The notes under the pieces were generated by a model. The model worked only from the letters and a program-made list of their open reading frames with translations. It searched no databases and was not told the origin of the DNA. From contig VFYV01000009.1 of assembly GCA_016871395.1 (NCBI GenBank), forward strand, positions 7,457 to 71,456: a DNA stretch of 64,000 bases, read 5' to 3'. The translations under genes and the position numbers were made by a program. Positions 1 to 64,000 of this stretch are shown one piece after another (the first letter of the stretch is position 1; each line of letters starts with the position of its first letter). The DNA comes from Actinomycetota bacterium (lineage in GTDB: Bacteria > Actinomycetota > Acidimicrobiia > Acidimicrobiales > Ilumatobacteraceae).

Positions 1-2067
1 GCGCTCGCGGGCCTCGTCGTCACCACCGTTGATGGCCAACAGGGTGATGAGCAGCCCGCGTAATTTGGATCGCAGATCGTCTTCGCTCGGTCGAGGATCC
101 CATCCGATGTCGAGCAGCGCACCCGACACGAGAGAGCGAACGCGAGCGTTCAGTTTCCTTTGGTGCGACTCGGGCACGATGCGCGCGAGACCGCGAAGCC
201 CGATCGCTACGGCTTGCCAAACCGCCAAATCGCGTTCGTCGGCGAAGTCCGAAACGAGCGTCAGATAGTCGGTCGCGTTCAAACGACCGGCCACCACCGC
301 GTTCCAGGCATCGTCCACCAGGTTGTAACGCTCGACCGTGCTCATGCTGGCCACCCCGACGTGCGAAAGGCGAGTGAGCAGCTCGGGGGCATAATCGACG
401 CGGAAGAAGCCGTGACCACCGGCGTTGACGATGACCGGAGACGACGGGTCATCGAGCGCGACCCGTAATTCTCTCGACGACATCAGGTGCTTGGACGTGA
501 TGCCGTTGGATCGAACGTGTACGGGAACCAACCACGAGCCACCCTCGTCGTTGGTCGAATCGAACGAGAAACGACGTTGACGCAGCACGAGTTCGTCACC
601 GTCGACGTGGGCGCCGATCAGCGGGTAACCGGGTTGCCAGATCCAGGAGTCCATGAGGGCCCGTACGGGTTCACCTCCACCGTCCGCTTCGACGGTGGCC
701 TCGATGGCATCCCAAAGATCGGAGGTTTCCGTGTTGCGGTAACTGTGGGTGCGCAGATAATGGCGTATGCCGTCGCGAAATCGGGATTCGCCCAGGAACT
801 GCTCGAGCATGCGCAGGATCGCGCCACCCTTTTCGTAGGTGAGGACGTCGAACATGCCCTCGCAGTCATCGGGTGAGCGCACCTCGAACTCGATGGGCCG
901 GGTGCTTGCCAGCGAGTCGGTGTCGAAGGCCGCCGTGCGATCGAGGGAGAAGGTGGTCCAGCGATCCCAGTCGGGTCGGTAGGCGGCGCAGGCGGCGACT
1001 TCCATGAAGGTTGCGAAAGCCTCGTTCAACCAAATGCCGTTCCACCACTTCATGGTGACGAGGTCACCGAACCACATGTGGGCCAACTCGTGGCTCACGA
1101 CATCGGCGACGAGTTGTTGCTCGGATTGGGTGCTGGTGGCGGGATCGACGAGCAGCAACGACTCGCGGTACGTGATACAGCCGACGTTTTCCATCGCGCC
1201 GGCGGCGAAGTCGGGAAGTGCGACCATGTCGATTTTGGCGTCGGGGTACGCAATGCCGTAGTAGTCGACGAACCACTGCAGGCTTCGGGCCCCGACATCG
1301 AGTCCGAACGCGGTGAGGTGCGACTTGCCCGGCACGTGCACCAGCCGGAGAGGTACTCCACCCACGTCGACGGCCGGGGTGGCCTCCAGTCGACCGACGA
1401 CGAAGGCGACGAGATAGGTGCTCATGGGCATCGTGTCGGCGAATTTCACCAAAGTTCGCTCGTGACCTTCGGGGTCGGTGAACGTGGTCCTCTCGATCTC
1501 GGGGCCGTTGCTGATGGCCAGGTGGTCGGGTTCACAGGCGAGGGTGACAGCGAAGACGGCCTTGAAGTCGGGCTCGTCGAAGCACGGGAACGCCCGACGG
1601 CAGTCGGTGGCTTGCATCTGCGAGGCGGCGATTACCTCCTCGGAACCCTCATTGTTGCGATACGTGCTTCGGTAGAGGCCGCGAAGTTTGTCGTTGAGCA
1701 CCCCGGAGAAGGTGATGTCGATCATCGACGGGCCGACGGGCACGGTCTCGGAGGCGTCGATGATCAACCGATCATCAGCGACGTCGATTGCGTGTCTGGC
1801 TGGGGCCCCATCGACGAAAACCGTGTGGATGGTCAGATCCTTGGCATTGACGACGATGAGACGAGTCGGAACCTCGACGACGCATTCGATCACCACTCTG
1901 CCAGTGAAAACGGAGGTCCGCAGATTCGGATCCAGGTGCACCTCGTAACGCCGTGGCATCACGTGTCGGGGAAGGCGGTAGCGGTCCAGATCGGCGGGGG
2001 TTTCGGGGGCGAGCGTCACGCGGTCATCGTAGTTCGGTGCCCCGTGATGCCATGTGGCGCGAGCCAT
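1..2067 (-). CDS. pepN: Aminopeptidase N (peptidase family M1), 3' end outside the window
   Basis: This gene is not in the ORF track because the frame runs off the left edge. Minus-strand translation gives DFAAGAMEN (about nt 1186-1212) and VSHELAHMWFGDLVTMKWWNGIWLNEAFATF (about nt 1004-1098). Together these are the GAMEN exopeptidase motif plus the HExxH-x18-E zinc site of M1 aminopeptidases. The ATG at 2067-2065 (MARATWHHGAPNYDD...) is in frame with these motifs. Confidence 0.9.
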   Translation of the reverse strand, partial: MARATWHHGAPNYDDRVTLAPETPADLDRYRLPRHVMPRRYEVHLDPNLRTSVFTGRVVIECVVEVPTRLIVVNAKDLTIHTVFVDGAPARHAIDVADDRLIIDASETVPVGPSMIDITFSGVLNDKLRGLYRSTYRNNEGSEEVIAASQMQATDCRRAFPCFDEPDFKAVFAVTLACEPDHLAISNGPEIERTTFTDPEGHERTLVKFADTMPMSTYLVAFVVGRLEATPAVDVGGVPLRLVHVPGKSHLTAFGLDVGARSLQWFVDYYGIAYPDAKIDMVALPDFAAGAMENVGCITYRESLLLVDPATSTQSEQQLVADVVSHELAHMWFGDLVTMKWWNGIWLNEAFATFMEVAACAAYRPDWDRWTTFSLDRTAAFDTDSLASTRPIEFEVRSPDDCEGMFDVLTYEKGGAILRMLEQFLGESRFRDGIRHYLRTHSYRNTETSDLWDAIEATVEADGGGEPVRALMDSWIWQPGYPLIGAHVDGDELVLRQRRFSFDSTNDEGGSWLVPVHVRSNGITSKHLMSSRELRVALDDPSSPVIVNAGGHGFFRVDYAPELLTRLSHVGVASMSTVERYNLVDDAWNAVVAGRLNATDYLTLVSDFADERDLAVWQAVAIGLRGLARIVPESHQRKLNARVRSLVSGALLDIGWDPRPSEDDLRSKLRGLLITLLAINGGDDEARER

Positions 2068-2095
2068 CGTCATCGGGCTACTAGCGTGCGATGAC

Positions 2096-3100
2096 GTGTC
2101 CGATCCCAGACGACATCTCCCGGCCCGTTACGACGTAGTGGGAATCGGTAATGCGTTGGTGGACGTCATCGCCAATGCCGACGATGCGTTCATCGAGCGC
2201 GAGTCGCTGGTCAAAGGTTCGATGACCTTGGTCGACACCGACCGCGCACTCCAACTCCACAAGGCTCTCGGATCGGCCGTCGAGATGAGTGGAGGATCCG
2301 CGGCCAACACCGTGTGCGGCGTCGCCAGTTTCGGGGGGAAAGCCGCCTACATCGGCAAGGTCAGCGACGATGACCTGGGTCGGGTGTTCGGCCACGACCT
2401 ATTGGCGGTTGGCGTGCAGTTCAGTGCCGGCAAGCACATCGATCAGAGTCCGACGGGACGCTGCATCATCGTGGTCACCGAGGACGCGCAGCGGACCATG
2501 AGCACGTTTCTCGGCGTGTCCAGTTATCTCGACCGACATGACATCGACGAGCAGACCGTGGCTGACGGACGCGTGCTCTACATGGAGGGCTTCCTTTTCG
2601 ATCGTGAAAACGCCAAGGACGCCTTCCGCCACGCGGCCCGAGTTGCGCATGCCGCGGGGCGCGAGGTGTCCCTCAGTCTCTCGGACAGTTTCTGTGTCGA
2701 GCGCCATCGAGAAGACTTCCGAACGCTGGTGTCCGACGAGGTCGACATTCTCTTCGGCAACGAGGCCGAATTGAAGTCCCTGTACGAGCTCGACTCGTTC
2801 GACGATGCCGTCGAGGCGATTCGTCGCCACAGTTCGCTGGCCGTGATCACTCGAGGTGCTCTCGGCACTTCGATCATCACCCCCCACGAGGTGTTGCACG
2901 TCGACGCCGACGATGTGAAGCAGGTGATCGACACCACCGGAGCCGGAGATCTGTACGCGGCCGGCTTCCTGTACGGCTACACCAACGGCTATGACCTTCT
3001 TCAGAGTGGGTGGCTCGGGTCGGTGGCGGCTGGCGAGGTGATTTCGCATGTCGGCCCGCGTCCGTTGGTGGAGTTGCGCACCCTGATACCGGATTTTTGA
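2096..3100 (+). CDS. PfkB-family carbohydrate/nucleoside kinase (adenosine-kinase-like)
   Basis: Track ORF 2054..3100. It carries ribokinase/PfkB signatures: N-terminal YDVVGIGNALVD...GGSAANT and C-terminal DTTGAGDLYAAGFLYG. I prefer the GTG at 2096 (VSDPRRHLPARYDVVGIG) because the 2054 start would overlap the divergent pepN start. The substrate cannot be determined by eye. Confidence 0.8.
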   Translation: MSDPRRHLPARYDVVGIGNALVDVIANADDAFIERESLVKGSMTLVDTDRALQLHKALGSAVEMSGGSAANTVCGVASFGGKAAYIGKVSDDDLGRVFGHDLLAVGVQFSAGKHIDQSPTGRCIIVVTEDAQRTMSTFLGVSSYLDRHDIDEQTVADGRVLYMEGFLFDRENAKDAFRHAARVAHAAGREVSLSLSDSFCVERHREDFRTLVSDEVDILFGNEAELKSLYELDSFDDAVEAIRRHSSLAVITRGALGTSIITPHEVLHVDADDVKQVIDTTGAGDLYAAGFLYGYTNGYDLLQSGWLGSVAAGEVISHVGPRPLVELRTLIPDF

Positions 3101-3108
3101 GGCTTGTC

Positions 3109-4731
3109 GTGTCGGACCACCGGGTCGTCGCCGAGCAGTGGTTGGCCGCCGAGCCCGATCTCGACGTCAAGCGGGAGTTGCAGATCCTGCTCGATGGCGA
3201 CGAATCCGAACTCGCCGAACGTTTCTCCTCGCGACTGACGTTCGGTACCGCCGGTCTGCGGGCGGCGATCGGAGCCGGCCCATCGCGAATGAATCGACTC
3301 GTCGTTCGCCGTGCGGCGGCCGGACTGGTCGATCATCTGTTGGCAACGGTGCCCGGAGCGGCCGAGCGGGGCCTGTTGATTGCCTGCGATGCGCGCTTCA
3401 AGAGCGCGGACTTCGCCCGGGACACCGCGCGCGTCGCCGCGGCTCGGGGAATGAAGGCGCACCTGATCGACGGGATGACACCCACGCCCGTGTTGGCATG
3501 GAACATCCCGCGGCTCGCCGTGGCCGCCGCCGTGATGGTGACCGCCAGTCACAACCCTCGCGGCGACAACGGGTACAAGGTGTACCTCGGACACGGGGCG
3601 CAAATCGTTCCCCCCGATGACACGGCCATCGCCGCGCGCATGGACGCCATCGACGCGACCACCGTTGCGCTCGCCGATGACGATGACGCGCTCATCGACG
3701 TCATCGGTGACGAGGCCACGCGCGCGTATCTCGCCTGGGTGCCCTCCGTGCGCCTGGCACCGGGGGCGACGGGGGCGCGGGTCGGGTACACCGCGATGCA
3801 CGGGGTCGGGGGATCGGTATTGCTGCGCGCCTTCGAGATGAGCGCGCTTCCCGAGCCCGCGGTGGTGACCCTGCAACAAGAGCCGGACCCGAACTTTCCC
3901 ACGGTGGAGTTTCCGAACCCGGAAGAGCCGGGGGCGATGGATTTGGTCATCGATCTCGGACGCAACGAGGGATTGGATGTCGTCATTGCGAACGATCCCG
4001 ACGCCGACCGCCTCGGTGTCGCCATTCCGAGTGGCACGTCGGGAGCGTGGCGATTGTTGCGTGGCGACGAGATCGGATGGTTGTTGGCCGACCACATTCT
4101 CCGCCGCACCCACGGAGACGATCGATTGGTGGAGACCACCGTCGTGTCATCGTCGTTGTTGGGCAAGATGGCGGCCGCCCACGGCGTGCAATACCGCGAG
4201 ACGTTCACCGGCTTCAAATGGATCGCCGATGCAGCGATGAAGGCCCACGGGCTCCGCTTGGTGTTCGCGTACGAGCAGGCCTTGGGGTTCCTCGTCTCCG
4301 ATCGGCCGCTCGACAAAGACGGCATTGCGGCCGCTGTTCTCGTGGCCGAGATCGCGGGTGTGGCGGCCGACGAGGGAACCACCATCGAAGGGAGACTGGA
4401 CTCCATCGCGGCGACGTTTGGACGTCATGTGACCGCCGAGCGCAGTGTCAAGATGGATCCATCGGTGGGCGCGCGACTGGTTCAGACGCTGACGGACGCG
4501 CCACCATCATCGATCGGCGGACGGCCGGTGGTGGCGGTTCGGAACTTCCCTGAGGCGAATCTGGTGCGCCTGTGGCTCAGCGAGCAAGATGGACGGGGCG
4601 TGCGTTTGCAGATTCGTCCGAGCGGAACCGAGCCCAAGGTGAAGTTGTACGGCGAGGGCGTGGAGGTGACGGCGAGCGAACTCGACCGACTGCTGGAGGC
4701 ACTGGTCGACGTGGCCGTCGGACTCGTCTGA
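3109..4731 (+). CDS. Phospho-sugar mutase (alpha-D-phosphohexomutase superfamily, PGM2/PgcA-like)
   Basis: Track ORF 3010..4731. Motifs seen are TASHNPRGDNGYKVY (phosphoserine loop), ANDPDADRLG (Mg loop) and N-terminal LTFGTAGLRA. I moved the start to GTG 3109, directly after the upstream stop at 3098-3100. Confidence 0.85.
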   Translation: MSDHRVVAEQWLAAEPDLDVKRELQILLDGDESELAERFSSRLTFGTAGLRAAIGAGPSRMNRLVVRRAAAGLVDHLLATVPGAAERGLLIACDARFKSADFARDTARVAAARGMKAHLIDGMTPTPVLAWNIPRLAVAAAVMVTASHNPRGDNGYKVYLGHGAQIVPPDDTAIAARMDAIDATTVALADDDDALIDVIGDEATRAYLAWVPSVRLAPGATGARVGYTAMHGVGGSVLLRAFEMSALPEPAVVTLQQEPDPNFPTVEFPNPEEPGAMDLVIDLGRNEGLDVVIANDPDADRLGVAIPSGTSGAWRLLRGDEIGWLLADHILRRTHGDDRLVETTVVSSSLLGKMAAAHGVQYRETFTGFKWIADAAMKAHGLRLVFAYEQALGFLVSDRPLDKDGIAAAVLVAEIAGVAADEGTTIEGRLDSIAATFGRHVTAERSVKMDPSVGARLVQTLTDAPPSSIGGRPVVAVRNFPEANLVRLWLSEQDGRGVRLQIRPSGTEPKVKLYGEGVEVTASELDRLLEALVDVAVGLV

Positions 4732-4742
4732 CGGGACGAGTC
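4721..4742. terminator. Hairpin between convergent genes (possible bidirectional terminator)
   Basis: Perfect 8-bp stem gactcgtc (4721-4728) / gacgagtc (4735-4742) with the 6-nt loop tgacgg, which contains the mutase stop codon. It sits between convergent stops at 4731 and 4754. There is no clear U-tract. Confidence 0.35.
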
Positions 4743-4753
4743 GGGACCCGGGC

Positions 4754-5779
4754 TTATTCCGCGGTGCCCACCGGCGTACCGTCGATGATCTGATCGAGGT
4801 ACTCCGACAGTCCGTATCCGATCTTGCCCGCGTGCTCCTCAGAGACCATCTCCCAGCGGGTCATTCCTTCGCTGATGCGAGTGGTGAGCCACTCACCGTC
4901 AGGGGTCTGACGTCGGTTGCGCAACGGGATGAGGCTCATGACGTCACCGGTGAAGCGCCACTCCCGTTGACTGCGGCTGCTGCGTAGCACCGCTTCGATC
5001 TTGTCGTGGTAGGTGTCCTCACCCACGAAGTCGGTGGAGATCTCGGCATGGTCACACAGGTGCATTTGGCCGTCCTCCCAGACGAATCCGCCTCGAGTTC
5101 CCGGACCGTTCTTCTTCGCGACGCGCGACAACATGAAGCCGAGGTTCTGATCGAAGTTGGCCGTCAACCATCGGTAATACCACGGTGCCTGCCAGTAGCG
5201 GGGACCCCACGAGTGGTCGCGTAGCCCGAAGCCATTGATTTCCCACTCTTGGTCTCCGACCCGAATGCTTCCCCGCGCCTGCACCAGTTGCTCGTAGTGA
5301 CCTTTGGCGAATTCTTCGCCCGGCGTCTCGTGGGGGGTGTCGGGCTCGCCGCCGAACATGCTGGGACGACCCTGGCCGGTGAAGGTGATGTGGGCCTCGC
5401 ACTCAGAGTAGGGATTGTTCTTGAACGCCGTCTTGGGGTCGACCATCTGGGTGGGCTCGGCCAGAACGACGACCTTGCCCGTGAAGTCGATACGCAATTC
5501 CTCGAAGGGTTTCACCATGGTCCACGTGAGACCGCCTGCGTCCAGCTGGTCGTTGTTCTCGATGGTGGGACGCTTGAACATGAACGCCACTGACCCGTCG
5601 GGCAGGTAGATGCAGACCGTCATCTCGGCATAGCCCTCGTTGGCGCGGTTGCCCATGCGGAACCAGCCACCGACCTTGTTGGTCGGGTCGAAACAATTGA
5701 TGTACATGCTCTCGTTGAAGTTCGACTCTGGGCCGAGTTCGTGCATGTATTCGTCTTCAGGATCCAGTCGTACGCCCAT
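4754..5779 (-). CDS. Conserved hypothetical Trp/Tyr-rich protein (tentatively AttH/CrtC-like lipocalin-fold)
   Basis: This is the C-terminal 341 codons of track ORF 4754..6370. The ATG at 5779 gives MGVRLDPEDEYMHELGPESNF... and the body contains GLRDHSWGPRYWQAPWYYRWL. The upstream remainder of the track ORF is Arg/Pro/Ser-rich and overlaps two better-supported genes. The family assignment is tentative. Confidence 0.7.
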   Translation of the reverse strand: MGVRLDPEDEYMHELGPESNFNESMYINCFDPTNKVGGWFRMGNRANEGYAEMTVCIYLPDGSVAFMFKRPTIENNDQLDAGGLTWTMVKPFEELRIDFTGKVVVLAEPTQMVDPKTAFKNNPYSECEAHITFTGQGRPSMFGGEPDTPHETPGEEFAKGHYEQLVQARGSIRVGDQEWEINGFGLRDHSWGPRYWQAPWYYRWLTANFDQNLGFMLSRVAKKNGPGTRGGFVWEDGQMHLCDHAEISTDFVGEDTYHDKIEAVLRSSRSQREWRFTGDVMSLIPLRNRRQTPDGEWLTTRISEGMTRWEMVSEEHAGKIGYGLSEYLDQIIDGTPVGTAE

Positions 5780-5796
5780 GGGGCGAGGGTAGTCGC

Positions 5797-6081
5797 TCAG
5801 AACAGGGTGAGTTGCTCCCAGGTGACCGCCACCTCGGTCACCGGGATCCAGACCGGTCTGCCACGCCGTCCGGGTCGCTGGACCTCGAGTCTTTCGGGAC
5901 GCAACGAGCGAGCGGCACCGTGGGAATCGTGCACCGTGATGCTGCCGTCGCGTTCGACGCCAGAGATCCGGCCCGATTGCCAGCGTCCCCGATCGGCGCG
6001 ACGGAACCGAACCTCCTCTCCGGCCACCAGTCCGATGCGACGCAGCACGTCGGCTTGCTCCACGGTGAACTTGGGGGCCAC
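5797..6081 (-). CDS. Small hypothetical protein (94 aa)
   Basis: The GTG at 6081 has a GGAGG 9 nt upstream on the minus strand. The ORF starts 2 nt after the SDR stop and ends 17 nt before the next start, and it shows a strong G/C third-position bias in this frame. I recognise no family. Confidence 0.55.
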   Translation of the reverse strand: MAPKFTVEQADVLRRIGLVAGEEVRFRRADRGRWQSGRISGVERDGSITVHDSHGAARSLRPERLEVQRPGRRGRPVWIPVTEVAVTWEQLTLF

Positions 6082-6083
6082 GC

Positions 6084-6911
6084 TCAGTGACCTCCGAGCA
6101 CGCGGGCCTGAAGTTTGCGCATACCCGCGAGCCAGCGCTCACGGTCGGCGGCCTTACGTTGCTCGTATTCGGACACCTCGGGATGGGGCAAGATGAGGAA
6201 GCGCTCCTGGGCGATGGCCTCGGCCACCACGTCGGCCACCTCGGTCGGCTCGAGCACCACACCGGCGGCACGCACGACATTGGTGGCACCGGCGAAACCG
6301 CTGTCGTCACTTTGACGAAGCATGTTGGTGTTGACACCCTGGGGACACAAGCAACTGACCTTGATGCCACGGTCGCCGTAGGAGATCGAGACCCATTCGG
6401 CGAAAGCCACCGCGGCGTGCTTGGTCACCGAGTAAGGACCTGATCCGATCTGGCTGAGGAGACCGGCGGCCGAGGCGGTGGAACAGAAGTAGCCGCGACC
6501 GCGAGCCAGCCAATCCGAGATCAGGTACTTCATGGCCCATCGATGCGCGTGAAGGTTCACGGCCATGGCCAGTTCCCATTGCTCCTCGGAGGTCGACTCG
6601 AGAAAAGTCCCGCCACCAACGCCGGCATTGGCGAAATAGAGGCTGATCCCAGGTCCGTCATCGGACTCGAGAAAGTGGCGGGCGACAGCGACCAATTCGC
6701 GGTTCCCCTCCTCGGAGGAAATGTCGACCGTGAGGGCGTGGACGGAATTCGGGCGGACGGCGTTCAATTCGGCGGCCAGGGAGGCGATTCCCTCGCTGTT
6801 CAGGTCGGAGACCACGACTCGGGCGCCAGCGGCGTGGAATCTACGGGCCAGCGCGTCACCGATTCCGCCCGCGGCGCCGGTGACGACGGTCCCCGCTCCG
6901 TTCAATTCCAT
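6084..6911 (-). CDS. Short-chain dehydrogenase/reductase (SDR)
   Basis: The ATG at 6911 gives MELNGAGTVVTGAAGGIGDAL (Rossmann TGxxxGxG). NAG (FANAGVG) and catalytic YxxxK (YSVTKHAA) are also present. The extra 28 upstream codons of the track ORF have no support. Confidence 0.85.
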   Translation of the reverse strand: MELNGAGTVVTGAAGGIGDALARRFHAAGARVVVSDLNSEGIASLAAELNAVRPNSVHALTVDISSEEGNRELVAVARHFLESDDGPGISLYFANAGVGGGTFLESTSEEQWELAMAVNLHAHRWAMKYLISDWLARGRGYFCSTASAAGLLSQIGSGPYSVTKHAAVAFAEWVSISYGDRGIKVSCLCPQGVNTNMLRQSDDSGFAGATNVVRAAGVVLEPTEVADVVAEAIAQERFLILPHPEVSEYEQRKAADRERWLAGMRKLQARVLGGH

Positions 6912-7076
6912 GCCCCGATTGTAGGTGGTGCGTCGTGTCCGTGACGCTGCAACCCGTCGGCGATGTGTCGGACAACTCAGGTACACGATGCACACTTTTT
7001 GTCTGGAGGTGCGTTACTTTTCATGAACCGTTCGTCTCCGAACCCTCGGAGCCGGGCCCGATGAAGGGAAAATCCG

Positions 7077-7280
7077 ATGACTGCTCAGGTTGCCGAAGAA
7101 ATCGTCGAACTCGACATCGACGACATCAAGGTCGTTTCGGCTGCGGTGATCGAGCGGGCTCTCACGACAATCGACTCGGCACTGGGTCAGATGGTGAGTC
7201 GTGAACTGGTGGCGGCTGGTGAGGTCAGCGATCTGTTGCTCGATGTCCGCAATCTGCTCACGTCGGCCGTGCGCGGCTGA
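7077..7280 (+). CDS. Small acidic hypothetical protein (67 aa)
   Basis: The ATG is preceded by GAAGGGA. The frame shows a G/C third-position bias, and the predicted product is helical and Asp/Glu-rich (MTAQVAEEIVELDIDDIKVV...). It fills an otherwise empty 370-nt gap. No family is recognised. Confidence 0.45.
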   Translation: MTAQVAEEIVELDIDDIKVVSAAVIERALTTIDSALGQMVSRELVAAGEVSDLLLDVRNLLTSAVRG

Positions 7281-7284
7281 GCCT

Positions 7285-8724
7285 CTAACTCTTCGCGCTC
7301 TTCGCGTCTTTCGATCGAGTCCGGCGTGTCCTCGCTCGTGACGCCTTCACGAGGTCGATGAACGAGTCGTTCAGACAGTCCCGCATCAACTCCGGTTGGG
7401 TGATCGCGACGGCGTCCATGTTCAGGCCCATGTCCAGGCTGCCGACGTGGGAGAGCAACGTGAGGTTGAACGCCACCCCGCCGAGTGGGCCGAGGGGGAA
7501 GTTGTTCACGATCTGCGATCCGGCGACGAACACCGGGATCGGGGTTCCCTTCACGTTCGACGTGGCGAAATCGACGGTTTGGGACTGCAGCCGAGCCACT
7601 CGGGTGACGAGGGTGGTGGGAAGTGACGTGGCAAGGCTGGCGGCGACGCCGACCAGGGAGGCAGCTGACGAGCCGGTGGCATCCAGGGTCGCCTTGTTCA
7701 CCGCGGCGAATCGCTCGCGCACATCCATCTCGGCGGTGGGAACCAACATGCGGGCCAGTGAGAAGGCGTTGGTGGCCTCGCCAGCGCCCGATTGTTTGCG
7801 GGTGCTGATGGCCATCGACGCTCGAAGTTCTTCGACGGGAGCCCCGAGGGCACGGTGGTAACGCCCGGCGGCGTCGGCGGTGGCGCACAGAAGGGCGGTG
7901 TTGAGGGTTCCGCCGAGGGCGCGGGCCGCGTCGCGGGTGTCGAAGAAGGGGGCACCGAGGACCTCGGCGCGTCGCCGTAACGATCGGGTGGTCCACAGTG
8001 GCGAGCGGGCCGGTTCGGTGTCGGTCAACTGTCCGAATGTCGAGCGCAGGGAGTCGATGGTCGCCGAACCATTCGCCGGAATCTGCCCGGGGTCGGCGAC
8101 CAAATCACGAATTTGTTTGACCACTGCCACCGGCAACTTGAGGGGCCCGGCCAGCATCGCTCGCCACAAGTCGACGTCGAGCATCGAGGACGAATCCGAC
8201 GACGGTTCCCAACTCAGGGGCGCTGGTTCGGGAGCGTCGCGCTCGAAGTCGAAGAACTGCAGCGACAACTGCACGCTGCCCTCACCGTCGGCGATCGAAT
8301 GGTGGAGCTTCTCGACCAACACCGCTCGGTCGCCGTCGAGTCCCTCGATGACGACGAACTGCCAGAGCGGTCGGGTGCGATCGAAGGGATCGTTCGTTAT
8401 CAGCGTGGCAAGGTCGAGCATGTGTCGCAGGGACCCCGGGGCCGGGAGCGCTACCCGACGTACGTGGTAGTCGATGTCGAAATCAGGATCGTCCACCCAC
8501 AAAGGGGGCGTGAGGCTCGCGGGCGACGACTGCACGCGTTGACGGAGTCGGGGGATGGCGATGGAGGCCCGCTCCATGCGCCGGCGCAACCGGTCGAAGT
8601 CCGGTGCACGATCGAGAACCGAGAGATTCGCGAAGGTCGAGGAGAGGTACGGGTCTTTGTCGAGGCGCCACAACAGACCTTCGGCCTCAGACATCCGTCG
8701 ATCGAAGCGAATCTCGGTGCTCAC
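7285..8724 (-). CDS. Wax ester synthase/diacylglycerol acyltransferase (WS/DGAT) family
   Basis: HHSIADGEG matches the HHxxxDG acyltransferase active-site motif, and the length (about 479 aa) is typical. The start is either GTG 8724 or the in-frame ATG 30 nt downstream (MSEAEGLLWRLD). Confidence 0.85.
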   Translation of the reverse strand: MSTEIRFDRRMSEAEGLLWRLDKDPYLSSTFANLSVLDRAPDFDRLRRRMERASIAIPRLRQRVQSSPASLTPPLWVDDPDFDIDYHVRRVALPAPGSLRHMLDLATLITNDPFDRTRPLWQFVVIEGLDGDRAVLVEKLHHSIADGEGSVQLSLQFFDFERDAPEPAPLSWEPSSDSSSMLDVDLWRAMLAGPLKLPVAVVKQIRDLVADPGQIPANGSATIDSLRSTFGQLTDTEPARSPLWTTRSLRRRAEVLGAPFFDTRDAARALGGTLNTALLCATADAAGRYHRALGAPVEELRASMAISTRKQSGAGEATNAFSLARMLVPTAEMDVRERFAAVNKATLDATGSSAASLVGVAASLATSLPTTLVTRVARLQSQTVDFATSNVKGTPIPVFVAGSQIVNNFPLGPLGGVAFNLTLLSHVGSLDMGLNMDAVAITQPELMRDCLNDSFIDLVKASRARTRRTRSKDAKSAKS

Positions 8725-8750
8725 GACGCCAAGGCTACGGTGAACGGGCG

Positions 8751-9872
8751 ATGAAGTTCTCAGTGGGGCCGGCGATGGTCATGGCGTTCCTCGCCGGATC
8801 GGTGGGTTGCGGATCCGGTGAGCCCTCGGAGTACCTCGATCCCGTGGGGCGACTTCTTGCCACGTCGGAATCCGTGTTCGAGCGGGCCAACGGCGAGGAC
8901 GTTTGGGAAGTGGTCGTGTGTCGCATACCGCTCCAGTCGACGGACCCGTTGTACGCGATGCTCGACGATCGAATGGAGCGCGACGCCGTCGAGATCGCCC
9001 GACTCCTGCAGCCGGTGACGGAGTACTTCCAGCGCTGGTCGGGTGGTCGATACGAGCCCCGTTTCGTGCCCGCATCGTTCGCGGTGTCGATTCAGGCCAC
9101 CGACACCTCGCAGCAGTGTGTCGAGCACGCATTCGAGCAGTCCTCGCCCTCGTCGAGTGGCGTATTGGTGGTGGCCGACGCGCAACATGCCGAGGGATCC
9201 GAGGGCGGACGGGGAGGTCCCGGGGCGCGGTGCTCGGGAGATTGTTCGGCTCAAACGACGAGACGTTACGTGTACGTGGGGGCATCGGACTTCATGTCGG
9301 TGTGGGGCAGTGAGCCACCGCTCGACCTGATCGAACACGAGCTGGGGCATGGACTGGATTGGCCCCACAGTTCGCTCTCGGCGGAAGGTCTCGACGACGT
9401 CGAGTACGACAGCCCGTACGACTTGATGAGCAACAACGCGTCGGCGCGTGAAGTGGACCCGAGATTGCGCCATGGTCCGGGAATTTTGGTGGTGAATCTG
9501 TTGGCGACCGGCTGGATCGATCCGGCGCGAGTCGAGCGCTGGAGTCCCGATGAAGACTCACGGGTCGTCGACATCGTTCCTCGCTCGCGGCTCACGTCCG
9601 CGGAATCGATAGCGGTGGCGATACCGATCGACGCCTCGACCTTCGCCTCGGTCGAGCTGGTCGAGGCTTCGGGAGATGACGCGTTTCATGTCGGTGATTT
9701 CGTGCTCGTTCATCGGATCGTCGTGATCGGGGAAACGGGCTTCCAACGCCGTCAACATCTGATGTCGGGGGAGTTGCGTGAGGGTGACGAGTGGTCCGGT
9801 GACGGGTTCACGGTACGGGTGGTGCGGATCGATGCCGGCGCCGCCCGCATCGAGATCAGCGGAGCCGCCTGA
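8751..9872 (+). CDS. Putative secreted zinc-metalloprotease lipoprotein
   Basis: The ATG at 8751 gives MKFSVGPAMVMAFLAGSVGCGSG, a signal peptide with the lipobox LAGSVGC. The motif HELGHGLDWPH has HExxHxxxxxH spacing. The upstream 49 codons of the track ORF overlap the divergent WS/DGAT gene. Confidence 0.75.
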   Translation: MKFSVGPAMVMAFLAGSVGCGSGEPSEYLDPVGRLLATSESVFERANGEDVWEVVVCRIPLQSTDPLYAMLDDRMERDAVEIARLLQPVTEYFQRWSGGRYEPRFVPASFAVSIQATDTSQQCVEHAFEQSSPSSSGVLVVADAQHAEGSEGGRGGPGARCSGDCSAQTTRRYVYVGASDFMSVWGSEPPLDLIEHELGHGLDWPHSSLSAEGLDDVEYDSPYDLMSNNASAREVDPRLRHGPGILVVNLLATGWIDPARVERWSPDEDSRVVDIVPRSRLTSAESIAVAIPIDASTFASVELVEASGDDAFHVGDFVLVHRIVVIGETGFQRRQHLMSGELREGDEWSGDGFTVRVVRIDAGAARIEISGAA

Positions 9873-10437
9873 TGATCGGGCGAGCCAGCAGACCCAGACC
9901 GAGACCGACGGCTGCTCCGGCGACGACATCACTGGCGTGATGGATGCGGACCACTGCGCGGCTACTACCCACCACGGCGGCCAGTCCGAACCACAGCGGC
10001 GCGGTCCGCTTGCCGTCCCAAGTGGTGAGAACGGTGGCGGCGAACACGGCCGAGCTGGCGTGTCCGCTGGGAAAACTGCTGGTGGCCGGGGTGCGCACGT
10101 CGAAACGATCGTCACCGCTGGAGGTGGGGCGCTCGCGTTTGAAGATGCGCTTCACTCCTTGGTTGACCAAGAGCGACTCGGCACCGAGTAGCGCCGAAAA
10201 AGCGATGGCCTGCGAGGCTCGTTTTCCGCCCGTGAGCCCGCGGGCGATGCCGACGAGGTGCCACACGAGACTGAAGTCCCCCAAATGACTGGCGGCTTCG
10301 AAGGCTCGGGACGCCACCGGATGATTACGAACACGCTCGAGCAATTCGTCGACCACCTGATCGAAGCGATCGACGGTCGGCCCGAAAGCGCCCGAACCCG
10401 GTGCGGAGTCGTGCTCGGAACCGATGACCGCGGACAT
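9856..10437 (-). CDS. PAP2-family phosphatase (phosphatidic acid phosphatase type 2)
   Basis: All three PAP2 motifs are present: KRIFKRERP (Kx6RP), PSGH, and SRAVVRIHHASD (SRx5Hx3D). Confidence 0.85.
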   Translation of the reverse strand: MSAVIGSEHDSAPGSGAFGPTVDRFDQVVDELLERVRNHPVASRAFEAASHLGDFSLVWHLVGIARGLTGGKRASQAIAFSALLGAESLLVNQGVKRIFKRERPTSSGDDRFDVRTPATSSFPSGHASSAVFAATVLTTWDGKRTAPLWFGLAAVVGSSRAVVRIHHASDVVAGAAVGLGLGLLARPIIRRLR

Positions 10438-10444
10438 CGTGACG

Positions 10445-11287
10445 TCAGGGCTCCAAGGTGTCGGCGAAGGTGTCGATGATGCGAGCGATGCGGGCCGGAT
10501 CGACGAAGGGGCCGAAGTGATCGAGATCGCTGTACTCGATGTGATTGCCCTGGGGGAGGCGATCGGCGATGGCCTCGGCGAAACCCGAGGGTTGGAAAGG
10601 CTCGGGGTGACCGCTCAGGACCCAGACGGGAATACCGATCTCGGGGAGTTTTTTCCAAAGATTCGGAATGCTCGGATTCTTGAAGTTCTCCGATTCGAGA
10701 ACGGGCGAACACTTCAGGTGCATCAGGCCGTCGTCACCTTTGCGGAACCCTCCGTGAACGTAGGCCTCGAGAGCCTCGGGTGTGAAGTGAGACATCGGGA
10801 GTTTCGACGAGTAGTTCTTGATGGCCTCGTCGAGCGACTTGAACGACGGCTTGCGGCGCGCGGCACCCTCGGCGAGAACGTTCGGACGAGAGGCCGGGCG
10901 TCGGACGTTGTCGGGGACGAGGATGGGTTCGTACAGGAGGAGTCCGCGGAAGAGTTCCGGGTGCTTGATGGCGGTCAGCAGCAACGTGGCACCACCCATG
11001 GAGTGCCCGACACCGATGATGCCGCCCTTTTGAGCAATGGCCTTGGCGGCGGCGGTGGCATCGGAGGCGTACCCCGACCAGGCGACTCTCCAGTCCTTGG
11101 GGGCGGCGGTGTCACCGTGACCACGATGGTCGTGGGCGTAACAGTGGAAGCGCTTGATGAGGCTGGCGGCTACTGGTTTCCAGCACAATCCGTGGAACCC
11201 GTTGGCGTGGGACATGAGCATGTGGGGACCCGAGCCGCCGAGATCGTGAAGTTCGACCTTGACGCCGTTGGCGGATGCAACTTTCAC
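10445..11287 (-). CDS. Alpha/beta hydrolase
   Basis: The nucleophile elbow GVGHSMGG (GxSxG) is present, the length of 280 aa is typical, and the start is GTG at 11287. Confidence 0.85.
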   Translation of the reverse strand: MKVASANGVKVELHDLGGSGPHMLMSHANGFHGLCWKPVAASLIKRFHCYAHDHRGHGDTAAPKDWRVAWSGYASDATAAAKAIAQKGGIIGVGHSMGGATLLLTAIKHPELFRGLLLYEPILVPDNVRRPASRPNVLAEGAARRKPSFKSLDEAIKNYSSKLPMSHFTPEALEAYVHGGFRKGDDGLMHLKCSPVLESENFKNPSIPNLWKKLPEIGIPVWVLSGHPEPFQPSGFAEAIADRLPQGNHIEYSDLDHFGPFVDPARIARIIDTFADTLEP

Positions 11288-11422
11288 GATTGTGTACCCA
11301 TGATTCCGTTCGTGACCAAGACCGTGATTCTACGGGGGAGGGGCGATCTTTGACTCGCGCCCACCCCACCTCTCCCTGTCGGCCATGACCGAAATGCGAC
11401 AACTCGTCGCCACTTTCGTGTG

Positions 11423-12532
11423 TCAGTGGGAGGGGTCGCGGGGGAGGCCCAGCAGGCGTTCCCCGATGATGTTGCGTTGCACCTGGCTCGTGCCACCGGC
11501 AATCCGACCCCCCGGCGCCGACAACAGTCCGAAGGCATCGGCACCATCCAACGTCGATTCCACCCCGGCGATGTCGGCGCGCAACATTGCACTGTCGAAC
11601 ATCATTTCGGTGATCCCGAGTTTCATCAGCGAGGCCGCCGTCGAGGCCACCGGTCCCTGTCGTTGCGCCATCGCCTTGTAGGCCATGCCTTTCGACAGCA
11701 GTTTGGTCAGGTCCTGTTTCTCGGTTCCGCTCAACTCCCGCCCTTGAGCCATTCGCGCGATCGACTCCAGACGGCGTTCCAACGAGATCACGCTCGTTCC
11801 GATGTGACCGCGCTCGGAAGTGAGCACCGCCATACCCACGCCCCAACCGCCATGCAACGGCCCGAGCAACGCGTCGGCCGGAAGTTCGACGTCGGTGAAG
11901 AACACCTCGTCGAACTCGGCCTCGCCGGTCATCTGTTTGAGCGGCCGTATTTCGATCCCGGGCAGGTTCATGTCCATCAGGAAGAAACTGATTCCCTTGT
12001 GCTTGGGTGCGTCGATGTCGGTCCGGGCCATGAGGATGCCCCAGTTGCTGTAACGCCCGCCGGAGCACCACACCTTCTGTCCGTTGACGATGTACCGATC
12101 CCCGTCGGATATCGCTCGCGTACTCAATGACCCAAGGTCACTTCCGGCCCCGGGCTCACTGAACAACTGGCACCACACATGGTCGGCCTGCAACGTTGCA
12201 TTCAGGTGCCGCACCTGTTGCTCGGGTGTTCCGAACTTTTGAATGGCCCCACCAGCCAAAACCAGGCCCACCATGTTGAAGACACCGGGAACTCCGGCCA
12301 ACGCGCATTCGTACAGCCACTGGGCCTGATGAGCGGCGGTCAGTCCCTGTCCTCCCACCTCGGTTGGCCAATGGATGCCCGCCCATCCCGATTCGTAAAG
12401 GTGACGTTGCCAGGACAAACCGGAGTCCACCAGATCTGGCGGGCAGATCGCACCGTAATCGCGGGGCGCCCGCAGCCGGTTGGCCGTCAACCACTCGCTG
12501 GCGCGCTGTCCGAACTCCTCGACGTCGATCAT
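11423..12532 (-). CDS. Acyl-CoA dehydrogenase
   Basis: ACAD-typical blocks are QLFSEPGAGSDL, YIVNGQKVWCSGG and C-terminal GGTSQVQRNIIGERLLGLP. It is a paralogue of the ORF at 15195..16418. Confidence 0.9.
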   Translation of the reverse strand: MIDVEEFGQRASEWLTANRLRAPRDYGAICPPDLVDSGLSWQRHLYESGWAGIHWPTEVGGQGLTAAHQAQWLYECALAGVPGVFNMVGLVLAGGAIQKFGTPEQQVRHLNATLQADHVWCQLFSEPGAGSDLGSLSTRAISDGDRYIVNGQKVWCSGGRYSNWGILMARTDIDAPKHKGISFFLMDMNLPGIEIRPLKQMTGEAEFDEVFFTDVELPADALLGPLHGGWGVGMAVLTSERGHIGTSVISLERRLESIARMAQGRELSGTEKQDLTKLLSKGMAYKAMAQRQGPVASTAASLMKLGITEMMFDSAMLRADIAGVESTLDGADAFGLLSAPGGRIAGGTSQVQRNIIGERLLGLPRDPSH

Positions 12533-12571
12533 GGTGTCGCCCCTCTCATTCGCGCGCTTGGGCCCTCGTGC

Positions 12572-13465
12572 TCACGTGAAGAACGGGAGGAACAGAGCGG
12601 TCTCTTCGCCCAGATTGCTCGGCACGGAATAGGTGGAACGATCCGTGATGGTGTCCCAGTTCCCCTGCACGTCCTCGGGTGTGAGAGCAGGGTTGTGGTA
12701 CCCGTTGGTCTCACCGAGAAAGACCTGAGCCACGCGTCCGCCCCCGACCGAGAAGAGCTGGCCGCTCACCGGGCAGTCCTCGTGGGCCAGGAACGCCACC
12801 AACGGGGACACCAGGCCCGGATCCAACTTGTCCTTCAGCCCGCCGAGAATGTTCTCGGTCATGCGCGTCATCGCCAATGGCGCGATGGCGTTCGCTTTGA
12901 TGTTGAATTTGGCGCCCTCGACACCGAGCACGCGCGTGAACCCGACCAAGCCCATCTTGGCGGCGCCGTAATTCGTCTGTCCGAAGTTTCCGAACACGCC
13001 GGCGGCCGACGAAGTGGAGATGACGCGGCCGTAACCCTGTTCGCGCATACGTACGAAAGCCGGCCTGGTGACGTAGAACGCGCCCTTCAAGTGGACGTCG
13101 AGAACGGGGTTCAGCAGGTCGGGCTCCATGTTGTGGAACGCCTTGTCGCGCAGGATGCCGGCGTTGTTCACGACGATGTCGACGCGACCGTAGGAGTCGA
13201 TCGCCGTCTGGACGATGGCCTCGCCGCCCTCGGGGGTGGCCACCGAATTGTGGTCGGCCACGGCCTCGCCGCCGGCGGCTCTGATCTCGTCGACGACCTT
13301 CTGGGCCGCGGAGGCATTGGCGCCCGTCCCGTCGACGGATCCACCGAGGTCGTTCACTACGATGAGGGCGCCGCGCTCGGCCATGAGCAAGGCGTGCTGT
13401 CGGCCGAGGCCGCCTCCCGCTCCGGTGATGATCGCGACTTTGCCGTCGAATCCGAGTACTGCCAC
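12572..13465 (-). CDS. SDR, MFE-2-type (R)-3-hydroxyacyl-CoA dehydrogenase-like
   Basis: Motifs are ITGAGGGLG, NNAGILRD and YGAAK. It is colinear with the second SDR at 28772..29692, and the overall pattern matches the N-terminal dehydrogenase domain of multifunctional enzyme type 2 (Hsd4A-like). Confidence 0.88.
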   Translation of the reverse strand: MAVLGFDGKVAIITGAGGGLGRQHALLMAERGALIVVNDLGGSVDGTGANASAAQKVVDEIRAAGGEAVADHNSVATPEGGEAIVQTAIDSYGRVDIVVNNAGILRDKAFHNMEPDLLNPVLDVHLKGAFYVTRPAFVRMREQGYGRVISTSSAAGVFGNFGQTNYGAAKMGLVGFTRVLGVEGAKFNIKANAIAPLAMTRMTENILGGLKDKLDPGLVSPLVAFLAHEDCPVSGQLFSVGGGRVAQVFLGETNGYHNPALTPEDVQGNWDTITDRSTYSVPSNLGEETALFLPFFT

Positions 13466-13504
13466 GGGTACCGCTCCTGAGGTGTGTTCGTGTCGGGTCG
13501 AACG

Positions 13505-15148
13505 CTAGCCGAGGGCCTTGGTGGCCCGCGCGGTGAGCGCCTTGTAATCGAGTTTGCCGTTGCCCGCGCGACCCACGGTGTCCACTACCACCACTCGCTT
13601 CGGGGCCTTGTACGCCGCCAATCGAGACTTGACGTGGGCGATGATCTCGATCTCATCGATCGTCTGATTCTGAAGCGGCTCGACGAGAGCCGTGATTGCT
13701 TGGCCGAATCGTTCGTCGGGAAGGCCCACCACGGCAGCATCGGCGACTGAGGGGTGACGTTTCAGAACCTCCTCCACCTCCTCGGGATACACCTTCTCAC
13801 CACCGGTGTTGATGCACTGACTTCCCCGTCCGAGCAAGTGGACCGTCCCGTCGGCGTCGACGCTGGCCCAGTCACCGGGGATCGACCATCGCACACCGTC
13901 GAACACGACGAAGGTCTCGGCCGACTTCTCGGGATCCTTGTAGTAGCCGATCGGTGTGTGGCCACGAAGTGCCACGCGCCCCAACTCGCCGCTTCCGGGC
14001 AGCACCTCGCGACCCTCCTCGGTGAGCACCTTGGTTCGGGGTCCGAGCTGGAACGTGGCGGTCTTGGTCGACCCATCGGCGGTCGTGGTGTTCTGCGCCA
14101 TACCGATGGCCTCGGACGATCCGAGCGCGTCGACCATGATGAAACGATCGTTGTGTCGAAGCAGCCCGGCTTTGGTCTCGGCGGCGAACATCACTCCGCT
14201 CGAGATGATGACGCGCAACGACGAGAGATCCCATCTCGACGGCTCGGCATCCAATGCGCGCAGAATGGGCTTGGCGAAGGCGTCGCCCACGATGGACATC
14301 GAATTCACACGTAGCAGTTCGATCGTGTCCAATAGTTCCACCGGATCGAACCTGCGGCCGCGCATGGTGACGATCGATCCCGCCATCATCAGATTGCTCA
14401 TGGCGTTGAACAGTCCGGTGCCGTGCATCAGCGGAGCAGCGGGAAGGTTGCGGGGGCCGATCTTGGCGGTGCGCGCGAGCAACGAATCGAGATCCGGTGT
14501 GGGTGGCAACTTCACGCGGTTGGCGTCGTCGAGGGCCAGCAACAAGTCCTCCTGTCGCCACATGACCCCCTTGGGCATGCCGGTGGTGCCACCGGTGTAG
14601 ATGAGCAACAGGTCGTCGCCCGACCGAGACCATGGGGCAATCACCGTTTCGGCCGTGCCGGCCAGCGCGGCGGTCTCGTAGTCGGTGGCCCACGACGGAC
14701 ATTCGCCACTCGAGTCGTCGACCCACAACCACAGCGCGACGCGGGGAACCCGATCCCGTAGCGAGGCGATGGTGTCGGTGAAGCAGCCGTGGAAGACGAC
14801 GACCACCACGTCGGCGTTGTCCCAGATGTAGACCAGTTCGTCGGGCGTGTAGCGGTAATTGGTGTTCACCGGTGCGAGGCCGGCCTTGAACGTGGCGAGG
14901 ACACTCTCGAGGTACGGGGGGCAGTTGTACATGTACTGCGCCACCTTGTCCTGACGAGCGACTCCGGATGCGAGCAACGCCGTGGCGATGCCGTTGGCTC
15001 GTCGATCGAACTCGGCCCAGTCGTACCGCAGTTCGCGCCCGTCGCGTTGGGAGAAGCCGTATTGGGCCGGCGCGTCCGGGATCGCTCGCGCGAGGGCCTC
15101 CCATGAGTCGGCGAAGTTCCACGTGGCGCTGGGTCCGAGGGCGGGCAC
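13505..15148 (-). CDS. Acyl-CoA synthetase / AMP-dependent ligase (FadD-like)
   Basis: The AMP-binding P-loop LLIYTGGTTGMPKGV is present, with C-terminal GEKVYPEEVE...GKLDYKAL. The start is uncertain. I chose GTG 15148 (VPALGPSATWNFADSWE) because the ATG at 15196 would overlap the divergent ACAD start codon. The far-upstream part of track ORF 13505..15436 is unsupported. Confidence 0.85.
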   Translation of the reverse strand: MPALGPSATWNFADSWEALARAIPDAPAQYGFSQRDGRELRYDWAEFDRRANGIATALLASGVARQDKVAQYMYNCPPYLESVLATFKAGLAPVNTNYRYTPDELVYIWDNADVVVVVFHGCFTDTIASLRDRVPRVALWLWVDDSSGECPSWATDYETAALAGTAETVIAPWSRSGDDLLLIYTGGTTGMPKGVMWRQEDLLLALDDANRVKLPPTPDLDSLLARTAKIGPRNLPAAPLMHGTGLFNAMSNLMMAGSIVTMRGRRFDPVELLDTIELLRVNSMSIVGDAFAKPILRALDAEPSRWDLSSLRVIISSGVMFAAETKAGLLRHNDRFIMVDALGSSEAIGMAQNTTTADGSTKTATFQLGPRTKVLTEEGREVLPGSGELGRVALRGHTPIGYYKDPEKSAETFVVFDGVRWSIPGDWASVDADGTVHLLGRGSQCINTGGEKVYPEEVEEVLKRHPSVADAAVVGLPDERFGQAITALVEPLQNQTIDEIEIIAHVKSRLAAYKAPKRVVVVDTVGRAGNGKLDYKALTARATKALG

Positions 15149-15194
15149 GGGAGCGATGGTACGCCGTGCACCTCGGGGCGAATACTCTCGCTTC

Positions 15195-16418
15195 ATGGAT
15201 TTCCAGATGCCCGCCGTCGACGATCCGCGTCGTCTCGCCGTGCGCGACTGGATCGCTGCCAATCCCCGTCCGAGCGGGCGACAGTTGGCCGAGGCCGGAT
15301 ACGTCGCTCCGCACTGGCCGGCGCCGTTCGGACACGACGCCGACCCGATCCACCAGTTGATCATCGACGACGAACTCGCCAAGGCCGGCATCCGTCGGCC
15401 CGCCAATCCGATCGGCATCGGCTGGGCGGGCCCCACGATTCTTTACGCCGGCACCGAGCAACAGAAGAGCCGCTATCTGCTGCGACTTCTTTCCGGCGAG
15501 GACTTCTGGTGTCAGCTGTTCAGCGAGCCCGGCAGCGGAAGCGACCTGGCGAATCTCGGAACCCGCGCAGTTCGTGACGGTGACGAATGGATCGTCAACG
15601 GGCAGAAGATCTGGACCAGCGGAGCGCAACACGCGAAGTACGGCATCCTCATCGCCCGTACGAACCCCGAAGCACCCAAGCACAAAGGGGTGTCGTACTT
15701 CGTCTGCCCCATGGACACTCCGGGCATCGAGATCCGCCCCATCAAGGAGATGACCGGGGCGTCGACGTTCAACGAGGTCTTCTTCACCGACGTGCGCATT
15801 CCGGCGGGGAATCTCGTCGGCGACGTCGACGAAGGGTGGCGTCTGGCCAAGGTGACGCTCGGAAACGAAAGGGTTTCTCTGTCGACCGGTGGCGTTCTGT
15901 GGGGAAGCGGACCCACCGCGCTCGAGATGCTCGACGCGGTCCGCGAGCGTGGGCCGGTGGTCGACCCGGTGATGCGTCAGCGATTGGCGGGCGTCTACAT
16001 CGAGCACGTGCTACTCGACCTGATCCGAATGCGAACACTGTCCGCACGACTGCGCGGCGAGCAGCCCGGCCCCGAGGCCAGCATTCGTAAGATCCTGGCC
16101 GACGAGCACGGACAGAACGTGATGGAAGTGGCTCGCGACGTGCTCGGTGCCCATGCGCTGTTGCGTCAGAGTCACGACAACTCCGCGCGCGGTGAGCACA
16201 ATGGACTCGGCGGTGGTGGTGGCGTGGGCTTGCGTTCGCTCGACCACCCGGGCTGGTTCGACGGCTACATGTTCGCCCGTTCTCTCACCATCGGCGGCGG
16301 AACGGGCGAGGTGCAACGTAACATCGTGGCCGAAAGGGTGCTGGGTCTCTCGCACGACATCGATGCCCTGGCGGGTCTGACGTGGGCGCAGACCCAGAGA
16401 CGGGAGACGACGACGTGA
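15195..16418 (+). CDS. Acyl-CoA dehydrogenase
   Basis: The ATG at 15195 gives MDFQMPAVDDPRRLAVRDWI. ACAD blocks are QLFSEPGSGSDL, WIVNGQKIWTSGA and GGGTGEVQRNIVAERVLGL. Confidence 0.9.
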   Translation: MDFQMPAVDDPRRLAVRDWIAANPRPSGRQLAEAGYVAPHWPAPFGHDADPIHQLIIDDELAKAGIRRPANPIGIGWAGPTILYAGTEQQKSRYLLRLLSGEDFWCQLFSEPGSGSDLANLGTRAVRDGDEWIVNGQKIWTSGAQHAKYGILIARTNPEAPKHKGVSYFVCPMDTPGIEIRPIKEMTGASTFNEVFFTDVRIPAGNLVGDVDEGWRLAKVTLGNERVSLSTGGVLWGSGPTALEMLDAVRERGPVVDPVMRQRLAGVYIEHVLLDLIRMRTLSARLRGEQPGPEASIRKILADEHGQNVMEVARDVLGAHALLRQSHDNSARGEHNGLGGGGGVGLRSLDHPGWFDGYMFARSLTIGGGTGEVQRNIVAERVLGLSHDIDALAGLTWAQTQRRETTT

Positions 16419-17053
16419 ACAATCCGCCGCGGCCACGCGCCAAGCCCGACCGGCCGACGCATCCGACGAAGATCGCCCTACTCGAGGCCGGACGAACCCT
16501 GGCCGCCGAACACGGTCTCTACGGGTACACGGTCGAGATGTTGTTGGAGCTGTCGGGCATCTCCAAGGGTTCGCTTTACCACCACTTCGCCGATTTCGTG
16601 GACTTCGTGGAGTCGGTGCAGGTGGAGATCTTCGCCGAATCGGTGAAGGCCGACATCGAGAACGCCCGGGCCGCGTTCGAACGGGCCACGTCCAAGGTCG
16701 ACTTCCGTCGCTTCATCATGGCGGTGGTGGGTTCGGCCTTCCTGCCTGATCGGCCCGATCTGCGTCTGCTGCGCGCCAGTATGTTGGGGGCCACTCGCGG
16801 TCGTGAGGAGTACCGGGTCCGTCTCGGGGCCGAGCAGCGGCGTTTGCGCGAAATGTTGGCCGAGGTGATCGAACAAGCCCAGGCTCGGGGTTGGGTGCGC
16901 CCCGACGTTCATCCCGACACCGGTTCGGCCTTCATGCTGGCCTATTCCTTCGGGCTGGTCCTTGACGAGGTCACTGACCAGTCGGTCGACCCCCAGGCGT
17001 GGCAGGATCTGGTGATGGCGTTCATGGATCGGGTCATGTTGGTACCCGACTGA
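16415..17053 (+). CDS. TetR-family transcriptional regulator
   Basis: The N-terminal HTH is YTVEMLLELSGISKGSLYHHF. The GTG at 16415 forms a GTGA overlap with the ACAD stop, which suggests translational coupling. The track start at 16382 is also possible. Confidence 0.85.
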   Translation: MNNPPRPRAKPDRPTHPTKIALLEAGRTLAAEHGLYGYTVEMLLELSGISKGSLYHHFADFVDFVESVQVEIFAESVKADIENARAAFERATSKVDFRRFIMAVVGSAFLPDRPDLRLLRASMLGATRGREEYRVRLGAEQRRLREMLAEVIEQAQARGWVRPDVHPDTGSAFMLAYSFGLVLDEVTDQSVDPQAWQDLVMAFMDRVMLVPD

Positions 17054-17085
17054 TCGACTTTTCGACCCTCGTGCTATCGTTGAGC

Positions 17086-18171
17086 ATGCTGAAAAACACT
17101 TCCTCTTTTTTCGTTCGGTCTTCTCGTCCTCGCACCACGGTTCCCATCGTCATCATGGCCGCTCTAGTGGTCGCCTGTGGTGGTGGCGACTCGACTTCGG
17201 TCTCGAACTCGGTCCCCGACACGGCGAGTGCCTGTCCCCTGCGTTCGGCCGTGGAGGAGGCTCCGTTGGTGATTGCCACCACGGTGGCTCCCATCACGAG
17301 CATCGCGGCCAACATCGCCGCCGGCACGGATACTCGGATCGTCGGCGTGGTGCCCGAGGGAACGAACAGTCACACCTACGAGCCGCCGCCCAGTGTTGCG
17401 GCCACTCTGGAGGGGGCCGACATCGTTTTCATCAATGGATTGGGGCTGGAAGACCCGACCCGCCAATTGGCTGACGCAAACCTGGGTGAGGGTGCTGTCG
17501 TGTGCGAACTAGGAACGGCGATCCTGCCGCAGGACCAGTGGATCTTCGACTTCTCGTTCCCCGAGGAGGGCGGAAAGCCGAACCCTCACGTGTGGACGAA
17601 TCCCCCGATGGCCGGTGACTTCGCCGCTTTGTTGCGCGACTCCTTGTCGGCGGCCGACCCGGACAACGCGGCGACCTACGCCAGCAACTACGAGGCCTTC
17701 GTGGCCAAAGTGGATGCACTCGACGCGGCCATGGCCACCGCCTCGGCGACCCTCGACGAATCACAACGTCAACTTCTGACCTATCACGACGCCTACGCGT
17801 ACTTCGCCGACTATTACGGATGGACGGTCATCGGTGCCATCCAGCCATCATCGTTCGAGGAGCCCACCCCGCGCGAAATCGCGGATCTCATCACGCAGGT
17901 GAAGGAGTCAGGTGTGGCGGCCATCTTCGGAAGCGAGGTGTTCCCGTCCACCGTGCTCGAGCAGATTGGTGGCGAAACGGGGGTTAGGTATGTGGACGTG
18001 TTGCGCGACGACGACCTGCTCGGGGCACCCGGAGATCCCGAGCACTCGTGGCTGGGCCTGATGCGATTCAATTACGTGACCATGGTGGAGGCCCTCGGCG
18101 GCGACGCGAGTGCGTTGAAGGCCGTTGACGTCTCTGACGTCGGTTTGGACGAGGCCGAGTACCCCCAGTGA
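17086..18171 (+). CDS. Metal ABC transporter substrate-binding lipoprotein (ZnuA/TroA cluster-9 type)
   Basis: The ATG at 17086 gives MLKNTSSFFVRSS...AALVVACGGG, a signal peptide with a lipobox. The NPHVWTNP block is typical of Zn/Mn binding proteins. It is followed by the matching ATPase and permease genes. Confidence 0.85.
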   Translation: MLKNTSSFFVRSSRPRTTVPIVIMAALVVACGGGDSTSVSNSVPDTASACPLRSAVEEAPLVIATTVAPITSIAANIAAGTDTRIVGVVPEGTNSHTYEPPPSVAATLEGADIVFINGLGLEDPTRQLADANLGEGAVVCELGTAILPQDQWIFDFSFPEEGGKPNPHVWTNPPMAGDFAALLRDSLSAADPDNAATYASNYEAFVAKVDALDAAMATASATLDESQRQLLTYHDAYAYFADYYGWTVIGAIQPSSFEEPTPREIADLITQVKESGVAAIFGSEVFPSTVLEQIGGETGVRYVDVLRDDDLLGAPGDPEHSWLGLMRFNYVTMVEALGGDASALKAVDVSDVGLDEAEYPQ

Positions 18172-18989
18172 ATTCCGCCGAAGCGACGCCTCCTTTGGTT
18201 CGCTTCGATCATGTGTCGTGCTCGTACGGCAACGGGCCGGTCATCGAGAACGTCGATCTCACGGTGGCGCGTGGCGAGTTCGTGGGAATCGTCGGACCCT
18301 CGGGATCCGGAAAGACCACGTTGCTGCGCGCGATGCTCGGGTCGGTGAAGCCGGTTCACGGCTCGGTGATGTGGTCGCCGTCGTTGCGGGTCGCCTACGT
18401 GCCCCAACTCGAGACTTTGGACTGGAATTTCCCGGTCACTGTGTCCGAGGTGGTGGCCATGGGCCGACCGCAACGCTCGTGGTGGCCGCGACTTCAGCCC
18501 TCCGAGAAGTCCGAGATCCAACGCGTACTCGAGCACCTCGGCTTGGCGGGTCTCTGGTCGCGACACATCCGCGAGTTGTCCGGCGGCCAGCAGCAGCGCG
18601 TGTTCCTGGCTCGGGCCTTGATTCAGAAACCCGATTTACTGGTGCTCGACGAGCCCACGGCGGGCGTCGACGTGCGCACACGTCACGAGGTTCTGCACGT
18701 GCTGGCCGATCTCAACGAGTTGCACCCCGACCGCGGCGACGGCGAATCGGGCATCGCGATCGTTCTCACCACTCACGATCTCAACGGCCTCGCGGCCCAT
18801 CTTCCCCGATTGATCTGCCTCAACAGAAACGTGGTGGCCGACGGTTCACCGAGCGAGGTGTTGAAACCCTATTTCCTCGAGCGCACCTACGGAGCCCCCA
18901 TGGAGGTGCTGCAACACGGTGGCATGCCTGTCGTTCTCGAGCAGGGAGGTGACGAGTTGCGCCTGCGTCTCAGTCGTCGCGGAGCGTGA
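18168..18989 (+). CDS. Metal ABC transporter ATP-binding protein
   Basis: Walker A GPSGSGKTT, ABC signature LSGGQQQRV and Walker B LLVLDEP are all present. There is a 4-nt overlap with the upstream gene. Confidence 0.9.
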   Translation: MNSAEATPPLVRFDHVSCSYGNGPVIENVDLTVARGEFVGIVGPSGSGKTTLLRAMLGSVKPVHGSVMWSPSLRVAYVPQLETLDWNFPVTVSEVVAMGRPQRSWWPRLQPSEKSEIQRVLEHLGLAGLWSRHIRELSGGQQQRVFLARALIQKPDLLVLDEPTAGVDVRTRHEVLHVLADLNELHPDRGDGESGIAIVLTTHDLNGLAAHLPRLICLNRNVVADGSPSEVLKPYFLERTYGAPMEVLQHGGMPVVLEQGGDELRLRLSRRGA

Positions 18990-19861
18990 ACCTGATCGCG
19001 GTCGACCTGCTCGAGCCGTTTGCATTCGAGTTCTTCCGCAACGGTTTGCTCGTCGCCACCTTGGCCGGCGCCTTGTGTGGCCTGATCGGCGTGTTCGTAG
19101 TGTTGCGCAGCATGAGTTACATCGGCCACGGACTCAGTCATGCCGTGTTCGGTGGTGCAGCCCTGGCCGCCGTGTTGAACATCAACTACTTCATCGGGGC
19201 CGGCTTGTGGGGTGTCGTCTCGGGTCTCATGATCGGTCGCGTCTCGCGCAAACGCATCATCGGGGCCGACGCGGCCATTGGCGTCATCACCACGGCCTCG
19301 TTTGCGGTTGGCCTGGCCCTCCAGGCCCGTTTCGGTCAGGCCAAGCGCAGCATCGATGCGGTTCTCTTCGGCAACGTGCTCGGGGTCTTCACCGCCGACA
19401 TCCTCGCCGTGGCTGGCGTGGGCGTGGTCAGTGCGGTGGTGGTCGTTCTGTCGTACCGAAAGTTGCTGTTCACCACGTTCGATCCCGAGGTGGCCGGAGT
19501 CAGCGGCGTCAACGTTCCCGGCATGGAAGCGGTGCTCATGATCCTGCTGTCGGCCACCATTTTGGTGACGGTGAGGGTGATCGGGGTGTTGTTGATCTCG
19601 GCCCTGCTCGTGTTGCCGGCGGTGACGGCCCGACTGCTCACTAATTCGTTCGGTCGGATGTTGTGGTTGTCTCCGGTGTTGGGTGCGGTGTTCGGAGGGG
19701 TCGGAATGTACGCCAGTTGGTACGCCGACGTTCCGAGCGGTGCGGTGATCATCATCGCCGGAACCATCGTCTTCGTCGTCGTGTACACCGTTGCGGGCGT
19801 TCGTCGTCGAGCGCGGGTGGCCGGCATGGACCACCACGGCCCGTCACTGCGGTCCGCGTAA
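18986..19861 (+). CDS. Metal ABC transporter permease (ABC-3 / ZnuB-TroCD type)
   Basis: This is a polytopic membrane protein of 291 aa. It has a GTGA overlap with the ATPase gene, and its composition and length match ABC-3 permeases. Confidence 0.88.
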   Translation: MNLIAVDLLEPFAFEFFRNGLLVATLAGALCGLIGVFVVLRSMSYIGHGLSHAVFGGAALAAVLNINYFIGAGLWGVVSGLMIGRVSRKRIIGADAAIGVITTASFAVGLALQARFGQAKRSIDAVLFGNVLGVFTADILAVAGVGVVSAVVVVLSYRKLLFTTFDPEVAGVSGVNVPGMEAVLMILLSATILVTVRVIGVLLISALLVLPAVTARLLTNSFGRMLWLSPVLGAVFGGVGMYASWYADVPSGAVIIIAGTIVFVVVYTVAGVRRRARVAGMDHHGPSLRSA

Positions 19862-21109
19862 CACCCATTCCACGCCCTGGGGCGTGTCGCGCACCTCCAC
19901 GTCGACGGCGGCCAGACGGTCGCGAATGAGGTCGCTCAGGTCGTAGCGCTTGTCGGCGCGCACCGCGGCCCGCAACTCGAGCAACACCCCGATGTAGGGC
20001 CCGATCACGTCGCGGGGATCAGCGAGACCGCCCACCGCGGCATCGCCGAGTCGAACGATCATCGAGCGCAACGCCGCGCGAGCCATGTCCATGTCGGTGC
20101 CCTGCAACGTGTCGGCCGACCAATCTCGTATGGATGTCTCCAGCTCGAGAGCCGCTCGGACGGCGTCCCCGGCCCGTCCGGTGGCCAAGGCCGCGTCGAA
20201 GGCAGCGACCGCACGTGCGGTGTCACTGGCGAGCGACGCCGAAGGGTCGATGTCGGACACTGGCTGGCTGGACAAGGTTGGTGTCACTGCGCTCGTCGAT
20301 GCCACGCTCGTGGCCCCCGCTGGATCGCGCAGTTGATCGATGCTCACGACGCAGCCCGAACGGTGTACGACTGACGAACCCCGCACCCTCACCGTGACGG
20401 TGCCGTTCCCGATGATCGTGGCGGTATCGGCGTCGAGGTCGAGTATCACGCCGGTGTGCTCGTCCACCCCTATGACGTGTGTATCGGAGGGCAACTGATC
20501 TTCCAACAGGCGTAGCCGACGTTCGCCCAGATAGCAAAAACGGGTGTCGTGATGACCACCCTCGGCGTTGTCGTAATGGGGAATCACCGCGACGCTCAGG
20601 CCTATCTCGCTCAACACGTCCAGTCCGTCGAGCCAGTAAGGCTCCTCGCCGACCTTGTAGATCTCGTAGACCGGAACCGTGAAGCGGCCGAGCGTCAAAG
20701 CGGCGGCCGAGGCGAAGGTGACCGCACCGCCGGTTCGCATCTTCGCGCGTATGAGGTCGGGCACCGCACTACCCGCCCACTGACGCAGGGCATAGGTCGG
20801 ACTTCCGGGTCCGGCGAACAGGTAGTTGGCGCGACGTAGGCGATCGAGTCCCTGCTCGACAACGAGTGGATCCTCGTCGCGCAGGCGCGTGAGCCCGGCC
20901 ACCTCGATGGGCTGTCCAACGGACTTTTGAAAGTACTCCACCGCGCGCCCCGCCAACTCGGGGGCGTTCTCCTGGAAGCCGTACGGAGTGTCGAGGACCA
21001 CCGCCGAGGGCGTGCCGGGAAGCCGTGCGATGAGGTCGCGGTGCGGCTTCATCATGGTCGGTGCGGTCTCGCCCGAGCCCATGATGGTGAGAAGTCGGGG
21101 AAGGCTCAT
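19844..21109 (-). CDS. Hypothetical two-domain protein: peptidase-S51/class-I-glutamine-amidotransferase-like N-domain plus CysRS-type C-terminal tail
   Basis: The N-terminal part (LLTIMGSGETAP...ANYLFAGPGSPTYALRQW...GGAVTFASAAALTLG) resembles the cyanophycinase/dipeptidase-E layout. The C-terminus (LRAAVRADKRYDLSDLIRDRLAAVDVEVRDTPQGVEWVL) matches the conserved C-terminal helix-strand tail of cysteinyl-tRNA synthetases and MshC. There is an ATGA overlap with the upstream hydrolase gene. Confidence 0.75.
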   Translation of the reverse strand: MSLPRLLTIMGSGETAPTMMKPHRDLIARLPGTPSAVVLDTPYGFQENAPELAGRAVEYFQKSVGQPIEVAGLTRLRDEDPLVVEQGLDRLRRANYLFAGPGSPTYALRQWAGSAVPDLIRAKMRTGGAVTFASAAALTLGRFTVPVYEIYKVGEEPYWLDGLDVLSEIGLSVAVIPHYDNAEGGHHDTRFCYLGERRLRLLEDQLPSDTHVIGVDEHTGVILDLDADTATIIGNGTVTVRVRGSSVVHRSGCVVSIDQLRDPAGATSVASTSAVTPTLSSQPVSDIDPSASLASDTARAVAAFDAALATGRAGDAVRAALELETSIRDWSADTLQGTDMDMARAALRSMIVRLGDAAVGGLADPRDVIGPYIGVLLELRAAVRADKRYDLSDLIRDRLAAVDVEVRDTPQGVEWVLRGPQ

Positions 21110-22080
21110 GACAGGAATCCGTTCTCGACATTGTCGATGAGGACATCAGCGCAGCGCTGCGGGTGCTGGGCGTGCAGATCGTGGTGCGCGGGTCGGAACC
21201 AGTGTGCCCGACCACGCTTCAGGCTGGTCACCGCGCGATCTATGGATCGTTCCTTGTCGTTGGTCCACGAGACATCACCGGAGTCCGCGGGGAGGAAGAG
21301 CACCGGACGCTCGATGGTGGGAAACAGTTCCGACGGACGGTGAGTCCATAATTCGTGCAAGATCTTCATGTGACGCTCGAAGCTGAGGTGTGGTCGGATC
21401 GTCCCATCGTCGAGGAAATCGAAATTCGACAGTGAACCGATGATCCCTGTTTCAGGCCAGTCAGCGCTGGTGGCCCTGATCGCGCTCTCCAATCGGCTCG
21501 CGCGCATGCCAGCCAGACGTGGCGGCGCCATGTGGCGCGCGCAGTCATCCCAGACGGGAAACACCTGACCCAACTCGATGATGCCTCCGTCGACGGCCAC
21601 CGCACCGATGACCCGGTCCGGATCGCGATGAGCCGCGTGCACGACGATGTTTCCGCCCCACGACTGACCGACGAACACCGCGCGGGGGATGTCCAGGTGA
21701 TCGAGGAGTCCGCACAGGTCGTGGCACACCGTGTCGAAGTCGTAGCCGTCGTCGGGTTTGTCGCTCGATCCATGTCCGCGCAGATCGACCGCGATGCTGG
21801 CGTACCCGGAACGAGCGAGAGCCTCGCCGACGCCGTCCCACATTCGGGCGTTCGACGCCAGACCGTGAATCAGCAAGAAGACGGGGGAGTCGGAGCGTCG
21901 CTCACCTCGCTGGATGGTTCGCAGGATCGGACCTTGTCCGGTGGGGACTCTGTCGACCACGGCGCCCCGGAGGGGAAAGCGTTCACTCGGAGACTTCACC
22001 CCCGAAGTCTGCCCGCCTTCGCCGGTGTTTGCCCGAACGAGCGGTTCATCGGTCGGAGATTCGTGGCACGATGGGGTCAT
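21106..22080 (-). CDS. Alpha/beta hydrolase
   Basis: Motifs are VFLLIHGLASNARMWD and the nucleophile elbow FVGQSWGG. The start is uncertain: ATG 22080 shares a CATG with the divergent larE start, and in-frame GTGs occur at 21999 and 21960. The upstream part of track ORF 21106..22365 is unsupported. Confidence 0.8.
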   Translation of the reverse strand: MTPSCHESPTDEPLVRANTGEGGQTSGVKSPSERFPLRGAVVDRVPTGQGPILRTIQRGERRSDSPVFLLIHGLASNARMWDGVGEALARSGYASIAVDLRGHGSSDKPDDGYDFDTVCHDLCGLLDHLDIPRAVFVGQSWGGNIVVHAAHRDPDRVIGAVAVDGGIIELGQVFPVWDDCARHMAPPRLAGMRASRLESAIRATSADWPETGIIGSLSNFDFLDDGTIRPHLSFERHMKILHELWTHRPSELFPTIERPVLFLPADSGDVSWTNDKERSIDRAVTSLKRGRAHWFRPAHHDLHAQHPQRCADVLIDNVENGFLS

Positions 22081-22930
22081 GTCCAACGCCCACCAAACGT
22101 TGACCGGCAAAATCAACGCGCTCGAGAGCATCCTGCGCGACCTCGAATCGGTCGTGGTGGCTTTCAGCGGGGGAGCCGATTCGGCGTATCTCGCCGCGGT
22201 GGCGCATCGGGTTCTCGGGGCCGAACGGGCGCACGCGGTCACGGCGGTTTCACCCAGTCTGGCCGGCGACGAGGAACGCGACTGCCGAGAGTTGGCTCGC
22301 GAGTGGGGACTTCGTTGGACGCCGGTGTCGACCGCCGAGATGGAGCGCGCCGCGTATCGAGCCAACGACCTCGATCGTTGTTATCACTGTAAGACCGAAC
22401 TGATGAATGTCGTCGGGCCGATCGCCTCCGAGGAGAGAGCCACCGTGGTTCTCGGTGTGAACAATGACGATCTCGCCGACCATCGACCGGGCCAACGCGC
22501 GGCCATCGAGCTCGGTGCGGTCTTCCCGTTGGTGTTGGCCGGCTTCACCAAGGACGACGTTCGCACCGCCTCACGTCTGGATGGTCTGCGTACTTGGGAC
22601 AAGCCGGCAGCGGCGTGTCTGGCCAGTCGGGTGCCCTACGGAACGCCGGTGAGCATCGAGATCCTCAGCCGCGTCGATCGGGCCGAGGCGGGTCTGCGCC
22701 GACTGGGTTTCCGCCAGGTGCGAGTGCGCCACTACGGCGAAACCGCCCGCATCGAAGTCGACGAGGGCGACCTGGGGCGCGCGATCCTGGCCCGCGTCGA
22801 GATCGTGGAGGCGGTCAAAGGGGCCGGCTATCGCTACGCCACCATCGACCTCGAGGGCTTTCGTTCGGGAAACCTCAATCCCGGGCCGGTGGGTGGTGAG
22901 GGTTCGTCCCCGGACCTGCGTCGCTCGTAG
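22079..22930 (+). CDS. larE: ATP-dependent sacrificial sulfur transferase LarE-like (PP-loop ATP pyrophosphatase, TIGR00268-like)
   Basis: The ATG at 22079 gives MSNAHQTLTGKINALESILRDL. The PP-loop is AFSGGADSAYLA, and the conserved Cys context KPAAACLASRVPYGT matches the LarE sulfur-donor cysteine region. Confidence 0.78.
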   Translation: MSNAHQTLTGKINALESILRDLESVVVAFSGGADSAYLAAVAHRVLGAERAHAVTAVSPSLAGDEERDCRELAREWGLRWTPVSTAEMERAAYRANDLDRCYHCKTELMNVVGPIASEERATVVLGVNNDDLADHRPGQRAAIELGAVFPLVLAGFTKDDVRTASRLDGLRTWDKPAAACLASRVPYGTPVSIEILSRVDRAEAGLRRLGFRQVRVRHYGETARIEVDEGDLGRAILARVEIVEAVKGAGYRYATIDLEGFRSGNLNPGPVGGEGSSPDLRRS

Positions 22931-22977
22931 GGTTTGGTGGGTTGGGCCGTGTCGGCCCGCGTCACCGGAGGAAAAGC

Positions 22978-24033
22978 ATGAAGCTGTCCATGATGCTCAA
23001 CTATGCCGGAGGCTTCCATGCCGCCGTCGATCGCGTCGTCGAGTTGGAAAAGGCCGGGCTCGATGTGGTCTGGATCGCCGAGGCCTACAGCGCCGATGCG
23101 ATCAGTCAGGTCGGGTATCTGGCCGCCAAGACGAACACCGTCGAGATCGGCACGGGCATCGTGAACGTGTACAGCCGAACCGCGGCACTCATGGCGATGA
23201 CAGCGGCTGGTTGCGACTACGTCAGCAACGGACGTTTCATCCTCGGTCTCGGCGCCAGCGGACCGCAGGTCATCGAGGGCTTCCATGGCGTGCCCTACGA
23301 GAAGCCGATGCAGCGCATCAAGGAATACATTCAGGCCTGCCGCATGATCTGGGCTCGCGAGGAGCCATTCCACATGGACGGGCAGACCGTCAAAGTGCCG
23401 TTGCCCGCCGGTGAAGGAACCGGCCTGGGTAAGCCGTTGAAGATCATCAAGCCCGGCCAGGAGATTCGTAGGGACATCCCCATCTGGTGGGCGAGCCTCA
23501 TGGGCCTCAGCGTTCAGGCCACGGCCGAGGTGGCCAATGGTTGGTTGCCGATCTTCTTCGATCCCGACAAATTCCAGAACGTCTGGGGCGACGATCTGAA
23601 GAAGGGTCTGGCCAAACGAAACCCCGACCTGCCGCGCCTGCAAATCTCGGCCGGAGGCATGGTGGTCATCGACGAGAAGCTCACGGGTGACGCTCAGGAC
23701 AAGATCCTCGACTTCGCCCGCCCCAACGCGGCCTTGTACATCGGCGGTATGGGCGCGCGCGACAAGAACTTCTACAACACCATCTGCAAGAAGTACGGCT
23801 ACGAGAAGGAAGCAATCGAGATCCAGGACCTCTACTTGTCCGGACGCAAGGACGAGGCCGCCGCGATCGTGCCGCGCGAAATGCTCGCCAACTCGAACCT
23901 GGTCGGTCCCAAGAATTTCATCAAGGAGCGTTTGGCAGCCTTCAAGGAAGCCGGCGTCACGGTGCTGTCGGTCAACCCGGTCGGACCCGACGCGGTCAAG
24001 ACCATCGAGACGTTGAAGGAGATGATCTCCTGA
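22978..24033 (+). CDS. LLM-class (luciferase-like) F420-dependent oxidoreductase
   Basis: The ATG at 22978 has a strong GGAGGA Shine-Dalgarno. MKLSMMLNYAGG...VVWIAEAYSADAISQVGYLAA...LGLGASGPQVIEGFHG is typical of luciferase-like monooxygenase-family proteins. Confidence 0.85.
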   Translation: MKLSMMLNYAGGFHAAVDRVVELEKAGLDVVWIAEAYSADAISQVGYLAAKTNTVEIGTGIVNVYSRTAALMAMTAAGCDYVSNGRFILGLGASGPQVIEGFHGVPYEKPMQRIKEYIQACRMIWAREEPFHMDGQTVKVPLPAGEGTGLGKPLKIIKPGQEIRRDIPIWWASLMGLSVQATAEVANGWLPIFFDPDKFQNVWGDDLKKGLAKRNPDLPRLQISAGGMVVIDEKLTGDAQDKILDFARPNAALYIGGMGARDKNFYNTICKKYGYEKEAIEIQDLYLSGRKDEAAAIVPREMLANSNLVGPKNFIKERLAAFKEAGVTVLSVNPVGPDAVKTIETLKEMIS

Positions 24034-25229
24034 TGGTCGCCGTCAAAAACATCGCGGGCTCGGTGGCGCCGGGTTGGGAGAAGGTGCGTGACGCTTTCGA
24101 GGCGAATTTCGCCGGTGAGGAAATCGGGGCGGCGACAGCCGTGTATCACCGTGGCCGCAAGGTGGTCGATCTGTGGGGTGGCTCGTTCGACGCTCGAGGC
24201 ACCCGCGATTACACCGAGGACACGCTGCAGTTGGTGTTTTCCACCACCAAGGGCATCACGGCCATGGCCGTGGCCATGTGCGCCGAGCGGGGGTTGCTCT
24301 CCTATGACGAGAAGGTTTCCACCTATTGGCCCGAGTTCGCCGCCGAGGGTAAGGGCGAGGCCACGGTCGCGCAGCTGTTGTCGCATCAGTGCGGCCTGTA
24401 CACGGTCGACGGCGACATCTCACTGGCCGAGGCGCTCGACTGGAAAACGATCACGTCACGTCTGGCGGCTACTGCTCCTCGGTGGCCCATCGGAACGCGG
24501 CATGGTTACCACGCGTTGACCTACGGCTGGCTGGCCGGCGAATTGGTTCGTCGTGTCGACCCCGCTCATCGCAGTCTGGGCACCTTTGTTCAGCAAGAGA
24601 TCGTGGCTCGTGTGGGTGGTGAGCTGTGGATCGGCTTGCCGGAGTCGCAGGAACATCGGGTGTCGCCGATGATCGGTGGTCTGACCACCATGGACGACCC
24701 CAACATGGACCCGGCCGTGAAGGCCATGATGGAACAGTTCATGGGGCCGAATTCGGCCGGAGGACGCGCACTCAGTTTGAACGGAGCGTTCAGCGTGGAT
24801 GGTGCGTTCAATCGTCGTGACGTTCATGCCGCCGAGATCCCCGCCGCCAATGCCATCACCAACGCGCGCACCTTGGCCCGCATCTACGCCGCCGCCATCG
24901 GCGAGGTGGACGGCGTGAGGTTGTTGAAGCCCGAGACCGTCGAGCGCGCCCGCACCAAGGTGACTCCGGAAAACGAGCCCGATGAGTGTTTGATCATGCC
25001 CACCACGTTCGGAATGGGGTTCATGGTCCATGGCCTGTTCAGCCTGTTCGGCGGTCCCGGATCGTTCGGACACCCCGGCGCCGGTGGCTCGGTGGCCTTC
25101 GCGCTTCCGGAGGCCGAGTTGAGCGTGGCTTACGTCATGAACAAAATGGCCTCGAACTTGGCCAACGACGTCAGGGCGCAGACGCTGGCGAATTCAGCAG
25201 TCGAATGCGCAGGCTCCGCGTCGCCCTGA
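24033..25229 (+). CDS. Serine hydrolase (beta-lactamase/esterase class C family)
   Basis: The SxxK motif is FSTTKGITAMAV and the length is 398 aa. The start overlaps the upstream stop (TGATG). Confidence 0.85.
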   Translation: MVAVKNIAGSVAPGWEKVRDAFEANFAGEEIGAATAVYHRGRKVVDLWGGSFDARGTRDYTEDTLQLVFSTTKGITAMAVAMCAERGLLSYDEKVSTYWPEFAAEGKGEATVAQLLSHQCGLYTVDGDISLAEALDWKTITSRLAATAPRWPIGTRHGYHALTYGWLAGELVRRVDPAHRSLGTFVQQEIVARVGGELWIGLPESQEHRVSPMIGGLTTMDDPNMDPAVKAMMEQFMGPNSAGGRALSLNGAFSVDGAFNRRDVHAAEIPAANAITNARTLARIYAAAIGEVDGVRLLKPETVERARTKVTPENEPDECLIMPTTFGMGFMVHGLFSLFGGPGSFGHPGAGGSVAFALPEAELSVAYVMNKMASNLANDVRAQTLANSAVECAGSASP

Positions 25230-26400
25230 TGTAGACGAAACTGGCCACCGCGGCCGCCCCAGTGAACAAGGTGATGGTCTCGCGCACGCCGATGGCGTCG
25301 GAGAGCAACCCCGCCAGGGCACTGGTCACCGACAGGGTCAGCGTTACCAGCGCGAAGTCTCCGGCGATGATGCGACCGCGCACGTCGTCGGGTGATCGCA
25401 TCTGCAGGCCGAACGTGCTCAGCGTCCACTGTGCTCCACCCCCCAGGTGCGCCAAAACGATGAAAAAGACCGCCAGAGCGAACAACGGCATCCACGCTCC
25501 CGCCAGGTAGCAGAGACTGAACGTCAAGCTCGACACTCCGCACACTTTGAGTACGCGACTCAGATCCCGCCCCGTGTACTTCATGGCCAAGGCGGGACCG
25601 ATGCCGGCGCCGAGTCCTCGGGCTCCGATCAGGATGCCTCGGTAGCCGTCTCCGCCGTCGAACACGTCCGAGGCCACCACCGCCAACTGCGACACCACGC
25701 CGCTGCCCACGGCAAAGGTCGTCTTCGACAGCATGAGGGCCATCAGCACCGGGTCCCGACGTGCGAGGGCGAGAGCCTCGCCCATGTCGGCCAGCGGGCG
25801 CAGTCGCTGTTGCCGCTTGGAGGGATCCGTCGGGGCCTGCAGTGGCGTGACGATGCGGAAGAAGAGGATGCCAGACCCGACGAAGGACAACGCATTGGCG
25901 ATGAAGGCGGCGTCACGGCCGAACGTGGCCGCGAATACGCCACCGATGGCGGCCCCGATTGCGAGCATCACACCCCACGTCGAGCCGAGCAACGCGTTGG
26001 CTCGTGAGAGTTCGTCCCCGTCACGAGCGATGTTGGGTACCGCCGCCTGCGTCGCGGGACCGACGACGGCGGCCAGTGCCGACACCGTGCTCTGAAGCAC
26101 CAGGGCCAGCCACACGGTGTCGGTGCCGACCAACAACAGTCCCGACGCCGCCAAGGCCTGGGCGCCCGACACCACCACGAGGACGCGGCGACGATCGAAT
26201 CGGTCCGCGATCGGTCCGGCAATCGGTGAAGCGACGAACGACGGCAGCGAGAAGGACACGACCACCATCGACACCACGAAGTTCGAGTCGGTGAGATCCG
26301 TGATGAGACCGACGAGAGCCACGAACGAAAACCAGTCACCCATGTACGAGACGACCTGGGCGACGAACATCCGACGCATGTCGGCATTCGATCGCAGCAT
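25171..26400 (-). CDS. MFS transporter
   Basis: The ATG at 26400 gives MLRSNADMRRMFVAQVVSYMGDWFSF. The product has about 12 hydrophobic segments and an IADRFDRRRVL loop motif. The track ORF's upstream 45 codons are unsupported. The 3' end overlaps the convergent hydrolase gene by 59 nt. Confidence 0.8.
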   Translation of the reverse strand: MLRSNADMRRMFVAQVVSYMGDWFSFVALVGLITDLTDSNFVVSMVVVSFSLPSFVASPIAGPIADRFDRRRVLVVVSGAQALAASGLLLVGTDTVWLALVLQSTVSALAAVVGPATQAAVPNIARDGDELSRANALLGSTWGVMLAIGAAIGGVFAATFGRDAAFIANALSFVGSGILFFRIVTPLQAPTDPSKRQQRLRPLADMGEALALARRDPVLMALMLSKTTFAVGSGVVSQLAVVASDVFDGGDGYRGILIGARGLGAGIGPALAMKYTGRDLSRVLKVCGVSSLTFSLCYLAGAWMPLFALAVFFIVLAHLGGGAQWTLSTFGLQMRSPDDVRGRIIAGDFALVTLTLSVTSALAGLLSDAIGVRETITLFTGAAAVASFVYIRATRSLRIRLLNSPASAP

Positions 26401-26434
26401 CGTCAACACAAGGTGCCCGAGACGAGTCAGTCGG

Positions 26435-27400
26435 TCATCTGGCGAATCGGGCGAGGGCGGCGATGACCTGTTCCGCCTCGCGCACGATCCTGCGAACCAG
26501 ATCGCCGGCTGGCACCAGTTCGCGCACGGCGCCGACACCTTGACCCGCGGGCATGAACTCGCGCTTCGGGTCGATCTCCACCTCTGGGGGTGCTCCCATG
26601 TGATTGGCGCCTGCTTTCATGGACACCCCCACTTGGTCGGGGAACTTCTTCAGCTCCTCGGGATGCTCCTCGAAATGCTGCGTCCACTCGGTTCGCACCA
26701 CCCGACAGGTCTTGCCCGTGTAGGCGCGCGAGACCACGGTCCCATCCTCGGGCAGTCCGAGCAAGGTCTGCTTGTAGGCCTCGGGCGCGTGGGCCTCGGG
26801 CGTGGCGATGAAACGAGTACCCATCCACACCCCGTCGGCACCCAGCGCCAACGAAGCGGCCAGGCCCCGCCCGTCGAACAATCCACCGGCGGCCACCACC
26901 GGGATCGAGTCGCCCACGGCATCCACCACCTGGGGGACCAATGCCATGGTGGCCACCGTGCCGGTGTGTCCGCCGCCCTCGGTTCCTTGCGCGACCACGA
27001 AATCGCAACCACTGGCCAACGCCGCTTGGGCGTGCCGAACCTTGCCACACATCGATCCCACGAGAATGTTGTTCTCGTGCAACACGTCGATGATCTCACG
27101 GGGCACGCCGAGTCCGGCCACGAAGATGCGTGCACCACCTTTGATGATGCTCTCCACGTCCTTTTCCAACTGGCCGGGGATGGCGGCCAACAAGTCGACG
27201 CCGAAAGGCTTGGACGTCAGGCGATGCACCGCCGCAATCTCTTCGTCCAACTGACCGGGGCGCATGGGAGCGGCTCCGAAGGTTCCGATACCCCCGGCCT
27301 CGCTGACGGCGGCGACGAGTTGGGAGTAGGACACCCCGCCCATGCCGGCGAGCATCACCGGGTGTTCGATGTCGAGCAGATCGGTCAGTCGAGTGCGCAT
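26435..27400 (-). CDS. Nitronate monooxygenase (NMO / 2-nitropropane dioxygenase family)
   Basis: Motifs are HPVMLAGMGGVSY and VVAQGTEGGGHTG, in an FMN-binding TIM-barrel pattern. Confidence 0.85.
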   Translation of the reverse strand: MRTRLTDLLDIEHPVMLAGMGGVSYSQLVAAVSEAGGIGTFGAAPMRPGQLDEEIAAVHRLTSKPFGVDLLAAIPGQLEKDVESIIKGGARIFVAGLGVPREIIDVLHENNILVGSMCGKVRHAQAALASGCDFVVAQGTEGGGHTGTVATMALVPQVVDAVGDSIPVVAAGGLFDGRGLAASLALGADGVWMGTRFIATPEAHAPEAYKQTLLGLPEDGTVVSRAYTGKTCRVVRTEWTQHFEEHPEELKKFPDQVGVSMKAGANHMGAPPEVEIDPKREFMPAGQGVGAVRELVPAGDLVRRIVREAEQVIAALARFAR

Positions 27401-27433
27401 GTCGATACCGTAGCCGTGTGGTGCTCGGGTCGA

Positions 27434-28660
27434 TCAGTACGCGCCACGTCGACGGAAAAATCGGCGGTGCCAGCGTCCCGGTGTCAACACGATGGCGCGT
27501 GGCTCGTCCTCGAACATCCAGCGGGCGAAGTTTCGACGTCCCCACGATCCGGACCTGTCCAAAAGAGCGATGGCAGCGCGGGCACCCCGAGACCTCGCCA
27601 GAATCTTCGAGAGTCGCAGGGACATGCGATGGTCGGCCAGAAGATGGTGACGGACCGCGCGGGCATACCGACGTCGCACGCTCGCGGGCTCGCCCGCACC
27701 GACGACGGCCTTGGCGGCCTCGATGCCGGTCAGAAGAGCTTGCCCGATGCCCTCGCCGGTGAGAGCGTCGGTGGCCATGGCTGCGTCACCGACGAACAAC
27801 ACACGACCGGCCGAGGTCACCGCCTCGTCGATGCGGGCCGGAATGGGCCAAGCGGTGTGGCGACCCTCCAGTTGAAATCCCTCGCCCAACGCTTCGACCA
27901 CGTGATCGCGACGCAGGAGATCGGTCCACAAGTCCTTCATGTCCTGTACGCGGCGCTCGCCACCTCGAAGAATGCCGAAGCCGACGTTCACGCGATTGCC
28001 CGGTAGGGGAAAGCTCCACGCGTAACCGGGAAGAAGATCCTCGTCGAACCACACGATGAGACGGTCCTTGGCCGGACCGGTGACGTTGCGCGCGTACTGA
28101 CGAAACGCGTGCCACTCGCCGAGGTAGCCGTCCGTGGCCACGCCCATCGCCTTGCGCACCGGACTCCACATGCCGTCGGCGGCGATGACCCACGGTGCAC
28201 GGATGATCGATGTCACCTCGTCGACGACGACCGCGACCGTCACCTTCTCGGAGTCCGACGAGATGGTCGAAAAGGAGCACTCCTCGATGACGGTGGCGCC
28301 CGTCGAGCGCGCGAGGTCCACCAGAGCGGAGTCCAATTCGATACGCGGGGTGATGGCAGCGAAGCGCCCGTTCTCGGGCAGGGGCAGGCGAACCTCGCGA
28401 CCCGAGGGCGATCTCAGGTGGGCGGCATCCACGTCTCGCCACGAGGACACGGTGGAGGGTTCGAAACCCAAGGACTGCAAGTGGCGTAGGGCCAAGGTGG
28501 TCAGCCCGTCTCCACAGCACTTGTCGCGTGGGAATCGGGCCTTGTCGATGACGGTCACCGCGAGTCCGGCTCGGGCGGCGGTGATGGCAGCGCTGGTGCC
28601 CGCGGGACCGGCCCCCACGATCAGCAGATCGCAATCGAATTCGTTCGAAATGGGAGACAC
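27434..28660 (-). CDS. Geranylgeranyl reductase-family FAD-dependent oxidoreductase (MenJ-like)
   Basis: The dinucleotide fold is DLLIVGAGPAGTSAA. FPRDKCCGDGLT and LPGYAWSFPLPGNRVNVGFG blocks resemble actinobacterial menaquinone/isoprenoid reductases. Confidence 0.85.
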   Translation of the reverse strand: MSPISNEFDCDLLIVGAGPAGTSAAITAARAGLAVTVIDKARFPRDKCCGDGLTTLALRHLQSLGFEPSTVSSWRDVDAAHLRSPSGREVRLPLPENGRFAAITPRIELDSALVDLARSTGATVIEECSFSTISSDSEKVTVAVVVDEVTSIIRAPWVIAADGMWSPVRKAMGVATDGYLGEWHAFRQYARNVTGPAKDRLIVWFDEDLLPGYAWSFPLPGNRVNVGFGILRGGERRVQDMKDLWTDLLRRDHVVEALGEGFQLEGRHTAWPIPARIDEAVTSAGRVLFVGDAAMATDALTGEGIGQALLTGIEAAKAVVGAGEPASVRRRYARAVRHHLLADHRMSLRLSKILARSRGARAAIALLDRSGSWGRRNFARWMFEDEPRAIVLTPGRWHRRFFRRRGAY

Positions 28661-28771
28661 GTCGGAAGGTTACGAGTGGTCGGCGACTGGCGCGCCACCG
28701 AGTGGCGCAACCTATGATCCGGCGTGCAGATGTCACAGACGGGCCAAGCCCGAGAACGCGAGGAGACGGCG

Positions 28772-29692
28772 ATGGCTCGACTGTGTGAAGGACGAATTGC
28801 GATCGTGACCGGCGCCGGACGTGGCATCGGACGTGAGCATGCTTTGAGTTTGGCGGCTCAGGGTGCCAAGGTCGTCGTGAACGACCTCGGCGGAAATGTC
28901 GACGGCAGCGGTGGTGATCTTTCGCCCGCCGAAAAGGTGGTCGAGGAGATCGAGGCCATGGGCGGTGAGGCCATAGCCAACGGCGACAGCGTGAGCGACT
29001 ATGACGGCGCCGCACGCATGATCCAGACCGCCATCGACACGTTTGGTGACCTGCACATCGTCGTGAACAACGCCGGCATCCTTCGGGATCGCATGCTGTT
29101 CTCCATGACGGAGGCCGAGTGGGATGCCGTCATCAACGTTCACCTGAAGGGAACCTTTGCTCCCACGCGACATGCCTGCGCCTACTGGCGCGATCAGAGT
29201 AAGTCAGGTCGGGCCGTGTCCGGACGCATCATCAACACCACGTCGGTGTCAGGCATCTATGGCAACGTCGGACAGACCAACTACGGCGCGGCCAAGGCCG
29301 GAATCGCCGCCTTCACGAACATCGCCGCTCTCGAGATGGCCCGCTACAACGTCACCGTCAACGCCGTGGCGCCGGTGGCCTTGACCCGTATGACCGAAGG
29401 TCTCGGACCGGCTCCCGAGACCGACGAGGACCGCGAGAGGCGTTCGCCACGTTGGATTGCTCCGATCGTCACGTGGTTGGCCTCCGACGAGGCGGCCGGG
29501 GTGACCGGTCGGGTGTTCGAAGCCAGCGGTGACCTGCTCGCCGTGGCCGAGGGTTGGGTTCGCGGACCGAAGCACGCACCCATCGACGACCCGACCAAAC
29601 TCGGAACGATCGTGGCCGACCTTCTCGGTTCCGCTCGCAAGAACTCGGGTATGGACGGAACGCCCGGTGGGTGGCCGCAGCCGCGATCGTGA
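28772..29692 (+). CDS. SDR, MFE-2-type 3-hydroxyacyl-CoA dehydrogenase-like
   Basis: The ATG at 28772 gives MARLCEGRIAIVTGAGRGIG. NNAGILRD and YGAAK are present. It is a paralogue of 12572..13465 and is followed by a MaoC hydratase gene. Confidence 0.85.
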   Translation: MARLCEGRIAIVTGAGRGIGREHALSLAAQGAKVVVNDLGGNVDGSGGDLSPAEKVVEEIEAMGGEAIANGDSVSDYDGAARMIQTAIDTFGDLHIVVNNAGILRDRMLFSMTEAEWDAVINVHLKGTFAPTRHACAYWRDQSKSGRAVSGRIINTTSVSGIYGNVGQTNYGAAKAGIAAFTNIAALEMARYNVTVNAVAPVALTRMTEGLGPAPETDEDRERRSPRWIAPIVTWLASDEAAGVTGRVFEASGDLLAVAEGWVRGPKHAPIDDPTKLGTIVADLLGSARKNSGMDGTPGGWPQPRS

Positions 29693-29722
29693 GAAGATAC
29701 GACGAGATCAAGGAGACATGAC

Positions 29723-30574
29723 ATGCCGTTGAATCCCGAAGCAGTCGGAACTGTCGGTGACGTCCGCACGATGTCCTGGAATTCCAAGGACGCGTTGTTG
29801 TACGCCGTCGGCATCGGTGCTGGACAAGGCGATCTCGCGTTCACCACCGAGAACACCAAGGATGTCGCCCAGTTGGTTTTCCCCACCTTCGCCGTGGTCG
29901 CTGGTTCGGGCACCACGTCGGCGGGTCGCAGTGCGATGGCCGGCATCGGGTCGTTCAACTGGGCGATGCTCGTGCACGGTTCGCAGGCGATCACGCTGCA
30001 TCGCCCCATCCCGGTCGAAGCCGAAGCAACGGTGCAGGACAAAGTCGTCGCGATGCACGACAAGGGCAAGGCGGCCGTCGTGGTTACCGAGACCGAGGTG
30101 AAGTCGTCGGCGGGCGAGCCCTTGTGGACCACCCGTTCGTCGGTGTTCATTCGCGGTGAAGGTGGTTGGGGAGGTGACCGCGGACCGTCGGGCCCACAGA
30201 ACGAACCGCCGACTCGTGCCCCGGATCACGAGGAGTCGTTGACCACCTCGTCCGACCAAGCCTTCGTCTACCGGTTGTCGGGGGACCGTAACCCGTTGCA
30301 CACCGATCCATCCTTCGCCGCGTTGGGTGGATTCGATCGACCGATTCTTCACGGCTTGTGCACCTACGGGTTCACCGGTCGCATGTTGCTGAAGGCTCTT
30401 TGCGGCAACGATGTCACCAAGTTCCATCACGTCGAAGGACGTTTCTCCTCTCCCGTTCTGCCCGGCGACGAGTTGACGGTGCGCATCTGGAACGTTGCGG
30501 CCGGTGAGGCCGTCTTCACCACCTCGGTTGGTGACCGCGTGGTCATCGACCAGGGCCTCGTTCGCCACTCCTGA
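29723..30574 (+). CDS. MaoC-family (R)-specific enoyl-CoA hydratase (double hotdog, Hsd4B-like)
   Basis: The hydratase-2 motif is YRLSGDRNPLHTDPSFAA. At 283 aa, the length fits a double-hotdog fold. Confidence 0.88.
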   Translation: MPLNPEAVGTVGDVRTMSWNSKDALLYAVGIGAGQGDLAFTTENTKDVAQLVFPTFAVVAGSGTTSAGRSAMAGIGSFNWAMLVHGSQAITLHRPIPVEAEATVQDKVVAMHDKGKAAVVVTETEVKSSAGEPLWTTRSSVFIRGEGGWGGDRGPSGPQNEPPTRAPDHEESLTTSSDQAFVYRLSGDRNPLHTDPSFAALGGFDRPILHGLCTYGFTGRMLLKALCGNDVTKFHHVEGRFSSPVLPGDELTVRIWNVAAGEAVFTTSVGDRVVIDQGLVRHS

Positions 30575-31234
30575 TCAGAACAGGCGCAGATCGTCGGGGC
30601 GTCGCCCCCGGAGGTCGTCGTAGTCCACCTCGACGCACGTGATCGCTCGCTGTTGGGCGATCACCTTGGCCTGGGGCTTGATCGATTGCGCCACGAACAC
30701 CCCGCGCAGCCCCACGAGGTTGGCGTCCGCGCGCAGTACCTCCAGGTAACGGGCCAGCTGCTCGACTCCGTCGATCTCACCGCGCCGTTTGATCTCCACC
30801 GCCACGTAGTTCCCGTCCGGATCGAGGCACATCAGGTCCACCGGACCGATGGCGGTGGGCCACTCGCGACGCACCAGGGTGAGGCCGGGCTGGACGGACC
30901 CCGGTACGGCCGCCAACAGTTCCTGCAGGTGGGCCTCGACTCCGTCCTTTTGCAGTCCGGGATCCTCACCGAGCGGGTGGTTGGTCTCCATGTGGATCTC
31001 GTGAAAGTCGATCGTCAATGTCTCGCCCTTGGGGTTGGTGACGATCCACTTCTCGTCGGTCTCGACGATGGTGTTGGGCGCGTTCATCCAGTTGAGGGGC
31101 TTGTACGCGCCTCCGTCACTGTGAATCGCCACGCAACCATCGGCTTTCACCATCACCAGTCGAACTGCCTCGGGCAGGTGCGCGTCGAGGCGCCCCTCGT
31201 ACTTCACGCTGCAGCGGGCGACGACCAGACGCAT
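30575..31234 (-). CDS. nucS: Endonuclease NucS (EndoMS, non-canonical mismatch repair)
   Basis: The N-terminus [40 protein letters not shown]...KPLNWM and the C-terminal nuclease part [28 protein letters not shown] are characteristic of NucS. The length is 219 aa. Confidence 0.9.
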
Positions 31235-31247
31235 GACCGGACAATCT

Positions 31248-32849
31248 TTACCGCGTCACGTGCTCCCGCATGCGCTTTTGGATGAGGTCGCGTCGGGCCT
31301 GCAGTTCCTTGTAGGTCATGCGATCGACATCGGCCTCCAACCCCAGGCTGGCCCTCACGCTGGACATGTCGAATTGAACCGCGTTGGGATCGACGCCCAG
31401 TTCGCGACCGAGACGCTCACCGTGGCGTTGGGCGAATGTCATGGAGATGTTGGCCACCTCGCCCAAGATGTCGAGTTCGGGCGCCAAACGTGAGATCGCA
31501 CCGTCCAAGAAGACCATGTTCTTCACGTACAGCATCAGTTCCTTGGGCAGACGAGCGCCGTAGCCGAGAAGTGCTCGCACGACACGTTGGACTTCGGCGA
31601 CCATCTGCTCTCCCGTGAGCGTGGTGGGGTCGACCGTGGCTTGGTCGAGCCGCAGGTCGCGAATAACGGCGGCCAGATCCGTGTCGTGCGGGAGTGCGCC
31701 CAGATCGCGCAAGGCGGCCATCTGGCCCATGAGGTCACTGGTGGTGGCGCTCAACATGAGACGAAGGAACGCCAGCCGGCGCTCGTTGCTCAATCGAGCG
31801 ACGATGCCGAAGTCGAGCAGGGCGGTGCGACCGTCGGGCAGAACGAACAGATTCCCCCCGTGGAGGTCGCCGTGGAAGGTGCCGTGAATGATGGCTCCCT
31901 CCATGAACGCGATCATGCCGGTACGCACGACACCTTCGGTGTCGATTCCCGCGTCCTTCATGCCCGCGACATCGTCGAAGTTGAAGCCGGATACCCGCTC
32001 CATCACGAGAACGCGACGCGTCACGAGGCGGGGGTGCGGGCGAGGAACGACGAAGCCGTCCTGATTCAGGTCGCGCAACATCGCCGCCACGTCGAGCATG
32101 TTCGCCGCCTCGAGTCGGAAATCCAGTTCCTCCACGATCGTCTCGGCGAAGAGTTCGACCAAAGCGGGGGGATTGGCGAGCGCGGCGATCGGGATTCGTC
32201 CGACCAAGTGAGGAGCGATCCACGCCATGACGGTCAGGTCCTTGCGGACGAGGCGGGCGACCTTGGGTCGTTGCACCTTCACCACGACGTCTTCTCCGGT
32301 GCGAAGTCGTGCCGCGTGAACCTGGGCGATCGACGCGGCGGCCAAGGCCCTCTCGTCGAACCATTCGAACACGTCCTCGAGCCGGGCTCCGAGATCCTGT
32401 TCCACTGTGACCCGCACGGTGGAGAACGGCTCCGCGGGAACCTGATCACGACACATCTTGAACTGCTCGACCAGTTCGACGGGGAACAGGCCTTCACCGC
32501 TGGAGATGATCTGACCCAGTTTGATGTAGGTGGGACCGAGCGTCTCCACGGCGAGTCTCAGTCGCCGCGAGACATCACCTCGACTGTCGGCGGGTTCGAC
32601 GTATCGGCCGCGCTTCTTGTTCACGAACCACGGAGCGATCGCGCCTCCGATCTGGCGCGCCACCGTGACCACACGGGCGCCCGGTGGCAACCGTCGAGGG
32701 GTGGTGAGTGCGGGAACCTCGGCCCGGGCGGCCGAGCGCAGACCATCGATCAGGGGCTTCCATTCGATGTCGGAGAGATCGAGTTCCCAAGGACCACTCT
32801 CGGTGAAGGCACCCCAAGTGCAATCGCCGGGTGTTCGGGAGGAACTCAC
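31248..32849 (-). CDS. ABC1/UbiB-family atypical protein kinase
   Basis: ABC1 blocks are [27 protein letters not shown] and [12 protein letters not shown]. Confidence 0.85.
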
Positions 32850-32904
32850 CTTGTGAGTTTGCCCCAGTAGGGATTGGAATTCACCTCGGACCGGAGTTGG
32901 AAGT

Positions 32905-34635
32905 GTGACACAACACGCCGACTATCGTGCGGACAGCACCGCAGGGCCGGTGCACGAGATCTCTCGGACGAATCGTTGGGGGCGGGTCATGGTGCCGGAA
33001 CGTTGGATAACAGACTGGGAGTCGAGTCCGAAACTGCCCGTGTACACCCGCGCCAACGCCGGTGAGGTGCTCCCTGACCCCTGCAGTCCGCTGTGTTGGA
33101 CGGTGGTGTGGGAGCCCGGGGTCATCATGGGTTGGCGTGACAGTCAGATCAGTGCCGGCACGATGGACGACCACGAGTTGCACCCCACGCGCCCTGAGGT
33201 GATCGGCCACTTCGGGGGGTACCTGTTCATCAACGGATCGACGGCTCGACTTTTCGGGGCGCGGGGTCCCGGTCTGTCGCCCGAGATGATCGACGCAACC
33301 TATTTCGGGTCGCACCCGGACGTTCCACCCTACGTGGCCGAGCCGTGGCACGACAGTCCCGCCAACACCGCCAAGTTGGGTGAATGGATGATGCGGGCCA
33401 TGACCGCCGAAAGTCTCGATCACCTGTTGGTCGATCGGGCCGATGCCAACGAGGCTCGCGCGTCACGTCCCAACCTGTCCGAGTTGGACGAGACCGCCCT
33501 CGTCGGGCGCATGCGCTCGTTCACGGCTCTGTTGCGTCGGATGTTCGAGCATCACCTCGACACCACGGCGGGAACGTCGATCGGACTCGGAGTCCTCGGC
33601 ACGATCGCGGCCGCTCTCGGTGACCCGTCGTTGACGCTCATGTTGATGACGAGCATCGGTGACGTCGACTCGGCTGCGCCGAGCCGGGCGATGTGGGCGA
33701 TGTCGCGACTGCCCGCGGAGTCAGCGGAGTTCCGGACGAGATTCTCGGACTTCATTCGCGAGTTCGGCAGTCGGGGGCCGAACGAGTGGGACATTCGCTC
33801 GGATACCTGGGAGACCAAGCCCGAACTGGCCGTTGTTCTCATCGACGCGATGCGAGGGGCATCCGATTCGGAGAATCCGGTCGGTCGCGACTCGAAGAAC
33901 ACGGCGTTGCGCGAGGACGCCGAGGCCCGGGTGCGTACGGCTTTTGCGGACCAACCAGAGGTGCTGGCCCAATTCGAATTGGGTCTGCGCTCGGCGCACC
34001 TGTATCTCGCGGGTCGCGAGCGAGCCAAGACCAACATCATCAAGGTGGTGCACGAGGTGCGCATGGCCGCTCATGCCTTGGCGGCCCGCTCGGGGTACAC
34101 GAGATCTCAGATCTGCATGTTGTTGGCCGACGAACTCGATGCCTTCGTCACCGGTCCCGATGAATTCCGTGCCCGCCTCGCCCAACGCGAGCGTCAATAC
34201 ATGGAACTCTTCGAACTCGAACCTCCGTTCATCGTCAACGGGGTCGTGCCCCCGTTGACGAGTTGGGCTCGCAAGGGTGAGTCACGGGCCACCATCGTTG
34301 CGGCGGGTGAGGTGTTGTCGGGGATGCCGGGTGCTCCCGGCACCTACACCGGGAGGGCTCGCGTGATCCGGGACCCCGCAGATCCTTTGGCGCTCGAACC
34401 CGGTGAAGTTTTGATCGCACCCTTCACCGACCCGGCATGGACGCCGTTGTTCGTTCCGGCGGGTGCGGTGGTGGTGAATGTCGGTGCGGTGGTGAGCCAT
34501 GCGATCATCGTCAGTCGCGAGTTGGGCATGCCGTGTGTCGTCAGCGTCACCGATGCCACCGAGCGCATTCCCGACGGAGCCGTCGTGACGGTCGACGGTG
34601 CCTCGGGCACCGTCGCCATCGTGAGCTTGCCCTGA
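32905..34635 (+). CDS. PEP-utilising-enzyme mobile (swivel phosphohistidine) domain protein with an uncharacterised ~480-aa N-terminal region
   Basis: The C-terminus GTYTGRARVIRDP...GEVLIAPFTDPAWTPLF..AGAVVVNVGAVVSHAIIVSRELGMPCVV is the PEP-utilisers swivel domain with its catalytic His. I see no PPDK_N/ATP-grasp motif (GGKxxxL) in the N-terminal part. An alternative start is the in-frame ATG at 32989. Confidence 0.8.
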   Translation: MTQHADYRADSTAGPVHEISRTNRWGRVMVPERWITDWESSPKLPVYTRANAGEVLPDPCSPLCWTVVWEPGVIMGWRDSQISAGTMDDHELHPTRPEVIGHFGGYLFINGSTARLFGARGPGLSPEMIDATYFGSHPDVPPYVAEPWHDSPANTAKLGEWMMRAMTAESLDHLLVDRADANEARASRPNLSELDETALVGRMRSFTALLRRMFEHHLDTTAGTSIGLGVLGTIAAALGDPSLTLMLMTSIGDVDSAAPSRAMWAMSRLPAESAEFRTRFSDFIREFGSRGPNEWDIRSDTWETKPELAVVLIDAMRGASDSENPVGRDSKNTALREDAEARVRTAFADQPEVLAQFELGLRSAHLYLAGRERAKTNIIKVVHEVRMAAHALAARSGYTRSQICMLLADELDAFVTGPDEFRARLAQRERQYMELFELEPPFIVNGVVPPLTSWARKGESRATIVAAGEVLSGMPGAPGTYTGRARVIRDPADPLALEPGEVLIAPFTDPAWTPLFVPAGAVVVNVGAVVSHAIIVSRELGMPCVVSVTDATERIPDGAVVTVDGASGTVAIVSLP

Positions 34636-34670
34636 AGCCGGTTCATCAGTATCTCTGGGTCGCGCTCGTC

Positions 34671-35798
34671 ATGGGCGTGGCCCTCTCGATCCTCGGTCCG
34701 GCGGTTTCCTACTTGGAGGACCGTCTCGGTGTCGGAGCGGGTGTCATCGGCGTGCTGTTCGCCTTGAGTGCCGCCGGAAACTTCGTGGGGGCGATGCTCG
34801 GTGGCCGATGGATCGATTCGATCGGCGGGCATGCCACGTTGACCATCGGGGTCGTCGGTTTCGTGACTGGCGCGGTGCTGATCGCCGCCGGTAGTGAGTA
34901 TCTGGTCGTGGCTTCGGGGGTGACCCTGGTCGGCGCGGCCACTGGTGCCGCTGATGCGGCGATGAACACGATGGTCGTGTGGGCCCGAGTCGGTCGGTCG
35001 GGTCCGGCTCTGAACGCCCTCCATCTGATGTTCGGTGTCGGGGCGCTGATCGCTCCGCTCGCCGTCGATCGATCCTTGGCTTGGTCGAGTGGTCTGTGGT
35101 ACGTCGCCGCGTTGGTCGGGGCGATCGGGCTGATCAGTGTGATCTTGTTGCTCGGTCATCGCGCCCCCGCCGCTCCGACCCCGGAGGACCACATCGAACG
35201 ACCACCGATGTCCACCTCGACCACGGCGTCGGTGGCGTTTTTCTTCCTTTTGTACGTGGGGGCCGAGATCGGGTTCGGAGGCTGGATCTTCACCTTCGCC
35301 GAGGACCGGAATCTCGCCGGTTCGGCACCGGCGTTGGTGACCGCCGCGTTTTGGGGAGCCTTCGCTTTGGGACGCCTTTTGGCGATCCCGGTGAGCCGTG
35401 TGTCGAGGCCGGTCACCATCGTGGTGTCGTCGTGCGCGATGTCGGTGGTCGCGTTACTCGTGATGGTCGTGGCTGACGGAGCGGTTTGGTCGGTCTGGTC
35501 GGGTGCGGTCGTCTACGGGTTGAGTGCGGGTCCGCAGTACCCGACCATGATCGCCCTCGTCGACACGCGACTGTCCCTGACGGCTCGGGCCACGTCGTGG
35601 ATCGTAGGTGCCGCCGCCATCGGCGCACTGATCGTTCCCACCGGTATCGGACCACTCATCGAGTCGTACGGCTCGTCCACCATGCCCAAGATGGTGTTGG
35701 GCGTGAGCGCGGCTGGCTTCGTGTGGGCAGTGCTCGTTGGACGGCTGATCAACCGTGCGAGTGCACCTCGTCGCACAGACGTTCTTCACCCGGCTTGA
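34671..35798 (+). CDS. MFS transporter
   Basis: The product is polytopic and hydrophobic, with a GRWIDSIGG loop. The start is uncertain. ATG 34671 is the first canonical in-frame start after the upstream stop, but it may clip TM1 (YLWVALVMGVALSIL). Confidence 0.72.
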   Translation: MGVALSILGPAVSYLEDRLGVGAGVIGVLFALSAAGNFVGAMLGGRWIDSIGGHATLTIGVVGFVTGAVLIAAGSEYLVVASGVTLVGAATGAADAAMNTMVVWARVGRSGPALNALHLMFGVGALIAPLAVDRSLAWSSGLWYVAALVGAIGLISVILLLGHRAPAAPTPEDHIERPPMSTSTTASVAFFFLLYVGAEIGFGGWIFTFAEDRNLAGSAPALVTAAFWGAFALGRLLAIPVSRVSRPVTIVVSSCAMSVVALLVMVVADGAVWSVWSGAVVYGLSAGPQYPTMIALVDTRLSLTARATSWIVGAAAIGALIVPTGIGPLIESYGSSTMPKMVLGVSAAGFVWAVLVGRLINRASAPRRTDVLHPA

Positions 35799-37641
35799 TC
35801 TGGCCCGCTCCAACACCTTCGAGCGCCGCGAACGGACCACAGGGGTGAGGCTTGATCCAGACGTGGATCATCGGGTTTTGATTCAACTTGATGCCGAAAC
35901 TGCACGGACCGTTCTCCGAGGTCACGCCGACGACGCGCGTGGAGCCGTGTACGAACGGGTCCTGGCTGTAGCACAGGTTGTTGTGGATGTGCCACTGGGT
36001 GAGTGGCCCGCCGATGTCGGGCACTGTTTCCAGTGAATACGAGTCGCCCATCATGTACATCGCCGACACCAGTGTCCGTTTGCCGTTGGGACCGACTTGG
36101 AACACCAGACTCTCGGGATAGTCGGGGTTCAACTCGTGCTCGTCGTTGATGTACGACCAGTTGACGTAATGCTCCACGCCGGTGGCCGAGTCCTGGATGC
36201 TGGAAAAACCGTTGGCGATCGCAATGTCGGTGGTGGCGAACTTGGGCAACACGGTGCGCGTTCGGAATACCAACTCCTCCGCGCGAGCCTGCTGAGCTGC
36301 TGACACACCGGGGAAACCGGCCAGGGTGATGCGTGGCGAGCCGTTGTCCTTGTAGCTCGGGGTCGTTGTCGTGGGTGCCGATGTCGTGGCTGCGGCAGCC
36401 GACGACGTCGCCGAACCCGCACCGTGCGACATGGCCTCATGGTCGTGCTGGCACAGGTCCCGACGTTCCTCGTCACTCACGTCGGCGCGACCCGCACCTT
36501 CCCCTTCGAGTGCGGCGAAAGGCCCGCAGGGGTGAGCGGCGATCCAGACGTGGACCATCGCGATACCGATACCGCCGAGCACCGAACCCGGGGGACACTG
36601 ACCGGCGGCATTCAACACGCCGGCCACGACGGAACGTCCTTCGGCGTTGTTGCGGAAGCACAGATTGTCGTGCACGTGCCACTGCATCAACGGGCCGGCG
36701 TAATCGGTGAGGGACGGATCATCCAGGGCCACGCCGATGTTGGCCATGAACATCGCCGAGACCAAGGTGCGCTTACTTCCCTCGGCCTTGAACACCAACG
36801 ATTCCGGTGCCGAGGGGTCGAGGAACTTGTCGTCGACGATGAGAAGACGGTTCACGAGGTGTTCGTAGCCGGTACTCTCGTCGCCGATGGACACCCAGCC
36901 CTGCGCGACCGCATCGTCGTAGTTCGCCCAGCGGGGAAGAGTCTCGAGGGTGTCGAGGATCAGATTTCGCGCCCGAGACTCTTGCTCGGCACTCACACCC
37001 TCGACACCGCCTATGTCGATGCCGGCGGCCGGATCGTACGCGCGCGGCCAGTTGGTCGAATGCGCATGGGCCTCGCCGACGTGGGGCTCCTCGACGGTGG
37101 CCACGCCCACGACGGAGGGATCAGAATGGTCGTGTGGATGCGACTCATCGATGACGTTTCCCGACGCTGTGCCCGACGAGTGATCGTGCACGTGAGTGCT
37201 GCCGGTCCACATGGCGGGCACGACCAACACCGCACACGCCATCGCCGGGTAGGAGAGACGCACCGAGGGAAGCGGGCGAGAACCGATCAGGACCGATGCC
37301 AACGCCGTGGCGGCCGCCACCGCACCGAGACCGGCGCAGATGGAGTCGGCGATTTGAGGTCGCTCGGCCACGCCGAGCCCGTCGATCCAGGAGATGCCCG
37401 AGATACGTGTCAGCAACCATCCACCGACGGCGGCACCGTTGATCAAGATGCCGGCCGGAATGAGCACGACTCGCGGGGCCAAGAGCATCATCAACCCCCA
37501 GCCCACTTGGAGCAAGGTCATCACGATGAAGATGCGTGCCAGTTGGGGGTGCTCGGCGTGCAGACCGATGGCGCCACCGTGAATGATGCCCGCGGCCAAC
37601 GAGGACAGACCGGCGACAGCGATACCCGGATGACGATTCAC
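35749..37641 (-). CDS. Membrane protein with His-cluster linker and two tandem copies of an unrecognised Cys/His-rich ~195-aa domain
   Basis: The 630-aa ORF starts at GTG 37641. Residues 1-147 form about 5 hydrophobic helices. Residues 150-194 contain 9 His in HxHxH-type clusters. Residues ~208-407 and ~437-630 align colinearly, sharing blocks such as PESLVF, KRTLVSAM, GPLxQWHxHxNLC and HVWIxxHPCGPFAALEGxGAG. The frame has a strong G/C third-position bias. Confidence 0.8.
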   Translation of the reverse strand: MNRHPGIAVAGLSSLAAGIIHGGAIGLHAEHPQLARIFIVMTLLQVGWGLMMLLAPRVVLIPAGILINGAAVGGWLLTRISGISWIDGLGVAERPQIADSICAGLGAVAAATALASVLIGSRPLPSVRLSYPAMACAVLVVPAMWTGSTHVHDHSSGTASGNVIDESHPHDHSDPSVVGVATVEEPHVGEAHAHSTNWPRAYDPAAGIDIGGVEGVSAEQESRARNLILDTLETLPRWANYDDAVAQGWVSIGDESTGYEHLVNRLLIVDDKFLDPSAPESLVFKAEGSKRTLVSAMFMANIGVALDDPSLTDYAGPLMQWHVHDNLCFRNNAEGRSVVAGVLNAAGQCPPGSVLGGIGIAMVHVWIAAHPCGPFAALEGEGAGRADVSDEERRDLCQHDHEAMSHGAGSATSSAAAATTSAPTTTTPSYKDNGSPRITLAGFPGVSAAQQARAEELVFRTRTVLPKFATTDIAIANGFSSIQDSATGVEHYVNWSYINDEHELNPDYPESLVFQVGPNGKRTLVSAMYMMGDSYSLETVPDIGGPLTQWHIHNNLCYSQDPFVHGSTRVVGVTSENGPCSFGIKLNQNPMIHVWIKPHPCGPFAALEGVGAGQIKPGEERLCDEVHSHG

Positions 37642-37686
37642 ACCAAAACGCTACACCTAAACTGGTTGGACCTGATGGTGGTGCGT

Positions 37687-38448
37687 TCAGAAATCGACAG
37701 CGGCCAGAACCGCATCGGCCAGTTCGTTTCGGCACACCACGAGATCGGGTAGCCACAGGGATTCCTGGTTGTAGACGAGTGGACTGCCGTCGATCCGGCT
37801 GACGTGGAGGCCGGCGGCCCGAGCCACGGCCGCCGGCGCGGCGGAGTCCCACTGGTACATGCCGCCGTCGTGAACGTAAATGTCGGCCTCACCCATGACA
37901 ACGGCCATGGTCTTGGCCCCGGCCGAGCCGAGTCGACCAACGTCGCAGTCGAGCGCCTTGGCCACGCGAGCCGCGGAGTAGGAGTTGCGTGACCGCGACG
38001 TCACCAGGATCGGGCGTTCGCGTTCGACCGCGGGAAGGGTCGGAGCCGGATCCGTGCTGAAGATCAGGTCGAGGGCTGGCATGCTGACCGCAGCGGCGGT
38101 CAGGGACTCTCGTTCCCAGAGGGCGATGTGGATGGCCCAGTCGAAGCGGGGCGGTTCGGCGAATTCGTTGGTGCCGTCGATGGGGTCGATGATCCACACG
38201 CGGTCCGCCTGCAGACGACGGCGGTTGTCGGCGCCCTCCTCGGACAGGATCAGGTCGTCGGGACGCGCGGCTTTGAGAGCCGAGACGAGAAAGCGATGAC
38301 CGGCGACGTCACCCTCGTCCTTCAGATCCCAGTAGTGGATTCCCTCGCGCACGAGTTCGTCGCGCAACTGAACCAACATTCGTCCGGCCTCGACGGCCAG
38401 GCGAGTGGCGAGCTCCTGATCGGTTTCTCGTGCGCCGCCGTCGGTCAC
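37687..38448 (-). CDS. cysQ: 3'(2'),5'-bisphosphate nucleotidase / inositol monophosphatase family (CysQ-like)
   Basis: Family motifs are LSEEGADN and WIIDPIDGTNEF, plus C-terminal WDSAAP. There is a GTGA overlap with the upstream small gene. Confidence 0.82.
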   Translation of the reverse strand: MTDGGARETDQELATRLAVEAGRMLVQLRDELVREGIHYWDLKDEGDVAGHRFLVSALKAARPDDLILSEEGADNRRRLQADRVWIIDPIDGTNEFAEPPRFDWAIHIALWERESLTAAAVSMPALDLIFSTDPAPTLPAVERERPILVTSRSRNSYSAARVAKALDCDVGRLGSAGAKTMAVVMGEADIYVHDGGMYQWDSAAPAAVARAAGLHVSRIDGSPLVYNQESLWLPDLVVCRNELADAVLAAVDF

Positions 38449-38758
38449 TGGCCGCGACCCAGTTTCAGGGAGGCTTTCACCAACTCCCGCAACTCGTTTT
38501 CGTCGACACCCGCCGCCGTCAGTCGCGCGATCCGAGCCTCGATCGCCTCGGCGTCGGCTTCATCGAATTCGGGGAGGCGCCGATTGGCCGTCACGAGCGA
38601 CACGACGATGAGGATGACCGCCGCCGAGGCTCCGTACAGACCGATCGTGAGAACCCAGCCCTCGTTGTTGCCCGCGATCGACGAAATGATCAAACCGGCG
38701 ATACACGACACGAAGACGAACGCGCAGGCGACGCGGACGAAGCGAACCGAGGTCGACA

Positions 38759-38759
<1 letters not shown>
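38445..38759 (-). CDS. Small membrane protein (104 aa, two TM segments plus acidic helical tail)
   Basis: The ATG at 38759 shares one nt with the ettA stop (TGATG), and the stop overlaps the cysQ start. The sequence is MSTSVRFVRVACAFVFVSCIAGLIISSIAG...LYGASAAVILIVVSLV. The upstream part of track ORF 38445..38924 lies inside ettA. Confidence 0.6.
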
Positions 38760-40435
<1,676 letters not shown>

Positions 40436-40587
40436 GGCAAGCCTCCGAGGGTCAAGGCTAGTGCCCGATGTCGGAGGGCCTCTGGCCCGTCGCGAACTCT
40501 CGGACGACATCAACCCGTGTCGCATCGCGGTTTGGTACCTTGAAAAGGTCCGTGTGCTCTCGGGCGGACATCTCGAAGGAGGAACTC

Positions 40588-41346
40588 ATGGAAATTTTGA
40601 CCCAGGACGGTTTTTCGCACTTCTTGCGGGCGCTGCACGTGCTGGCCGGTATCGGCTGGATCGGACTGCTCTACTACTTCAACCTCGTGCAAGTGCCGGC
40701 CTTCGCCGCGTACGGCGACGAGGGTAAGGCGCGCAACATCTCCATCGACAAGTTGGCTCGCCGGGCCTTGTGGTGGTTCCGCTGGGCCGCCGTCGTCACG
40801 CTCGTCCTGGGCCTGCTCCTCATCGGAGTGACCGAGAACTACATGCAGGACTTCATGAGCGGAAACGAATCCAACGACTTGGCGCACGATGCCACCATCT
40901 TCGTCGGCATGATTCTCGGTATCACCATGGCCGCCAACGTGTGGATGGTCATCTGGAAGAACCAGAAGATCGTGCTGGCCAACGCCGCCAACGTGCTCGC
41001 CGGAGGCGAGGCTGACCCCGGTGCCGCAGCGGCGGGTCGCCGCGCGCTGTTGGCCAGTCGCCAGAACATGATTTTCTCCTTCTCGATGTTGTGGTTCATG
41101 GTTGGACCGGCGCACTTCTACCCCCTCTTCGGCGAGAACGGGTCAGCGGGAAATGCGTGGACTTTTGTCATCATCGCCGCGGTGATCGGGGCGATCCTGC
41201 AGTTGAACGCCTTGGGCAAACTGGGTGGCACCGCCAATACCAACAAGTTGCTGTGGCCCTACGAGAACCACAAGAACGCCATGATCACCGGGGGGATCGT
41301 GTTCGTGATCCTCTACCTGCTCAGTGAGGCGTTACTCAAGGCCTGA
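40588..41346 (+). CDS. Integral membrane protein (resembles the membrane domain of urate hydroxylase PuuD-type proteins)
   Basis: The ATG at 40588 has a strong GAAGGAGGA Shine-Dalgarno. TM1 carries LRALHVLAGIGWIGLLYYFNLVQVP, with a conserved-looking His, and there are about 6 hydrophobic segments. The family call is tentative. Confidence 0.72.
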   Translation: MEILTQDGFSHFLRALHVLAGIGWIGLLYYFNLVQVPAFAAYGDEGKARNISIDKLARRALWWFRWAAVVTLVLGLLLIGVTENYMQDFMSGNESNDLAHDATIFVGMILGITMAANVWMVIWKNQKIVLANAANVLAGGEADPGAAAAGRRALLASRQNMIFSFSMLWFMVGPAHFYPLFGENGSAGNAWTFVIIAAVIGAILQLNALGKLGGTANTNKLLWPYENHKNAMITGGIVFVILYLLSEALLKA

Positions 41347-41376
41347 GCGCTCCGCTTCGGCCCCTGATCCAAAGAG

Positions 41377-41402
41377 AAGGACCGCCCGTCGGGGCGGTCC
41401 TT
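41377..41402. terminator. Bidirectional intrinsic-terminator-like hairpin
   Basis: Perfect 11-bp GC-rich stem aaggaccgccc (41377-41387) / gggcggtcctt (41392-41402) with the 4-nt loop gtcg. It is centred between convergent stops at 41346 (+) and 41426 (-). Confidence 0.6.
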
Positions 41403-41425
41403 GTCCTACTCGGTGGTCGTTCGTG

Positions 41426-41824
41426 TCAGGACACCGTGAGCACGCTGTTCATGTTCCCGTGACCGGGAATGGTGCAGTACAACGAGTACTCGCCGGCATC
41501 GAGGGTGATCGTTCCTCGATCGGTGTCCCCGCGATCGTTCACCACCAACTCCAGGTCGCCCACGACTTTGTCATCCTGCAGCACGACGAGAACATGCTTC
41601 ACGCTGTCGTCATTGGCCAAGAACACATCGATCTCACCGGCCGATGCGGTGTACGTGTTGGCGTCCCAGCGGATGTTGGGCACCGCTTTGACGACTAATC
41701 CGACCCCGGCGGGAACGCTGTAGTCCGGAGTGCTCGAACTTGCGCCGCCACAGGCTGCCAGGAGAGCCGAGCCGCAGGTGACCCCGACGAGAGAGACGGG
41801 GCGAAGGCGACGCTTGAGCAACAT
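41426..41824 (-). CDS. Cupredoxin (type-1 blue copper) lipoprotein
   Basis: The ATG at 41824 gives MLLKRRLRPVSLVGVTCGSALLAACGG, a signal peptide with a lipobox. The C-terminal YSLYCTIPGHGNM supplies the Cys-His-Met copper ligands, with an upstream His in VKHVLVV. Confidence 0.8.
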   Translation of the reverse strand: MLLKRRLRPVSLVGVTCGSALLAACGGASSSTPDYSVPAGVGLVVKAVPNIRWDANTYTASAGEIDVFLANDDSVKHVLVVLQDDKVVGDLELVVNDRGDTDRGTITLDAGEYSLYCTIPGHGNMNSVLTVS

Positions 41825-41946
41825 AAAAAGAATGTACAAGTGGCGACTTGCGAAAATCAACGCAATGCCTGTGCGAGCGGTCACGCGGGTCGGTTCTGCG
41901 GACATAACTCCGCAGGTGCGCGTGCAGGGACGGGTACAGTTTCCCC

Positions 41947-44900
41947 GTGTCCGAAACGCTGATACCCCCGTCTGACGCACAGCCCGACTTCGGGGCCAAC
42001 TCCTGGCTCGTGGAGGAGATGTACGAGCAATTCCGCCTCGATCCGACCTCGGTCGGGGAGTCCTGGCGCGAGTTCTTCTCGGACTACAAGTCCCTGACCT
42101 CCGGAGCCGGCCAGGGGGTCACGACTCCCGGGAGAACGTCGTCCGAGGTGGCGAGCGTCAGCACGTCCGCCCCGAGACCGGCGGCCCCGGTCGTCACGAA
42201 CGACGCGGGCGAGCCGATCAAGGGAGCCGGCGTGGCCATCGTGGCCAACATGGAACGCAGCCTCACCGTTCCGACCGCCACCAGTTTCCGCAACATCCCG
42301 GCCAAGTTGCTCGAGGTCAACCGCTCGGTCATCAACGGTTATCGCAGTCGCACCGGACAGAGCAAGGTCAGTTTCACCCACCTCATTGCCTACGCGATCG
42401 TGCGCGCGATCGCCGACGCGGTGCCACAAATGAACAACGCCTACCTCGAGGGTCCTGATGGAAAGCCTCGTATCGTCCGCAACGCGCACGTCAGCATGGG
42501 TCTCGCGGTCGACGTGGTCAAGTCCGACGCGAGCCGCCATCTCGTGGTGCCCGTCTTGCGCGATGCCGACACGATCTCCTTCGCCGACTTCGTCGTGGCC
42601 TACGAGGATCTGGTGCGCAAGGTCAAGCAGAACAAACTCCAAGTCTCCGATTTTCAGGGTGCGACCATCAGCGTCACGAACCCGGGCACCCTCGGCACTG
42701 TGCAGAGTGTGCCGCGCTTGATGCCCGGGCAGGGCGTCATCGTCGGCGTTGGTTCCATCGATTACCCGGCCGAATTCCAAGGTGCCGACGAGCGTGCTCT
42801 GGCCACCCTCGGAGTCTCCAAGGTCATCACCGTCACGTCCACGTACGACCACCGCATCATTCAGGGCGCCGAAAGCGGGTTGTTCCTGCGGCGGGTGCAC
42901 GAGTTGCTGTTGGGTGAGCACGGTTTTTACGAGTCGGTCTTCCGCAGCCTCGGGGTGCCCTACGAGGCCGTGAAGTGGCGCATCGACATCAATCCGATGG
43001 ACAGCGAAGAGGCCATGCTGCACAAGCAGATGCAGGTCGCCACCCTCATCCGCGTTCACCGCGTGCGCGGACACCTGATCGCCGACCTCGACCCGTTGCG
43101 ATGGAAGGAGCCCAAGCTCCCGGTCGAACTCGATCCCCTCACGTACGGGCTCTCGATCTGGGACCTCGACCGCGAATTTCTCACCGGAGGGGTCGCCGGG
43201 ACCACCAAGATGCCGCTCGGCGATTTGCTCGGAGTGTTGCGCGACGCCTACTGCCGCACCATCGGTGTGGAATACATGCACATTCAGGACACCGACGAAC
43301 AGCGTTGGATCCAGTCGCACTTCGAGGGCGTGTCCTTCCAGTTGTCCAAGGAGGAGAAGCACCGCGTGCTGGAGCGATTGAACGCCGCCGAGGCCTTCGA
43401 GAAGTTCCTCGCCACCAAGTATGTGGGCACCAAGCGTTTCGGGTTGGAGGGCGCCGAGAGCGCCGTCCCGATCATGGACGAGATTCTCTCGCGCGCGGCG
43501 AACGCTGGTCTCGATTCCACGGTGATCGGGATGGCTCACCGCGGACGCCTGAACATCTTGGCCAACGTGATGGGAAAGAGCCTCGAGCACATCTTCAAGG
43601 AGTTCGAGGGCTACGTCGACCCGTCGGCGGTGCAGGGTTCCGGTGACGTGAAGTATCACCTCGCGGCCTCCGGTCACCATCACAGCCCGGCGGGTAACGA
43701 GATCAAGATCGAACTCGCCGCCAACCCCAGCCACCTCGAAACCGTGGATCCGCTGGTGTTGGGCATGGTGCGCGCGCGCCAGGATCAAATCGATCCGCCG
43801 GGTTCCTTCCCCGCCTTGCCCATCCTCATCCACGGCGACGCCGCGTTCGCCGGTCAGGGCGTGGTCGCCGAGTGTCTCGGTATGAGCGACATCAACGGCT
43901 ATCGCGTCGGCGGAACCATCCACCTCATCATCAACAACCAGATCGGCTTCACCACGTCACCGCTGTTTGCGCGGTCGTCGTTGTACTGCAGCGACGTGGC
44001 CAAGATGGTCCAAGCCCCGATCTTCCACGTGAACGGTGACGATCCCGAGGCCTGTGTGCGCGTGGCCCGATTGGCTTGGGAGTACCGCCAGCGTTTTCAC
44101 AAGGACGTCGTCATCGACATGGTGTGCTACCGCCGCCACGGTCACAATGAAGGTGACGATCCCAGTTACACGCAACCTCTCATGTACAAGGCCATCGCCG
44201 ACAAGCGCAGCGTGCGAAAGTTGTACGTCGAGACTCTGGTGGGTCGTGGAGATATCACGCTCGAGGAAGCCGAACAGGCCCTCGACGACTTCCGACGTAA
44301 GTTTCAGGTGGCCCTGGACGAGACTCGTGCTCACGCGCCGGCGCCCTCCAAAGTGGCCAAGCCGCCCCGACCGGTCGGCGTGTTGCCCCACGTGAACACC
44401 GGTGTCGAGCGAGCGATCCTGGATCGCGTCTTTTCACAACTCACCAACTACCCGGCCGACTTCACCCCCCATCCCAAGTTGGTCAAGCAGTTCGAAATGC
44501 GCGCCAAGGCCTACAAAGAGCAAGGTGACATCGAATGGGCCACCGGAGAGGCGTTGGCCTTCGGGTCATTGGTGCTCGAGGGCTGCCCCGTTCGCTTGGC
44601 TGGCGAGGATTCGCGCCGAGGAACGTTCAGTCAACGCCACGCCGTTCTCATCGACAACATCAACGAGCGCGTCTGGATCCCTCTGTCGGAGTTGCCGGGT
44701 GCCGAGAAGTTCTGGGTGTACGACTCGTTGCTGTCCGAGTACGCCGCGCTCGGATTCGAGTACGGGTACGCCCACGCCAACCCGGAGGCTCTCGTACTGT
44801 GGGAGGCGCAGTTCGGTGATTTCGTCAACGGCGCTCAGATCATCATCGACCAGTACATCGTGGCCGCCGAGGACAAGTGGAATCAGCACAACGCACTCGT

Positions 44901-45558
44901 CATGCTCTTGCCGCACGGCTACGAGGGCCAAGGCCCCGAACACAGTTCGGCTCGCATCGAAAGATTCCTCACTCTGTGCGCCGAGGACAACATTCAAGTC
45001 GTGAACGCCACCACGGCCGCGCAGTATTTCCACGTTCTCCGTCGCCAGATGCACCGTGAGGTGCGCAAGCCGTTGGTGATTTTCACACCCAAGGCACCTC
45101 TTCGAATGAAAGAGTCGCGCTCGCGCATCAGCGAACTGGAACCTGGGACCTCGTTCCACGAGGTGCTCGACGACCCCGCGATCACCGACCGCGCCGCGGT
45201 GAGGCGCGTGGTTTTTTGTTCGGGCAAGGTGGCGTGGGACGCGATGGCCGAGCGCCACAAGCGCAACGCGCCGCTGGCGGTCGTTCGCGTGGAGCAGTTG
45301 TATCCGTTCCCGATCGAGCAGATGGCCGACATCCTCGCCCGTTACCCCCAAGCTCGCGAAGTGGTGTGGCTGCAGGAGGAGCCGAGCAACATGGGGCCGT
45401 GGCACTTCGTCGAACATCGCCTGTGGCGAATCAAGGACCAGGGTTACGACCTGCGACGCGTGGCGCGCGTGGCCAGTGGTAGCCCGGCCACCGGCTCCAA
45501 GACCGTGCACGATCAGGAGTTGGCCGAGTTGATGGACGAAATCTTTCGAGATCTCTGA
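41947..45558 (+). CDS. kgd: Multifunctional 2-oxoglutarate dehydrogenase/decarboxylase E1 with fused E2-like acyltransferase domain (Kgd/OdhA type)
   Basis: This is a 1203-aa ORF. The N-terminus is FGANSWLVEEMYEQF. An E2-like catalytic segment (TSTYDHRIIQGAESG) is followed by a ThDP-dependent E1 region (GMAHRGRLNILANV, HGDAAFAGQGVV, LLPHGYEGQGPEHSSARIERFL). Confidence 0.92.
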   Translation: MSETLIPPSDAQPDFGANSWLVEEMYEQFRLDPTSVGESWREFFSDYKSLTSGAGQGVTTPGRTSSEVASVSTSAPRPAAPVVTNDAGEPIKGAGVAIVANMERSLTVPTATSFRNIPAKLLEVNRSVINGYRSRTGQSKVSFTHLIAYAIVRAIADAVPQMNNAYLEGPDGKPRIVRNAHVSMGLAVDVVKSDASRHLVVPVLRDADTISFADFVVAYEDLVRKVKQNKLQVSDFQGATISVTNPGTLGTVQSVPRLMPGQGVIVGVGSIDYPAEFQGADERALATLGVSKVITVTSTYDHRIIQGAESGLFLRRVHELLLGEHGFYESVFRSLGVPYEAVKWRIDINPMDSEEAMLHKQMQVATLIRVHRVRGHLIADLDPLRWKEPKLPVELDPLTYGLSIWDLDREFLTGGVAGTTKMPLGDLLGVLRDAYCRTIGVEYMHIQDTDEQRWIQSHFEGVSFQLSKEEKHRVLERLNAAEAFEKFLATKYVGTKRFGLEGAESAVPIMDEILSRAANAGLDSTVIGMAHRGRLNILANVMGKSLEHIFKEFEGYVDPSAVQGSGDVKYHLAASGHHHSPAGNEIKIELAANPSHLETVDPLVLGMVRARQDQIDPPGSFPALPILIHGDAAFAGQGVVAECLGMSDINGYRVGGTIHLIINNQIGFTTSPLFARSSLYCSDVAKMVQAPIFHVNGDDPEACVRVARLAWEYRQRFHKDVVIDMVCYRRHGHNEGDDPSYTQPLMYKAIADKRSVRKLYVETLVGRGDITLEEAEQALDDFRRKFQVALDETRAHAPAPSKVAKPPRPVGVLPHVNTGVERAILDRVFSQLTNYPADFTPHPKLVKQFEMRAKAYKEQGDIEWATGEALAFGSLVLEGCPVRLAGEDSRRGTFSQRHAVLIDNINERVWIPLSELPGAEKFWVYDSLLSEYAALGFEYGYAHANPEALVLWEAQFGDFVNGAQIIIDQYIVAAEDKWNQHNALVMLLPHGYEGQGPEHSSARIERFLTLCAEDNIQVVNATTAAQYFHVLRRQMHREVRKPLVIFTPKAPLRMKESRSRISELEPGTSFHEVLDDPAITDRAAVRRVVFCSGKVAWDAMAERHKRNAPLAVVRVEQLYPFPIEQMADILARYPQAREVVWLQEEPSNMGPWHFVEHRLWRIKDQGYDLRRVARVASGSPATGSKTVHDQELAELMDEIFRDL

Positions 45559-45584
45559 CCATCGGCCCACCGCTTCGATCGCCC

Positions 45585-46244
45585 TCAGCGCAACGTCACA
45601 CCGAGGATCGCCTCCAGATCGTCGATCGCCTGTTCGGACTGCACCACCTTGATGGTGCGCATCCCCATGGCGGCCGCCGGCTTCAGATTGACCCCCAAAT
45701 CGTCGAGGAACACGCACTCGGCAGGCGAGACCGCCAACATTCCGCAGGCGATCTCGTAGAAGCGAGGCTCGGGCTTGCGCACGCCCACCTTCGAGCTCTC
45801 GACGATGACGTCGAAGCGCTCCATGACGACGTCGATCTCGGTCTGACGATCGGAGGCTGGTCGCTCGCCGACGGCGTTCGCGCCCGCCATGTTGTTCGTC
45901 AGGCAGGCGGTCTTGTAACCGGCGGCCTTCACCAGGTCCAGGGCGCGCACCATCTCCGGACGGATCTCGCCGTCCAACATCATCAAGACGTCGGCTCCTC
46001 GAATCGAAAACCCGATTTTCGATGCCTCGGCGGCAAAGGCGCTGTCGAATTCGCGGGCCGAGATGTCGCTGCGCTCGAAACGTGCCCACGCATTGGTGTC
46101 GGGGTCGGTGGCGTTGATGCGTCGGATGGTGTCCCGGGGAACCCCGAGTCGGCCCTCCAACCGATTGAAGGCTTCGAAGGGGCTCGTGAGGATCACCCCG
46201 CCGAAGTCCCAGAGAACGGCCGAAATCTTGGTTGAACCAGTCAC
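45585..46244 (-). CDS. HAD-superfamily hydrolase (subfamily IA, epoxide-hydrolase-N-terminal-like phosphatase)
   Basis: HAD motif I is AVLWDFGGVIL, motif II is LTNN, and motif III/IV is K...FLDDLGVNL. The start is GTG 46244. Confidence 0.8.
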   Translation of the reverse strand: MTGSTKISAVLWDFGGVILTSPFEAFNRLEGRLGVPRDTIRRINATDPDTNAWARFERSDISAREFDSAFAAEASKIGFSIRGADVLMMLDGEIRPEMVRALDLVKAAGYKTACLTNNMAGANAVGERPASDRQTEIDVVMERFDVIVESSKVGVRKPEPRFYEIACGMLAVSPAECVFLDDLGVNLKPAAAMGMRTIKVVQSEQAIDDLEAILGVTLR

Positions 46245-46255
46245 ATTCCGATCGT

Positions 46256-47455
46256 ATGGCTATCACCTTCGGGGAATCCCATTGGTGGTTGACTGGAGAG
46301 GTGGGCAGACATGTCATCGTCGATGGTTCGAACCTCGCCACCGAGGGTCGTTCGAAACCGAGTCTGAAGCAGTTGAACGAAGCGGTGATCGCCTTCATGG
46401 CCGATCATCCCAAGGACGTCATCACGGTCATCGTGGACGCCACCTTTGGTCATCGCATCGACGCCAAGGAGACCAAGGCTTTCGACAAGGCGATCGAGCA
46501 CAACGAGTTGGTGACACCGCCGGCTGGTACCGTCGGCCGAGGTGACGGCTTCGTATTGAGCATCGCTCAGAAGGTCGGCGCATCCATTCTTTCGAACGAC
46601 AGTTACCAGGAGTTCCATGGGCAGTACCCGTGGCTGTTCGACGAGGGTCGCCTGATCGGCGGTAAGCCGGTCCCCAACGTGGGCTGGGTCTTCGTGAATC
46701 GCATCCCGGTGCGGGGGGAAAAGAGTCGCCGTTCCACGCGCGATGCCGACACGGGCCGCAAGAAGGACTCCGCGCCAAAGCCGAGGGTCAGCGCCGAGGC
46801 CATGAAGCCCATGCCGGTGCCCAAGGCTCCGCCCCCGGGTGCCACGTTGCCGGCGAAGAAAACCACCGCGCCATCGACGGGCAAAACCGTGAACGGGGTT
46901 CTCCCGTTCCTGCAATTCGTCGAGAAGCACGGTGTCGGCTCGGTCGTCAACGGGGTCGTCGACAGTTACTCGTCTCATGGCGCCTACGTCATCATCGGCG
47001 AGGTGAAGGGTTATGTTCCGCTCCGTTCGTACAGCAGCCCGCCTCCGCGTTCGGCGCGCGAGGTGATGAAACTGGGAGACACCATCTCTCTCGAGGTGAT
47101 GGAGATCATCCCCGCCCGACGCAGTATCGATTTGAAACCGAGCACGCGAAAGACCCCTCCGGCCAAGGCGATAGTGGTGAAAAAGGCGACAGTGGTGAAA
47201 AAAGCGACAGTGGTGAAAAAGGCGCCCGCCAAGTCGGCGGTGGTGGTGAAGAAGGCGCCGGCGAAAAAGACGGCAGTGGTGGTGAAGAAGGCGCCCGCCA
47301 AGTCGGCGGTCGTGGTGAAGAAGGCACCCGCGAAAAAGACGGCGGTGAAGAAGGTGGCTCCGCCCAGGACCCCGGCGACCAAGAAGATGGTGGCGAAGAA
47401 GAAAACGGCGAAGAGGCCCGCGCCGGCGAAAAAAGTGACCTCGCGTCGCAGGTGA
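46256..47455 (+). CDS. Zc3h12a-like NYN ribonuclease domain + S1 RNA-binding domain + Lys/Ala/Val-rich repeat tail
   Basis: The N-terminus VIVDGSNLA...DVITVIVDATFGHR...ELVTPPAGTVGRGDGFVLSIAQKVGASILSNDSYQEF...WLFDEGRLIGG is colinear with the eukaryotic Zc3h12a/MCPIP1 NYN domain (VVIDGSNVA...SNDTYRDL). The middle GSVVNGVVDSYSSHGAYVIIGEVKGYVPLRS...LGDTISLEVMEI is S1-like. The C-terminal ~100 aa consists of (A/T)VVKKA / PAKK repeats. I chose the ATG at 46256; the TTG at 46232 would overlap the divergent HAD start. Confidence 0.8.
   Translation: MAITFGESHWWLTGEVGRHVIVDGSNLATEGRSKPSLKQLNEAVIAFMADHPKDVITVIVDATFGHRIDAKETKAFDKAIEHNELVTPPAGTVGRGDGFVLSIAQKVGASILSNDSYQEFHGQYPWLFDEGRLIGGKPVPNVGWVFVNRIPVRGEKSRRSTRDADTGRKKDSAPKPRVSAEAMKPMPVPKAPPPGATLPAKKTTAPSTGKTVNGVLPFLQFVEKHGVGSVVNGVVDSYSSHGAYVIIGEVKGYVPLRSYSSPPPRSAREVMKLGDTISLEVMEIIPARRSIDLKPSTRKTPPAKAIVVKKATVVKKATVVKKAPAKSAVVVKKAPAKKTAVVVKKAPAKSAVVVKKAPAKKTAVKKVAPPRTPATKKMVAKKKTAKRPAPAKKVTSRRR
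47168..47353 (+). repeat. In-frame coding tandem repeats (3 x 18 nt, then 69 nt + 63 nt)
   Basis: The 18-nt units are gcgaTagtggtgaaaaag (47168-47185), gcgacagtggtgaaaaaa (47186-47203) and gcgacagtggtgaaaaag (47204-47221). A 69-nt unit at 47222-47290 is repeated at 47291-47353 with a 6-nt deletion and a few substitutions. Together they encode ATVVKK x3 and APAKSAVVVKKAPAKKTAVVVKK x2. Confidence 0.88.
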
Positions 47456-48261
47456 CGCGGCCACCCCTGATCGCCTACGGTTCGGTCGTGCGTCTGGCCA
47501 CCTGGAACGTCAATTCTTTGCGGGCCCGCATGCCCCGGGTGGAAGAGTGGTTGGCCGATGTTCACCCCGATGTCCTGTGCCTGCAGGAGACCAAACTCGC
47601 CGAGGATGCGTTTCCCGACGATTTCTTCGCCGCTCTCGGTTACGAGTCCATCCACCATGGTCAGGGTCAGTGGAATGGCGTGGCCATCGTCAGTCGGGTG
47701 GGTCTCGAGAAGCCGGTGCGAGGGTTCGCCGATGGGCACGACGCCGACCCCGAGGCTCGGTTGGTGACCGCCACGTGTTCGGGCATTCGCGTGAGTTCGG
47801 TGTACGTGCCCAATGGCCGGGAACTCGATCACGACCATTACCGATACAAGTTGGCGTGGATGAAGAGATTGGTGGCCCATCTGGAGGCCAATGAATCGTC
47901 GACCTCCGACGTGATCGTCACCGGAGACTTCAACATCGCGCCCGACGATCGAGACGTTCACGATCCATCGAGGTTCGTCGGAGCCACCCATGTCAGTGAG
48001 CCCGAGCGTCAGGCACTGCGTGATCTCGAACACTGGGGGATGAGCGACGTCTTTCGGCTTCACCATGCCGACGAAAAATTGTTCTCGTGGTGGGACTACC
48101 GAGCCGGAGCGTTCAATCAAGGACACGGAATGCGCATCGATCTGGTGATGGCCACCCGGTCGGTGGCGAAGAAATGTCGATGGATCGCGGTCGATCGTCA
48201 AGCTCGCAAAGGCGAAAAGCCCAGCGATCATGCGCCAGTGGTGGTGGACATAGATGTCTGA
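47452..48261 (+). CDS. xthA: Exodeoxyribonuclease III (AP endonuclease, Xth family)
   Basis: Motifs are LATWNVNSLRARMPRVEEWL...DVLCLQETKL, VTGDFNIAPDDRD and SDHAPVVVDI. The start is GTG 47452 (GTGA overlap with the upstream stop) or GTG 47488 (VRLATWNVNS). Confidence 0.9.
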   Translation: MTRPPLIAYGSVVRLATWNVNSLRARMPRVEEWLADVHPDVLCLQETKLAEDAFPDDFFAALGYESIHHGQGQWNGVAIVSRVGLEKPVRGFADGHDADPEARLVTATCSGIRVSSVYVPNGRELDHDHYRYKLAWMKRLVAHLEANESSTSDVIVTGDFNIAPDDRDVHDPSRFVGATHVSEPERQALRDLEHWGMSDVFRLHHADEKLFSWWDYRAGAFNQGHGMRIDLVMATRSVAKKCRWIAVDRQARKGEKPSDHAPVVVDIDV

Positions 48262-48985
48262 GACCGGTTCTTCGTCCTGGGCCGACCCCGACAAATCGGG
48301 CTCGGGAAATCCGTTGGATCTCCCCAGGCATCGAACCGTGATGTTCGAGGCATCGAATCCTCGACTGCGGTTGGCGAACGCCACTCGCGCACTGTTGCAA
48401 CATTCGGCCACGTCGGTCGCGGACCCGGAGTCCTTCGCGCGCGTCGCCGAGTTGCTCGAGCAAGCGGCGACGCTCTTGGGCGCGGGCCCGCACGGCCGGA
48501 GTTATCACGCCAGTGCGGAGGGTGCCGTCGGAGGGGCGACTCATGGCTTCATCAGCCACAGTCCGGTCACGGGCCCGTTGAACGGCATGGCCGGCCTGGT
48601 CGACATCTCGACGACCGAACACGAGGTGGTCGCCACCATGACCTACGGAAACGCCTACGAGGGTCCACCGGGATGCCTGCACGGTGGATTGATTGCGGCG
48701 ATCTTCGACGAGGTGTTGGGTTTCGCCCAAGCCTTGTCGGGATCGCCGGGCATGACCGGGCGACTCGAGGTGACCTATCGGTCACCCACCCCGCTGCATC
48801 AGCCGTTGCGGGTGGTCGGTCGGTTCGACGGGGTGAATGGTCGCAAGATCATGACGTCGGGAACGATTCACGCTGGTGATCGTCTGTGTGCCGAGGCCAT
48901 CGGTACCTTCATCACCGTGAAAGCGGCGACGTTCGCCGATCTCAATCGTCAGCGTGATCGGGCCGACGAGACACACCCCGACTGA
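48254..48985 (+). CDS. PaaI-family (hotdog-fold) thioesterase
   Basis: CLHGGLIAAIFDEVLGFA is the typical PaaI/4HBT class II motif. There is an 8-nt overlap with xthA. Confidence 0.8.
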   Translation: MSETGSSSWADPDKSGSGNPLDLPRHRTVMFEASNPRLRLANATRALLQHSATSVADPESFARVAELLEQAATLLGAGPHGRSYHASAEGAVGGATHGFISHSPVTGPLNGMAGLVDISTTEHEVVATMTYGNAYEGPPGCLHGGLIAAIFDEVLGFAQALSGSPGMTGRLEVTYRSPTPLHQPLRVVGRFDGVNGRKIMTSGTIHAGDRLCAEAIGTFITVKAATFADLNRQRDRADETHPD

Positions 48986-50915
48986 CCGCTTCCAGAATTC
49001 GCGTTCCGGCTCGCCGGGCCAGAAGTGGTCCCACTCCGTCGATGCCGGCCAATTCGTCGACCGACGTCGGTCGACGCTCGGCGATGCGCGCCAGTGTGGC
49101 GTCCGAACACAGAAGGCTCACTTCCACTTGGGCGACTCGCCCGGCAGATCGGCGCCACTCCCGAAGTTCGTGAAGCACCGCGTCACCCTCGGACACCGAT
49201 GATCGGCGTCGACGATTGTCACGACGAAAGTCCTCGGGCGGGGCGACACCGGGTTCGATGGTGTCGGCACCTTCGATCAGGGGACTGGGCGTTCGCGCTC
49301 GCTCGCGGCGACGACGCGAGTAGGTGAGGATCAACTCGTCGGCGGCACGGGTGATCGCGACATAGGCGAGTCGCACCTCTTCGGCTCGTTCGAGTTCGCT
49401 CTTGGCTGAAGAGTGGGGCATGAAGCCGACCTCACACCCGGCTACCACCACATGGTCCCACTCACGGCCCTTGGCCCCGTGAAACGTCAGCAGTTCGACG
49501 GTATCGACATTGGGTATCACGTCGAAGGGTCGGTTCGCCCGCACCCACGAAAGGAATGCGCGTCCGTCGCCACCACCACCACGAAGGAACTCGTCGATCG
49601 CATCAGCCACCGTGCGGCGCGCACTGATGTCGTCGTTGTCGTCATCGGAGGGGTCACGGGCGTCGCGGGACCAGGCGGCGATTCGAGTGGCGCTGGGAAG
49701 ATCGCCGACCTCGCGAGTCGCCCGTTGAATCGGATCGGCCGTCGTGGCACTCTGGATTCTTGCCGGCACACCCTGCGACACGAGGGCGGCGTGTATGGCC
49801 GGAAGTTGGGCGTTGGTTCGTGTGAGCACCGCGATGGAACGCCATGCTCCCTGCTCGCGACCGATGCCGAGCAGGATGTCGGCGATTCCTGACGCCTCCG
49901 ACGTTTCGTCGGCGAAGCTTTGGATACGAACCGCCGACCCGCTCGGGCGAGCCGAGGACAACGAGGGCTTTTCCTCGCCACCGTGAACGAGGGCTCTGAG
50001 ACCGGCGGTCACCACCTCGGGGGTGCTCCGGTAGTTGGTGTCGAGTCGCACGACCTCGATACCCGGGAAACGAGATTCCAAGTTCGTGAGAATGGTGGGG
50101 TCGCTGCCGTTGAACCCGTAAATGGATTGCGATGGGTCTCCGACCATCGTGAGTTGGTCGCGGTCACCCCGCCACAGTTGGAGGACCTCCAATTGAAGTG
50201 GGTTGAGGTCCTGGGCCTCGTCGACGAACAGATGCCGGATGCGCCAACGGGCAATGGCGGCGAATTGTTCGTCGTTCCTCATGAGATGGATGGTCCGTGA
50301 CAACAGGTCATCGAGATCGATCACACCGCGCTGAGCCTTCAGTTTCTCCACTGCCGCCATCACCCGGGTGACATCAGTCGTGGGTGCTGCACTGCGTCTA
50401 CCGGTGGCTGCGACACTCGACGCGTATCGAGAAGCATCCACGTTGCGGGCCCGCGCCCAGTCGATGTCGGCACTGAGGGCGGCGATACTCGTTCCATGTT
50501 TGGGACCGATGACCTCGCCGATGAGTCGGCGCCGATCGGACACGACCGTGGGGTGGTTACGACCTTGTTGGTCCCAGTAGTGGCGCAACATGGAGAGGGC
50601 GACCGAGTGGAAGGTTCCCGCGATGATTCCGTCACCGGTACCCAGGACGCGAAGTCGACGATGTAGTTCGGACGCGGCCTGTCTGGTGAAGGTGAGCACG
50701 GCGACGTGGGACGGCTCGGCGAGGCCCGTCAGGCATTGATAGGCCACCCGTCGGGTGAGGACGCGCGTCTTACCGGAACCCGCTCCGGCGATGATCGCCA
50801 ACAACGGAGCGGCAGAGGTGACGGCCCGTCGTTGAGTTCCGTCGAGATCGGCCAGCAGCTCCGCGGTCGTCGTGTCGCGGTCGTCGACCGGTGAAGTGTC
50901 GGGACTATCGGGCAC
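48942..50915 (-). CDS. UvrD/PcrA-family ATP-dependent DNA helicase with C-terminal HRDC-like domain (UvrD2-like)
   Basis: Walker A is IIAGAGSGKTRVLTRR and the DEAQ box is LFVDEAQDLNPLQ. Further helicase motifs are VGDPSQSIYGFNG and LTFHGAKGREWDHV...YVAITRA. The C-terminal LHELREWRRS...ATLARIAERRPTSVDELAGIDGVG is HRDC-like. Confidence 0.85.
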   Translation of the reverse strand: MPDSPDTSPVDDRDTTTAELLADLDGTQRRAVTSAAPLLAIIAGAGSGKTRVLTRRVAYQCLTGLAEPSHVAVLTFTRQAASELHRRLRVLGTGDGIIAGTFHSVALSMLRHYWDQQGRNHPTVVSDRRRLIGEVIGPKHGTSIAALSADIDWARARNVDASRYASSVAATGRRSAAPTTDVTRVMAAVEKLKAQRGVIDLDDLLSRTIHLMRNDEQFAAIARWRIRHLFVDEAQDLNPLQLEVLQLWRGDRDQLTMVGDPSQSIYGFNGSDPTILTNLESRFPGIEVVRLDTNYRSTPEVVTAGLRALVHGGEEKPSLSSARPSGSAVRIQSFADETSEASGIADILLGIGREQGAWRSIAVLTRTNAQLPAIHAALVSQGVPARIQSATTADPIQRATREVGDLPSATRIAAWSRDARDPSDDDNDDISARRTVADAIDEFLRGGGGDGRAFLSWVRANRPFDVIPNVDTVELLTFHGAKGREWDHVVVAGCEVGFMPHSSAKSELERAEEVRLAYVAITRAADELILTYSRRRRERARTPSPLIEGADTIEPGVAPPEDFRRDNRRRRSSVSEGDAVLHELREWRRSAGRVAQVEVSLLCSDATLARIAERRPTSVDELAGIDGVGPLLARRAGTRILEAVSRGVSRRPDHADD

Positions 50916-50956
50916 CTCGCCATCGTAGGCGTTGGGTGTCGGACTACTCTCGGGCG

Positions 50957-51610
50957 ATGGACCTCGGGGAATACCCTCATCGAAAGCCGTCGATTCTGAA
51001 TCCTCCCTTCCCGGAGAAACTACTTTTCGGTGGCGAGGTCGTCAGCGTCGACCTAAAGCCCCACTGGTGGCAGTTCGCTCAGCCGGGAGCGGCCTCCATC
51101 GTGACGGTGATCCTCTGGTTGCTGTCGATGGCACGGGTCGACGGCGGTCTCGGGACCCTTCTGCGGTGGGTGACGGGGGTGGCGGCTTTGTATTCGATCC
51201 TGTGGCTCGCAGTTCGGTGGCTGGGGTGGCGAAGCACTCACTTCGTGGTCACGTCGCACCGCTTGATCTATCGCGGCGGTGTTTTCGCCAAGAAGGGGAT
51301 CGCCATCCCACTGGAACGTGTCAACAACGTCAACTTCCAGCAAACCATCTTCGAAAAATTGATTCGCGCCGGTGACTTGTTGATCGAATCCGGTGGCGAG
51401 GACGGACAGCAACGATTTTCCGACGTCCGTCGACCGGACGAGGTTCAGCGACTTATTCACGCGCAGATCGAGGAGAGCGGTCGACCGAGTACGCGGGCCG
51501 GTGTGGTCAACGACGTGGCGACTCAGTTGGAGAAGTTGGAGGGTCTGCGCGATCGGGGCTCGATCAGCCAAGATGATTTCGAGCGGGAGAAGCGCCGCTT
51601 GTTGGGCTGA
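50957..51610 (+). CDS. Membrane bacterial-PH (bPH_2/YdbS-like) domain protein with C-terminal SHOCT domain
   Basis: The ATG at 50957 gives MDLGEYPHRKPSILN. Two TM segments are followed by HFVVTSHRLIYRGGVFAKKGIAIPLERVNNVNFQQTIFEKLIRAGDLLIES (bPH_2 pattern). The C-terminal LEKLEGLRDRGSISQDDFEREKRRLLG is SHOCT-like. Confidence 0.75.
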   Translation: MDLGEYPHRKPSILNPPFPEKLLFGGEVVSVDLKPHWWQFAQPGAASIVTVILWLLSMARVDGGLGTLLRWVTGVAALYSILWLAVRWLGWRSTHFVVTSHRLIYRGGVFAKKGIAIPLERVNNVNFQQTIFEKLIRAGDLLIESGGEDGQQRFSDVRRPDEVQRLIHAQIEESGRPSTRAGVVNDVATQLEKLEGLRDRGSISQDDFEREKRRLLG

Positions 51611-51613
51611 GCA

Positions 51614-52570
51614 TCACAGTCGCCGACGAATCGCCACGACGCATCCTCCGAATCCCCCTCCGGTCATCCGAGCTCCGAGAACTCCGGGCTCGTCCATGAG
51701 TTCCTCCACGGCCGCGTCCATTCGTGGGTTCGAGGTCTCGAAATCACGAGCCAAGGATCTGTGCGAGTCGACCATGAGTCGACCGAACCCGTCGAGGTCA
51801 CCCTCGCTCAGTGCTTCCAATGACGCCAAAACCCGAAGATTCTCGGTGATCACGTGTCGCGCCCGACGACGCAGACGCTCGTCGACGATCGACTCGAGGG
51901 CCGCCGGATCGGCCTCTCGGAGAGGTCCGATGAGCGCTTCGATCGCGCGACAGTCGGCGACGCGGTCGGCGTACTCGCTTCCCACGAGGGTTCGGCGGGC
52001 GACGAAGCGCACGACGACCTCCAGCGTCTCGGGGATAGGGACGTGTCGAAACGAAAGGTCGCGACAATCGATGAAGGTGGCATGGTCGTGTCGTCCGACG
52101 GCGATGCACAACTGGTCCATGATCCCGCAGGGAACACCCGAGGCGACGTGCTCGGCGCGTCGGGCCGCCTCGGCCATGGCGACGTCGTCCCACTCGCGCC
52201 CGGTGATTTCTCTGATGAAGCGACCCGTGGCGATCTCCAGGGCCGCGCTCGACGACAGGCCAGATGCGATGGGTAGATCGGTGGTGACCCGCGCCCGAAA
52301 AGCCGGAACCTCTCCGGCCTCGCGCACCATCGCGGCGACGTAACGTCCCCAGGCCGGGTTCAATCGCCCCGGACTCGCCACAGTGGCGGGAAAGACGCAG
52401 ATGTCGGGATCATCGGCCGACTCGATGCGGATCATGTCGCCCGGGATGATCTCTCCCTCCACGACGGTGCGTCGCTCCAGGATCATGGGCAGCACGAAGC
52501 CGTTCGTGTAATCGGTGTGGTCACCGATCAGGTTGACGCGTCCGGGTGCTGCGACCCGTACGACCGTCAT
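51614..52570 (-). CDS. galK: Galactokinase-family GHMP kinase (short form, 318 aa)
   Basis: The ATG at 52570 gives MTVVRVAAPGRVNLIGDHTDYTNGFVLP, the galactokinase signature. The GHMP motif is PIASGLSSSAALE. RTLVGSEYADR, RARHVITEN and MTGGGFGGCVVA blocks are colinear with E. coli GalK. There is an ATGA overlap with the upstream LLM gene. Confidence 0.8.
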   Translation of the reverse strand: MTVVRVAAPGRVNLIGDHTDYTNGFVLPMILERRTVVEGEIIPGDMIRIESADDPDICVFPATVASPGRLNPAWGRYVAAMVREAGEVPAFRARVTTDLPIASGLSSSAALEIATGRFIREITGREWDDVAMAEAARRAEHVASGVPCGIMDQLCIAVGRHDHATFIDCRDLSFRHVPIPETLEVVVRFVARRTLVGSEYADRVADCRAIEALIGPLREADPAALESIVDERLRRRARHVITENLRVLASLEALSEGDLDGFGRLMVDSHRSLARDFETSNPRMDAAVEELMDEPGVLGARMTGGGFGGCVVAIRRRL

Positions 52571-53487
52571 GCCAGGTCGAGAGCTCCGCTGAACCGTTCG
52601 AGGGCGTCGCGGTCGAACGGCGCGCGCAGAGCGAGGTTGATCTGTTCGGCCCCGGCGGCGACGTATTGCCCGATGCGGTCGATGACTTCGGCATCGGAAC
52701 CGGTGAGCACACCCGGGCGCACCCCGTCGGCCAACATTCCGAATTGGGCTCGCAGACTTTCCTCGGTCCAAGCGATACCCACGTTGACGGTGCGCTTCAC
52801 CGCTTCGGGGTCCCGGCCGGCCCGGACACAATGTTCGGTGAGAACGGCACTCTTGTGCGAAAAAGCCTCCGGCGAGACGAAGGGAACGTTCCAACCGTCG
52901 GCGTAGCGCGCCGCGATGTTGAGCGTGCGCTTCTCGCCGCCGCCCCCGACCCAGATCGGCAGTCGCTTCTGCAGGGGGCGCGGTTCGTTGCGAGCGCCGC
53001 GGAGGGAAAACCACTCACCATCGAAGTCGGTGACGTCATCGTGCAGTAGTCCGCGCACGCATTGAATGGACTCTTCCAATTGGTCCATTCGGGTTTTCAC
53101 CCCCGGAAAGGGGATTCCGTAGGCGTCGTACTCGACGACCGCCCAACCGGCACCGAGGCCGAGGTCGGCGCGACCCCCGCTGATGTGGTCGATGGCGGTG
53201 ATCATCTTGGCCAGCACCGCGGGATGGCGATATCCGACGGAGTAGACGAGCGAGCCGACACGAATCTTTTTGGTGGCGGCGGCCAGTGCGCTGTGCATGG
53301 CGACGGCTTCGTAGCACGCCGCATCGTCGGGTTTGCCGGTGGCTCCGTAAAAGTGATCCCAGATCGAGATCCAGTCGAAACCCAATTCTTCGATACGCCA
53401 CCAGAGTGACTGCAAGACGTCGTAGGACGTGTGCTGGAGTCCGGTGTGGACGCCGAATCGGACGTTGGGGAACATTCCAGAGGTCAT
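52567..53487 (-). CDS. LLM-class F420-dependent oxidoreductase
   Basis: The ATG at 53487 (MTSGMFPNVRFGVHTG) or at 53475 is the start. WISIWDHFY...VGYRHPAVLAKMITAIDHISGGRADLGLGAGW is typical of the luciferase-like family. The upstream 110 codons of the track ORF are unsupported. Confidence 0.85.
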   Translation of the reverse strand: MTSGMFPNVRFGVHTGLQHTSYDVLQSLWWRIEELGFDWISIWDHFYGATGKPDDAACYEAVAMHSALAAATKKIRVGSLVYSVGYRHPAVLAKMITAIDHISGGRADLGLGAGWAVVEYDAYGIPFPGVKTRMDQLEESIQCVRGLLHDDVTDFDGEWFSLRGARNEPRPLQKRLPIWVGGGGEKRTLNIAARYADGWNVPFVSPEAFSHKSAVLTEHCVRAGRDPEAVKRTVNVGIAWTEESLRAQFGMLADGVRPGVLTGSDAEVIDRIGQYVAAGAEQINLALRAPFDRDALERFSGALDLA

Positions 53488-53527
53488 GTCGCAAAGGTAG
53501 CCCGCGATGACGGGATAGTGTCGCCCC

Positions 53528-54439
53528 ATGCCGCGAGCGAACGTGCCCTCCAACGTCGGAAACATCGAGATCGAGTACGAGACGTTCGGGTCGCCATCGG
53601 ATCCGACCCTGTTGCTGGTGATGGGGTTCACGGCCCAGATGATCGCTTGGTCCGATGATTTTTGCCGCGCTTTGGCCGGGCTCGGGTTGTACGTGGTGCG
53701 ATTCGACAACCGTGATTGCGGTTTGTCCTCCAAACTCGACGGAATGGTGGTTGACGCGGGTTCGGTGATGGCCGCGGTCTTAGCCGACGAGCCATCTCCT
53801 CCGGTTCCGTACACGCTGTCCGACATGGCGAGCGACGCGATCGGCCTGCTCGATCAGCTGGCGGTCGACTCGGCCCACGTCGTCGGGGCATCGATGGGTG
53901 GCATGATCGTGCAGCACATGGCCATCGAGCACCCGACCCGTGTTCGCTCGCTGACCTCGATCATGTCGACGACGGGCGAGCCCGAGTACGGCTCACCCAC
54001 GCCCGAGGCGGCCCAGGTGTTGCTGTCCCCGCCCGAAACCGAGCGACAGGCCTTCATCGACGCCAGCACGAGGTACCGCGTGTGGCAATCGAAGCGTTAT
54101 TTCGACGAGGTCAAGGTGAAGTCCGAGGCGGCCCGGTCCTATGACCGCAGCTTTTATCCCGAGGGATCGACGAGACAGTTGGCCGCCATCTACGCCAGTG
54201 GACGCCGTCACGAGGCACTGATGAAACTGACCGTGCCGACCCTCGTCATTCACGGCACGGACGACACGCTCATACCGCCCAGTGGTGGGCGGCGGACCCA
54301 CGAGTCGGTGCCCAACTCGACGCTCTTGATGATCGCCGACATGGGGCACGACTTGCCGGACCCGATCCAGCCGATGGTGGTGTCGGCGATCCACTCCCAC
54401 GTCCGACTGGCCGAGTGGCGTCGAGCGACGGGCCGCTGA
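53528..54439 (+). CDS. Alpha/beta hydrolase
   Basis: Motifs are PTLLLVMGFTAQMIAW and the nucleophile elbow VVGASMGGMIV. A C-terminal HGTDD...GH pattern is present. Confidence 0.85.
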   Translation: MPRANVPSNVGNIEIEYETFGSPSDPTLLLVMGFTAQMIAWSDDFCRALAGLGLYVVRFDNRDCGLSSKLDGMVVDAGSVMAAVLADEPSPPVPYTLSDMASDAIGLLDQLAVDSAHVVGASMGGMIVQHMAIEHPTRVRSLTSIMSTTGEPEYGSPTPEAAQVLLSPPETERQAFIDASTRYRVWQSKRYFDEVKVKSEAARSYDRSFYPEGSTRQLAAIYASGRRHEALMKLTVPTLVIHGTDDTLIPPSGGRRTHESVPNSTLLMIADMGHDLPDPIQPMVVSAIHSHVRLAEWRRATGR

Positions 54440-54491
54440 ATACGATCATGGGCGAATCGTCGCCGTCGATCGACCATCGAGGGGAATCAAG

Positions 54492-55649
54492 GTGTCCGGA
54501 CCGTTAACTGGTTACAGAGTCATAGAGATCGCCGGAATCGGGCCCGGCCCGTTCGCCGCCATGATGCTGTCCGACATGGGCGCCGAGGTCATTCGAGTCG
54601 AGCGCAGCCAAGCGGTGCGTGGTCCGGCGCCCACCACGCCCGGGTTCGACATCTTGCAGCGTGGTCGTCGCAACATCGCGATCGACTTGAAGAACCCCGA
54701 GGGCGTGGAGACCCTTCTGAGGTTGGTGGAGTCTGCCGATGCGTTGATCGAGGGCTTCCGTCCCGGGGTGATGGAGCGCCTCGGCGTGGGTCCCGACGAT
54801 TGTTTGGCGCGAAATCCCCGCGTGGTGTTCGGACGCATGACCGGATGGGGACAGACCGGCCTGTACGCGAACGCGGCCGGACACGACATCAACTACATCT
54901 CCTTGGCGGGCGCCTTGGCACACTTCGGTCGTGCCGGCGAGGGTCCGGTTCCGCCCATGAACATGGTGGGTGACTTCGGTGGTGGTGGCATGTTCCTCGC
55001 CTTTGGCGTGGTGTGCGCTCTGTTGGAGGCAGCCAAGAGCGGCAACGGACAAGTGGTGGACGCCGCCATGGTCGACGGCACCGCCGTGTTGATGACCATG
55101 TTCTGGGCCTTCTCGCAGATGGGCGCGCACGACGAGAATGCTCGCGGGACCAACCTTCTCGACACCGGTGCCCACTTCTACGACGCCTACGAGTGCAAGG
55201 ACGGCAAGCACATCTCCATTGGATCCATCGAGAGCCAGTTCTACGCGGAGCTGTTGAAACTCACCGGACTCGAGGACGATCCCGAATTCGTCAAGCAAAT
55301 GGACAAGTCCCAGTGGCCCCATTTGAAGAAGCGGATCGCCGAGGTCTTCAAGTCGAAGACTCGTGACGAGTGGTGCTCGATCATGGAGGCCACCGACGTG
55401 TGTTTCGCGCCGGTCCTCACGATGAGTGAAGCCGCGACGCACCCGCACAACGTGGAGCGCAACATGATCATCGAGATCGCCGGCGTCAAGCAGCCCGCCC
55501 CGGCACCACGCTTCTCGCGCACCGTTCCCGAGGTGGCCTCGGCCCCGGCGCACCCCGGACAGCATTCGCGCGAGATCCTGGAATCGTGGGGCTTTACCGC
55601 CCCCGAGGTGGAACGTCTGCTCGCCTCGGGCGCCGTGGTCGACGCGTGA
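54492..55649 (+). CDS. mcr: Alpha-methylacyl-CoA racemase (family III CoA-transferase fold)
   Basis: The sequence is colinear with mycobacterial MCR as I remember it: GPLTGYRVIEIAGIGPGPFAAMMLSDMGAEVIRVER, IEGFRPGVMERLGVGP, RMTGWGQTG...AGHDINYISL, VGDFGGGGMF, GQVVDAAMVDG, PAPAPRFSRT. Confidence 0.88.
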   Translation: MSGPLTGYRVIEIAGIGPGPFAAMMLSDMGAEVIRVERSQAVRGPAPTTPGFDILQRGRRNIAIDLKNPEGVETLLRLVESADALIEGFRPGVMERLGVGPDDCLARNPRVVFGRMTGWGQTGLYANAAGHDINYISLAGALAHFGRAGEGPVPPMNMVGDFGGGGMFLAFGVVCALLEAAKSGNGQVVDAAMVDGTAVLMTMFWAFSQMGAHDENARGTNLLDTGAHFYDAYECKDGKHISIGSIESQFYAELLKLTGLEDDPEFVKQMDKSQWPHLKKRIAEVFKSKTRDEWCSIMEATDVCFAPVLTMSEAATHPHNVERNMIIEIAGVKQPAPAPRFSRTVPEVASAPAHPGQHSREILESWGFTAPEVERLLASGAVVDA

Positions 55650-56425
55650 GCACGCTGCTCTGCTTTCACGCGCATCCCGATGACGAGTCGATTGCCACCG
55701 GCGGCACCATCGCCCGCGCGGTGAGCGAGGGGCATCGTGTGGTCCTGGTGATCGCCACCGACGGACGTCATGGGGAAAACCCGCCCGATCTGATGTCGGG
55801 GGAGACTCTGGTCGATCGGCGACGTTCGGAGACCGAATCGTCGGCCGAGGCCCTCGGAGCTCACGCGGTTCATTGGCTCGGGTACATCGACAGTGGCATG
55901 ACCGGCTGGCCCCAGAACGACGAACCCGGCGCGTTCATGCACGCGGACGTCGACGAAGCGGCTGACCGACTGGTCCAAATCCTGCGTGACGAGAACGTCG
56001 ATGTGATGACGTGTTACGACTGGCATGGGGGATACGGGCACCCCGACCACATCCAAGTGCATCGCGTGGGGCATCGTGCGGCCGAGTTGTACGGCGATGT
56101 CCGACTGTTCGAGAGCACCATGAACCGCACGCGCATGGTCGCCATGTTGAAGGAGAACCCCGATCGTCCCGAAGACTGGGACCCGGAGGGTCCGGCGGAC
56201 GATGGCAATCCGTTCGGATCCACCGAGGACGAAATCACGATGGCCGTCGACGTGTCGGCTTTCATCGATCAGAAGCGCAGTTCGATCATGTGTCACGCGA
56301 GTCAGATGACCGACAACGGCTTCTTCGCGCAGATGCCCCCGGAGGTTTTCGCCGTCGCGTTCGGCACGGAGTGGTTCATCGAGCCCGGCGCGCCGGGTGG
56401 AGCAAAGGTCGGGTGGTTGCTGTGA
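55646..56425 (+). CDS. PIG-L/LmbE-family N-acetylglucosaminyl deacetylase (MshB/Mca-like)
   Basis: The GTG at 55646 forms a GTGA overlap with the mcr stop. Motifs are LCFHAHPDDESIATGGT, YIDSGM and DWHGGYGHPDHIQVH. Confidence 0.85.
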   Translation: MSTLLCFHAHPDDESIATGGTIARAVSEGHRVVLVIATDGRHGENPPDLMSGETLVDRRRSETESSAEALGAHAVHWLGYIDSGMTGWPQNDEPGAFMHADVDEAADRLVQILRDENVDVMTCYDWHGGYGHPDHIQVHRVGHRAAELYGDVRLFESTMNRTRMVAMLKENPDRPEDWDPEGPADDGNPFGSTEDEITMAVDVSAFIDQKRSSIMCHASQMTDNGFFAQMPPEVFAVAFGTEWFIEPGAPGGAKVGWLL

Positions 56426-56979
56426 CTCGGGTGTACCTGGTTCGTCATGGCCGGGCATCGGCGGGCTGGGACACGGAACCGGATCCGGGTCTCGACGACG
56501 AGGGTCGTCGGCAGGCGGCCGCCACAACGGAAGCGTTGTCGCTCTTGCCCGACATGCCCCTGGTGTCCAGTCCGTTGCGTCGTTGTCGCGAGACCGCCGC
56601 ATTTCTGTCGGCGAAGTGGAAGTACGACCCGGTGACGATCCAGCCCGTGGTGGGTGAGATTCCGTCTCCCGACGGCGTGCCTCTGCGCGAGCGGGTGGAT
56701 TGGTTGCGCACTGCTATGGCCGGCACGTGGGCCGACCTTGGCCCCCGTTACACGTCGTTCCGGGACTCGGTGAGGGACTACGTGAGCAGCCTGAGTCGGG
56801 ACACGGTGATCTTCAGCCATTTCATCGCCATCAACGCGGTCATCGGCGCCTGTCGAGGAGACGATCGGGTGGTGATTTCCCGTCTCGACAACGCATCGGT
56901 GACCATCATCGATCTCGACGTGAACGGGCATGCGACACTGGTGCGCACGGGTCGTCAGGCCGACACGTTGATTCGCTGA
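56422..56979 (+). CDS. Histidine phosphatase family protein (185 aa)
   Basis: The GTG at 56422 forms a GTGA overlap with the deacetylase stop. The RHG motif is VYLVRHGRASAGW, a downstream SPLRRCRET block is present, and a later SHF supplies the second catalytic His region. Confidence 0.8.
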   Translation: MTRVYLVRHGRASAGWDTEPDPGLDDEGRRQAAATTEALSLLPDMPLVSSPLRRCRETAAFLSAKWKYDPVTIQPVVGEIPSPDGVPLRERVDWLRTAMAGTWADLGPRYTSFRDSVRDYVSSLSRDTVIFSHFIAINAVIGACRGDDRVVISRLDNASVTIIDLDVNGHATLVRTGRQADTLIR

Positions 56980-57018
56980 ACGGTATGCCAACACGATGAT
57001 TCGCTGATCGGGCAGACT

Positions 57019-57768
57019 GTGGGAATGGCGGGGGCGACCGATCGGCTGTTTCGTCGAATCGTGGCTTTCGTTGTCGGCTCGGTGCTGCTGGCCGCTTGTG
57101 GTGGCGGTGGTGAGGGATCGGACACCCTGGCTCCGCTTCCCACGAACCTCTCCACCACCACGGCCTCCTCGTTGGCGCCTCTGGTGACCACCACGGGGGT
57201 GCCCGATTCGACCACGACGTCCGTCGTCGAGACCACCACGACGGTTCCTCCCGCTGCCAAGCTGGTCTTGCGAGGTGACTCGCTGGGTGACGTTCGCTTC
57301 GGTGTGGATGCCGACGGAGCGCTGGCGTACGTCGAGTCGTTGTTGGGCCCACCCGACCAGGACAGTGGATACGTGGACTCGGTCTCGGAATTCGGAGTCT
57401 GCCCGGGCGAGCAGGTTCGTGGCGTGCAGTGGGGCGATCTGCTGCTGCTTTTCGGAGACGAGAGTGAGGTGGCCTCGGGGCGAATGCACTTCTACGGCTG
57501 GCGCTTCGGACCGATCAGAGCGAGCATGCCCGAGCCGACCGGACCGGCGACCGAGGGCGGAATCACGCTTGGAGCGACCGTGAGCGAGGTGCTGGCGGCC
57601 CATCCCGGCGCCGAGGTGTTCACTGACGACGTGTTCGGGGCCGGCTTCGACATCGACTCGGGGGCTCGGGGCCTGGTGTCGGGGTCGCTGTCCAAGGATG
57701 CGCCGAGCGGCGTCACACTGACGCTTTTCGGTGGCGTGACGTGCGGCGAGTGGGTCGGCGGCATCTAG
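57019..57768 (+). CDS. Hypothetical secreted lipoprotein
   Basis: The signal peptide with lipobox is RRIVAFVVGSVLLAACGGGG, followed by a Thr/Ser/Pro-rich linker. No family is recognised. Confidence 0.7.
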   Translation: MGMAGATDRLFRRIVAFVVGSVLLAACGGGGEGSDTLAPLPTNLSTTTASSLAPLVTTTGVPDSTTTSVVETTTTVPPAAKLVLRGDSLGDVRFGVDADGALAYVESLLGPPDQDSGYVDSVSEFGVCPGEQVRGVQWGDLLLLFGDESEVASGRMHFYGWRFGPIRASMPEPTGPATEGGITLGATVSEVLAAHPGAEVFTDDVFGAGFDIDSGARGLVSGSLSKDAPSGVTLTLFGGVTCGEWVGGI

Positions 57769-57803
57769 GTCGCGCGCGCGGGTCATCTAAGGTCCTACGA
57801 GTC

Positions 57804-58181
57804 ATGAACTCTTCGATGCTGATCGATCTGCACAAGTCGTGGGCGTGGTTCGTGATCATCGCGAACGGTCTGGCGGGCTGCTGGTCACTCGGTGCTCACA
57901 AGTTCGAGTCATTACGCACTCGGGCGCTGTGGTGGTTCACGTTGTTGGCTCAATTGACGATGTTCGTCGAGGTGACCCTGGGTGTGATCCTGGTGAACAA
58001 GTACAAGATCGAATTCCCGCAGTTTCACGCGTTCTATGGGTTCGTTGGAATAATCGCGGTGGCGATCATCTACTCGTATCGGAACCAGATGAAGCACCGT
58101 TTGTACCTGTTGTACGGGTTCGGAGGATTGTTCATCATGGGCCTGGGCATTCGAGCCCTCCTCGTGGGCCAAGTCTCGTGA
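57804..58181 (+). CDS. Small integral membrane protein (125 aa, ~4 TM)
   Basis: The ATG at 57804 gives MNSSMLIDLHKSWAWFVIIANGLAG, and four hydrophobic segments follow. GC content is locally lower, consistent with a Phe/Ile/Tyr-rich membrane protein. Confidence 0.65.
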   Translation: MNSSMLIDLHKSWAWFVIIANGLAGCWSLGAHKFESLRTRALWWFTLLAQLTMFVEVTLGVILVNKYKIEFPQFHAFYGFVGIIAVAIIYSYRNQMKHRLYLLYGFGGLFIMGLGIRALLVGQVS

Positions 58182-58213
58182 ACCGAATGCGCGACGACGT
58201 CGCCTTTCAGTAG

Positions 58214-60001
58214 TCAGAGAGCGGAGGCGAGGGAGTCCAGTTGGGCCGTCAGTTTGGTCGGCAACCTCGGACCGAACTGTGCGAAATGATCCTTGATCTG
58301 GGGCAGGGCCGACATCCAGCCCTCGGCATCCACGCGTAGCAGTTCGTCGAGGTCGTCCTTGCTCACATCGAGTCCCCCCACGTCGAGCGAACCCTCTGCG
58401 GGCAACAGTCCGATCGGAGTCCTCACCGCATCGACCGAGCCGTCGATGCGTTCGAAGACCCACTTCAGGACGCGACTGTTCTCCCCGTATCCCGGCCACA
58501 AGAAGCGGCCGTCCTCGTCACGACGGAACCAGTTGACGAAGAAGATCTGCGGCAACTTCGAGGGGTCGGCTTTGGTTCCCATGGCCAACCAGTGGGCGAA
58601 GTAGTCACCCATGTTGTAGCCACAAAACGGCAGCATTGCCATGGGGTCGAAGCGCAAGTTGCCGACCGCGCCCTGCTGGGCGGCGGTGGTTTCCGAGGCC
58701 ATGATCGAGCCCAGGAACACGCCGTGCTCCCAGTCGAAGGCTTGGGTCACCAGCGGTACCGTCGTGCGGCGGCGTCCTCCGAACAGGATCGCCGAAATCG
58801 GTACCCCGGCCGGGTCCTGCCACTCGGGGGCGGTCGAGGGGCACTGCGACGCCGGAGCGGTGAAACGGGCATTCGGATGCGCGGCCGGCGTCTCGGTTTC
58901 GGGAGTCCAGACGTTGCCCTTCCAGTCGGTGGCGCGCGCGGGCTTGTCCTCGCTCATGCCTTCCCACCACACATCGCCATCGGCCGTGAGCGCGGTGTTC
59001 GTGAAGATGCTGTTACCCCACAAGGTGTGCATGGCGTTGGCGTTCGTTTCGTAGCCGGTGCCGGGAGCGACGCCGAAGAAACCAGCCTCGGGGTTGATCG
59101 CGTACAGACGACCGTCCCGACCGAACTTCATCCAGCAGATGTCGTCGCCGATGGTCTCGGCCTTCCAGCCGGGGATGGTGGGCACCAACATCGCGAGATT
59201 GGTCTTGCCGCACGCTGACGGGAAGGCGGCCGCGATGAACTTGGCCTCGCCGGCGGGGTTCGTGAGTTTCAAGATGAGCATGTGCTCGGCCAGCCAGCCG
59301 TCGTCACGGGCCATGACCGAGGCGATCCGTAGCGCGAAGCATTTCTTGCCCAACAAGGCGTTGCCACCGTAACCCGAACCGTACGACCAGATCTCGCGGG
59401 TCTCGGGGAAGTGGACGATGTATTTGTTCTCCGGGTTACACGGCCACGCCGAATCCACGGAACCCGGGGTGAGGGGAGCGCCCACCGAGTGCAGACATGG
59501 CACCCACTGGCCGTCTCCCAGCACGTCGAGCGCACCCTGGCCCATGCGGGTCATGATGCGCATGTTCGTCGCCACGTACGCCGAGTCGGTCAATTGCACT
59601 CCGATGTGGGCGATCGGTGAGCCGAGAGGGCCCATGCTGAAGGGCACGACGTACATGGTGCGACCTCTCATGCATCCGTCGTACAGACGCTTCATCTCGT
59701 CGCGCATCTCGGCGGGCTCGCGCCAGTTGTTGTTGGGACCGGCGTCGTCCTTGTCGGTGGAACAGATGAAGGTGCGATCCTCGACCCGGGCCACGTCGCC
59801 CGGATCGCTGTGCGCCCAGTAGCTGTTCGGACGTTTGGCTTCGTCGAGCTTGGTGAACACTCCGGCGTCGACCAGAACGCCACACAGGCGGTCGTACTCT
59901 TGTGCACTGCCGTCGCACCAATGGATGTCATCGGGCTGCATCACCGCGGCCCACTCGGCCACCCATTTCTTCAGAAGCTCGTTGTTGCTCGTGCCCGCCA
60001 T
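58214..60001 (-). CDS. pckG: Phosphoenolpyruvate carboxykinase (GTP)
   Basis: This is a 595-aa ORF with GTP-PEPCK blocks: [28 protein letters not shown] (kinase-1a), DDICWMKF and WEGM. The C-terminus has [28 protein letters not shown]. Confidence 0.93.
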
Positions 60002-60061
60002 GGTGTGCTCCTTCGGCCGGGGGACGCCGTGGATGATGGTGTTGTTCGGTGGTGACGGCGC

Positions 60062-60283
60062 TCAGTAACCCGGAGTGCCCATGTCTGATTCTGAACCTAG
60101 GCGCAGGCGGGTTGCCAGGCCCTCATCGTTCACGTCAAATACGACACGCTGACCGGGTCGCAACATGCGAAAAATGCTCCCCTCGAGGGCGTCGGCGGCC
60201 AACTCCAGTTCGCCCAAGTCGGTGTCACGCAAAATCAGGCCGGTTCCCGAGCCCGGGTCGAAGGCTTTGACCACCCCTTGCAT
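60062..60283 (-). CDS. Small cold-shock-domain-like (OB-fold) protein, 73 aa
   Basis: MQGVVKAFDPGSGTGLILRD...GQRVVFDV resembles the beta1-beta3/beta5 pattern of CSD proteins but lacks canonical RNP1/RNP2 aromatic motifs. The frame has good coding bias. Confidence 0.55.
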   Translation of the reverse strand: MQGVVKAFDPGSGTGLILRDTDLGELELAADALEGSIFRMLRPGQRVVFDVNDEGLATRLRLGSESDMGTPGY

Positions 60284-60294
60284 CGTTCAGGTGG

Positions 60295-60510
60295 TCACTT
60301 GTTCGAGGCGGCGGAGCCGCGACCGACCTTGGTCACCTTGCCGGCGCGGATGCAACTGGTGCACACGTTGAGGTGGGTCGGTGTGCCCTTCACCAAAACG
60401 CGGATGCGCTGGATGTTCGGGTTCCAGCGACGCTTGGTGCGCACGTGCGAGTGCGACACCGACATGCCCCATGAAGGACGCTTTCCGCAGACTTCACAAA
60501 TTGATGCCAT
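60295..60510 (-). CDS. rpmB: 50S ribosomal protein L28
   Basis: [59 protein letters not shown] is the characteristic L28 sequence. Confidence 0.93.
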
Positions 60511-60679
60511 TGCTTTCTCCGACTCTTCGTCGTGCCGGCGGGGTCACGATCTCGCCCCCGCGACGCTACCAGCGGATTTCTCCCCCTCCCAATGTCGCCG
60601 GGAGCGGTTTTCGGATCGATTCACCCTCGATAGAACGCAGGTCACGCCCGGATCACCCCTGACCACTACCATCGGGCGG

Positions 60680-62371
60680 GTGAACCCTGCCGTCCTGACG
60701 CCCCCGGGGGCCGGGGAACGTTTCGACGCCGATCGCCTACGGCGAACCGTGGTGGCGTTCCGAGATGCCGTTCGGGAGCACGCCCCGCGAATCAACCGTC
60801 TGAACGTGTATCCGGTCCCCGACGGTGACACCGGCACCAACATGGCCCGCACGTTGGACGCCGTGGTGGCCGAACTGGACCAGGCCGGGCCCGACATCGA
60901 ACCCACCTGCCAGGCCATTTCGCACGGATCCCTCATGGGCGCTCGGGGCAACTCGGGGGTCATCTTGTCGCAGATTTTGCGGGGTTTGGTCGGCCGGTTG
61001 TCCCGCACCGCCAGTAGCACCGCCACCGAGGTGGCCGAGGCCCTCAGTGAGGCGTCGGTGGCGGCGTACACGGCGGTGCTCAAGCCCATCGAGGGCACCA
61101 TCCTCACCGTGATTCGTGAGGCGAGTGAGGCCGCCAAGGCGTCGGCGGCCACCGGCTCCGGTCTGGGGGCCACGTTGCGTGCCGCCCGTGACGCCGGTCG
61201 TCGGGCCCTCGACGCCACTCCGGACCTGCTGCCGGTGTTGAAAGACGCCGGAGTGGTCGACGCGGGCGGTGCCGGCTTCTTGTTGCTGCTCGACGCGGCC
61301 CTCAACGTCGTCGACGGCGAGCCCATCCCGACGCCGGCGGACTCCATCGGTGGTGACGCCGTGGATGAACCGTTGCCGGCCATGACCATGGCGTTGATGG
61401 CGCCGGACCGCCACGGCGAGACGTCGGTGGCCGATCTGCGTTACGAGGTCATGTATTTCCTGTATATCGACGACGACAAGATCGAGGCCTTCAGGTCCGA
61501 GTGGGACCGGATCGGTGATTCCATCGTCGTCGTCGGCGGTGATGGACTCTGGAACTGTCACGTGCACACCAACGACATCGGCGCGGCGATCGAGGCGGCC
61601 ATCGATCTCGGCGGGCGACCCAAACAGATTCGGGTCACCGATCTCTTCGAGGAGGTGGCCGAACGCCACCTCGCCGACGATGCCGCCCGCGCCGTAGCGG
61701 GTTTGCCCGCGGTCACCACGGCCGTGGTGGCGGTCTGCAGTGGCGGTGGCCTGGAGGAACTGTTCGGGCAGTTGGGTGTTCAGGGAGTCGTCACCGGGGG
61801 CCAGACGCTGAATCCGTCGACCGCCGAGTTGCTGGCGGCGGTCGAAGCGGTGAACGCCCAACAGGTGATCGTGTTGCCGAACAACAAGAACATCATCCCC
61901 GTTGCCGAGCAGTTGAGTTCGTTGACCTCCAAGCAGGTGCGCGTGGTGCCCACGCGTTCCATGCCCGAGGCGTTGGCGGCACTCGTCGTCTACGACCCCG
62001 AAGCCGACGTCGACGAGAACGCCTCATCGATGAAGTCGTCCACCCAAGCGATGGTCACCGGTGAGGTGACCCGAGCGGTACGTAACTCGTCCAGTGACGT
62101 CGGGTCGGTCACCACGGGTGATTGGATCGGCCTGGTTCGCGGAGATGGCATCGTCGCGATTCACGAAACCCTCGACGGCGCGGCGGTTGCCCTTCTCGCC
62201 CTCTTGGTCGACGAATCCCACGAGATCGTCACCGTCATCGAGGGCATCGACGCCACCGCATCGGCGACGTCCGTCATCGAGGACTGGTTGTCGATCGAAC
62301 GCCCGGGGGTACAGGTCGAATGGCATCGTGGTGGGCAACCGCTGTACCCGTACCTGTTCGGCGTCGAATGA
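60680..62371 (+). CDS. DAK2 (DhaL-like) domain protein, YloV family
   Basis: The GTG at 60680 gives VNPAVLTPP...FDADRLRRTVVAFRDAV...INRLNVYPVPDGDTGTNM, the DhaL/DAK2 motif. The C-terminal half is the YloV-type domain. The upstream 134 codons of track ORF 60278..62371 are antisense to rpmB and are unsupported. Confidence 0.85.
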   Translation: MNPAVLTPPGAGERFDADRLRRTVVAFRDAVREHAPRINRLNVYPVPDGDTGTNMARTLDAVVAELDQAGPDIEPTCQAISHGSLMGARGNSGVILSQILRGLVGRLSRTASSTATEVAEALSEASVAAYTAVLKPIEGTILTVIREASEAAKASAATGSGLGATLRAARDAGRRALDATPDLLPVLKDAGVVDAGGAGFLLLLDAALNVVDGEPIPTPADSIGGDAVDEPLPAMTMALMAPDRHGETSVADLRYEVMYFLYIDDDKIEAFRSEWDRIGDSIVVVGGDGLWNCHVHTNDIGAAIEAAIDLGGRPKQIRVTDLFEEVAERHLADDAARAVAGLPAVTTAVVAVCSGGGLEELFGQLGVQGVVTGGQTLNPSTAELLAAVEAVNAQQVIVLPNNKNIIPVAEQLSSLTSKQVRVVPTRSMPEALAALVVYDPEADVDENASSMKSSTQAMVTGEVTRAVRNSSSDVGSVTTGDWIGLVRGDGIVAIHETLDGAAVALLALLVDESHEIVTVIEGIDATASATSVIEDWLSIERPGVQVEWHRGGQPLYPYLFGVE

Positions 62372-62382
62372 CGCGGTGAGCC

Positions 62383-64000
62383 GTGGCCGACCCGAAGCCT
62401 CCACTGACCTTGGCCGACTTGGCGGCGAAACCGATCTCCGAACTGAAGTCCGTCGGCGCGGGCAAACGGGTCGAAAACTTCGCCAAATTCGGGATCACCA
62501 ATCTCGTCGAATTGTTGACGCACTATCCCCGTCGCTGGATCGATCGCACCCGCGAGGCACCCATCGACGAGGCTGCCGAAGGGGTCGACGTGCTGGTGAT
62601 CGGCGAGTTGCGCTCGGTCAACGGTCCGCCTCCGGGTCCTCGTCGGGGCCCGTCGAGGGTGACGGCCACCTTGGCCGACGACAGCGGACGCTTGTCGCTC
62701 GTCTTCTTCAATCAGCCGTACCGAGCCAGGCAGTTGAAGGTCGGATCGTTGGTGGCGGTGTTCGGTCGTATCGGACGTTTCAATGGCGTCAAGCAAATGG
62801 CGAATCCCACCGTCGACGTGTTGGGCGACCCCGACGAGCGTCCCCGCCCCATCGTGGCGGTGTACCCACAGAGCGAGAAAGTCGAACTGCCCTCATGGAC
62901 CGTGTTGCGGGCTGTCGACGAGACGCTGGCGCGCTGTAAATCGCGAGGAATCAGCGATCCGTTGCCGAGGGACATCCGTGAGAGATGCTCTCTGATGGAT
63001 CGTGGCGACGCGCTGGTTGGCATTCACGCTCCGGAGACTTTTGCCCACAAAGAAGCGGCGCGTCGTCGATTGGCTTTCGACGAGTTGTTGCGGGTGCAAC
63101 TGGTTCTTGTGATGCGCAAGCGGGCCTTCGAGCGCGAATCCGTGGGAATCAAGCACGTGATCGACGGTGACTTGGTTCGCCGTTTCCACGCCGGGTTACC
63201 CTACGAGTTGACCGGTGCTCAGCGGCGGGTCATCGGCGAGATCGAGACCGACTTGGCGTCACCGACTCCGATGCACCGCCTTCTGCAGGGCGACGTGGGT
63301 GCGGGCAAGACTTTGGTGGCGGTGTCGGCCATGCTCGTCGCCGTCCAGGGTGGTCATCAAGGGGCGCTGATGGCGCCCACCGAGGTTCTCGCCGAACAAC
63401 ACGCTGCGGGTATCCGACGCCTGCTCGAGGGCTTGCGCGTGCCCGACGAGGACACCCTCGACGGAGAGCGTGACGTACGTGTCGAGTTGCTCACCAGCAG
63501 CGTGACGGCGGAGAAGCGACGCGACGTTCTCTCCGGATTGGCCGACGGAAAGGTCGACATCGCCATCGGCACCCACGCCCTCATTCAGGACTCGGTCGTA
63601 TTCCACGCCCTGGGTGTCGTGGTGGTCGACGAGCAACACCGCTTCGGTGTGGAGCAGCGGGCCGCGCTGCGCGCCAAGGGAGTCGATGGCCGTGCGGTGC
63701 CCGATGTGCTGGTGATGACCGCCACTCCGATTCCACGCACCGCCGCCATGACCGTCTACGGAGATCTGGATGTCAGCGTCCTCGACGAGAAGCCGCCGGG
63801 TCGCACCCCCATCGTCACTCGCTCGGCCGACGGCCCTGGAGCCGAGGAGGAGGTGTGGTCCGACGTGCGGGCCCAAGTAGCGGCGGGTCGTCAGGTGTAC
63901 GTCGTGTGCCCCCTCATCGAGGAGAGCGAGAAGTTGGAGGTGGCCAGCGCGGAGGAAACGGTCGCGCGGCTCTCCTCGACCGAACTGAGCGGACTGCGAA
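62383..64000 (+). CDS. recG: ATP-dependent DNA helicase RecG, 3' end outside the window
   Basis: This gene is not in the ORF track because it runs off the right edge. The GTG at 62383 gives VADPKPPLTLADLAAKPISELKSVGAGKRVENFAKFGITNLVELLTHYPRRWIDRT. In frame further on are LQGDVGAGKTLVA (Walker A, starting at 63283), VVVDEQHRFGV (DEQH) and VLVMTATPIPRT. Confidence 0.9.
   Translation, partial: MADPKPPLTLADLAAKPISELKSVGAGKRVENFAKFGITNLVELLTHYPRRWIDRTREAPIDEAAEGVDVLVIGELRSVNGPPPGPRRGPSRVTATLADDSGRLSLVFFNQPYRARQLKVGSLVAVFGRIGRFNGVKQMANPTVDVLGDPDERPRPIVAVYPQSEKVELPSWTVLRAVDETLARCKSRGISDPLPRDIRERCSLMDRGDALVGIHAPETFAHKEAARRRLAFDELLRVQLVLVMRKRAFERESVGIKHVIDGDLVRRFHAGLPYELTGAQRRVIGEIETDLASPTPMHRLLQGDVGAGKTLVAVSAMLVAVQGGHQGALMAPTEVLAEQHAAGIRRLLEGLRVPDEDTLDGERDVRVELLTSSVTAEKRRDVLSGLADGKVDIAIGTHALIQDSVVFHALGVVVVDEQHRFGVEQRAALRAKGVDGRAVPDVLVMTATPIPRTAAMTVYGDLDVSVLDEKPPGRTPIVTRSADGPGAEEEVWSDVRAQVAAGRQVYVVCPLIEESEKLEVASAEETVARLSSTELSGLR

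Follow-up and report, generated by a model that had tools for sequence, protein, structure and literature searches.

Two previous studies (Xu et al., 2012, PMC3413151; Matelska et al., 2017, PMC5499597) name characterised enzymes of the PRORP/Zc3h12a structural group, and every one of these is an RNA endonuclease coupled to a module that binds RNA. This module is a CCCH zinc finger in the ZC3H12 proteins (Regnase-1/MCPIP1, also called ZC3H12A, and ZC3H12B–D) and a KH domain in KHNYN/N4BP1, which are eukaryotic antiviral or immune cofactors; PRORP, which uses two metal ions, relies on PPR and zinc-binding domains to measure the tRNA. For the bacterial RNase_Zc3h12a group, by contrast, Matelska et al. 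(2017, PMC5499597) give the entry "Unknown function in bacteria". Other bacterial proteins with NYN-type PIN-like domains, Rae1/YacP and the LabA-type proteins, fall into other subfamilies of NYN (Pfam NYN_YacP and NYN) and have no S1 domain. RNase E/G combine an S1 domain with an endonuclease and have long basic disordered RNA-binding regions, which in RNase E organise decay.

The Acidimicrobiia include abundant freshwater lineages (e.g., acIV/Ilumatobacteraceae), and to our knowledge their RNA metabolism is almost unexplored. Here we describe a gene of this class, found in a 64,000-nucleotide stretch of DNA (the window), whose 384-residue product is referred to as NYN-S1 (46301..47455, + strand; GTG start, TGA stop at 47453–47455). 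We show the order of its domains, their fold in AF2 models and the conservation of its candidate catalytic residues. NYN-S1 resembles the MCPIP1 family in combining its nuclease with an RNA-binding module in one chain, but the module is an S1 domain rather than a CCCH zinc finger, a disordered basic linker and tail are added, and the host is a bacterium. The design is also like that of KHNYN/N4BP1, a nuclease with a single-strand RNA-binding domain, with S1 in the place of KH, whereas neither the PPR nor the zinc-binding domain of PRORP is seen. The likeness to RNase E/G is one of analogy only; their catalytic fold is unrelated (DNase I-like/RNase H-like versus NYN) and their S1 domain is embedded within the catalytic half. 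Judging from sequence comparison and structure models, NYN-S1 is most likely a chromosomal, vertically inherited, Mg2+-dependent endoribonuclease of ordinary RNA turnover or processing (probability about 60%), a role that the characterised enzymes of the Zc3h12a/PRORP group also support by analogy.

The NYN domain and its putative active site

A NYN (PIN-like) nuclease domain of the Zc3h12a/PRORP type, with a C-terminal beta-hairpin extension, occupies residues 4–139 (46310..46717, + strand) according to Pfam, AF2, Foldseek and profile comparisons. Pfam RNase_Zc3h12a (PF11977) scored 35.1 bits (cutoff 23) over residues 18–123 of the translation from ATG-46256, which bears out the N-terminal NYN/Zc3h12a domain proposed in an earlier note on this DNA, and the same domain is precomputed on nearly all homologues. 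The only other Pfam matches to NYN-S1 were S1 and, below its cutoff, HC2. The AF2 model of the NYN domain (pLDDT 86.9, pTM 0.80) was compared with the PDB by Foldseek, and the best 30 matches were all ZC3H12A/B/C, KHNYN or PRORP (TM 0.57–0.67). Matches to the ZC3H12 proteins, which share the NYN/PIN-like fold at 19–26% identity (ZC3H12A–D), had E = 1.5e-6 to 2e-5 and TM about 0.65; the extended NYN domain of KHNYN/N4BP1 was a top match in both sequence and structure (8wzc, 9s2d); and PRORP, a member of the same structural group (Matelska et al., 2017, PMC5499597), gave the second-best set (E = 9e-6 to 2e-4). Rae1/YacP or LabA-type structures were absent from the top 50 Foldseek matches. When the family profile was searched against PDB sequences, it matched only ZC3H12A/B/C and KHNYN (E = 1.5e-4 to 1e-2) and recovered the motif alignments to MCPIP1 that had been suggested earlier.

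The putative active site (+ strand) comprises D8 (46322–46324), D46 (46436–46438), D82 (46544–46546), D100 (46598–46600), and E104 (46610–46612). The DGSN, GD, and SND motifs are common to NYN-S1 and MCPIP1, and the family profile alignment pairs D8, D82, and D100 with MCPIP1 D141, D226, and D244. Across 150 representatives, mutually no more than about 50% identical, D46, D82, N99, D100, and E104 are invariant, and D8, G9, S10, and N11 reach at least 90%, being missing only where sequences are truncated at the N-terminus; S98 is invariant or nearly so across the family. The NYN domain as a whole is 56–79% identical between clusters whose remaining parts diverge freely. The earlier statement that the acidic catalytic positions are kept is thus right for the DGSN and SND motifs, which are invariant in the family, but it overlooked the equivalent of MCPIP1 D225, which in the profile alignment is an invariant glycine, G81. 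The family has in addition an invariant aspartate of its own, D46, where the eukaryotic proteins have proline. D46 lies at the C-terminal end of strand 2 in the AF2 model, and on this ground we tentatively place it in the active site, where it may compensate for the lost D225.

Because D225 of MCPIP1 was reported to be crucial in a reporter assay (Xu et al., 2012, PMC3413151), its loss counts against an active endoribonuclease and raises the alternative of a catalytically dead nuclease, whose NYN fold would be an RNA- or protein-binding module of an abundant RNA chaperone or a nucleoid- or ribosome-associated protein. RNase_Zc3h12a members are known with 0–5 active-site residues (Matelska et al., 2017, PMC5499597), NYN-1 of C. 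elegans is termed a pseudonuclease in the abstract of a bioRxiv preprint, and the S1 domain and highly charged tail of NYN-S1 (see below) would suffice for nucleic-acid binding. However, a deep family has kept the four acidic residues together with E104, N11, S98, and N99 unchanged or almost unchanged, as expected of a working active site, and the glycine at the D225 position is itself invariant and is joined by the new invariant D46, so that the site looks rebuilt rather than decayed. A dead nuclease therefore seems quite unlikely. In an active endoribonuclease, the NYN domain would cut RNA via the acidic cluster of D8, D46, D82, and D100 (with E104), in which D82 would hold the metal in the manner of MCPIP1 D226 and D46 would replace D225; such a loss and gain would show the flexibility of the Zc3h12a/PRORP catalytic centre.

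Linker, S1 domain, and polycationic tail

The NYN domain is followed by a Pro/Lys/Arg-rich linker (residues 140–196; 46718..46888, + strand), anticipated in the earlier note as a Pro/Lys linker, with a net charge of +9 by composition. It is predicted to be disordered, with pLDDT below 50 over residues 119–164 and 184–189 and about 50–57 over residues 165–183. Within it lies a short linear motif, VSAEAMKPMPVPKAPPPG (residues 163–180; 46787..46840, + strand), in which S164, A167, P170, M171, P172, P174, P178, and P179 are invariant among 36 aligned homologues and G180 is present in at least 90%; the strict pattern, of the form P[MLIV]P[VILTA]PxxxPP, occurs in 36 of 150 distant representatives.

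Residues 197–282 (46889..47146, + strand) form an S1 (OB-fold) domain with a preceding helix, as recognised by Pfam, phmmer, and AF2. The Pfam S1 profile (PF00575) scored 34.7 bits (cutoff 22), and phmmer matched the domain to chains of ribosomal protein bS1 at E = 3e-10; its nearest relatives are the RNA-binding S1 domains of bS1, Tex, GSP13, Rrp5, and Rrp4. The AF2 model contains an N-terminal helix and five strands (215–223, 227–232, 235–240, 261–270, and 275–280; pLDDT 85–90), consistent with the S1-like OB fold expected from the earlier reading. The domain would grip single-stranded RNA, the role filled by the CCCH finger, KH, and PPR modules in the eukaryotic relatives.

The remaining 102 residues (283–384; 47147..47452, + strand) make up a polycationic low-complexity tail with a net charge of +36, composed largely of Lys (29%), Ala (22%), Val (19%), and Pro (11%) and predicted to be disordered (pLDDT below 50 across most of residues 289–384). 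It had been described as a histone-H1-like tail of about 100 residues, and the Lys-rich composition is indeed alike, but no threshold of an H1 or HC2 family was reached: Pfam HC2 (PF07382) gave 19.3 bits against a cutoff of 40, and of the NCBIfam models tested (NF038053 and NF038052) hist_H1_lk_Burk gave 25.1 against 80 and histone_lik_HC2 gave 11 against 135. The tails of actinobacterial HupB/Hlp, chlamydial Hc2, and eukaryotic H1 have the same richness in Lys, Ala, and Pro, PAKK-type repeats, and high positive charge. The tail of NYN-S1 differs from them in being unusually rich in Val and in being joined to a nuclease rather than a DNA-bending fold; it is also specified by recent tandem repeats in the DNA, the number of which varies among near-identical strains. 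These repeats (47165..47347, + strand) were resolved by Tandem Repeats Finder into units of 18 bp × 3.3, 33 bp × 4, and 69 bp × 2, and repeat-unit indels of +6 and −12 aa separate NYN-S1 from its counterpart in a strain with a 99% identical Kgd.

The disordered linker and the tail would raise general affinity for nucleic acid and might gather the enzyme on RNA, at ribosomes, or at the nucleoid. S1 domains and Lys-rich tails bind single- and double-stranded DNA as well, which counts against a role confined to RNA. Evidence from sequence and context gives no pointer to a specific RNA substrate.

Family and genomic neighbourhood

NYN and S1 domains occur together in 119 of the 150 best representatives, the remainder being mostly short and probably fragments, and the members of a large family are typically built in the order NYN, linker, S1, basic tail; where homologues carry specific taxon names, nearly all are Acidimicrobiia. 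The combination of a Zc3h12a-type NYN domain with S1 and a polycationic tail was correctly recognised in the earlier note and is conserved across the whole family, but the novelty implied for it stands only in part. No characterised bacterial protein with this architecture was found in the literature, whereas the automatic annotation of JGI already labels the combination ("Zc3h12a-like Ribonuclease NYN domain/S1 RNA binding domain"). With the domain combination already in databases, the family makes a good target for now but does not amount to an unprecedented type of system. Short "NYN-only" proteins on long contigs were considered as a separate architecture and rejected as genes split by assembly frameshifts; a protein joining AMP-binding and NYN domains (P0266) and further representatives with N-terminal extensions are apparent gene-call fusions.

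The gene lies in a conserved, vertically inherited block (kgd, HAD, NYN-S1, xthA, thioesterase, UvrD-like), and its neighbourhood is identical in about 80 genomes; it appears to be a single-copy core gene. This housekeeping setting speaks for an ordinary role in RNA turnover or processing, and it also bears on whether NYN-S1 could be a toxin or an anti-phage defence nuclease, since PIN-like domains are common as the toxins of toxin-antitoxin systems (Matelska et al., 2017, PMC5499597). That reading is close to refuted. PADLOC returned 0 matches for NYN-S1 and PHROGs none, no relatives were found in phage, plasmid, or IMG/VR viral-contig collections, the small partner gene is absent, and the GC content of the gene (0.618) is like that of the rest of the window (0.639).

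The downstream gene (47452..48261, + strand) encodes an exodeoxyribonuclease III-like protein (Exo_endo_phos, Pfam 111.9 bits). It is probably co-transcribed with NYN-S1, and its true start may be a GTG near 47485–47488. Adjacency of the two genes is kept in 69 loci, and the ATWNVNS motif of the ExoIII-like protein lies 2–63 nt past the NYN-S1 stop in 68 loci (more than 80 nt in one). Such linkage on one strand, together with a UvrD/HRDC gene near NYN-S1 in 61 loci and the association of NYN-S1, a hotdog-fold gene, and the ExoIII-like gene even in distant Acidimicrobiales, would fit a nuclease for DNA repair or RNA:DNA hybrids. Partnering the ExoIII-like enzyme and the UvrD/HRDC helicase, it would cut flaps, R-loops, or embedded ribonucleotides, with the S1 domain and tail binding single-stranded or duplex DNA; the PIN-like superfamily does include FEN-type DNA nucleases (Matelska et al., 2017, PMC5499597). 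Yet the block also holds genes unrelated to repair, namely those for Kgd, a HAD protein or M20 peptidase, and a thioesterase, so the synteny looks inherited rather than functional, and direct adjacency to the ExoIII-like gene has been lost in two distant loci. Moreover, the top structural matches of the NYN domain are all RNases, with FEN1 found only at E = 0.08 and TM 0.31, and the nearest relatives of the S1 domain bind RNA. We consider a repair nuclease unlikely. The position of NYN-S1 beside ExoIII-like and UvrD-like helicase genes nevertheless counts against a role in RNA alone.

Being deeply conserved, apparently single-copy, and eukaryote-like in its NYN fold, NYN-S1 is a concrete candidate for a lineage-specific enzyme of RNA decay or processing. 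A narrower possibility is a dedicated RNA-processing enzyme, e.g., a protein-only RNase P-like or a rRNA/tRNA maturation nuclease, rather than one of general decay. The very strong conservation of the catalytic domain in an apparent core gene agrees with this, as does the finding that PRORP1/2 and mitochondrial RNase P come directly behind the Zc3h12 family in the ranking of structural matches. NYN-S1, however, has no PPR-like or other tRNA-measuring module, its S1 domain is a general single-strand binder, the window contains no RNA gene that could give context, and Actinomycetota generally have an RNA-based RNase P. Dedicated processing of this kind is thus very unlikely, and an endoribonuclease of ordinary RNA turnover or processing is still preferred.

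Gene start and upstream element

The + strand carries one open reading frame that ends at 47455, and ATG 46256 had been taken as its start codon. This start is ruled out and lies 45 nt too far upstream. The N-termini of homologues begin 3–8 residues ahead of VVDGSN, the six closest relatives have AGG in place of the ATG, and the 45 nt that follow it show a non-coding pattern, with changes spread evenly over all three codon positions, whereas changes in the coding part fall mostly in third positions; together these place the start of the gene at GTG 46301. The GC content at codon position 3 of the coding sequence from 46301 is 0.80. The 11-nt gap that the earlier note had measured to the start of the divergent HAD gene is accordingly 56 nt, and the argument for a leaderless mRNA that was built on it falls with the wrong start codon.

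A leaderless mRNA is possible on other grounds. A conserved element, TGGTTGACT (46286..46294, + strand; family consensus TG[G/C]TT[G/T/C]ACT), ends 6 nt ahead of GTG 46301. In 53 distinct related loci, distant Acidimicrobiales and loci without a divergent upstream gene among them, it occurs as TGnTTGACT at 6–11 nt before the start codon. No Shine-Dalgarno sequence is conserved among relatives of the gene, and the only GGAG near GTG 46301 ends 2 nt before the start codon. A −10 box would lie at the same spacing, but the element has no A at position 2 of the hexamer, and a sigma-70 consensus scan of 45400–48400 gave no promoter. The element may represent an unusual promoter or a regulatory site.

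Several other interpretations of the element were rejected. TTG 46289 within it can serve as a start only where the motif is in frame, at a spacer of 6 or 9 nt, as in 23 of the 53 loci; a Shine-Dalgarno function is at odds with the variation of the GGTGG part among relatives; and a genome-wide promoter or ribosome-binding signal does not fit its rarity, since the window holds four TTGACT sites, of which the NYN-S1 site is the single one ahead of a long open reading frame, and, allowing one mismatch, GTGGTTGACT does not exceed its frequency in shuffled sequence. A conserved RNA hairpin presenting the motif was likewise discarded, as the mean enclosing stem was 5.41 bp compared with 5.63 ± 0.14 bp for shuffled flanks; the motif region had no Rfam match. 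A more far-reaching proposal, which we regard as unlikely in its entirety, would make NYN-S1 the main RNA-decay or processing endonuclease of the Acidimicrobiia, with a Regnase/PRORP-type fold in contrast to those of RNase E, Y, and J, a scaffold provided by the basic disordered regions and the PMPVPxxPPPG motif, and self-control through the invariant TGnTTGACT. Since no bacterial protein met in this analysis stands closer to the eukaryotic Zc3h12a nucleases, NYN-S1 might, on this proposal, also shed light on the origin of that eukaryotic family.

The divergent upstream gene (45585–46244, − strand; 45585..46256 with its promoter-like box) encodes a HAD hydrolase (Pfam Hydrolase, 54.5 bits). 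A −10-like box, TACGAT, is located at 46251–46256, 6 nt ahead of its GTG start, and ATG 46256 falls within this box; in the closer loci of Ilumatobacteraceae type the sequence "gatcgta" is kept, and its distance to the HAD start is constant.

Reading frame and start codon

The open reading frame ending at 47455 on the forward strand is real, as the earlier note held. The forward frame is coding, since its Pfam domains score above cutoff, GC content is 0.80 at third codon positions (0.59 at first and 0.47 at second positions), and third positions change most between the window and its relatives (e.g., 5/4/40 changes per codon position); a 407-aa mirror frame on the minus strand is an artefact of high GC. 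The ATG at 46256, from which the gene had been read, is not the start, being AGG in the six closest relatives. The 45 nt at 46256–46300 are 67–78% identical to those relatives, with changes spread evenly across codon positions; homologues begin M-x-(R/K)-H-V-V-V-D-G-S-N, 3–8 residues ahead of the DGSN motif, and alignments of 150 distant representatives begin at query residue 17–20. On these sequence comparisons the start is the GTG at 46301, so that the protein has 384 aa and the intergenic region 56 nt.

A Zc3h12a-type nuclease domain with an altered acidic cluster

The proposed Zc3h12a-type NYN domain is present (RNase_Zc3h12a PF11977, 35.1 bits; curated Pfam cutoff, 23), and a family profile compared with all PDB sequences matches only ZC3H12A, B, C and KHNYN (E = 1.5e-4 to 1e-2). 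The fold is established: residues 1–155 were modelled with AlphaFold2 at a mean pLDDT of 86.9 and pTM of 0.80, and when this model was compared with the PDB by Foldseek, each of the best 30 matches was ZC3H12A/B/C, KHNYN or PRORP1/2 (E = 1.5e-6 to 2e-4; TM 0.57–0.67), with two mitochondrial RNase P entries next and then noise.

Residue correspondences with MCPIP1 (Regnase-1) were taken from the profile alignment of the family to PDB sequences. Activity of MCPIP1 needs D141, D225, D226, and D244, and its Mg2+ is bound by D226 (Xu et al. 2012, PMC3413151). Three of these four are kept: D141 and D244 as D8 and D100, in the DGSN and SND motifs that the earlier note held to be retained, and D226, the metal ligand in MCPIP1, as D82; the D225 equivalent is an invariant glycine, G81. 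MCPIP1 N144 (N11) and S242-N243-D244 (S98-N99-D100) are likewise retained, D248 is conservatively changed to E104, and a new invariant aspartate, D46, stands at the C-terminal end of strand 2 in place of the proline of the eukaryotic proteins. Conservation of these candidate catalytic residues was observed directly: across 150 representatives, D46, D82, N99, D100, and E104 never vary, and D8, G9, S10, and N11 occur in at least 90%, missing only where a sequence is truncated at its N-terminus. Because the end of strand 2 is on the sheet side of PIN-like active sites, D46 may, judging from topology, replace the lost D225. Conservation does not stop where the Pfam model ends but takes in a beta-hairpin (WLFDEGRLIGGKPVPxVGWVF).

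Loss of the D225 equivalent leaves room for a catalytically dead nuclease that serves as a binding protein; with three of the four acidic residues in place and D46 invariant, we consider this unlikely. We infer instead, with a probability of roughly 0.6, that the protein is a metal-dependent endoribonuclease in RNA turnover or processing, the best-supported reading. The NYN domain would cut RNA, the S1 domain would hold single-stranded RNA, and the basic disordered parts would increase RNA affinity or localise the enzyme.

Accessory regions and distribution of the family

The S1 domain (residues 197–282) is borne out by PF00575 (34.7 bits; curated Pfam cutoff, 22), and the domain order is likewise established; its nearest relatives are the S1 of ribosomal protein bS1 (E = 3e-10), Tex, GSP13, Rrp5, and Rrp4, and in the full-length model it is a five-stranded barrel (pLDDT 85–90). 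A nuclease joined to an RNA-binding module is a design shared with Regnase, KHNYN/N4BP1, and PRORP, whose modules are CCCH, KH, and PPR, respectively, whereas here the module is S1. A dedicated processing enzyme of the PRORP type, with PRORP1/2 among the structural matches but S1 in place of PPR, is improbable.

The linker (residues 140–196; net charge +9) is modelled mostly at low confidence (pLDDT < ~57), and within this otherwise disordered segment a proline-rich motif, SxEAxxPMPVPxxPPPG, is conserved (VSAEAMKPMPVPKAPPPG; 46787–46840, forward strand, residues 163–180). Its strict pattern occurs in 36 of 150 distant representatives, and the motif may serve to dock a partner protein. The tail (residues 283–384; net charge +36; pLDDT <50 nearly throughout) is encoded by forward-strand tandem DNA repeats with units of 18, 33, and 69 bp (47165–47347). 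Set against its counterpart in a strain with a 99% identical Kgd, the tail differs by entire repeat units (+6 aa and −12 aa); close strains therefore vary in tail length. The suggested likeness to histone H1 is compositional, since H1/Hc2 models all score below their cutoffs.

A search of 1.84 billion proteins with the NYN part alone returned 865 cluster representatives at E ≤ 1e-3, of which 300 reached E ≤ 1e-30. S1 is also present in 119 of the best 150, most of which have tails of 100–430 aa with 15–38% K+R and 30–50% A+P; the majority of representatives without S1 are short sequences, probably fragments. A variant clade in high-GC Acidimicrobiales (proteins P0262, P0227, P0243; loci L085, L087) has an A/P/K/R-rich linker of 250–450 aa after NYN and a diverged S1-like domain, in which Pfam S1 was not detected at E ≤ 0.001, at the very C-terminus without a tail. 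Short "NYN-only" proteins (231–266 aa) were rejected as a separate form: they derive from the full gene through frameshifts in the assemblies, and lie on long-read metagenome contigs of 200–650 kb (L082, L083) amid many fragmented gene calls.

Where homologues carry specific taxon names, nearly all are Ilumatobacteraceae, Ilumatobacter, Acidimicrobiaceae, Acidimicrobiales or Acidimicrobiia; many more bear labels no finer than Actinomycetota, Actinomycetes or Actinobacteria. A few odd labels (Acidobacteria, Bifidobacterium breve) look like mislabelled MAGs. Several freshwater MAGs with the Acidimicrobiia gene block (L008, L011, L013, L016, and others) stand in public records, apparently in error, under the names "Bifidobacterium breve" or "uncultured Bifidobacterium sp."

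Source annotations read "hypothetical," "S1 RNA-binding domain-containing," "NYN domain-containing," or "Zc3h12a-like Ribonuclease NYN domain/S1 RNA binding domain"; no NCBIfam model covers the family. As the earlier note supposed, the literature searched yielded no work on a bacterial protein that joins a Zc3h12a-type NYN domain to S1, and NYN is absent from a 2024 survey of S1-domain proteins. A PIN-superfamily survey placed 154 bacterial and 23 archaeal RNase_Zc3h12a sequences in an evolutionarily distinct group whose function is unknown (PMC5499597). The architecture was already on record, and its predicted function holds no surprise; what is new is that an NYN nuclease combines an RNA-binding partner of another type with a rebuilt acidic cluster and a polycationic tail, a combination kept throughout a single bacterial class. 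The family is a worthwhile experimental target.

Genomic neighbourhood and upstream elements

The order kgd, HAD (divergent), NYN-S1, ExoIII-like, 4HBT thioesterase, UvrD/HRDC (convergent) is found in 54–74 of ~79 related loci. The kgd gene (41947–45558, forward strand) encodes a fused 2-oxoglutarate dehydrogenase of 1203 aa, with E1 and an acyltransferase-like domain (Kgd/OdhA type); it neighbours NYN-S1 even in distant relatives, immediately so in L084. The block of distant Acidimicrobiales reads kgd, M20 peptidase, NYN-S1, FabA-like hotdog, ExoIII-like, UvrD, and two loci have insertions immediately 3′ of NYN-S1.

Co-transcription with the ExoIII-like gene is likely, because that gene lies downstream on the same strand, with its conserved ATWNVNS motif 2–63 nt past the stop of NYN-S1 in almost every one of 68 loci. 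In its start region (47452–47490, forward strand) the called GTG overlaps that stop (GTGA); stop codons interrupt the stretch between the called and later starts in the relatives L010, L037, L047, and L064, and the true start is probably a GTG near 47485–47488 (MRLATWNVNS), a gap of ~30 nt. A repair or RNA:DNA-hybrid nuclease partnering ExoIII and UvrD would fit this company, but unrelated metabolic genes are equally conserved in the block, so the synteny probably reflects mainly shared ancestry; the ExoIII link is a weak functional hint, and such a role is rather unlikely. A toxin or defence nuclease is very improbable: PADLOC, PHROGs, phage, plasmid, and IMG/VR searches gave no sign of a mobile element or defence island at NYN-S1. 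The 64-kb window holds no NYN-S1 paralogue.

The earlier argument for a leaderless NYN-S1 mRNA, an 11-nt gap to the HAD gene, falls with the ATG at 46256; such an mRNA is possible on another ground, an element specific to the NYN-S1 gene. The 9-mer TG(G/C)TT(G/T/C)ACT (46286–46294, forward strand) lies ahead of its start codon at 53 distinct related loci, including the most distant ones and two without a divergent upstream gene, with a spacer of 6 nt in 12, 7 nt in 15, 8–11 nt in 25, and 3 nt in one with a TTG start. It was rejected as a Shine-Dalgarno sequence, and no conserved hairpin was found around it. It lies as far from the start codon as the −10 box of a leaderless or near-leaderless mRNA would, and its TGn recalls an extended −10, but unlike a −10 box its hexamer has no A at position 2. 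The 9-mer could act as an atypical −10 box of a leaderless mRNA or, equally possibly, an operator or RNA-level (autoregulatory) control site. The classically leaderless-looking gene is the divergent HAD hydrolase: within 46244–46256, a TACGAT box (46251–46256, minus strand), which contains the formerly proposed ATG, stands exactly 6 nt ahead of its GTG and is conserved among closer Ilumatobacteraceae-type relatives.
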